Made by a program: the position numbers and the translations under genes
Notes under the pieces: model-generated
Databases searched by the model: none
What the model saw: only the letters and a program-made list of their open reading frames with translations
Told to the model about the DNA's origin: nothing
Part shown: positions 1 through 29,886 of the stretch, in pieces
How positions within the stretch are numbered: position 1 is the stretch's first letter
Layout: every line of letters starts with the position of its first letter
From: an uncultured virus (IMG/VR IMGVR_UViG_3300029171_000037)
Reading direction: 5' to 3' (one strand)
DNA length: 29,886 nucleotides
IMG/VR virus record: IMGVR_UViG_3300029171_000037
Location: 1 to 29,886 of that record

Positions 1-17
1 GTTTCCCAGTCACGATC
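1..17 (+). other. Random-amplification (SISPA / Round A-B) primer tag, library artefact
   Basis: Bases 1-17 read GTTTCCCAGTCACGATC, the M13-derived tag used in Round A/B random amplification, and sit at the very end of the contig. Confidence 0.9.
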
Positions 18-18
18 A

Positions 19-174
19 AATGGTCGTGGTATGAACTATGATCTTGCTGAGAAAGGTCTGTGCGGTGTGTGGGTTGCTAACGAAGGGAAAACTGGTGCAG
101 AAGCCTATCGTTCGTTCGGATTCGAAACCATCCGCAGTCTCCGCGTTGGTGGTCAATCGTATGTTGTCCACTGA
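19..174 (+). CDS. C-terminal fragment of a conserved phage hypothetical protein (5' truncated)
   Basis: Frame missing from the ORF track: NGRGMNYDLAEKGLCGVWVANEGKTGAEAYRSFGFETIRSLRVGGQSYVVH*. It resembles the end of a small beta-rich phage family (YD...L..VW.....YR....TI..L..GG..Y) and looks more protein-like than the overlapping 38..262 call. Confidence 0.55.
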   Translation, partial: NGRGMNYDLAEKGLCGVWVANEGKTGAEAYRSFGFETIRSLRVGGQSYVVH

Positions 175-262
175 ATACAAATTCGCTGTCGAACAGAGTA
201 AGTCGTTTGACGAACTAATGCGTATCATTGCAGATGCGCCAAATCCAAACAAGGAGAAATGA
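161..262 (+). CDS. Small hypothetical protein (33 aa)
   Basis: The ATG at 161 overlaps the end of the upstream ORF; MLSTEYKFAVEQSKSFDELMRIIADAPNPNKEK*; the stop abuts the next ATG at 263. Confidence 0.4.
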   Translation: MLSTEYKFAVEQSKSFDELMRIIADAPNPNKEK

Positions 263-424
263 ATGTCAGAAGAAAGCAAACCAAAAGCAGAAGACAAACC
301 GGTACAAGTAAGCAACTTTGGCGAAGCACTGAAGGTGTGGAAGGATGATCCAAAACAACTTGTTCTCATTCCTGGATGTGTTGATGCAAATGACGACCCA
401 GTACAAATGGCGTACTGCGCATAA
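263..424 (+). CDS. Small hypothetical protein (53 aa)
   Basis: AAGGAG RBS at 251-256, ATG 263, TAA 422-424; MSEESKPKAEDKPVQVSNFGEALKVWKDDPKQLVLIPGCVDANDDPVQMAYCA. Below the ORF-track length cutoff. Confidence 0.7.
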   Translation: MSEESKPKAEDKPVQVSNFGEALKVWKDDPKQLVLIPGCVDANDDPVQMAYCA

Positions 425-430
425 GAAATG

Positions 431-454
431 AAAAGAGCCGCATTTAGCGGCTCT
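431..454 (-). terminator. Intrinsic terminator between convergent transcription units
   Basis: 8-bp stem AGAGCCGC/GCGGCTCT (434-441/447-454), running into TTTTC on the minus strand. Confidence 0.75.
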
Positions 455-519
455 ACTTGTATGCAGACACAGAAAACCTCAGTGAAAGCTGTGTCCAGAT
501 AATCAGCCCAATGCTGACA

Positions 520-846
520 TCAACTATCTTCCTTCTGGTTACGTAGAAGGTCAACAAAATGGTCAAAGTCCATTAGGATCAATGGTTTCTTCTGGTTCTT
601 CTTAATCACCAAGTAATCAGATCCACCTTGTGCTAACCAATCCCACAAGTAATCACCAAGTGATTCTCTGTTCTTGCATTCAATGCGTGCCTTCTGGTTA
701 TCAACGGAACCAATCACGACATCAGCTCCGTATTTGCCACCTAGCGATCCACTTAATGGGATTCGTTCAGCTGCAATGCCTTTCTCAACTAGCAATGTGA
801 CTACTTGGTTTTCAAGTCGCCTTCCTTTGTCTTTCGATGCACTCAT
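520..846 (-). CDS. Holliday junction resolvase, archaeal Hjc-like PD-(D/E)xK nuclease
   Basis: KGRRLE...RIPLSGS...ADV...IECK matches the E...D...ExK motif of Hjc-type phage resolvases; 108 aa. Confidence 0.85.
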   Translation of the reverse strand: MSASKDKGRRLENQVVTLLVEKGIAAERIPLSGSLGGKYGADVVIGSVDNQKARIECKNRESLGDYLWDWLAQGGSDYLVIKKNQKKPLILMDFDHFVDLLRNQKEDS

Positions 847-917
847 GTGTATTTCCGTTTCATTATTAGTATGTGAGAAATCCAGCTCCTCATGCCGGCA
901 TTATCTCCTGTATTTGG

Positions 918-1357
918 TAGTAAATCAAGAACAAGGACAAATGAACACATCTGATTGCGAAGCAGCAGTGTGTTCATTTCGCATCTGCGATGCGCAGTCG
1001 AAATCAATTGCTGCTGAACGCGACGCAATTGATTCACCTGTTCTTTAGCTACGCATCTGACTTAACCGAAACAATCACAATCCCTCCCCGCGTTTTCGTA
1101 GCTGACTGGAAGAACCTCACGCTTGCATTTAAGCAAGTACTGTGTAAAGTCGGCATAACTCCCAAGCAGGGCATTACTTCACAGTTTGGATCTGTAGGCT
1201 TGGGCTGACTGGCGTAGTTCCGTCAAACTGTTCCTCTTACCGGGCGTGTAGTAGGGTATTCACGCTGCGTGCATCTCTCTGCCACTCTGGGCTTGCCTAG
1301 ATGCGTCGGCTTGTTCTTATATGTATCTGAGGTGACTCAAGTTTAGTCAAACCCCAC
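918..1357. ncRNA. Candidate large structured non-coding element (ncRNA or ssDNA origin)
   Basis: No credible ORF. Stems at 939-949/969-979, 980-985/989-994 and 1002-1011/1025-1034 are enclosed by 927-936/1037-1045. Stems 1161-1167/1198-1204 and 1181-1188/1224-1231 cross. A further stem lies at 1271-1276/1299-1304. Confidence 0.5.
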
Positions 1358-1519
1358 TTATTTCGCGGATTCTTTCCACTTGCTCAGTCGTTTCAGCTTC
1401 TTCCAGCGTTGCACTTTCGTCGCTTTGCCTTTAACAGACAATTGCTTAGGTTGTGGACCTGGAGGACACATCTGAATGACGACTTGTTGTCCATTGATTA
1501 CTTCTGTTCTAGTGTTCAT
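1358..1519 (-). CDS. Small basic protein (53 aa)
   Basis: ATG 1519 to TAA 1358: MNTRTEVINGQQVVIQMCPPGPQPKQLSVKGKATKVQRWKKLKRLSKWKESAK. K/R-rich C-terminus, weak AGG RBS, not in the ORF track. Confidence 0.6.
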   Translation of the reverse strand: MNTRTEVINGQQVVIQMCPPGPQPKQLSVKGKATKVQRWKKLKRLSKWKESAK

Positions 1520-1529
1520 CTACTTTTAA

Positions 1530-1750
1530 CCTATTGTTTTCTTTTTGTAATAGGGAAAACCCCTTGAGTTTGGCCGACGAAGTAACGTCACTCAAGGGGT
1601 TTGTAGAAACCGGTACGATGAAGAATGTTACTTGTTGTTTTATAACGCTGTCGGCCAAAACGCGTTAGGTGTGAGTGAAGAGAGCACACACTCTCTTGGA
1701 ACGGAACAGGAAATGAAACTACTGAATCAACAAGCTCTCATTCACTCACA
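1530..1750 (-). ncRNA. Structured leader/small RNA with loop-loop pseudoknot and terminator-like hairpin
   Basis: Hairpins at 1670-1685/1734-1750, 1643-1648/1662-1667 and a 13-bp stem at 1557-1569/1590-1602. Loops are complementary (TTTGGCCGAC 1569-1578 vs GTCGGCCAAA 1650-1659). Lies directly downstream of a promoter. Confidence 0.65.
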
Positions 1751-1754
1751 TACG

Positions 1755-1785
1755 TATTTATACTTGAACCTTTGAAAAGAGTCAA
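1755..1785 (-). promoter_or_regulatory. Sigma70-like promoter overlapping a TATAAATA box
   Basis: Minus strand reads TTGACT-N17-TATAAATA (-35 at 1780-1785, -10 at 1757-1762). Confidence 0.75.
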
Positions 1786-1803
1786 CTTCTACGTGGTGAT
1801 TTG

Positions 1804-1877
1804 TACCTGATCAGAGGATCGAACTCTGCATGCGCCTCTTTGTAAGAGAGGTGATTTCACCAGCCATCACATCAGGT
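1804..1877 (-). tRNA. tRNA-Val(TAC), atypical D arm
   Basis: Acceptor ACCTGAT/ATCAGGT, anticodon arm CCTCT-CTTACAA-AGAGG, T arm CAGAG-TTCGATC-CTCTG; G at position 8; no encoded CCA. Confidence 0.8.
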
Positions 1878-1883
1878 ATTTTG

Positions 1884-1957
1884 TGCCCCAGGACTAGAAT
1901 CGAACTGTCGACCTTTCCCTTACAAGAGGAATGCTGCTACCACTGAGCTACAAGGGC
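1884..1957 (-). tRNA. tRNA-Thr(TGT)
   Basis: GCCCTTG-TAGCTCAGTGGTAGCAGC; anticodon arm TTCCT-CTTGTAA-GGGAA; T loop TTCGATT. One-base bulges in the D and T stems and one acceptor mismatch. Confidence 0.8.
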
Positions 1958-1969
1958 ATTTGGTTCCTG

Positions 1970-2269
1970 TTAGACAGGATCACCATTATATTCTGTTGTG
2001 TACACCATGTGACCAACCTTATCAGGACGAATCACTTGTACTGCAGCGATATCTGGATAACGATCGACAACGGCAGCAACGTACGCTTCTGCCAACATGA
2101 AGTCTGTAACAGGAATAGAACTCTTACCAATGTGCGTTCCACTGATCAAAGAGCTGAGCTCTTCTGTGGTGTACACATTCTTTTGGTACGGGTTAACAAT
2201 CCACACACGTACAACGAATCCGTTGTGTGAGACATCCAATGTTGTTTCTTCGTTATGATATCGCTTCAT
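1970..2269 (-). CDS. Hypothetical protein inside the tRNA cluster (99 aa)
   Basis: GAGG RBS before the ATG; fills the gap between tRNA-Ala and tRNA-Thr on the same strand. Confidence 0.7.
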   Translation of the reverse strand: MKRYHNEETTLDVSHNGFVVRVWIVNPYQKNVYTTEELSSLISGTHIGKSSIPVTDFMLAEAYVAAVVDRYPDIAAVQVIRPDKVGHMVYTTEYNGDPV

Positions 2270-2287
2270 ATGTACCTCTGTATATTG

Positions 2288-2355
2288 TGGAGCTATGGGG
2301 AATCGAACCCCACCTAGTTGCGTGCAAAGCAGCCGTCAAGCCCACAAGCAGCCCC
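2288..2355 (-). tRNA. tRNA-Ala(TGC)-like, 68 nt, lacking a D stem
   Basis: Acceptor GGGGCTG/TAGCTCC with G3:U70 and discriminator A; anticodon loop TTTGCAC; T arm TGGGG-TTCGATT-CCCCA; short unpaired D region. Confidence 0.75.
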
Positions 2356-2415
2356 ATGTTTGACAAGAAGAATCCCATTCATCAGCCAGCGTGCATACTG
2401 CAGCCTACTTGTCAG

Positions 2416-2487
2416 CTCCGCAAGTACGAATCGAACGTACCTCACAACCGTTAACAGCGGTTTGCCACACCTTGCGGCTCTTGCGGA
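2416..2487 (-). tRNA. tRNA-Asn(GTT)
   Basis: Acceptor TCCGCAA/TTGCGGA, discriminator G, anticodon arm AACCG-CTGTTAA-CGGTT, T arm GTACG-TTCGATT-CGTAC. Confidence 0.88.
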
Positions 2488-2493
2488 ATTAAG

Positions 2494-2566
2494 TTGGTGA
2501 TGCTGGGATTGAACCAGCGACATCTCCGTTATCAACAGAGTGCTCTCCCAACTGAGCTAATCACCA
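2494..2566 (-). tRNA. tRNA-Ile(GAT)
   Basis: Canonical cloverleaf: TGGTGAT-TA-GCTCAGTTGGGAGAGC-A-CTCTG-TTGATAA-CGGAG-ATGTC-GCTGG-TTCAATC-CCAGC-ATCACCA-A. Confidence 0.92.
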
Positions 2567-2634
2567 AAGGAGTAGGACGTGAATAGGCTTGTTCGAAGAG
2601 CCTTCGGGGCATTACTGCTTGCCGCATCCTTCTT

Positions 2635-2665
2635 TATTTATACACTTACTTGCGTCTACTGACAA
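2635..2665 (-). promoter_or_regulatory. Sigma70-like promoter of the tRNA cluster, overlapping TATAAATA
   Basis: Minus strand reads TTGTCA-N17-TATAAATA (-35 at 2660-2665, -10 at 2637-2642). Confidence 0.7.
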
Positions 2666-2731
2666 CGAACTGCAAGTAAATTAGGATAACCGCTGCGATC
2701 AACATGATCAAAGCGAACACTTCACTCCATG

Positions 2732-3016
2732 TCATGGCAACGGATTCCCTTCTGCTTTCTTCTTTGCACGATAGTTGCGCATGTATTCCTTCATGTACTG
2801 TTGTAAATGCGTCTTGTTCTTCTCCCGATACTGTTTCGTGTATTCAGGAGAGACCTGATGTGTTTGGCGATACTCTATCAAGTAAGGCATTCGGCATGCA
2901 ATACACACACCAGAACACGTCCAACGCTCACTTAAATGACCGTGTACGCAAGGCTTACCAGTATAGTATCGTGATAGTTTTTGTTCACGTGCTTGCTTGC
3001 GTGTAATAACTTCCAT
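2732..3016 (-). CDS. Small Zn-binding protein resembling the N-terminal module of phage HNH endonucleases
   Basis: YYTGKPCVHGHLSER...CIAC motif followed by Y/R/K-rich helical repeats; no nuclease domain visible. Confidence 0.75.
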   Translation of the reverse strand: MEVITRKQAREQKLSRYYTGKPCVHGHLSERWTCSGVCIACRMPYLIEYRQTHQVSPEYTKQYREKNKTHLQQYMKEYMRNYRAKKKAEGNPLP

Positions 3017-3017
3017 C

Positions 3018-3464
3018 TCAATCCCATTCGAATAGTGCGTTAATCATCTCACGATGATCGCGCATAGTTTGTTCTGCTTTCATGGAGTCACGTTCCACTT
3101 TCATAAGCATCTTGACTTCCACAATAGCTTTGTCGATAATCTCTTGAGATGTTACACGATAACCAGGGACCTGAGACTTAGGATCTAGAGCGGCAATTCT
3201 GCTCCTAAACTTAGGTAACCACTGTGGTGGCATTTTAATTGCGTAGGTCCATACCCATCGACCACGCTTCTTTCCTTTATTCTCACTGACAATTACATAA
3301 CTGGAACCAGTTTCTAATTCATCATAACAGTGAGAGTATTTCTCCTTATCTCCAGAACGAATATTCGTATCTGAAGTACCGTTTAGTTTTTGATACTTGT
3401 AAACAGGCCATTTTCCTGATGTATCAAGCTCTTGTAATGGATTAAGATACACCAGTTCAATCAT
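3018..3464 (-). CDS. Hypothetical protein (148 aa)
   Basis: ATGA overlap with the upstream gene, tight packing; no motif recognised. Confidence 0.75.
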   Translation of the reverse strand: MIELVYLNPLQELDTSGKWPVYKYQKLNGTSDTNIRSGDKEKYSHCYDELETGSSYVIVSENKGKKRGRWVWTYAIKMPPQWLPKFRSRIAALDPKSQVPGYRVTSQEIIDKAIVEVKMLMKVERDSMKAEQTMRDHREMINALFEWD

Positions 3465-3763
3465 TTTTGTTTCCCAAAGTAACGCTTCAAAGAAGCTTCA
3501 AACATTGGTACAACCCAGTCTTGGTCCATGAATTCGTCGATGTTGGTGATCTTCCAGTTCTCTGTAGGATCTGCCAAGCATGCGGCTTCAATAGGCCAGT
3601 TTGACTTGATGCGTTGGTGAAGTGTGTGGGCGTTGATGCCGAAGATGACAGCTAGTTCACGTGCGTACGTTGTGTAGCCGTAGAGTTCCATCCAGTGAGT
3701 ACGGTCACGTTGCGTGACAAGATTCGTACGTTGAGAGACGACAGGACGTTGTTTGTTTGCCAT
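3461..3763 (-). CDS. Putative HTH DNA-binding protein
   Basis: YGYTTYARELAVIFGINAHTLHQRIKSNWPIEAA resembles the GI...TL..R...GW..E.A module appended to phage HNH nucleases; AAGG RBS. Confidence 0.7.
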   Translation of the reverse strand: MANKQRPVVSQRTNLVTQRDRTHWMELYGYTTYARELAVIFGINAHTLHQRIKSNWPIEAACLADPTENWKITNIDEFMDQDWVVPMFEASLKRYFGKQK

Positions 3764-3809
3764 GATATACCTTTATAAGTGTATGAGAGATCCAAAACCC
3801 TCATACACT

Positions 3810-3815
3810 TATTTA
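3810..3815 (-). promoter_or_regulatory. TAAATA putative late-promoter box
   Basis: Intergenic CATAAATA followed at once by a 12-bp hairpin, then the RBS and ATG of 3763. Confidence 0.55.
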
Positions 3816-3846
3816 TGGTTGGTACATCAGAAGCAGCAAACTTTGT

Positions 3847-4119
3847 TTATGCTACGTTGGTCCAAATGACGGAAGGTGTCTTTTGTCGCAGTACCTTCAA
3901 CTTCGATGTTCCCGTGTTGAAATACGTTGACCCAAGCGGTTGAGTTGGGGTAGCAGGATCTGATGCAAGATCACCAAGATAGACAGGAGCAGCATAAGCC
4001 ACATCACTGACTGTCTTCAACGCCGTATCTAGCGACGTGAAGTTTGTGTTGATCGTGATCTCTTTTTCTTTCTGACCTACTTCAAGCAATGTCAGGCTGT
4101 AGTTTGGTGTTGTTGCCAT
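3847..4119 (-). CDS. Short DUF2793-like tail-associated protein
   Basis: TTPNYSLTLLEVGQKEKEITINTNFTSLD resembles the T.NL.L..L...Q.QK..T.N.A...LD N-terminus found downstream of GTA-type tail tips. Confidence 0.65.
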   Translation of the reverse strand: MATTPNYSLTLLEVGQKEKEITINTNFTSLDTALKTVSDVAYAAPVYLGDLASDPATPTQPLGSTYFNTGTSKLKVLRQKTPSVIWTNVA

Positions 4120-4128
4120 TTTGACCTC

Positions 4129-4542
4129 TTATGGGTTGATAATTTCAAGGGTGACTTTCTCACCTTTGTTCAATGCAGTATTGATTGCGTTATATACGAC
4201 ACTAAACGCAATGCGGCTTGAAAACACTGTTGATTTGTCTGCGCTATGGGTTACTCCAGGCAGAATGCAACCTTCAGTGTCCTCTTTGGTATTACCTGGG
4301 TGAATGCGAATACCTTCAAAACCAGGAACATTCTGAACAAGAGGAAGCATTCGCTTAAACCTATTCGACATAGTAACGATTACATCGTACTTGCCAGCTG
4401 GAATCGCAGTTTCGCCATACACTTTTGGTTGGCCATCACGAATTTGATCTTCCATTGTGAAGCAAACATCTTGACCATCAATTGAAAGACGGCCAAGAGT
4501 TGATCCATTAACAGAAGGTTGGCGTTTGAGAACTAGCTTCAT
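4129..4542 (-). CDS. DUF5675-family protein, putative endolysin
   Basis: L.R......TLG.L.IDG...C.T.ED, TAIPAGKY and VPGFEGIRIHPGNT..DTEGCIL.G signature motifs. Confidence 0.85.
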   Translation of the reverse strand: MKLVLKRQPSVNGSTLGRLSIDGQDVCFTMEDQIRDGQPKVYGETAIPAGKYDVIVTMSNRFKRMLPLVQNVPGFEGIRIHPGNTKEDTEGCILPGVTHSADKSTVFSSRIAFSVVYNAINTALNKGEKVTLEIINP

Positions 4543-6956
4543 ACCTCAAGGACATAAGGATAGCCGCCACCAACCAGACGACTCATTTGTACAATCGAAA
4601 CCTTGAGGTTTGGTTGTACACTTCCGAAGTCAGCTGTTTGCATTGCAGCCGTGTAAGTGAAATTAGGCGATACCGCTGTACTTGTGCGAACAACAACTGT
4701 TCCGTTGTAGATCGCAACTGCATAACCAGCCCAGTCAGCATCATGCTCAATTTCTGTGTAGTCACGCAAAGCATTTACCAAGCGTGGACGTTCAACCCAT
4801 GCTACTGTCCAGTCACCATTTGTTTCCTTAACAGCAGTAGGTTGTGCAACACGCCAAGGACGCATGTTCAGTGCGTAGGGCTTGACGTCAAATGAAGATG
4901 CCTTGTCCAAGCTGGAACCAAGAGTCACAGTCTTGTACTTGACTGTCTTACCAATGTCAGACACAGCCATGTTAATCGACGAAATGTTATTGTCAATCAG
5001 CAAGAACAGCTCTTGTGTCACGTGATCGCTGATGTTTGGCTCTGAACCTTGACGACCGCGCATCAAACGACTCAAACGGTACTGATTAGGACCAATCAGA
5101 GTTGCATTGCGGAAGCCAATCATTTCACGACCAACCATTGCACGGTTAACACCGTTCTGTACGGCCAAGTCACTTGCAGCAGATACCAAAGTACCTTGCT
5201 TCAATGTAACGTCAACTGTCGACACGTCGTCCCACACGTAGTAGTTACCGAATGGAGGAGCAGGCAAGATTGTGTCAGCCATACCCATCGTAACAATGTT
5301 CGACGAAGTCAGGATTGACTGGTACGAAGCACCACTATCAACGCTACGGTACACATTCGCACCTGGCCAACCTGGCGCAGCATAACCGTGAACAGCAGCC
5401 AACAGACGCGGAGACGTATCTTGGTCGTTGATCGGTGGCGTTTCCAAGAACAAAGTGCTTGAGTAACCAACAGAAGTCGGAATGTTCGTGCTTTGATCAG
5501 GTGGTGTAGGCGAAGGGATACCGCTAGACTGGTATGTCTGAGTATTGTAGTCGCTACGAACAGCAGTGAACTCAAGAATACCATCATCTGTCGATGTCAC
5601 TTGGATGATACGAACTTCAGCTGTCTCACCTGTGTCCAGAGGAATGATCACAACGTCACCTGGCTCCAAGTCTACGTTGAAGTAGTCGGTGGAGAAAGTG
5701 TACTGTTGCTGTTCAATGTGAGCATTGACAAGAGCAGTTTCTGCAACACGCTTTGCATCTGCATCAGTCATCGCAAATGGAACTTCAAGCTTTGTATCTT
5801 GACCTTCTTCAAACGTCTCAATAGTCGCTGTCTGGCTGTAGACATTGTAGTCCAAATCGCTGCTGTAGTAGTTCAACGTAACACTACGTGGCAAGTCGAT
5901 ACCTTGATTGCGCTTCGCGGTGTATGGTGCCAAACCACTGACTTCAGAATCACCCATCACCTTGTGACCAAGGTCAGCCATTGTCAAAGTGCGAACTGGA
6001 GCTTGATACTTCGGAATGAACTTAACGGTACCGCCAGAAGGAACGATGTCGAACTGGTAAGCAGTAGCCATTGTGCTCAGCAAGTTGCGGAGCGTCATTG
6101 TTGAAGCTACAGTAAAGTGAACTGGAGTTGTAGGCAGAGCTGAAACGTCAAACTGACTGTTGTCGTATCCTGCGTAGTGCATGATCGACGTGATAACAAC
6201 TGGCAGTGTTGGTTGTGTGAACGCACCATTGTAGCCTGGAGTACCGTCATAACGTGAGTCAGCATTGCCGTCCCCTTGACCATCACCAGTCAACATGTCA
6301 ACAATCAATGCACCAGCGACAGCGACACCCACACCTGCAGCAAGCAAGCTGAGCCAGTCACCATTCGCAACCGCATCCTTGATCCAGTCAAAGACAGAGT
6401 CCTTCAAGCTATCGAAGAACGACTTGTCTTCTGGAGACAAACCTGCGCCAGAGACAATGTCAGTCATTGGTGCCCAGTACACGATATCTGGAGGTGTATT
6501 GCCTCCTAGAGACGAAGTGTGATCTGCGATACAAACGTACGCATTACCATAGCCTTCGTGTTTTGTGTCGATGCTGTCGTAGATCGCATTGCGAACTACG
6601 TCATTCGTCTTGTATTCGAAGCCATCAAGCCAATCACCCTTCCACACTAGTGCAGTTCCTGTAATTGTACCTGTGTCACCAGAAATTGTGGCCTTGATGC
6701 CGCTTCCTGCAATGTCAAGCTTGGTGATAACACCAAGCGACACGCCATTATCAAGCAGAATTAGCTCACCAGCCGGTCCAGGTGGCCCTGGAACAAGACA
6801 GCACTTCTCAATGATGATCGGATCACCAGGATTGGAAGTCGAAGTTGAACCGCCGATACAAAACTCAAAGCGTGGATCTGGCGGTGTAGATGTGAACGAA
6901 CCAGGCGACGTGTAATCGGTCTTCGTCGCTTTGAACGGTACTGGACAAACGCTCAT
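4539..6956 (-). CDS. Central tail-tip / host-specificity protein, C-terminal part (Phage-tail_3 / GTA-like), with an extra N-terminal region
   Basis: From about aa 248: DVSAL...LRNLL...AYQFD...GG.VKFIP, LPRSVTLNY...DY, LEPGDVV, WPGA.VYRS.D.G, EMIGF..A.L.....YRLSRLMRGRQGSE. The N-terminus carries GPPGPAG and a CBM5/12-like W.GDW...Y..NDVV...YVC...HTS motif. Confidence 0.88.
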   Translation of the reverse strand: MSVCPVPFKATKTDYTSPGSFTSTPPDPRFEFCIGGSTSTSNPGDPIIIEKCCLVPGPPGPAGELILLDNGVSLGVITKLDIAGSGIKATISGDTGTITGTALVWKGDWLDGFEYKTNDVVRNAIYDSIDTKHEGYGNAYVCIADHTSSLGGNTPPDIVYWAPMTDIVSGAGLSPEDKSFFDSLKDSVFDWIKDAVANGDWLSLLAAGVGVAVAGALIVDMLTGDGQGDGNADSRYDGTPGYNGAFTQPTLPVVITSIMHYAGYDNSQFDVSALPTTPVHFTVASTMTLRNLLSTMATAYQFDIVPSGGTVKFIPKYQAPVRTLTMADLGHKVMGDSEVSGLAPYTAKRNQGIDLPRSVTLNYYSSDLDYNVYSQTATIETFEEGQDTKLEVPFAMTDADAKRVAETALVNAHIEQQQYTFSTDYFNVDLEPGDVVIIPLDTGETAEVRIIQVTSTDDGILEFTAVRSDYNTQTYQSSGIPSPTPPDQSTNIPTSVGYSSTLFLETPPINDQDTSPRLLAAVHGYAAPGWPGANVYRSVDSGASYQSILTSSNIVTMGMADTILPAPPFGNYYVWDDVSTVDVTLKQGTLVSAASDLAVQNGVNRAMVGREMIGFRNATLIGPNQYRLSRLMRGRQGSEPNISDHVTQELFLLIDNNISSINMAVSDIGKTVKYKTVTLGSSLDKASSFDVKPYALNMRPWRVAQPTAVKETNGDWTVAWVERPRLVNALRDYTEIEHDADWAGYAVAIYNGTVVVRTSTAVSPNFTYTAAMQTADFGSVQPNLKVSIVQMSRLVGGGYPYVLEV

Positions 6957-6961
6957 TTAAT

Positions 6962-8179
6962 TTAATCTCCGTAGTAGGCCTGATCACCTGTAGCGATCAT
7001 AGCAGTGCCAAGCACCTCAGTACTATTTACACGCTTCATAGCCGACAAGCGATACGCTTGAACAAGACCAGATGTCCCCAAGTTCGCAACAAACATGTAC
7101 GGATACACAGTAACGTTGTCGAAACCTGTACCATTCCAACGCTGAACCGTCAATTTTGGTGTGACAATCCCCGTAACGTTGACCAATGCAGCATTAGAAG
7201 CAGGAGTCGTCAAGTAAGGTGTAGCATCACTGTTTGGATCAACACCAGGCGTAATCGTCCAACCAGGAAATGGTGGATACCACGCAAGTGGTGGACTTTG
7301 CATAGGTGTATTAGTCTGGTTAGGCAAGAAGCGGAAGTCATTAGTAGTCAAGTTGAGACGACCAAGTGTGACATTACCACCAATAAACCATGCTTCACCG
7401 CGACGTTCGTCAAGGCCAATATCCTTACAACCACCACCTGTAGCGCCGATGTTTGTTGAAGTGTTGGTGGACTGGTCAAAGCCAGACAACATACCAGTAG
7501 CAGCCAAACCTTGTGCATCGGAACCAATGTACACAGTCTTGTTCTGACCGACAACCAAACGATTTGGATGACGGTTGACGCGGTGAACGCTAACCATTGC
7601 ACCAGTACGTGAGTCAACCTTGACAATTTCATGTTCGTTGTGTGAAGTGACATACATGTAGCCATCAAGTCCGTGTGCAATGTCACGAACGATGTACTGC
7701 TTGCGACCAGTGATCAAAGCAGATGAGAATGTTGATGTCAACAAGTCATAACGATACAGTCGTTGCTGATCAGTGGGTTCTTCAGGCAACGAACTGATTG
7801 CCCATAGAGCGTTGTCACCAGTCGTCAGTACAGGCTGCACACTTTGTTCAACAGTAATGTGACCTGTCGAAGTGTGAGTTGTAGTGCTGTACACTTCAAT
7901 GTTTGTTGCGCTTGTCAACACAAACATCTTGCCGTTGTCACCGGTCATAGCACGAACTGTGCCTGGAGCAGTGATTGTTGCCACCAAGTACAACGATGTA
8001 GCGTTATTTTCGAAGTAGTAGTTCTGCGTTAGACGTTCGTAATCGCTATTTTGGTCCCAGTAGCTGTAGACGTTGATCGTTGTGCCAGCAGCAACCCACA
8101 CGTCACGACCATCAAATGCCATGCATGTTACTGCACCTGCTTGCACAGCGATCATCGATTGTTCAAATTGCCATCCCAT
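6962..8179 (-). CDS. Beta-propeller-like virion protein (405 aa)
   Basis: Repeated ~40-aa beta-rich blades (MAFDGRDVWVA, IAHGLDGYMYVT, LVVGQNKTVYIG); located in the tail module. Confidence 0.7.
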   Translation of the reverse strand: MGWQFEQSMIAVQAGAVTCMAFDGRDVWVAAGTTINVYSYWDQNSDYERLTQNYYFENNATSLYLVATITAPGTVRAMTGDNGKMFVLTSATNIEVYSTTTHTSTGHITVEQSVQPVLTTGDNALWAISSLPEEPTDQQRLYRYDLLTSTFSSALITGRKQYIVRDIAHGLDGYMYVTSHNEHEIVKVDSRTGAMVSVHRVNRHPNRLVVGQNKTVYIGSDAQGLAATGMLSGFDQSTNTSTNIGATGGGCKDIGLDERRGEAWFIGGNVTLGRLNLTTNDFRFLPNQTNTPMQSPPLAWYPPFPGWTITPGVDPNSDATPYLTTPASNAALVNVTGIVTPKLTVQRWNGTGFDNVTVYPYMFVANLGTSGLVQAYRLSAMKRVNSTEVLGTAMIATGDQAYYGD

Positions 8180-8180
8180 A

Positions 8181-8765
8181 TTACGTATCCGTGTCTTCGT
8201 ATTCGTCCATGAATACCTTGATATTCAATTGGCCGATGTTTCCAAATTCTGCAACAGAACCTGCTTCAACAAACAACTGTGTCACAAGGTATTCTGTGTA
8301 GTACGTAGTGTTTGCGCTCATGTATTGAGTATACGATGTGGCAGCCTCAGGACCCACAGTACTGATTCGTGGGTACAACGTCTGAGCAACTCCAGGCGGC
8401 AAGTAGATCAGTGATCCATCAAATGCGTTCGAAGGAGTTGTGTATGTATTCGTCAATTTGTAGAACAGACGAACCTTATCAGTGCCAACGTATCCACTTG
8501 GTGGAGCTCCGTCAACTGCACCTGAGACGCGAAGTCGCATGCGACTTCCTTTCGGATATGTACCGCTGATCTTCAGGTAGTTGTACATCGTGAAACTGTA
8601 GCCGAACGGAGTCACTTCCGGACGAATCAGAGGATAGTAGACGAAGCTGTTTGTTTCATCTAGTCCACTGTTCTTCCATCCCACATTGTTGACAGAGATG
8701 CGTGTAGTTCCGTGTCCAGAGCTAACTGCACCGCTGTCTTGGTAGAGATCAACGGTGATTGTCAT
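8181..8765 (-). CDS. Hypothetical virion protein (194 aa)
   Basis: Beta-rich, Tyr/Thr/Ser-rich, tightly packed within the tail block. Confidence 0.7.
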   Translation of the reverse strand: MTITVDLYQDSGAVSSGHGTTRISVNNVGWKNSGLDETNSFVYYPLIRPEVTPFGYSFTMYNYLKISGTYPKGSRMRLRVSGAVDGAPPSGYVGTDKVRLFYKLTNTYTTPSNAFDGSLIYLPPGVAQTLYPRISTVGPEAATSYTQYMSANTTYYTEYLVTQLFVEAGSVAEFGNIGQLNIKVFMDEYEDTDT

Positions 8766-8767
8766 GA

Positions 8768-9472
8768 TTATGCGAACGCCTTACGCAATGTGCAGTACAT
8801 GTTTGTGCCATCAGATACACAATCCATGATGTCAGTTGCATTTGCTGCAGTCGACAAAGCAGAGCTACCAGTAAACTTCCATGCTGACCCATACGTGAAC
8901 ACGCGGTTACCTGATCCGTCCTGCTTGATGATGAACGAATACACACCAGCACCCAAGTTAGTTGGGTTGGCCAACGTTGCATTCTGACCAAGCGTCAAAG
9001 TGAACAAGTTGCTTGCAGATGCATCAGGGGTGATAGTTGCGGCAGAAGTCAAAGCAACAGCTGTATAGCGTTGTGCTTTGGAGAACGTGTTCACAGTGTT
9101 CAGCTTCGCTACGTTCGAACCGACGTCCAAAGCACCACCAGTGATTGTGATGTTTGCTGTATTAGCACTTGTCACAACGCCAAGAGTAGAGTTTGTAGCT
9201 GCAGGTACGGAGATGATACCTGACGACACATTGACGTTCGTACCGATTTGAACAACACCCTTTGTGGAAGTTGTAGCATCAGGAAACACTGTTGAGCCGT
9301 TAGCCGCTGCAGTGATACGTCCCTTAGCATCAACAGTAATGTTTGCAGATGTGTACGAACCAGGCGTCACTGCTGTGGACGACAGTTGAGGAGACGTAGC
9401 AGTAGTGCCGACACCACCAAGGTCGCCAGCCAATTGTACGTCACCAGGAATTGTAGTTGTTGCGTTAGCCAT
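8768..9472 (-). CDS. Short tail fibre protein (234 aa)
   Basis: LAGDL.G...GSYTSANITVDAKGRITAA, DATTSTKG and NTFSKAQR motifs; C-terminal TL..N.TLANPTN...G.Y..IIKQDGSG.R domain. Confidence 0.8.
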   Translation of the reverse strand: MANATTTIPGDVQLAGDLGGVGTTATSPQLSSTAVTPGSYTSANITVDAKGRITAAANGSTVFPDATTSTKGVVQIGTNVNVSSGIISVPAATNSTLGVVTSANTANITITGGALDVGSNVAKLNTVNTFSKAQRYTAVALTSAATITPDASASNLFTLTLGQNATLANPTNLGAGVYSFIIKQDGSGNRVFTYGSAWKFTGSSALSTAANATDIMDCVSDGTNMYCTLRKAFA

Positions 9473-9481
9473 TTTATGTCC

Positions 9482-11182
9482 TTAGATGTAGGTGCACTTC
9501 GTTGTAGCTCCGTCGATCGTGCACTTCAGAATCTGGAGTTGTGTGGTATTTGCGTTGTTGCTGAACTTGTATGATGCAGCGAATGTTGTTGGGTAGACGT
9601 AGAAGTCAGTTCCTGCTACGGGTGTGCCCAATGCTACATAACCAGTTAGCGAATTGAACAAATTTGTATCAGAGATGCCAACAGATGAACTGGTGCCCAT
9701 TGTGTTCGATGTGATCAACAAATTACCACCGGATAGACTTGCTACAGCGTCAGAGCCAAAGGCGGTGTTCAAACGCGCGATCAAGTCAGAATACGTCTGT
9801 GCTGTCGATCCGTCAATAATTACAACTTTTCCTGCTGGTACATAGATATCGGCCCTGTACGAAGTGCCAACACCTGCCACAGCGGTACCCAAACCAACAT
9901 AACCCGTCAACGAAGACTGTGCACCTGCACTGATACTAATAGCAGATGGAGAACCCAATGTTTTGCTAGTAACACGAAGATTACCACCGTTCAACGACAT
10001 CAGGAACCACGGATTCGTGTTCATCTGATTCATCATATTTGTGTACGTACCACAGAAATTGCTGGTGATTGATGGACTGCGGGCTACACCATCAACAGTA
10101 ATGTTAAAAGTGTACGTAGTTGTCACCATTCCAGTGTAGGATGCTCCAGTGTAATTTGCAGGAGATCCACCTGCTCCACCACCTGTTACAGAATCACTGT
10201 AGTTTGTACCAGAGATAATCGGGTACATATTAACATAAAAACCACCCAGGCCATCGGTTGAAGCTGTAGCAGAACCCAAGTACGCGTTCAACGACGATGC
10301 CATGATAGCTGTAGCCATTGCAGACGTTGTCTGCATAGATGATCCAGCGATGTTAGCACTACGTGTGACTCCGTTGATAACAATGGAGACGGTGTACAGA
10401 GTACCTGTATTAGGATATCCTGTATTCGTTGATGAGAAGCGAAGGAATGCAGCAGTCTGTGACGTGTTTGTCAGACCTGTAGGCGACGAACCTGTCTTTG
10501 CACCACCCACGTTGATATCTTGATAGCCGTACGTAGGAGAGATGTTAGACAAACCCGTAGCCGAAGAACCAGTCTTGCCACCACCAACATTGACGGATTG
10601 GTAACCAGCTGTCAGAGTGTGAGATCCACTGTTCGTTGTGTTGGTAACAACATAGAACGTATCTCCTGTGACTCCGTTGACGGGATCAAGGATAGTCGGG
10701 AGTGACGAACCTGCATCAACAACGTGGACGCTGTACGCTTCAACGTCAGGTGTGTATGTGGAAACGCCAGATGTGTTTGCAGGAAGACGTTGAGCCTTTG
10801 TGACAACATTGTTCTGATTCAACTGAACAACATTCGATCCAACGTTGACAGAACCAGACGAAATGGAGATGTTCGATGTATTGCCGCTGTTCGCAACACC
10901 AAGTACACTACCTGTACCTGCAGGAACGGACAATACTCCAGCAGCGACATTCATGTTTGTGCCAACTTGAGCGTAACCTTTGGAAGATGTCGTCGCATCA
11001 GGTCCCAAGAACGAACCATTGATTGCATAGACTACGCGGCCTTTTGCATCTACGACGATGTTTGCTGATGTGTAAGAACCAGGAGAGACACCGGTCACAC
11101 GCAGCTGTGGCGTGTTCGCTGTTCCTGTGAGATCACCAGCAAGCGTGACGCTACCTGGCGTAGAAGTTGTTGCCAAAGCCAT
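9482..11182 (-). CDS. Tail fibre protein (566 aa), paralogue of 8768..9472 with a large insertion
   Basis: The first ~190 aa and last ~40 aa align by eye with the 234-aa fibre; repeated domains occupy about aa 193-526. Confidence 0.8.
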   Translation of the reverse strand: MALATTSTPGSVTLAGDLTGTANTPQLRVTGVSPGSYTSANIVVDAKGRVVYAINGSFLGPDATTSSKGYAQVGTNMNVAAGVLSVPAGTGSVLGVANSGNTSNISISSGSVNVGSNVVQLNQNNVVTKAQRLPANTSGVSTYTPDVEAYSVHVVDAGSSLPTILDPVNGVTGDTFYVVTNTTNSGSHTLTAGYQSVNVGGGKTGSSATGLSNISPTYGYQDINVGGAKTGSSPTGLTNTSQTAAFLRFSSTNTGYPNTGTLYTVSIVINGVTRSANIAGSSMQTTSAMATAIMASSLNAYLGSATASTDGLGGFYVNMYPIISGTNYSDSVTGGGAGGSPANYTGASYTGMVTTTYTFNITVDGVARSPSITSNFCGTYTNMMNQMNTNPWFLMSLNGGNLRVTSKTLGSPSAISISAGAQSSLTGYVGLGTAVAGVGTSYRADIYVPAGKVVIIDGSTAQTYSDLIARLNTAFGSDAVASLSGGNLLITSNTMGTSSSVGISDTNLFNSLTGYVALGTPVAGTDFYVYPTTFAASYKFSNNANTTQLQILKCTIDGATTKCTYI

Positions 11183-11775
11183 TACAGGCCTCCTTGTTTG
11201 ATAATTTCGAAACTCAACTGTGGAATTGCTCCTGAAGAGCCCAAGTCAAAGTCCTTGAATACTATGTATGCCAATCCACGGTAAGCAGGCACGTTTCCGC
11301 TACCCTCAGCACTTTCAATCGTTGGATCGGGTAACTGCGTATTACCACCCAAATACAATGTGCCTGGAAGTGGTTTTGCTTCTGACGTAGCATCTACAAT
11401 CAGTTCACCATTGCTCCACACACGACGAATGCCAAGGATTGGTCCTTTACACAGTGCAATTGCCATACTAACACGGTAGCCAACACCGGCAGGTTGACTT
11501 CCACCACCCTTACCGCCACTAGCTTCAATGTCGTACGTTGTCTTATCTGCTGCCCAAATGATGTTACCAGCAAGACGTTGCTGGCCAACTACAACAGGGA
11601 TGTTGCCACCGTACGCAGCTGTCTGTACACGAAGGTCACCAACGGTCGTCTGACCGGCATTTGCTTGGTCAGCACTGATGTAAGAACCCAACATCCAACC
11701 GATTTGAGCACCAGTCGGGCCACCAACCATGTAGCCTACGGCAGCTCCTGCGGCTGAAACTACAAAGTTAGCCAT
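11182..11775 (-). CDS. Central tail-tip protein, N-terminal part (GTA-like)
   Basis: GGP.GAQIGW.LG, YG..IPVV.G..RLAGNIIWA, A.ALC.GPI.GIRRVW.NG.L, Y.G..TQLPDP.IE and PAYRGLAYIVF...L...G.IPQLSFE, then a stop. Confidence 0.88.
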   Translation of the reverse strand: MANFVVSAAGAAVGYMVGGPTGAQIGWMLGSYISADQANAGQTTVGDLRVQTAAYGGNIPVVVGQQRLAGNIIWAADKTTYDIEASGGKGGGSQPAGVGYRVSMAIALCKGPILGIRRVWSNGELIVDATSEAKPLPGTLYLGGNTQLPDPTIESAEGSGNVPAYRGLAYIVFKDFDLGSSGAIPQLSFEIIKQGGL

Positions 11776-12214
11776 TGTTTACTCCAGGAAATTCATAACT
11801 GTGCGTCCAACGCACGATCCATTCTTGATTCATAGTATTTACGCAGACTTTTTTGAAGTCAAAGCGCGCATGAATGAACTGTGTTTCGTTGATCATGATG
11901 CCCAAATGCGATGTTGTACGTCCGAATTTGAACGTAACAATGTCACCAGGCTTTGTCTGATCAACATGCTTACGAACACAACCAAAAGACTCCAACTGCT
12001 CAAGCAATTTCTCTTCACGGTTGTGCAAGTGCCATTGAGTAGGATAGTTGACGATCTTCGGAAGATCACTTTCAGCAATGCTTCCGCTATCAACTGCGAC
12101 TGCAGCAACCAACATTGCACAGTCTACACCAACACCAAGCACCATACCGTGATGATGGTATGGTGTCTGATCCCACTTCATTGCAGCTTCGATGATTTGT
12201 GTACGTGTAACCAT
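11768..12214 (-). CDS. NlpC/P60 tail-associated peptidase
   Basis: W..TPYHH.G...GVGVDC, PGDIV.F and SHLGI......FIHA catalytic Cys/His motifs. Confidence 0.92.
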   Translation of the reverse strand: MVTRTQIIEAAMKWDQTPYHHHGMVLGVGVDCAMLVAAVAVDSGSIAESDLPKIVNYPTQWHLHNREEKLLEQLESFGCVRKHVDQTKPGDIVTFKFGRTTSHLGIMINETQFIHARFDFKKVCVNTMNQEWIVRWTHSYEFPGVNNG

Positions 12215-13050
12215 TAGCGATACTGCACTTCAACTTGAATGTGAGGGAAACCACCAAAGTTGACAGCGTTGCTGAACTTCAACTTGCATGTCTCAAACGT
12301 CTTGTCGCATCCAGCTGTCACAGAGAAGTTGTCACCTGGCTGAATGTTAGCCATCGTTGGAATGAACAACTCAATCGATGTTGCATCCTGACCTTTGACT
12401 GGATAACTCAAACCTGCGTTATTACCTGTCGTCCACGTCAGTACACCGTTCGTACACATTCCCGAAGGTTGAGACAATCCGGATGTTGTGAATAGCAATT
12501 TGGCAAGTGAAACTGAAGCTACACTTCCTGTGAATGTGTATGATGCAGAATTGATTGTGCACGCTCCAATTGAAGCTTCACCAAACTGGCTGAACAACTG
12601 GTGACGGCAACCTGCGGTAAAGATGAAATTGATGTTACGTGCCAATTGACGCATGTGGCTTTGCATGTCTGCACGGAAGCCATCTACTGTCCATTGAACA
12701 ACACCAATGTTACCTTTGTCAAAGATGTAACGACCCTTCGACACATCGGTTGGATCGCAGTAAGCAATCTCAACAAGTGCATTGTCGAACTTACCAGAAG
12801 CAAGATCCGTCTCAGGTGCATCGACCCATGCGGACCTGAACTCTTGGTTTGATACTTGATCGTTAACAGTCGCAGTCAATGTGGGACGTGTCATTCCTGG
12901 AGCAGGAACGTACGTTGTCCCATCTACCGTCAACTGTAGATCGTAGTCTGTGTAGCCAAAGACAGATCCATCCTTTGCTTCCAATCGCATGATTGTAGCA
13001 CGGTTACCGTCTTTGAATGCCTGAAGTAGGCCAGGGCTGATATTACGCAT
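12214..13050 (-). CDS. Baseplate hub protein (DUF2163 / BR0599-like)
   Basis: DG.V.GYTD.D..L, C.H.L......C and GCDKTFETCK.KFSN..NFGGFPHI signature. Confidence 0.92.
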   Translation of the reverse strand: MRNISPGLLQAFKDGNRATIMRLEAKDGSVFGYTDYDLQLTVDGTTYVPAPGMTRPTLTATVNDQVSNQEFRSAWVDAPETDLASGKFDNALVEIAYCDPTDVSKGRYIFDKGNIGVVQWTVDGFRADMQSHMRQLARNINFIFTAGCRHQLFSQFGEASIGACTINSASYTFTGSVASVSLAKLLFTTSGLSQPSGMCTNGVLTWTTGNNAGLSYPVKGQDATSIELFIPTMANIQPGDNFSVTAGCDKTFETCKLKFSNAVNFGGFPHIQVEVQYR

Positions 13051-13055
13051 TATTG

Positions 13056-13688
13056 TTATACCTCAAACACTTCGACAAGAGCAAAGTCTGCCAATTCTAC
13101 TACAGATGGAGCAACATCAGTACAGTCTCCACCTGAGGGTAGTGTCATTGCAGCAATTGTCCATGCCAGGTCACCCTGAAAGCGAACAGTCAAATAGAGG
13201 TCACCACTTATTGTAACGGTGTCAGAAGGAGAAGTAGACGTCACAGTCACGTAAGGGAGACCATCTGCATCCAATCCACCAAAAGTGGCAGCTGTCGGCA
13301 CACCATTCTTGTAGAATGTGAGAGCAGACATGTCTGGATTCATGATGGGGTGTGTACCAGCCACAGAAGAGCTGATTGGCACATTCAAGTACCAAGTAGC
13401 GCCACTGCGGCTTGCCAGCTTACCATTTGTGATCGTAGGCTGAACTGGATCACGCAACTTGAACGAATCCTGCGCTGTATGAACAGTAGCCAAGAAGTTC
13501 GAAATAGCTGCACGATCAGACTCCTGCATCACGCGTGCTGGGTATGTCCACGTGTAACGCGGCCAACGATTCTGACGACGGCGCACTTCACGTGCGCCAT
13601 TGCCTGTAATGACAACTGGATCAAGCACAGACTTTGAAATACCGTGCTTCAACTTGATGTCAGGGAAAGTTACATTTTGAAAAGCCAT
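13056..13688 (-). CDS. Distal tail protein (DUF2460-like)
   Basis: F..V.FP, G.REVRR..NRWPR, F.LRDP and VRF..D motifs; directly follows the tape measure gene. Confidence 0.8.
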   Translation of the reverse strand: MAFQNVTFPDIKLKHGISKSVLDPVVITGNGAREVRRRQNRWPRYTWTYPARVMQESDRAAISNFLATVHTAQDSFKLRDPVQPTITNGKLASRSGATWYLNVPISSSVAGTHPIMNPDMSALTFYKNGVPTAATFGGLDADGLPYVTVTSTSPSDTVTISGDLYLTVRFQGDLAWTIAAMTLPSGGDCTDVAPSVVELADFALVEVFEV

Positions 13689-16054
13689 TATGCTGTCCTC
13701 ATGTTGTATGTGCGTTGTGTACCTTGTACCAACTGTGTCAGTGCACGCTTGTTCTTGTCAATGTGCGTCAAGAAGCTAGCGGAATCGATTGCTTGAACGT
13801 TGAAGTTGACTTGTGTCGCACCAGCATTCATGCTTGCAAGTGAGTCTGTTGAAGGAAGGATCGTACCGTTACGGTTAGGAACGAACACTTCAGCACGACG
13901 TTCACCAACAATGTACGGTTGACCAGCAGTTACCGGACCACCGTTCGCACGGAATCCAAAGATGCTTGCAAGGCCAGTCAATGCGCTTCCTGCCCAACCA
14001 CCAACTGCACCACCCTTCGTGAAGCTGTTACCAAACAAAGCATTCGCCAAGTTTGCAGCCAAAGCTTGAGCAACCATGCGGTCCAACAACTGCTTAAATG
14101 ATTTCAAGATGTTGTCAAACTGACCTTGCATGATGTTGTAGAAGAAGTTCTCAAACGATGTCTGGAACTCTGTCGCAATCTCACGAACCTTCTGTTGGGT
14201 CTTCGTCAACGTACTGTTGTTGAAGTTCGCAACGTTTTCGTTCAGCTTGGTTACAGCAATGTTGTACTGGTCAAGAGTGATCTTACCTTCGGCCAACCAC
14301 TTAGTGAGCAGATTGCCAGTTGCTTCAAGACGTGCTTGTTCATCAGCTGCATTCCCAATGTACTCACTCCACACAGCAAGATTACGTGTGATCAGCTCAT
14401 TCAGGATAAGCTGCTGTTGAGCATCATCTTTTTGCTCTTGAGTTACTGCAGCTTGGGCGGCCTTAGCTGCCTTGATACGTGTCTCAAGTTCAAGAATCTT
14501 ATTGGTATTGAGCTTACGCAACTCATCTGAAGAGTTGAGAATGTCAAGTTCACGCTGCATGTCCTGGATTGCATCTTCTTGGCCACGAAGCGCATTCGTG
14601 ATATCAATGATTGACTTTGCAGAACCTACGGAAGACCAACCAAATCCGTGTTGACCACTCAAGTTCCTCTCAATTGTGCTCAAGTCATCATATGTACGTT
14701 GGATACCAGCCAACGTAGTTTGTGTACCCAACAAACTTTGAACATACTGATCTTGGTACAAACGGAGTTGCTTAGTCGCATCAGCACGACGTGCCAACGC
14801 TAGCAATTCTTCTTGATTTGCCTTGCTGCGTGTACCAGCGGCTTTTTCTTGGATCAGTTGGAGGGTTTGTTCTTCAGCAGACAGTTCCTTGAAGCCAGAA
14901 ATCTGGTCAAGCAAGCTCTTCTTCAGCTTTTCAAATGCCTTGTTTTCAGCTTCCGCAGCTGCTGCCGCCTTCTTCGAAGACGCAACGAAATTCTCACGCG
15001 CTGTCGTGCCCTTCTTTGTTTCTTCCGTGGCCTTGGCTTGTGCAGTGCCAGTATCGTCAACCTTCTTCTTGAACTCTTCGTTCGCAGTGTTGATTGCGTC
15101 AACATCGTCCTTGTACATCTTTAGGATGTTGACAGCACCCTTGAAGTCACCGGAAGCTACAGCGGCTACTGCAGCTCCTAACGCACCAATACCCTTACCG
15201 AAAGCGTAAACTGTCGATACGGCCGTAGAGATGATCTTGATTACTGTGCGGAAGACGATCCCTACACCTTCAGCGAACGACTTGAACCCTTCGCCTTCCT
15301 TGATCGTCTTGACGAACTCAGAGGCAAGCAAGTTCAATGTCGGTGTCAGCTGCGTTGCAATGTTCGTTGCTGCACCCATGATCGAATTACCAATACGGTC
15401 AATCGAATCATTGAAGTCACCTGCAGCCTTTGCTGTCTCAGCACTGATTACCAGACCAAGTGCTTCGGCTTCCTTGCGGAATTCTTCTAGTCCTGCTGAA
15501 CCATTGTTCAGAGTGTCGATCAGCTTACCACCGGCCTTGCTGAACAACTCTGTTACGACTGCTGCTTTGTTCGCGCCATCAGGCAACTTTGCAATCGAAT
15601 CAGCAACGTCCTTGAACACTTCGTCAGCATTGCGCAGTGAACCGTCAGCGTTCTTTGTTTGAACACCAAGGTACTTGAATGCGTCAGCTGCACCAGACGT
15701 CTTGTCTTGCGACTCAGCAATCGATTTGTTCAGTTGTGCAAGACCAGCCTCCAGTTCTTGTGCATTGGAACCACTAAGCTTCGCTGCATAAGCAAGAGCT
15801 GAGAACGATTCCACACTGACACCAACGCGATTTGCAGCATCCTGCATCGCATCAGCGTTGTCGATAGCTGCCTTAGTAAGGACAGCCAATGCACCGACGG
15901 CAGTAGCTGTACCCACCTTGAGTGCAGAACCAACGGCGAAACCAAGCTTTTCCCACTTGCTGGTCAGCTTGTTGAATTCAGCGTCCAGTTGCTGGAACTG
16001 CTTACTAGCTTGGTCTACGACCTTAAAGGTAATGGCAAGACTTAGATCACTCAT
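13688..16054 (-). CDS. Tape measure protein (788 aa)
   Basis: Ala-rich helical protein; GVSVE..S.L.YAA..SG repeat region; C-terminal FRANGGPV..G.PYIVGER..EVFVP...GTI. Confidence 0.95.
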   Translation of the reverse strand: MSDLSLAITFKVVDQASKQFQQLDAEFNKLTSKWEKLGFAVGSALKVGTATAVGALAVLTKAAIDNADAMQDAANRVGVSVESFSALAYAAKLSGSNAQELEAGLAQLNKSIAESQDKTSGAADAFKYLGVQTKNADGSLRNADEVFKDVADSIAKLPDGANKAAVVTELFSKAGGKLIDTLNNGSAGLEEFRKEAEALGLVISAETAKAAGDFNDSIDRIGNSIMGAATNIATQLTPTLNLLASEFVKTIKEGEGFKSFAEGVGIVFRTVIKIISTAVSTVYAFGKGIGALGAAVAAVASGDFKGAVNILKMYKDDVDAINTANEEFKKKVDDTGTAQAKATEETKKGTTARENFVASSKKAAAAAEAENKAFEKLKKSLLDQISGFKELSAEEQTLQLIQEKAAGTRSKANQEELLALARRADATKQLRLYQDQYVQSLLGTQTTLAGIQRTYDDLSTIERNLSGQHGFGWSSVGSAKSIIDITNALRGQEDAIQDMQRELDILNSSDELRKLNTNKILELETRIKAAKAAQAAVTQEQKDDAQQQLILNELITRNLAVWSEYIGNAADEQARLEATGNLLTKWLAEGKITLDQYNIAVTKLNENVANFNNSTLTKTQQKVREIATEFQTSFENFFYNIMQGQFDNILKSFKQLLDRMVAQALAANLANALFGNSFTKGGAVGGWAGSALTGLASIFGFRANGGPVTAGQPYIVGERRAEVFVPNRNGTILPSTDSLASMNAGATQVNFNVQAIDSASFLTHIDKNKRALTQLVQGTQRTYNMRTA

Positions 16055-16332
16055 TTGTTCATTTCTCTCTCATAATCACGCATCAGTTTCTTGTACTGTT
16101 TATCATCGGCGTGATGGCCAATTCGTACACTGCTGATTGTATTTACCCTCTCTTGGGCTTCTTTCTTAGCTATCGATTTACTGTATGCGTTGATCTGATC
16201 AAGAGTCATCTCACTGACTTCTGCCAGTGAGAATCCAGCTGAGACCAAGTTTAGGACAATGTCTGACCAGTCACTTCGGACACTTTGCTGATGCTGTTTG
16301 TCAGACTTGGCAGCACCTTCTGGACGAAAAAA
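16051..16332 (-). CDS. Tail assembly chaperone, frameshifted extension (gpT-like)
   Basis: The -1 frame is open from the slippery site T TTT TTC (16326-16332) to the stop at 16051 and encodes DWSDIVLNLVSAGFSLAEVSEMTLDQINAY. Confidence 0.75.
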   Translation of the reverse strand, partial: FFRPEGAAKSDKQHQQSVRSDWSDIVLNLVSAGFSLAEVSEMTLDQINAYSKSIAKKEAQERVNTISSVRIGHHADDKQYKKLMRDYEREMNK

Positions 16333-16652
16333 CTCACGTTCACTTCCAGTACGGCTGCAACCAGTTCAAGCAATTGGTCAGTTTCCAGTTCATCAACCCA
16401 TGCACGTGGCTTACGCGCACCGATAGCTGCAATATCAAGGATGTTTTCACCACCACTGGCCAGGAGACCAATGATAGCACTTGTTGGATTGGTGTGTGCA
16501 GCGAATGCTGCTACAATGTGACCGGAAATAGGTTCGACGGCCTTGAACACCTTCGGCAGTTGGCCTGCTTTGAACGGCGTGATGTTGAATGTTTCACCTG
16601 CAATGGTGAGCTCTTTGCCTGTTGGGAACAGGACTTCTAGTTGATCTGTCAT
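16251..16652 (-). CDS. Tail assembly chaperone (gpG-like)
   Basis: Lies between the tail tube and tape measure genes; L..LFP....L.I.GE...I.P.K.GQLP and WV..L..D..L.L...V.EVN..FF motifs; GGAG RBS. Confidence 0.85.
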   Translation of the reverse strand: MTDQLEVLFPTGKELTIAGETFNITPFKAGQLPKVFKAVEPISGHIVAAFAAHTNPTSAIIGLLASGGENILDIAAIGARKPRAWVDELETDQLLELVAAVLEVNVSFFVQKVLPSLTNSISKVSEVTGQTLS

Positions 16653-16692
16653 TTAATTTACTCCGTTAAGGATTTGCCTACATCGGCATACG

Positions 16693-16730
16693 TATTTACT
16701 ACAAACAGAAAGAGGAGCCGAAGCTCCTCT
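16693..16730 (-). terminator. Terminator after the tail tube gene, followed by a TAAATA box
   Basis: AGAGGAGC-TTCG-GCTCCTCT (16711-16730), then TTCTGTTT; TAAATA at 16693-16698. Confidence 0.8.
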
Positions 16731-16751
16731 TGTTTCCGTTCTAGGTGCGGA

Positions 16752-17501
16752 TTAGGCAACCTTTTGGATCGTTACGTACTGGCTATCGCCAACTGCTGCG
16801 GAACCGTCTGGAAGAACCATACCGCCCATGCTGAACACAGCTGTGTCTGTACCCAAGAACTCAGTTGCTTCCGACATGTTGAGAGCAACACGTGGGATTG
16901 TCACAACGACGTTCTTACCAGTCACCTTGTTGATACCAGCCAACTTGAAAGAATAATCCTTCATGATCTGTGTACCACCAGCAACCTTGTCGTAACCAGC
17001 GTATGTGTAATCCACATCCAATGTGTATGGTGCCGAACCTGTCAGGTTAGCTGCAGAGATCAGAGTGATAACACCTGTACCTGCGTCAACCGTGTAGTCT
17101 GTGTTCAGTGTCAGAGTTGTCGAAGCTTGCTTAACAACAACTGCGCTGATACCAGGGTGCTTTGTGAAGTATGCATCGCCGACTGCGCCGAACACTGCGT
17201 CTTCACCAGTTACCGTGCCACCAACAACTGCCGATGGAGTACCGTACAGAGCACGTGCCAAGTTAGCCTTGCTGAACGACAACGTTTCAACAACGAAGTT
17301 CCAGTCTGTTTGGTTAACAACGTGAGCTGCAATGTTGCGGTTACCCGTGCAAGATTCATAAATGTCGATGAAGTCTTGGGAGATTTCAATCGCGAAACGC
17401 TGGGTGTCACCAACCTGCGTCCAGCCTTCTGTTGTGGATCCGTAAGGCTTGACGTAAACAACGCCGTTACCTACGAAATATTCTGTATTGCATGATGCCA
17501 T
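16752..17501 (-). CDS. Major tail tube protein with Ig-like insertion
   Basis: YFVG.G.VY, W..VGD, S..NLARALYG and LNTDYTVDA.TG.I motifs; strong GAGG RBS and downstream terminator. Confidence 0.88.
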   Translation of the reverse strand: MASCNTEYFVGNGVVYVKPYGSTTEGWTQVGDTQRFAIEISQDFIDIYESCTGNRNIAAHVVNQTDWNFVVETLSFSKANLARALYGTPSAVVGGTVTGEDAVFGAVGDAYFTKHPGISAVVVKQASTTLTLNTDYTVDAGTGVITLISAANLTGSAPYTLDVDYTYAGYDKVAGGTQIMKDYSFKLAGINKVTGKNVVVTIPRVALNMSEATEFLGTDTAVFSMGGMVLPDGSAAVGDSQYVTIQKVA

Positions 17502-17553
17502 GATTTGTGTCCTCTTTTCGAAAAGTGGTTATAACAAAGCTTATTTATGCCGA

Positions 17554-17982
17554 TTAGGTTGAAGTCGCGTTGATTGTGTAACGCTGTTCGTAGATCAATC
17601 GGTCGCTAAGCTCTGAAAGTTGTTGGCCGTCGTAGTTCCAAATGTTACCATTGAAGCCGGTTACTGCATGTACCGCACGACGAACTTTGTCCAAGACAGG
17701 AAGTTTGTTCGCCAATAGGTCAGCGTCGTTCGTGTATTCCATGATAATTTGCACTGCGAACGTATGCACAAGTTGCTGGGCACACAGTGGACGTGATGTA
17801 GTAGCAGCGTTGCTGTCACCTGTATACACAATCCAAGCAGCTGGTTTCGGGACCTTTGTCAGCAAAGGATCCTTATCCTTACCACCCATTGCCAACGAAA
17901 CGCGAACGTTATTGTTACCGAATGGGGTGTCTTCTGTTGCTTTGACCAAGTCAAGCAAATTCTGGGTTAGTTCAGCGATCAT
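17554..17982 (-). CDS. Tail terminator protein (Mu gp37-like position)
   Basis: 142 aa, P..W.VY.GD motif, located between the tail completion and tail tube genes. Confidence 0.65.
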   Translation of the reverse strand: MIAELTQNLLDLVKATEDTPFGNNNVRVSLAMGGKDKDPLLTKVPKPAAWIVYTGDSNAATTSRPLCAQQLVHTFAVQIIMEYTNDADLLANKLPVLDKVRRAVHAVTGFNGNIWNYDGQQLSELSDRLIYEQRYTINATST

Positions 17983-18407
17983 TCAACTAGACCTCTCATT
18001 ATGTCTTTAATCCTATTTAGTTGTGCTTGAGACCATCCCAAGAACTGACGCGCAGGCATTCGCCATGTTCCGTTCTGTATGAACGTTCCATAAGGCGAAT
18101 CACTGTACACAGTCAACGTTTTGTTGCTCACACGGTATTTAATGCTGTTCATCAAAGCACCTGTGCGATACAACAAACCACCACCTGCAGAACCTTCGCG
18201 TGTGCGCTTACGCAACGTAGCCAAAGACCATGGTGCCCATGCTTGGCCGTCAGGTGTCTGCTTACCAGTACGAATGCGCTCTTGTGTGATCTTTACTTGT
18301 TCCTTACCCAATTCATCCAACGTCTCATTGCTGGCACGTTGGAGTGCTTTGAATCGGCTACGAAACTCACGTTGACCACTAGCGCGTGTTGTGATGTTAA
18401 GTTGCAT
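17979..18407 (-). CDS. Virion morphogenesis / tail completion protein (Mu gpG / P2 gpS-like)
   Basis: T.ER......PDG..WAP.S..T, L..TG.L.NSI, YG...Q.GT..MPARQFLG.S. The ATG at 18407 is preferred over the TTG at 18413. Confidence 0.9.
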   Translation of the reverse strand: MQLNITTRASGQREFRSRFKALQRASNETLDELGKEQVKITQERIRTGKQTPDGQAWAPWSLATLRKRTREGSAGGGLLYRTGALMNSIKYRVSNKTLTVYSDSPYGTFIQNGTWRMPARQFLGWSQAQLNRIKDIMRGLVE

Positions 18408-19047
18408 GGACAAACTCTTGTACTGTCATACGCAGACCACGACCGACAGATGTGTAGTCATAAGAGACGACATCACCGCGGAATGTGTCTGCAAGGTTGG
18501 TCACTGTAGCACCCATCGTCATTACTTCACGTGGAAGCGTTGTGATGATTGTTGCATTGCGAATGCCTGCCGTTCCCATTGAACGTGCAGGGACGCCTCC
18601 GCCCATACCTGAAGCACCATAGCTGATGTAGCATGGAAGGTTGCGTGCCAAGTAAGTTGTAGCTTCTGGTGAATAGCCTGTGCCATCATCACCATAGCCG
18701 ACAACTTGCACATCCACGCGGTCGTTGACTTCCATCATCAACACAGGAAGATGCGGTTGACGCGACATCACGAAGAATGTGCGACCTTGTTCTTCGCTGT
18801 ACAAGAAGTCACCAACTTGCAGTTGCTTAGCATCTGTGTACGCAGTCCATACAGGAGTCTGCCAACCAATAGTTGACATGTAGCTGTCGTTCAGCGTAAC
18901 TGTCAACTTGATGTCATCGATGTAGTTTGCATCATCAAGAACATCAACGTTAGTCAACGGACGGTACAGATTAAACACGTATCCCAACGCTTTGCCTACC
19001 TTACGGTGTGCGTTGTCAATACGCTTTTGAATACCTTTTGCACTCAT
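18397..19047 (-). CDS. Putative head closure / neck protein
   Basis: IQ.RI......VG..LG....LYRP N-terminus and LQVGDFL motif; position in the neck region. Confidence 0.6.
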   Translation of the reverse strand: MSAKGIQKRIDNAHRKVGKALGYVFNLYRPLTNVDVLDDANYIDDIKLTVTLNDSYMSTIGWQTPVWTAYTDAKQLQVGDFLYSEEQGRTFFVMSRQPHLPVLMMEVNDRVDVQVVGYGDDGTGYSPEATTYLARNLPCYISYGASGMGGGVPARSMGTAGIRNATIITTLPREVMTMGATVTNLADTFRGDVVSYDYTSVGRGLRMTVQEFVHAT

Positions 19048-19319
19048 TCTTGTTCCTTTGCTGTTTGTGTAGGCGCTTTGCGATCCACAAAACGACTTGC
19101 CACGTTGTGACCAAGCAATGTTGCGCAGTAAGCCAACGTGTATTCAATAATCAGTGTGGAGTCTTTGAGCAACAAATAGTGGAATCCCCATGTCATGTTG
19201 ATACACAACACAGAGTACCAGAACACCATACTGTCGAACTTACCCTTTTTGTGGGTAAGTCCTTGGTATACTTCTTTGATTGCATTCTTCAGCCAGTTCC
19301 ACATATTGTCACCGATCAT
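19044..19319 (-). CDS. Small membrane protein, holin candidate
   Basis: Two hydrophobic segments and a charged C-terminal tail; 91 aa (alternative start at 19304). Confidence 0.55.
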   Translation of the reverse strand: MIGDNMWNWLKNAIKEVYQGLTHKKGKFDSMVFWYSVLCINMTWGFHYLLLKDSTLIIEYTLAYCATLLGHNVASRFVDRKAPTQTAKEQE

Positions 19320-19618
19320 CGTCCACCACGAAAGGGACGTGTATCCTTTACAGGAGGTGTACCTTCAAGACGACGAATACGTCCTTCGTGATCCATGAAC
19401 TCTTCGCGCTTCACGTACGTGTTGTTCATTTCTTCTAGTTTTGTCTTCATATCCGTTAGTTGGATACGCATGTATTTCAATTCAACAGCCATTTCAGCAT
19501 TCGCCTGGCTTGTGTTATAAGTGAATCCCGCGGTAAACAGGATTGCAGCGGTGATCAAAGACACGCCGATTGTTTGGACGTGCTTTTCAAGTCCGCCGCT
19601 TGGTGGTGAGGTTGCCAT
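19316..19618 (-). CDS. Single-TM coiled-coil protein (holin/antiholin-like)
   Basis: TIGVSLITAAILFTAGF TM segment followed by a coiled coil ending DHEGRIRRLE. Confidence 0.6.
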   Translation of the reverse strand: MATSPPSGGLEKHVQTIGVSLITAAILFTAGFTYNTSQANAEMAVELKYMRIQLTDMKTKLEEMNNTYVKREEFMDHEGRIRRLEGTPPVKDTRPFRGGR

Positions 19619-19645
19619 TGTGAAGCTCTTTCGTGGTTAGACTTG

Positions 19646-19678
19646 TATTTACCATCGGAGAGGGAGCCGAAGCTCCCT
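19646..19678 (-). promoter_or_regulatory. UUCG hairpin followed by a TAAATA box
   Basis: AGGGAGC-TTCG-GCTCCCT (19661-19678) with no U tract; TAAATA at 19646-19651. Confidence 0.6.
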
Positions 19679-19683
19679 GCTCA

Positions 19684-22473
19684 TTACTGGAAGTTCATCA
19701 CGAAAGAGCCGGACCACGTAATTGTCTTTGACGCTTCACCTGTAACCATCAAGTCTACGTTAGCACCAGAAACAGCCAAAGCGACCGTCCATGCACTTGC
19801 TCCTGTGTCTCCACCAATTACCGTAACAGTAGGTGTGCCCAAGAACGAAGCCGTGCCACTTGGGTTCTTAGCACAGAATGTGATTTCCCATCCCTTTGCG
19901 TCACCCGTTGCAGCCTCAATCGCCGACACATACACTTTACCAGTGCGCATGCCACCTGTAGAAATCACAATGTGACCAGTACCGTTTGTTGCGCTATTTG
20001 TTGCGTTGGACGTCCCAGCGAATGTTGAGGTTGCATTCGTAGTTGTACACAAAACTGTACCGATAGAAGCTCCGACACCTGTAGTACCATTACGCTGGCA
20101 GTTGCTCAGGTTATACTCACCTTGATAGTTACTCTTGGAAAATGCACCGAAAGCTGTTGCAGCTGCGTGGGTTACACTGGAGTTGGGTCCGAAGGCCAAA
20201 CCACGGTCAGCAGTACAGCTTGCACCGTTACCGATCGCAACACCAACAGAACCAGAGCCTGTTACGGATGCACTGTTACCAATGGCCGTGCCATAACCTG
20301 CCGTGACGTTAGTGGAATCACCCAAAGCGACAGAGTTCGTGTTTGAACAACGTGCGAAGAAACCAATTGCTGTGCTGTTTGCGTTAGCAGTACACGTGTT
20401 ACCGATGGCAATGCCGTACGAACCGTTGACGGTGTGTGACTGACCAATAGCGATACCGTATTGTCCTGTCAGTGTTGCACTGCTCCAACCAATAGCAATC
20501 ACATTGGAAGTGCCCAATGTCATGTTGTAACCAATACCCAACGATCCAGAACCAGTTGCAACCACAGGTTTCTGGTTGCCCGATGTAGCCATGGCTGTCC
20601 AACCCACAGGACTCCACGTTTGTGTAGATACGTCGGCGTATGTCAGTTGCCACTTACCATTCTGGGTGTTACCACCAACAACCATTACTTCCGCACCACC
20701 TGTCGTCAAAGCTGCAGGCATATCCGAAGCACGGCTCCATGCACCACTTGCAGCAATGTAGATACCGTTATTCGCAGATGTGCTTTGGTTCTTAACCAAA
20801 ACGCGCATACCAGCGGTCACAGCAAAGCCGTCAACACTGATCAATCCACTCAACGTAGCGATGTTTGCTGTAGTTGCACGACCCACAGGTGCGTACAATG
20901 TAGTTGTGCCACCACCAGCTGTTGCCCACGAAGAGTTTATGCCGTCAGTAGTCAAAAACTTACCGCTGTTACCAGACTGGCTTGGCAACAAGCTGTTCAA
21001 CGTTTGGTCACCTGTGTTCGTACCACTCAGGTTAGAACCCGTCACGGTGCCAGAAGCCGCAACGGACGTAGGAGTAATCGCACCAAGTGTCAACGTCACA
21101 GCAGGAGTTGTTGTCGAAGTAGCCACGCTACCAGAAACGCCGTTCGCTGTCACGATCGATAGGTTCGTCACAGTACCAGTGTTCGTTGTAAAACCGGAGT
21201 CGTTTGTCAACAGGCTAATGTTCGAACCAGATTGCAATGCACTATCTGCCAAAGCCAAGGAAGCGATTGAACCAGAGCTCAAAGCCAACGTACGGTTAGC
21301 AGTCAAGTCTCCACCACCCGTCAAGCCTGTGCCCGCTGTCAACGTGCGTGCATCCGTCACTGGAGTGTATGTTAGAGCAGTCGTCACATCACCAGAAGTC
21401 AATGTCACTGCACCTGTACGCGTGTTGAACGAAGTCACGCCACCCGCTGAACCATTTGAAACAGCAGTGATACGACCCTTAGCATCAACCGTTACATTAG
21501 CGTTCGTGAACGAACCTACGTTGCTGTTAACAGTTGCCAAAGTGCCTGTGATTGCAGTGGTGCCAGAACCGGTTAGGTCACCACTCAACGTGATTGTCTG
21601 ATTTCCAGTAATGAAACCACTATCATTGACCAATGTAGAGATGTTGTCTCCAGGCTGTACGGCGGAATCAGCAAGTGCACCCTGTGCAGCTGTAGCGAAC
21701 TCAGCAACATCATGTGTTACGATGTCACCATAACCACCGATAGTCGTCTCTACGGCTGTGACGCGACTATCCAAACCAGCGATTTCGGAATCGTCAGCCT
21801 TTGCATTCAGGGCAGCTTGCAGATCGGTTTGCGAAGACAGTGTACCAGTGATATCACCCCAAGCAACTGTGACCGCTCCACCCGTTTCGTTGACCCAATT
21901 TGTACCGTTGTACTTTAGGGATTGACCAGCTGTTGGTGATGTGATCACGACATCCGTCAGCGAATCTAAGTTCGTTGGGATTGTTGGCTTACCAATGAGG
22001 TCAGCATATGCACCAGACGTAGCTACAGTAGCCAATACTGGCTTGTTCTTGATATAGTCAAGCGACAGGTTGTTCGACTGTGTCCAATCAGACTGAATCT
22101 GTGCAGCAGGAATCGTTGGCTTGTTGTTCAGGTCACCGTAGTTGCCAGACAATGCAACTGTAGCCAACGAAGATGTGTTAGCTTTCAGGTTCAGTGCAGC
22201 TTGCAAGTCCGTCTGATTAGAGAGAGTACCAGTAATACTGCCCCATGCTGCGCTGCCTCCACCTCCGCCACCAGTAGGATCAGCGTTTTTCCATTCTTGT
22301 GAACCGGAATCAAACGTAAGGACTTGGCCATGTGTAGGAGAATTGATTGTGACGTCAGAAAGCGAATCAAGGTCGTTAGGCGCATCAAACGGCACCGAAC
22401 CAACATTGATCACTGTCACGTCTTCTTGGACGACAACTTCGTAGTTGTTTTCTGTTACTTGTACTTGCGACAT
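19684..22473 (-). CDS. Large fibre protein (929 aa) with YadA-like head repeats, encoded in the head/neck region
   Basis: Duplicated LDSL.DV.I.SPT.GQ.L, WG.ITGTLS.QTDLQAALN.KA and LATVA.SG.Y.DL..KPTIP motifs; RVLVKNQ.....NGIY domain; 14-aa (A/G)xAIG repeats. Confidence 0.85.
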   Translation of the reverse strand: MSQVQVTENNYEVVVQEDVTVINVGSVPFDAPNDLDSLSDVTINSPTHGQVLTFDSGSQEWKNADPTGGGGGGSAAWGSITGTLSNQTDLQAALNLKANTSSLATVALSGNYGDLNNKPTIPAAQIQSDWTQSNNLSLDYIKNKPVLATVATSGAYADLIGKPTIPTNLDSLTDVVITSPTAGQSLKYNGTNWVNETGGAVTVAWGDITGTLSSQTDLQAALNAKADDSEIAGLDSRVTAVETTIGGYGDIVTHDVAEFATAAQGALADSAVQPGDNISTLVNDSGFITGNQTITLSGDLTGSGTTAITGTLATVNSNVGSFTNANVTVDAKGRITAVSNGSAGGVTSFNTRTGAVTLTSGDVTTALTYTPVTDARTLTAGTGLTGGGDLTANRTLALSSGSIASLALADSALQSGSNISLLTNDSGFTTNTGTVTNLSIVTANGVSGSVATSTTTPAVTLTLGAITPTSVAASGTVTGSNLSGTNTGDQTLNSLLPSQSGNSGKFLTTDGINSSWATAGGGTTTLYAPVGRATTANIATLSGLISVDGFAVTAGMRVLVKNQSTSANNGIYIAASGAWSRASDMPAALTTGGAEVMVVGGNTQNGKWQLTYADVSTQTWSPVGWTAMATSGNQKPVVATGSGSLGIGYNMTLGTSNVIAIGWSSATLTGQYGIAIGQSHTVNGSYGIAIGNTCTANANSTAIGFFARCSNTNSVALGDSTNVTAGYGTAIGNSASVTGSGSVGVAIGNGASCTADRGLAFGPNSSVTHAAATAFGAFSKSNYQGEYNLSNCQRNGTTGVGASIGTVLCTTTNATSTFAGTSNATNSATNGTGHIVISTGGMRTGKVYVSAIEAATGDAKGWEITFCAKNPSGTASFLGTPTVTVIGGDTGASAWTVALAVSGANVDLMVTGEASKTITWSGSFVMNFQ

Positions 22474-22808
22474 TACTTAGTTACCTCTTTGCTGAATACA
22501 ACACGACCTTGGACAACACGATCAACAGTACCGTCAGTCTTCTCCACTTCAATGTCGTAGAACGCAGTTTCAAAGTCCAGTACTTCAGTTACTGCGTTAG
22601 GCAACGTAACTGTAAATGAACCAGTAGCCAAATCTGCTGTATCAACTGTGAAAGTGGCAATCGGATTTTCGTCATCAAAACGAATGCGAACCATTCCACG
22701 GACTTCCGCACCTGTCAAGTCAACGGGTACACTACCTTTGGTCACTTGAAAAGTGCGAACAAAGTCGGAACCTTGCTGGATGACAATGTTATACTTACCT
22801 GCAGCCAT
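22473..22808 (-). CDS. Ig-like fibre adaptor (BppU N-terminal-like)
   Basis: YNI.I.QG.DF, PVDLTG, YDIEV....G.V.R.V.G.V....EVT; start/stop coupled to the fibre gene. Confidence 0.8.
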   Translation of the reverse strand: MAAGKYNIVIQQGSDFVRTFQVTKGSVPVDLTGAEVRGMVRIRFDDENPIATFTVDTADLATGSFTVTLPNAVTEVLDFETAFYDIEVEKTDGTVDRVVQGRVVFSKEVTK

Positions 22809-22811
22809 TGT

Positions 22812-23069
22812 TTATTCTCCAATTTGGACAGCGCGTTTCGCTGTTTGAGTCAACTGGCTCATCTTTTCTGCGAACTCATTCGGTTCTACAATCGCCTTGC
22901 CAGCGTTGAAATCCATAAGTGTTTGTCGTGGAACTGTGACAAACGTGAATACGCCACGTCCACCTTCAGCTTCGACACTCTTGACAACGTGTCCTTGCAT
23001 CTTCAGGTAGGCAATCAGTGGCATATGTGATGTTTTGTAGTCTTTCAGGAGTTGAAATTCCTGGCTCAT
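22812..23069 (-). other. DUF5659-like small protein (85 aa)
   Basis: AAGGA RBS before ATG 23069; T....L.AYL...G...G.F.F...F..G...VEP..F......L pattern; paralogous to 28930..29157. Confidence 0.7.
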
Positions 23070-23088
23070 ATAATTTCCTTTGTGTTGA

Positions 23089-23655
23089 TTATGCGTAGAA
23101 GCGAAGGCCTTGCTCTCCCAACCACGCATTTGGTCCAATTGCCTTGATCAATTCCTTGACCACTGTAGGCAAACGATCAGCCTTGATGTTGTTCTTGATA
23201 GAGACATCAATAGGACCGATCTTGTAAGCGCTCAACGTTTCCAAGTCGTAGTCGCCTACAATCGTTGTATCGTCATCGTTTTGCTTGAGATAGAACATTG
23301 CTTGCTCACAAGTCGCCTGCTTCAGTTCAGGGGGGATTGTGTTGCTGTCAATGTAGTAGAAACCAGTTGGTTCGAAAGATGGAGCGGTGCCTGGATCTGC
23401 GTTGTAGTTACGGCTTACAACTGCAGCACGTGGCCACTGTAGTGCTTGTACACCGTAGAACGATACTTGACCACCAAAGCGTTCACGATCGATGCGCTTC
23501 GTAGCCATTACCAGTACCTTTTGTTTGCCGGCTGTTTGGAGGTTATCCCAAAGATCCGTACCAAGACGACCAGCAAAGTAGTCGTCCGCTTCGGAAACCG
23601 ACAGATAGCTGTTCGCTGTGGATGTTCCGACAGAAGAGTCAAAGTTGAATGCCAT
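23089..23655 (-). CDS. Head-tail adaptor (DnaT-like family)
   Basis: ANSY.SV.EAD.YF, AT..ID...F.G, QALQWPR, IP.ELK.A.CE.A and KIGPI.V motifs; follows the capsid gene. Confidence 0.85.
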   Translation of the reverse strand: MAFNFDSSVGTSTANSYLSVSEADDYFAGRLGTDLWDNLQTAGKQKVLVMATKRIDRERFGGQVSFYGVQALQWPRAAVVSRNYNADPGTAPSFEPTGFYYIDSNTIPPELKQATCEQAMFYLKQNDDDTTIVGDYDLETLSAYKIGPIDVSIKNNIKADRLPTVVKELIKAIGPNAWLGEQGLRFYA

Positions 23656-23682
23656 AAGTGTATTCCTTAGCTGTGATAGGAC

Positions 23683-23733
23683 TATTTATTGCGTCTCTGG
23701 AAACAGAAAGAGGTCGGAAGATCCGACCTCTTT
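23683..23733 (-). terminator. Terminator after the major capsid gene, followed by a TAAATA box
   Basis: 12-bp stem AAAGAGGTCGGA/TCCGACCTCTTT (23707-23718/23722-23733), then CTGTTT; TAAATA at 23683-23688. Confidence 0.8.
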
Positions 23734-23754
23734 GTTAGTTAGCTAATCTTTCGA

Positions 23755-24705
23755 TTAGACTGTCACGCTCTTGAGACGTGCAACTGCCAGTGGGCTGTGA
23801 ACAGCGAAACCACCGTACATCTTGATACGCCAGATGTCGTAGTCACCAGCTTCCGCAGGACCGACTTCTTGAACAGCGATACCACCAACCGTTGGGATGA
23901 TACCAGAAGCACCACCTGTACGGCTGCCGTCGTCGAACGAACCAGCGTAGATGTCAACTTGCGAACCAGCTGTCACGCCGTCCACGTCTTGGCTGAGCCA
24001 ATCGTTACGGATGAGAGCGATACCGTTGTACATCAACAGCTGACGACCAGCAACTTCGCGCATTTCAACACCAGTCACACCGCGGAGCAGCGAACGGATC
24101 TTGCGGATACCCTTGTTGTTAGCCATGATCCACGATGCATCACCAACCTTGATCTGGTCGATCAGGGCGTCAAGCATGTCCAGCGTGAGAGGTGCGTCTG
24201 CTTGGTCCAGGTCTTGAGCAGCGAAAGCAGCATCAGACGTGAACATTGTTTCCAGACCATCAAATTCCTGAGTGTTCGTCACACCGGAAACAGACGATCC
24301 TGGGGATGCCAGGTTACCAACAGCAACTTGACGCATGTATTCACGACCAACTTGCTTAGCCTTCGAAGCGATAGCTGCAGCGACTGGGTCGTTACCAACG
24401 TTAGCACCAACGCCTTGAGCGATGATCAGACCGTTAACTTCTGCGTCACCGATGATCGATGTCAGAGCCAAAGCCTTTTGTGCGAACGTTACCTGTGTCT
24501 TAACACCGGAAGTAGAACCACCGATAGCCAACGAAGCTACGTTACCAGGAGTACCTTCACGGTTGAACGCGTAGGAGTTACCTTGTGTCAGGTTGAATGG
24601 GAGGATTGCAGCGAAGTCGTCGGTTGTAGCGACGGTTTCAGCAACACCAGCGGAGAGGTCATCAAGACCAAGTTTCTTTGCTTCAGCAAGCAGAATGGAT
24701 GCCAT
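23755..24705 (-). CDS. Major capsid protein
   Basis: 316 aa; L.EA.KL, LPF....GN.Y.FNRE, EFDGL, LD.LD.LID, YNGI...RND and RIK.Y.G.A......ARL; GGAG RBS and downstream terminator. Confidence 0.92.
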   Translation of the reverse strand: MASILLAEAKKLGLDDLSAGVAETVATTDDFAAILPFNLTQGNSYAFNREGTPGNVASLAIGGSTSGVKTQVTFAQKALALTSIIGDAEVNGLIIAQGVGANVGNDPVAAAIASKAKQVGREYMRQVAVGNLASPGSSVSGVTNTQEFDGLETMFTSDAAFAAQDLDQADAPLTLDMLDALIDQIKVGDASWIMANNKGIRKIRSLLRGVTGVEMREVAGRQLLMYNGIALIRNDWLSQDVDGVTAGSQVDIYAGSFDDGSRTGGASGIIPTVGGIAVQEVGPAEAGDYDIWRIKMYGGFAVHSPLAVARLKSVTV

Positions 24706-24742
24706 GTTTGTTACTCCAAATAGGAAAGGTTACAAATTGTAT

Positions 24743-25387
24743 TTACTTGCGATTCTTCAAACCTTGAGCAATTCGGCTGATACCGCTCACTTCAGTGTTC
24801 GAAAAACTGCCTTTAACGGTTTTTTGTGATCCAGACCCTCTGGATTGTCCAAATAGATGTGGCGCCGATTCCGACAACGATTGAATCCAAGTGGTCACCT
24901 GATAAGGCTTACCATCTTTATCAACCTTTGCTTCCTTCAGAACTGCTACACCGTCCTTGACAGTGAACACTTCCTTCGCGCGGTTCATCACATCCTGCAG
25001 CGCACTTTCTTGTACCCCGTACTTAATGGCTGCGTCTTTAACGCTATCTGACAAAACAACACGCTCAAGATGTGCCTCAAGCTGTGCCTTCTGTTGAGCC
25101 AACGTAGAGTTCTCAGTCTTCATGTCTGCGACACGCTTTTCGACTGCTTGCTCCACATCAATGTCCGACGGCTTAACGTCCTTCAAAGATGTCTTGGTTA
25201 CTTCTTCCAACTTTTGCTTCAGTTGGATGTTGTTGTTGCGGAACTCACCCAGCTTTGTTTCTGCTTCCTTGAACTTCGATTCAGGAACAACACCTTCTGC
25301 GTCCAACAACCACTTGCCATCTTGTTCTTTGTAGAACGATGCAACGGACTCCTCTGGAGCCTCTGTCAACTCATATTTCAATCCCAT
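24743..25387 (-). CDS. Capsid scaffolding protein
   Basis: LKY...Y.E.DGK..LD.EG, EFR.NNI, coiled coil, W...L...APHLF..S.GSG; located between portal and capsid genes. Confidence 0.85.
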   Translation of the reverse strand: MGLKYELTEAPEESVASFYKEQDGKWLLDAEGVVPESKFKEAETKLGEFRNNNIQLKQKLEEVTKTSLKDVKPSDIDVEQAVEKRVADMKTENSTLAQQKAQLEAHLERVVLSDSVKDAAIKYGVQESALQDVMNRAKEVFTVKDGVAVLKEAKVDKDGKPYQVTTWIQSLSESAPHLFGQSRGSGSQKTVKGSFSNTEVSGISRIAQGLKNRK

Positions 25388-25424
25388 GGTTACCCCGTAA
25401 CAATGTGTAAGTTATATATCAAAC

Positions 25425-25458
25425 GTGAGCGGACCTTCCGCTCACCTGAACTTATTTA
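25425..25458 (-). promoter_or_regulatory. TAAATA box followed by a 9-bp hairpin upstream of scaffold/capsid
   Basis: CATAAATA (core 25453-25458), then GTGAGCGGA-AGG-TCCGCTCAC (25425-25445). Confidence 0.55.
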
Positions 25459-25492
25459 TGTCCAATCGTGATACTGCGGCTAATCAAACGGG

Positions 25493-26782
25493 TTAAGCCG
25501 CTGGATCTGCCGGAGTATTTTCAATCAGTGCTTCTTTTTCCTGGTTAGGATAGTCAACGACTTCACCTTCGTACAGACGCTTCAAGAATGTATCTTGAGT
25601 GATCAATCCCTTCGTGTACAAGTCGATCAGCGAACCGATTTCTGCAGGTGTCATCACAGCTGGGCTGAAGTCCTTGTTCAGATACACTTCTGGTTCTTCA
25701 CCATCAGTCACCCACCACAAGTTGTAGTAGCTGAGGATCTTTTCAAGACCTTCTTCGAAGCTATTGGCCATTGTGATCAACGAAGCACCTTCTGCACCCA
25801 AACGGATCTGTAGTGAGTCACTTGATTCGACACCAGCCTTGTACTGCAGCAAACGACTGCCCAAGCTGAACATCTGTTCTTCCTTGACCTTGATCTGCTC
25901 TTGGATGACCTTGACGTTATTTCCTTGGTATTCCAAGAATGTCGCTGTGCTACCTTCCGTCAGTTGCAAGAACTTGTCACCACCGAAACCAATACCAGCA
26001 GTCTCTTGTGCAAGTTCACCAGTAATCACAGGCACAGGGAACGACAATACCCACGTTACGTGTGACATCTGAGCTTGCAAGTTGAAGTGCTCAATGTTGA
26101 TGTTGGCCAATGTAGCCAAAGGTGGTTTGACCATGCATGGCTTGTTATCGTAGGCATTAACGAACACGAATGGAATGCTCATCAGACGTTGTCCACGTGC
26201 CAATGGTTCATAGTGCTCAGTTACTTCCCACACATCCTTCTTCGTTTCTGTCCACACATTGACTGCATAGAGACCATCTTGGTCAAGATACAGTTCACGG
26301 AAGCGGCATGCGACACTCACCTTGAAACGGTCATCAGGATCTTCTACGTAGTAGTGTTCACGGAGAACAACGTACGTATCAGACCAATTGGTGATGTACT
26401 CACTTGCATAGGAGACGATGTACGGTGTGTTCTGACCTTCGTCGTAGTCACAAAGTAGACCAACACGACCAGTTGTCAACAGATCAACGTAGCCTTGTTG
26501 GACAAACTGCTCTACGCTTTCACCGCCACAGATCACTGGGACGTCACCGTACACACCTTCAAGGCGTAGTGGTTTGCGTGTTAGTGCACCGACCAAAGCG
26601 GAAGTGGTGCGTTCCATCACATTATAGAACGAAGGACGGCTGCGAAACACTTCATACTGCTGAGATGTCTGGCTTTCTTTCCTTGGCACATACTCTTTGA
26701 CGTCTCCGTCTAGCGCATCGCTGGTCTTCTTGACGCATTCGATGTGCTGATCGTACTCTGGGTGCGTTGTTGTAATCGGCAT
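25493..26782 (-). CDS. Portal protein (DUF4055-type)
   Basis: HPEY, R..FYN...RT...LVG....KP, GR.GLL.D, I.NW, IPFV, KPPL..LA.INI.H and M..LG.RLL; follows TerL. Confidence 0.92.
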   Translation of the reverse strand: MPITTTHPEYDQHIECVKKTSDALDGDVKEYVPRKESQTSQQYEVFRSRPSFYNVMERTTSALVGALTRKPLRLEGVYGDVPVICGGESVEQFVQQGYVDLLTTGRVGLLCDYDEGQNTPYIVSYASEYITNWSDTYVVLREHYYVEDPDDRFKVSVACRFRELYLDQDGLYAVNVWTETKKDVWEVTEHYEPLARGQRLMSIPFVFVNAYDNKPCMVKPPLATLANINIEHFNLQAQMSHVTWVLSFPVPVITGELAQETAGIGFGGDKFLQLTEGSTATFLEYQGNNVKVIQEQIKVKEEQMFSLGSRLLQYKAGVESSDSLQIRLGAEGASLITMANSFEEGLEKILSYYNLWWVTDGEEPEVYLNKDFSPAVMTPAEIGSLIDLYTKGLITQDTFLKRLYEGEVVDYPNQEKEALIENTPADPAA

Positions 26783-26819
26783 TTCGTAACCTCTGTTTGA
26801 ATATCCTATTTATTTCTGA

Positions 26820-28160
26820 TCAGTACATGCCCATGAGACGTAGACTACCAGACTTCAAGAACTTAACTGGGAATTTGTTGTGGATAAAGTAGCCAGCAGC
26901 ATCGTTCGCATGGTCAAACTTACCATCTTTCAATGGCTCACCTGACGAATCATAAACCTGACGCTCAAGACACTGCGTATACAATGGACACGCCTTACTA
27001 TTCACATAGTATTTACGCACTCCTTCGGAAGTACAGAAGGCAATGTTCATTGCGTTGATACGGTCACGGACTGGTGGGTTGACATTTCCGTAGTGAACAG
27101 TGAATCCCGCTGCCTTAAGTAGCGAAATGTCAGTCTGACCTGTTGCATTTGTCTTGCGACTCTTACCAGAGCTGTCTGGATACATGCTGATACGGAAGCC
27201 AGTGCACGTGTTCTTGATCGCATTGATCACAGCTTCGGTGTCATGTAGACCAACAAACTCATGGATGCAGTGAGGAACACCGTCGATAATCACGTGTACA
27301 AGAGCAGCCATGTTGTCCATGTTAAAGTCCATACCAATGTGAAGCTCTGGAAGAGGGATCTGTGCACCACGGCTGTCCTTTTTCTTGCTCCATTCACTAC
27401 GTACTTTGTCAAGCGTCCAGTCAGAATTGTTCTCACGTCGATCAAACTTGCGATAGATGCGACCAGTTGTCATGTTGACCACGTTACCATGGACCCATGC
27501 TTCAACCTGTTCATCGGTCATGTTCGCAATGTTGTTCTCCACATAGTCATCGTCAAGCATCTTGTTATCTAGTGTACTTGCCTGAATGACACGAACTTTT
27601 CCCTTCAGCTTCTCATCAGTGTTCGCCTTCTCCACAAAGAAGTGATTCATGAAGCGGAAACCTTCAGGTGTACTGGTCACAAATGTCTGCTTCAGTGCAC
27701 CTTTAGCACGAAGACGACTGTTGACACGGACCCACATCGCTTCTTGCAGCGACGTTTCCATTGTGTCCATTTCGTCAATGCCAGCCCACGCCGCGTTGAT
27801 ACCAATCATTCGCTTGTAGTTCTCAGCACTGCGCATCTTGATTGTGCATGTACCAGTAGCAAAGTGGATCTTGAACTCAGGATTACCACCCGACTGATTG
27901 AGTGAGTAGTCATCAATTCCCATGATGTCAAGCACTTCTTCCATCGTAGGAATGAACACGTCCTTGATCAGTGGGTATGTTGGTTCGCACACAATGCCAA
28001 TGTGATCACCAATACGTTGGCAGTTCAAGTCAGCAAGGAACAACGCCTTTGCACAGAATGCAAACGTCTTACCTGCACCCAAACCTGCACGCAGTGCAAT
28101 ATATCGGTGATGTGAATCAGTAACGAAGTCGTACTGATGCGGAAAGAGACTCAAGCTCAT
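26820..28160 (-). CDS. terL: Terminase large subunit
   Basis: PHQ adenine motif, Walker A AGLGAGKT, Walker B WAGIDE, TSTPEG, nuclease IGMDFN, YPDSSG and DHANDA.GY. Confidence 0.96.
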   Translation of the reverse strand: MSLSLFPHQYDFVTDSHHRYIALRAGLGAGKTFAFCAKALFLADLNCQRIGDHIGIVCEPTYPLIKDVFIPTMEEVLDIMGIDDYSLNQSGGNPEFKIHFATGTCTIKMRSAENYKRMIGINAAWAGIDEMDTMETSLQEAMWVRVNSRLRAKGALKQTFVTSTPEGFRFMNHFFVEKANTDEKLKGKVRVIQASTLDNKMLDDDYVENNIANMTDEQVEAWVHGNVVNMTTGRIYRKFDRRENNSDWTLDKVRSEWSKKKDSRGAQIPLPELHIGMDFNMDNMAALVHVIIDGVPHCIHEFVGLHDTEAVINAIKNTCTGFRISMYPDSSGKSRKTNATGQTDISLLKAAGFTVHYGNVNPPVRDRINAMNIAFCTSEGVRKYYVNSKACPLYTQCLERQVYDSSGEPLKDGKFDHANDAAGYFIHNKFPVKFLKSGSLRLMGMY

Positions 28161-28498
28161 GCAATCAGGCTACCGAAGATTTGCGTAGCTCCATGGACAG
28201 CCAACAATGTTTCTGCTTCGCAGCGAATGTCATCGTCCTTACCAACCCGGGCAATACGAATCAAGTGGTCAATCAACTGCGGATGCTTCACTTTGTTGGA
28301 GCAACCAAGTTCATACCAACGCTGGAAGTCACCTTGGTTGGTATAACGCTTCATCGAAGGAACACCAACTTGCAACCAAGCATTTTCAAGCTTGCTCACA
28401 TACAGCGCTTCTACTTCAGATAGTTGACCCTTAAGTTCGGAAACTGTATTAGGGTTTGATTCTTGCTGAACACGGTCAGCCTTGCGTACGTATGCCAT
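28157..28498 (-). CDS. Hypothetical protein between TerS and TerL
   Basis: 113 aa, start/stop overlaps with both neighbours. Confidence 0.75.
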   Translation of the reverse strand: MAYVRKADRVQQESNPNTVSELKGQLSEVEALYVSKLENAWLQVGVPSMKRYTNQGDFQRWYELGCSNKVKHPQLIDHLIRIARVGKDDDIRCEAETLLAVHGATQIFGSLIA

Positions 28499-28887
28499 TA
28501 TTCATCTTCCTTATCGATATCTTCTACACGCTTGAACTCTAGTCCAGACGGTAGTTGCTTGCGTTCAACTTCAACGACTTGTTCCTTCCAACCTTGCTTA
28601 CGCGACAGGTAGAATTTCAATGCGTCCAGTTGTTTTGGTTGTGTTGCGTCAGACCAGATTTGGTAGAGCAAAGTTGTAGCCAATTCTTCTCCCAAGGCTG
28701 AACCTTCGTTCAAAAGCTCAGTTAACTCAGGAATGATTTTCTTCTTTTCGTACCATACGGTCGGAGAAAGGCCCACCAAGCGGGCAATGTTGTCCTGCTT
28801 GACGCCTTTCTTAGCTGCTTGTCGAATGATTTCGCGACGTTCGTCCGTTAGCTCCCAGCGCGGACGTCCACCTTTTGCTGTTGTCAT
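28498..28887 (-). CDS. terS: Terminase small subunit
   Basis: GGRP N-terminus, HTH (GVKQDNIARLVGLSPTVWY), A.KFYL.RK.GW.E; upstream of TerL. Confidence 0.8.
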   Translation of the reverse strand: MTTAKGGRPRWELTDERREIIRQAAKKGVKQDNIARLVGLSPTVWYEKKKIIPELTELLNEGSALGEELATTLLYQIWSDATQPKQLDALKFYLSRKQGWKEQVVEVERKQLPSGLEFKRVEDIDKEDE

Positions 28888-28929
28888 GTTAATACCCCCG
28901 GTAAAATGACCTATACGTCTATTTACCCG

Positions 28930-29157
28930 TTATTGGCGACGAACAGCTGTTGTCAGTTGACGGATCGCTTGGTGGAATGCTTGGGGTTCGACAGACGATG
29001 TGCCTGTATCGAACTCAACAACAGCTTCAGGAGGCACTCCGTCAAAGACGAATGTCCCTTTGTTGCCAAGCTTCTTGATCTCTTTGATCTTGAACTTCTT
29101 TACGAAGAGGTATGCAGCAAGGCAGATGTCAGTGGTGTCAAAGTGTACGTTATTCAT
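28930..29157 (-). CDS. DUF5659-like small protein (75 aa)
   Basis: F.TTD..LAAYL......I...G.F.F......F..G...VEP..F...IR.L pattern. Confidence 0.75.
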   Translation of the reverse strand: MNNVHFDTTDICLAAYLFVKKFKIKEIKKLGNKGTFVFDGVPPEAVVEFDTGTSSVEPQAFHQAIRQLTTAVRRQ

Positions 29158-29354
29158 GATAGTTTCGCCAGGATATGTTTTTCTTGAACGATTACGATTC
29201 CGTTCGGTTGGTCAATCTGATACCAGATTCCATTTGGTTTAGGAGGAAGGATGCCGACAATGTTTCCTTCCAGATGTGAGAAGCCGCCGCCTACACAATT
29301 GCACTTAGCACTGAGGAAGCGAACTCTTTGGTTGACTTCGTATACAGGTGTCAT
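29154..29354 (-). CDS. Small hypothetical protein, possible SH3-like barrel
   Basis: 66 aa; YEVNQRVRF...G.IVGI...WYQI...V.EKHI; ATGA overlaps on both sides. Confidence 0.65.
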   Translation of the reverse strand: MTPVYEVNQRVRFLSAKCNCVGGGFSHLEGNIVGILPPKPNGIWYQIDQPNGIVIVQEKHILAKLS

Positions 29355-29875
29355 TCAAATGCTCCTGAATTCAGCTTAGTGATCAATCCACGTGTGTACA
29401 TCATTAGTGCAACGTCGTGCTGATACTGCTGTGCTTCGTCTGCTGTCATGCCAAGCATGTTTGCAGCAGGAGTTTGAATCGTTGTTTTCTGGAACTCAAA
29501 CAGAGCGCGTTGAAGGACCAGGCTTTCCTCTGTTGACAGTTTGATTGTTTGCATAAGTTCGCCCTTCTTTACTTTATAGTTTTTGTGCACAGTATACTTG
29601 CGCAGTTCTTTGTATGGGTAGTTGTAGCCTTCCAATGGATCAAATTGCTTTGTAGTAGGCATTTCGTACACAGTAGCGGTTGGCTTCTTTTCAGTGCGAA
29701 CAACATATTGAACAAGAACACCTTGCTCTGTGTAGCGTTCCTTAATCACTTGACGTGACTTTGCTTGATCGCGACGACGTTGCATGATGTACTGCTTGCG
29801 GAACTCAGGATCGCGGTCAAGGCGGCGTTTTAGCTTCGCATATGCCCTTTGGTTTGCCGTCTGTTTCGTGCTCAT
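29351..29875 (-). CDS. Hypothetical protein (174 aa), basic N-terminus
   Basis: AGGA RBS at the window end; a possible internal start at MQTIKL. Confidence 0.65.
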   Translation of the reverse strand: MSTKQTANQRAYAKLKRRLDRDPEFRKQYIMQRRRDQAKSRQVIKERYTEQGVLVQYVVRTEKKPTATVYEMPTTKQFDPLEGYNYPYKELRKYTVHKNYKVKKGELMQTIKLSTEESLVLQRALFEFQKTTIQTPAANMLGMTADEAQQYQHDVALMMYTRGLITKLNSGAFE

Positions 29876-29886
29876 ATGGTTTTCCT

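Follow-up and report, generated by a model that had tools for sequence, protein, structure and literature searches.

The c4 RNA of phages P1 and P7 and the CI RNA of phage P4 are short structured RNAs made in a phage operon leader. Each exposes two short segments that are complementary to two sites on the same transcript, and these pairings co-vary between relatives. The C4 leader is processed by RNase P into a short stable RNA, and a second copy of its target lies at the start of the controlled gene. Phage lambda offers another layout, in which the strong promoter PR' is followed after ~150-200 nt by the terminator tR', ahead of a long co-directional gene block, and a short RNA (6S RNA) is the default product. 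To our knowledge, a pseudoknot is not a feature of the tR' terminator loop. In type III toxin-antitoxin systems (ToxIN-like) the order is promoter, pseudoknot-forming RNA, terminator, and protein gene, and the packaging RNA of phi29 has two loops that are complementary and co-vary. Excerpts of the published work describe repression of Ant synthesis in trans by c4 RNA (PMC8546580), and abstracts on lambda describe Q loading and antitermination. Where a pseudoknot lies beside an intrinsic terminator, the order of co-transcriptional folding should decide termination, according to an excerpt of one preprint (bioRxiv 10.64898/2026.06.17.733018). A limited literature search found no description of a phage terminator loop that is pseudoknotted to upstream segments.

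The element studied here lies on the minus strand of a 29,886-nt stretch of DNA from an uncultured virus (IMG/VR record IMGVR_UViG_3300029171_000037), which is called the window below. Together with three homologues (L006, L089, and L090), it is a well-supported candidate for a new, covariation-supported family of structured RNA, drawn from four sequences: a conserved phage RNA of ~150-200 nt with a pseudoknotted fold, carried by a few uncultured aquatic phages. An earlier note on this DNA had listed a promoter, several hairpins, and interlocking complements at this site, and all of them are present on the minus strand where the note had placed them. The features in the window are as follows.

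1546-1785, minus strand: the whole element from promoter to tail (promoter, H1, linker, H2, T-run)
1757-1785, minus strand: sigma-70-type promoter, TTGACT (1785-1780), 17 nt, TATAAA (1762-1757)
1670-1750, minus strand: long 5' hairpin of 10 + 6 bp with a 48-nt loop, specific to the window; 5' arms TGTGAGTGAA (1750-1741) and GAGAGC (1739-1734), 3' arms GCTCTC (1685-1680) and TTCACTCACA (1679-1670)
1546-1669, minus strand: conserved core matched by the covariance model R1
1643-1667, minus strand: hairpin H1, TAACGC (1667-1662) with GCGTTA (1648-1643)
1650-1658, minus strand: X, in the H1 loop, TTGGCCGAC, partner of X'
1627-1633, minus strand: Y, in the linker, AAGTAAC, partner of Y'
1590-1602, minus strand: H2 5' arm, AAACCCCTTGAGT
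1570-1589, minus strand: H2 loop of 20 nt, reading GAC, Y', C, X'
1586-1580, minus strand: Y', GTTACTT, in the H2 loop
1578-1570, minus strand: X', GTCGGCCAA, in the H2 loop
1557-1569, minus strand: H2 3' arm, ACTCAAGGGGTTT
1549-1559, minus strand: T-rich tail, TTTTCCCTATT, with the T-run at 1559-1556
1530-1554, minus strand: CCTATT (1554-1549) / AATAGG (1535-1530) stem upstream of the ATG at 1519
1358-1519, minus strand: orphan ORF of 53 aa, downstream, variable cargo

The core of the element is a set of interleaved complements. X lies inside the 13-nt loop of H1, where the covariance-model alignment adds two inner H1 pairs (G1661-C1650 and T1660-A1649) that overlap it. H2 has 13 bp in the window, and X and Y together are complementary to 16 of the 20 nt in its loop, giving 9 bp of X:X' and 7 bp of Y:Y'. 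Dinucleotide shuffling of the 110 nt upstream never produced such a 16-nt colinear, two-segment complementarity to the H2 loop in 5000 trials, and shuffling of the loop did so once in 5000. When the four sequences were tested one by one, the complementarity of each was matched by 0-3 of 5000 shuffles.

The three homologues occupy the syntenic place in related uncultured phages. All retain the promoter, the T-run, and the helices H1, X:X', Y:Y', and H2, in which compensatory changes have occurred. The homologue in L006 was spotted only by reading the syntenic spacer. A covariance model built from L006, L089, and L090 only, with the window left out (R1), matched the window at 1546-1669 (37.4 bits, E=6e-06), its sole match there at E<=1. 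In an alignment that was model-fitted to H1 and H2 and not to X:X', all 104 cells of the 26 pairs in H1, X:X', and H2 are Watson-Crick and 11 pairs are changed on both sides, figures that count cells and not independent events because the four sequences represent two lineages and include three close relatives. None of 500 shuffles paired as well, and slid controls were at most 50.5% paired.

Each helix contributes to this pattern. Four of the seven aligned H1 pairs are changed on both sides between the window and its three relatives, with every cell paired. X:X', which has 9 bp in the window, has 7 bp in L006, L089, and L090 (TTGGTCG with CGACCAA); one of the seven shared pairs is compensatory (C:G to U:A), and 28 of 28 cells are paired. 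H2 has 12 aligned pairs, six of them changed on both sides, in three stem versions (48/48 cells paired). Y:Y' occurs in four different versions in the four sequences, each fully complementary; its registers are shifted in alignment A8, so its pairs are listed for each sequence separately. L089 and L090, which are 98% identical overall (64 mismatches in 3342 nt), differ by seven substitutions in the 115 core columns, and four of these make up two compensatory double changes in Y:Y'. About 0.27 substitutions would be expected in the 14 nt of Y:Y' (Poisson 1.7e-4). The covariation that the earlier note had named as a check on its two loop pairings is therefore found for both X:X' and Y:Y', as both-sided changes among four sequences. 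Since all four helices co-vary, selection acts on each of them.

Judged from the pairings and spacers, H1 and X:X' together have the dimensions of a classical H-type pseudoknot. The H1 loop pairs downstream, L1 is short, L2 is 0-1 nt, and both stems show the both-sided changes given above (n = 4 sequences). The window has an H1 of 6 bp, an X:X' of 9 bp, an L1 of 3 nt, and an L2 of 1 nt, and the three relatives have 7 bp, 7 bp, 1 nt, and 0 nt, respectively. Spacers are conserved throughout, at 1-3 nt for L1, 0-1 nt for L2, 3-4 nt between the H2 5' arm and Y', and 1-2 nt between Y' and X'. In all four sequences, 0 nt separate X' from the H2 3' arm. Because X' runs straight into this arm, the predicted helices H1, X:X', and H2 can stack as one rod, with Y:Y' as a side helix.

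H2 resembles an intrinsic terminator. Its stem is GC-rich (12-13 bp, -17 to -20 kcal/mol) and has a U-run directly behind it. All four sequences have the T-run behind H2 (TTTCCTTTTGCC in L006, TTTTCCTTTGCC in L089 and L090), always as TTTT or TTT, then CC, then more T, which makes for a short U-run of 3-4 U. In the window, the T-rich tail at 1549-1559 is the probable 3' end of a short transcript. The H2 loop measures 19-22 nt in the four sequences, outside the 3-10 nt of short-loop terminators, and a simple terminator scan, which allows loops of up to 8 nt, passes over H2 for this reason. A survey of intrinsic terminators, as described in an excerpt, selected hairpins with 3-10-nt loops (bioRxiv 10.64898/2026.05.29.728758), and the large loop of H2 therefore needs explaining.

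At the other end of the element, the TTGACT-N17-TATAAA pattern occurs once in the window against 0.02 expected, and 2 of 100 shuffles contain one. The TTGACA-N17-TATGAT promoter of L006 aligns with it and has the same letters in L089 and L090; hexamers and a 17-nt spacing, within the 16-18 nt of the sigma-70 test, are kept in these relatives. In a complete 33-kb relative (G001), the TTGACA-N17-TATGAT site scores 11/12 and is the top sigma-70 match on the gene strand. None of the scans counted more promoter-like or terminator-like sites than shuffled sequences gave. The upstream gene's stop codon overlaps the -35 box. Transcription is predicted to start near A1751. No separate promoter was seen between H2 and the next ORF, either in scans or on reading the sequence, and the terminator scan found no terminator before H2 in the tRNA block of the window. 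For the predicted transcript of 205 nt, the folding energy is -57.9 kcal/mol (z = -3.68), equaled by none of 200 shuffles, and a wider stretch of 301 nt gives z = -2.39, with 1 of 100 shuffles as good.

How widely is this RNA distributed? Against the whole window, Rfam 15 returned only two tRNA matches. In the region 1300-2000 at E<=10, the best non-tRNA matches fell on the opposite strand and scored 20.8 bits against a gathering score of 48.5 and 13.3 bits against one of 45, and a search of L090 and L100 at E<=5 gave one unrelated match (E=4) outside the element. No Rfam riboswitch was matched. The earlier note had taken the element for a compact, promoter-driven, pseudoknotted RNA of no known family, and, as no Rfam family other than tRNA reaches its gathering score in the window, this description stands. 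A structure-only descriptor, which asked for a big hairpin, a T-run, and two colinear complements between loop and upstream sequence, was applied to both strands of 1,237,311 bases. It matched the window and L006, and besides these a low-complexity, AT-rich site in L051 and a weak one in L078. A second covariance model (R2) found no further member in 1,354,034 bases from 98 sources, the next match being L070 at E=0.14. Comparison of the region with 84 loci by blastn and nhmmer gave chance words only and missed L006; among 50,697 phage records, blastn found matches to the tRNA part of the region only and none to the L089 element.

Pattern searches gave a similar picture. The pattern shared by the window and L006 had 0 matches in metagenome contigs and only L006's own contig in IMG/VR. 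Three IMG/VR matches to the exact 17-nt loop word were set aside, all being in coding regions of unrelated contigs, as were six of the seven IMG/VR stretches found with a looser pattern, which have no hairpin and pairing architecture, and two chance matches in genome contigs. Searches for related loci returned nothing with the 53-aa ORF or the 805-aa tail protein and only a weak partial match (L001) with the resolvase-like protein. DUF5675 relatives at 62-64% identity (P0003, P0004, and P0007) occur in the Logan and ENA assemblies. The motif GTATAAATA, allowing up to one mismatch, occurs 4 times against 3.36 expected and is not enriched.

Two further structures that the earlier note had described do not belong to the conserved element. 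The long 5' hairpin exists in the window, but L006, L089, and L090 have 37 unrelated nt in its place. The CCTATT/AATAGG stem, which the note had placed over the probable ribosome-binding site of the 53-aa ORF, is also present, but it has no conserved counterpart in the relatives; a stem in L006 comes closest, and two changes without compensation disrupt it in L089 and L090.

What lies behind the element varies. The ORFs that follow it in three lineages encode 53, 117, and 106 aa, and a homology among them suspected by eye was rejected (BLASTP E 8.1 and 1.4), the 53-aa ORF being dissimilar to those in the corresponding position of L006 and L089. The 53-aa ORF has no homologue except itself among 5.77 billion proteins and no Pfam, PHROG, or PADLOC family, and scans of neighboring and cargo ORFs against these three collections gave nothing useful. 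The variable small ORF is followed by a Holliday-junction-resolvase-like gene, and ~500 nt of further non-coding DNA lie just downstream of the element. The phage has a siphovirus-like genome with a GTA-like tail protein, an ordinary terminase region, and nearly all genes on one strand. At the protein level, the closest matches by DNA or protein show ~27-40% identity, and there is no cultured relative.

Altogether, the element probably stands at an operon boundary as a leader or small RNA that terminates itself, and the unrelated downstream ORFs among lineages argue against a leader tied to one gene. Our leading suggestion, which we offer tentatively, is that the element is a pseudoknot-assisted terminator, or gate, at this boundary. 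Y' and X' would be transcribed before the H2 3' arm and would dock first on Y and X. This docking could pre-organize a loop that is otherwise too large, so that H2 closes in time at the U-run. Transcripts from the element promoter and from the upstream operon would then stop at H2, leaving a compact nuclease-resistant small RNA, and those reading past it would serve the next gene block, that is, the variable small ORF and then the resolvase-like gene.

It is possible, though we are doubtful, that the element is instead a small RNA gene in its own right, with its promoter at the upstream operon's 3' end and a terminator common to both, and that it acts in trans while read-through is incidental. 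The pseudoknot would then serve only compactness and stability, and the partner would be a protein or another RNA. The element is a complete unit of 150-200 nt with its own promoter and terminator, it is conserved across exchanges of the ORF that follows, and the upstream gene's stop codon overlaps its -35 box; the loops of small-RNA terminators can also be functional sites, as an excerpt of one study indicates (PMC11979758). Moreover, the promoter, 5' part, and H1 are nearly unchanged among the three relatives: over ~110 nt, L006 has three differences from L089 and L090, and these two have none from each other, against flanks of L006 and L089 that are only ~82-85% identical. However, the 5' part, the only long single-stranded seed candidate, is not common to the window and its relatives, and possible seeds in the loops are internally paired and variable. 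Nor was a conserved second target site for the loop found genome-wide in the phage genomes. A loop-like stretch in a 105-aa gene of L089 and L090 was dropped as a target, as it is absent from L006 and the window.

A bolder version of the gate, which we consider unlikely, is an RNA-only specificity switch in which the terminator, placed where the next gene block begins, works or fails only when its loop docks on the two upstream segments, with Y:Y' as a rapidly co-evolving lineage "address" that would prevent cross-reaction of a lineage's RNA with related phages. The element would then be an immunity or incompatibility determinant of the kind seen in P1 c4, P4 CI, and plasmid kissing loops, built into a terminator loop. 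Such a switch predicts what we found for Y:Y', namely four versions in four sequences and two double changes between phages that are 98% identical.

Could the pseudoknot act with the opposite sign? If X:X' and Y:Y' formed early and sterically hindered the closure of H2, read-through would be the default, and termination would occur only when a protein, an antisense RNA, or temperature freed the loop. We think this improbable. Transcription does produce Y' and X' ahead of the H2 3' arm, 1-2 nt of that arm can be added to the X:X' complement, and structures just upstream of terminators can, when stable, suppress termination, as an excerpt reports (bioRxiv 10.64898/2026.06.17.733018). The predicted ensemble of the window is also split, with H1 and H2 in the minimum free energy structure and a nested fold of X and Y as the centroid. 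However, the fold with H1 and H2 reaches -26 to -29 kcal/mol against -12 to -19 kcal/mol for the nested one and is 8-17 kcal/mol more stable in all four sequences, and in L006 both the minimum free energy structure and the centroid contain H1 and H2. Furthermore, H1 co-varies although the nested alternative does not need it, and the overlap with the H2 arm is limited to 1-2 nt.

We would likewise be surprised if the element were an RNA-based immunity or specificity system like c4 of P1/P7 or CI of P4, in which the Y'X' loop of the short RNA pairs in trans with X and Y. The targets would be nascent transcripts of the same or of an incoming related phage, and Y:Y' would be a fast-evolving specificity pair. 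Two loop segments are complementary to two sites of the same leader in the same order, four of the seven core substitutions between L089 and L090 fall in compensatory Y:Y' pairs, and c4 RNA itself represses in trans according to the excerpt of PMC8546580. Against this, the Rfam C4 model has no match at E<=10 in the window region or at E<=5 in L090 and L100. No second downstream target is better than shuffled loops: in the four sequences, the best loop duplex within 1.3 kb downstream reaches -18 to -22 kcal/mol, against shuffled-loop means of -16 to -22 kcal/mol. No integrase or repressor was recognized among the ORFs scanned (Pfam/PHROG), and the changes between L089 and L090, seven substitutions and an indel within ~60 nt, may be a recombination patch.

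The last two alternatives are far-fetched. Pairing of X:X' and Y:Y' between molecules, into dimers or rings as in phi29-like packaging RNA, would leave the same covariation as pairing within one molecule, both partners are present on every molecule, and natural homo-oligomeric RNAs exist (an excerpt of PMC12286853), but loop and spacer lengths fit an intramolecular H-type pseudoknot, the spacer changes with helix length (L1 of 3 nt at 9 bp, 1 nt at 7 bp), Rfam has no packaging RNA match, and the phage has an ordinary terminase region, so that we give this very little credence. We give as little to an element that works as DNA, in which a folded single strand or alternative cruciforms would mark a site of replication or packaging: every one of the 134 helix cells is Watson-Crick and none is a G:U pair, which is unusual for RNA and means that both strands can form the same helices, further non-coding DNA lies just downstream, and no replication gene was recognized in the complete relative (ORFs read, some scanned with Pfam/PHROG), but the conserved consensus promoter runs in the direction of the genes, as does the T-run, the opposite strand of L006, L089, and L090 has no T-run after the hairpin, and interleaved complements suit a pseudoknot better than duplex DNA.

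Why would such an element matter? Its architecture is unusual: two long-range helices take up the entire loop of a terminator hairpin, and the junction with the terminator arm has zero nt. Should the pseudoknot control termination, the element would be a compact, protein-free conditional terminator and a possible design for synthetic terminators, and it would explain how transcription units are separated in a phage that carries nearly all its genes on one strand. If the RNA acts in trans, it would add to the few known phage regulatory RNAs.

Parts of the element recall several described systems. From the phi29 packaging RNA it differs in phage type, in spacers that fit intramolecular pairing, and in having no Rfam match to that family. 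It has the type III toxin-antitoxin order of promoter, pseudoknot RNA, terminator, and ORF, but the tandem repeats that mark a type III antitoxin number zero in 800-2700, and the downstream proteins show no toxin family (Pfam, PADLOC) and no relation to a defense family. The likeness to lambda PR' extends to a strong, constitutive-looking promoter, a terminator ~150-200 nt on, and a co-directional block behind it. Unlike in lambda, this block starts with small ORFs and a resolvase-like gene instead of lysis genes, and no Q-family antiterminator is among the PHROG and Pfam matches of the neighboring ORFs scanned. As in C4, two exposed segments are complementary to two sites on the same transcript, in all four sequences. 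Unlike in C4, the partner sites lie only upstream, with no target at a downstream ribosome-binding site found within 1.3 kb, and the effector segments sit in a terminator loop with spacers that fit an intramolecular pseudoknot. Finally, a pseudoknot placed directly beside an intrinsic terminator recalls transcriptional riboswitches and "tug-of-war" control. Unlike riboswitches, the window and its three relatives have no conserved unpaired nucleotides in common for a ligand pocket, and unlike "tug-of-war" control, the pseudoknot of this element uses the terminator's own loop and does so without competing for the stem.

An RNA element on the minus strand fills the spacer between tRNA-Val (1803-1877) and a 53-aa ORF (1358-1519). 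Each feature that the earlier note had described in this spacer is present on that strand when the sequence is read.

Features of the element in the window
1785-1757, minus: promoter TTGACT-N17-TATAAA
1750-1670, minus: long 5' hairpin
1667-1643, minus: H1, a small hairpin TAACGC/GCGTTA, loop containing X = TTGGCCGAC
between H1 and H2, minus: linker with Y = AAGTAAC
1602-1590 with 1569-1557, minus: H2, a 13-bp hairpin
within H2, minus: 20-nt loop, in order GAC, Y' (GTTACTT), C, X' (GTCGGCCAA)
1559-1556, minus: T-run
just ahead of the ATG at 1519, minus: CCTATT/AATAGG stem

The promoter, loop complementarity and fold exceed chance expectation. The promoter pattern occurs once in the window against 0.02 expected. 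The 16 nt of colinear complementarity between the loop and the upstream part were equalled in none of 5000 trials when the upstream part was shuffled, and in 1 of 5000 when the loop was. The predicted 205-nt transcript has a folding z of -3.68, with none of 200 shuffles as good. The earlier note could not assign the RNA to a known family, and Rfam agrees: at gathering scores the whole window gives tRNAs only, and at E<=10 the element region has no relevant match on the right strand.

The window is an entire IMG/VR virus record (29,886 bases, estimated 86% complete) and carries all its long ORFs on the minus strand, among them a GTA-like tail protein, a DUF5675 protein and a Holliday-junction-resolvase-like protein. 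Sequencing runs containing the stretch are aquatic metagenomes only, which may be its source. A 99-aa orphan-looking ORF (1970-2269, minus) interrupts a block of five tRNA genes (1803-2566, minus; Ile-GAT, Asn-GTT, Ala-TGC, Thr-TGT, Val-TAC), portions of which share about 79% identity with the tRNA regions of T4-like coliphages (blastn, phage collection). Elsewhere, a 69-nt repeat in three structural genes (9293-9361, 11012-11080 and 21448-21516; 62-74% identical) probably reflects a common protein domain, and the resolvase-like gene and the ORF that follows it are separated by a canonical terminator-like hairpin (AGAGCCGC/GCGGCTCT, 5-nt loop, T-rich tail; 434-454, minus).

Direct searches found no relative of the element: matches to its region in the phage collection were confined to the tRNA part, the 53-aa ORF had no homologue among 5.77 billion proteins, and the H2 loop word matched only unrelated coding regions. 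The DUF5675 protein, whose best non-self relatives are 59-64% identical, led through an alignment of those relatives to 80 IMG/VR loci. The best of these, L006, lies in a record of 33,107 bases that is complete, and its synteny with the window extends from the tail protein through to the resolvase-like gene. This closest relative has no tRNA genes, and we therefore regard the tRNA block as an insertion adjoining the RNA element. The L006 spacer has no blastn similarity to that of the window; read directly, it has the same architecture in different letters.

Architecture of the L006 spacer
Promoter-like site: TTGACA-N17-TATGAT
H1: 7 bp, AGAGCTG/CAGCTCT, loop TTTGGTCG
Linker: contains Y, CTACCGAAG
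H2: 12 bp, AACTCCTCAAGT/ACTTGAGGAGTT, with a 22-nt loop of GCGC, CTTCGGTAG, GC and CGACCAA
After H2: TTTCCTTTT

Aligning the two resolvase-like proteins retrieved two metagenome contigs, L089 and L090, which are 98% identical to each other overall and about 81-83% identical to L006 within the element. The element spans 1546-1669 in the window, 11879-11998 in L006, 3110-3224 in L089 and 1644-1760 in L090. A covariance model built from these three relatives, without the window, matches window 1546-1669 (minus) at 37.4 bits (E=6e-06), its sole window match at E<=1. A structure-only descriptor, scanned over both strands of 1,237,311 bases, matched the window, L006, an AT-rich low-complexity site in one further locus and a weak, non-syntenic site in another. 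That the element is genuine and conserved, and that it is a pseudoknotted RNA, is in our view very probable, much more so than the mechanism favored below.

Further members were sought widely. A strict pattern found nothing in metagenome contigs and only the L006 contig in IMG/VR; the other six of seven IMG/VR matches to a looser pattern, and both genome-contig matches, were rejected as lacking the architecture. A later covariance model, run over 1,354,034 bases from 98 sources, returned the four known members only. In an AT-rich phage that carries DUF5675 (L070, 5785-5885, plus), a 370-nt spacer before a 795-aa ORF holds a 10-bp hairpin whose tip, UGGUGG, is complementary to CCACCA in an inner loop of the hairpin that follows; this second hairpin is terminator-like and has a long T-run. 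This site (covariance-model E=0.14) was left out of the member count and may be an analogous design.

The earlier note had proposed that the terminator loop pairs with two upstream segments and named covariation in homologues as the check. The outcome is positive across the four sequences, for X:X' in a model-guided alignment and for Y:Y' in a per-sequence listing, and the double long-range pairing is conserved. Treated as one pseudoknotted structure of 26 pairs, H1, X:X' and H2 have standard pairs in 104/104 cells of the alignment. H1 and H2, but not X:X', had guided the fitting of that alignment, and the four sequences represent only two deep lineages, so the cells are not independent events. 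Both sides have changed in 11 of the 26 pairs: 4/7 in H1, 1/7 in X:X' and 6/12 in H2, which occurs in three stem versions. None of 500 shuffles reached any of the five measures, and sliding the 3' partners by 1-3 columns lowered paired cells to 27.7-50.5%. No single column register fits Y:Y' in all four sequences, and its partners are therefore given individually.

Y and Y' in each sequence
Window: AAGTAAC and GTTACTT
L006: CTACCGAAG and CTTCGGTAG
L089: CACTAAG and CTTAGTG
L090: CGATAAG and CTTATCG

All 30 Y:Y' pairs are Watson-Crick. The three relatives have an AAG/CTT core in common, and the four adjoining positions have all changed on both sides; this core is present in the window as well, but with the helix extended on its other side. 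For each of the four sequences, 0-3 of 5000 shuffles gave as much complementarity between loop and upstream part. Between L089 and L090 the 115 core columns hold 7 substitutions; 4 of these form two compensatory pairs in Y:Y', where 0.27 substitutions are expected in 14 nt at the background of 64 mismatches per 3342 nt (Poisson 1.7e-4). Either selection for new Y:Y' versions or a recombination patch may account for this cluster. There is no G:U pair in any of the 134 helix cells (104 from H1, X:X' and H2; 30 from Y:Y') of the four elements, which is unexpected for an RNA structure changing this much.

Spacer lengths are conserved across the four sequences as well.

Spacer lengths of the element
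H1 5' arm to X: 3 nt with a 9-bp X:X' in the window; 1 nt with 7 bp in the relatives
X to H1 3' arm: 1 nt in the window; 0 nt in the relatives
H1 to Y: 6-9 nt
Y to H2: 21-24 nt
H2 5' arm to Y': 3-4 nt
Y' to X': 1-2 nt
X' to H2 3' arm: 0 nt in 4/4

In its dimensions, H1 with X:X' thus matches a classical H-type pseudoknot. With no nucleotide between X' and the H2 3' arm, an end-to-end stack of H1, X:X' and H2, with Y:Y' alongside X:X', can be reasoned from the sequences. In a nearest-neighbour model H1 plus H2 amounts to -26 to -29 kcal/mol, against -12 to -19 kcal/mol for a nested X+Y alternative. Since H1 and H2 co-vary too, all four helices are selected, and the simplest reading is that they coexist.

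Two features of the earlier note stood only for the window. The long 5' hairpin is specific to it and hence not conserved. The CCTATT/AATAGG stem is present before the ATG and has no supported counterpart in the relatives, the nearest L006 candidate being broken in L089 and L090 by two uncompensated changes. The small ORFs directly downstream (53, 117 and 106 aa) are unrelated to each other, without a family match in Pfam, PHROG or PADLOC. Among the three relatives about 50 nt past the T-run are still common, followed by divergence up to the non-coding sequence that precedes the resolvase-like gene. Every lineage has about 500 nt with no convincing ORF between the small ORF and that gene (window 847-1357, minus; L089 3600-3994; L006 12389-12878). 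Window and L089 have two short colinear similarities there (best E=0.004), and in L006 and L089 a common word, AGAGATGC, adjoins an 8-bp hairpin; the stretch may serve as a replication origin or encode a second non-coding RNA.

Both the promoter and the hairpin with its T-run are conserved, and both point in the direction of the genes. The promoters of the window and L006 align (AGTTGAC, GTAT then A/G, equal spacing), and that of the complete relative, at 11/12, is the best sigma-70 match on its gene strand; total promoter-like sites there are not above shuffles. Scans and sequence reading revealed no additional promoter after H2 and ahead of the following ORF, and a terminator scan found none ahead of H2 in the tRNA block of the window. 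A second promoter-like site, TTGTCA-N17-TATAAA (2635-2670, minus), lies directly upstream of that block and repeats an exact 9-mer, GTATAAATA, of the element's -10 region (1755-1763). Spacers on the gene strand hold both exact copies; the one-mismatch count is not above chance. In the transcribed 5' part of the relatives (L006 11857-11872 and equivalents) a small palindrome reads TGCAA..TTGCA in L006 and TGCG....CGCA in L089 and L090, its symmetry preserved by two-sided change; it may act as an operator or fold into a small hairpin.

How might such an RNA act? It may gate a downstream gene, as the earlier note suggested. A simple terminator scan does not call H2, whose loop of 19-22 nt is outside the 3-10 nt selected by a recent survey of intrinsic terminators (bioRxiv 10.64898/2026.05.29.728758). 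We tentatively favor, at somewhat below even odds, a pseudoknot-assisted terminator that releases a 150-200-nt RNA with partial read-through. H2 would terminate the short transcript and the upstream operon alike. Y' and X' would leave the polymerase ahead of the H2 3' arm and dock on Y and X, converting the loop to a closed junction on which H2 would nucleate; a compact RNA would be released, and some transcripts would pass on to the next gene block.

A stand-alone small RNA sharing the operon terminator is a less likely reading. It fits the swapped small ORFs and the near-invariant promoter, 5' part and H1 of the relatives, but the lineages have no single-stranded seed in common, and a search of phage genomes found no target sites. 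In L089 (2173-2217, plus) and L090 (710-754, plus) a coding stretch of a 105-aa gene resembles the same phage's H2 loop, and the X-Y region could pair with its mRNA; because neither L006 nor the window has such a stretch, this is probably chance. It is unlikely that the pseudoknot instead hinders H2. The order of folding would suit this, as would the split ensemble of the window, and structures next to terminators that suppress termination are a reported precedent (bioRxiv 10.64898/2026.06.17.733018), but the energetics, with H1 plus H2 more stable than nested X+Y, and the covariation of H1 run contrary. Equally doubtful is a trans-acting specificity RNA like c4 or CI, which fits the Y:Y' hotspot of change but for which a search found no downstream target and Rfam no match. 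Intermolecular pairing, as known from phi29 pRNA, and a DNA-level element are each very improbable, though the covariation is compatible with both. The total absence of G:U keeps the DNA-level reading alive; the gene-wise orientation of promoter and T-run argues against it.

The element has partial counterparts in three known arrangements. P1/P7 (c4) and P4 (CI) have leader-encoded RNAs, which the element resembles, except that no downstream target was found. Lambda has the PR'-6S-tR' unit, which is also similar, but no Q-like gene is present among the scanned neighbors. Pseudoknot-coupled riboswitch terminators are comparable, but no nucleotide pocket is common to both lineages. Compared with ToxIN, the element has no tandem repeats (repeat search) and no toxin (Pfam, PADLOC). 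On the features tested, it does not qualify as a member of the P1/P7-P4 leader RNAs, the lambda unit or the riboswitch terminators. Rfam gave no match for the element in the window or the relatives scanned, and a limited literature check found no description of a terminator loop that is completely paired with two segments upstream. The element constitutes a new structured RNA motif in uncultured aquatic phages, with four sequences so far and an unusual pseudoknot embedded in its terminator.
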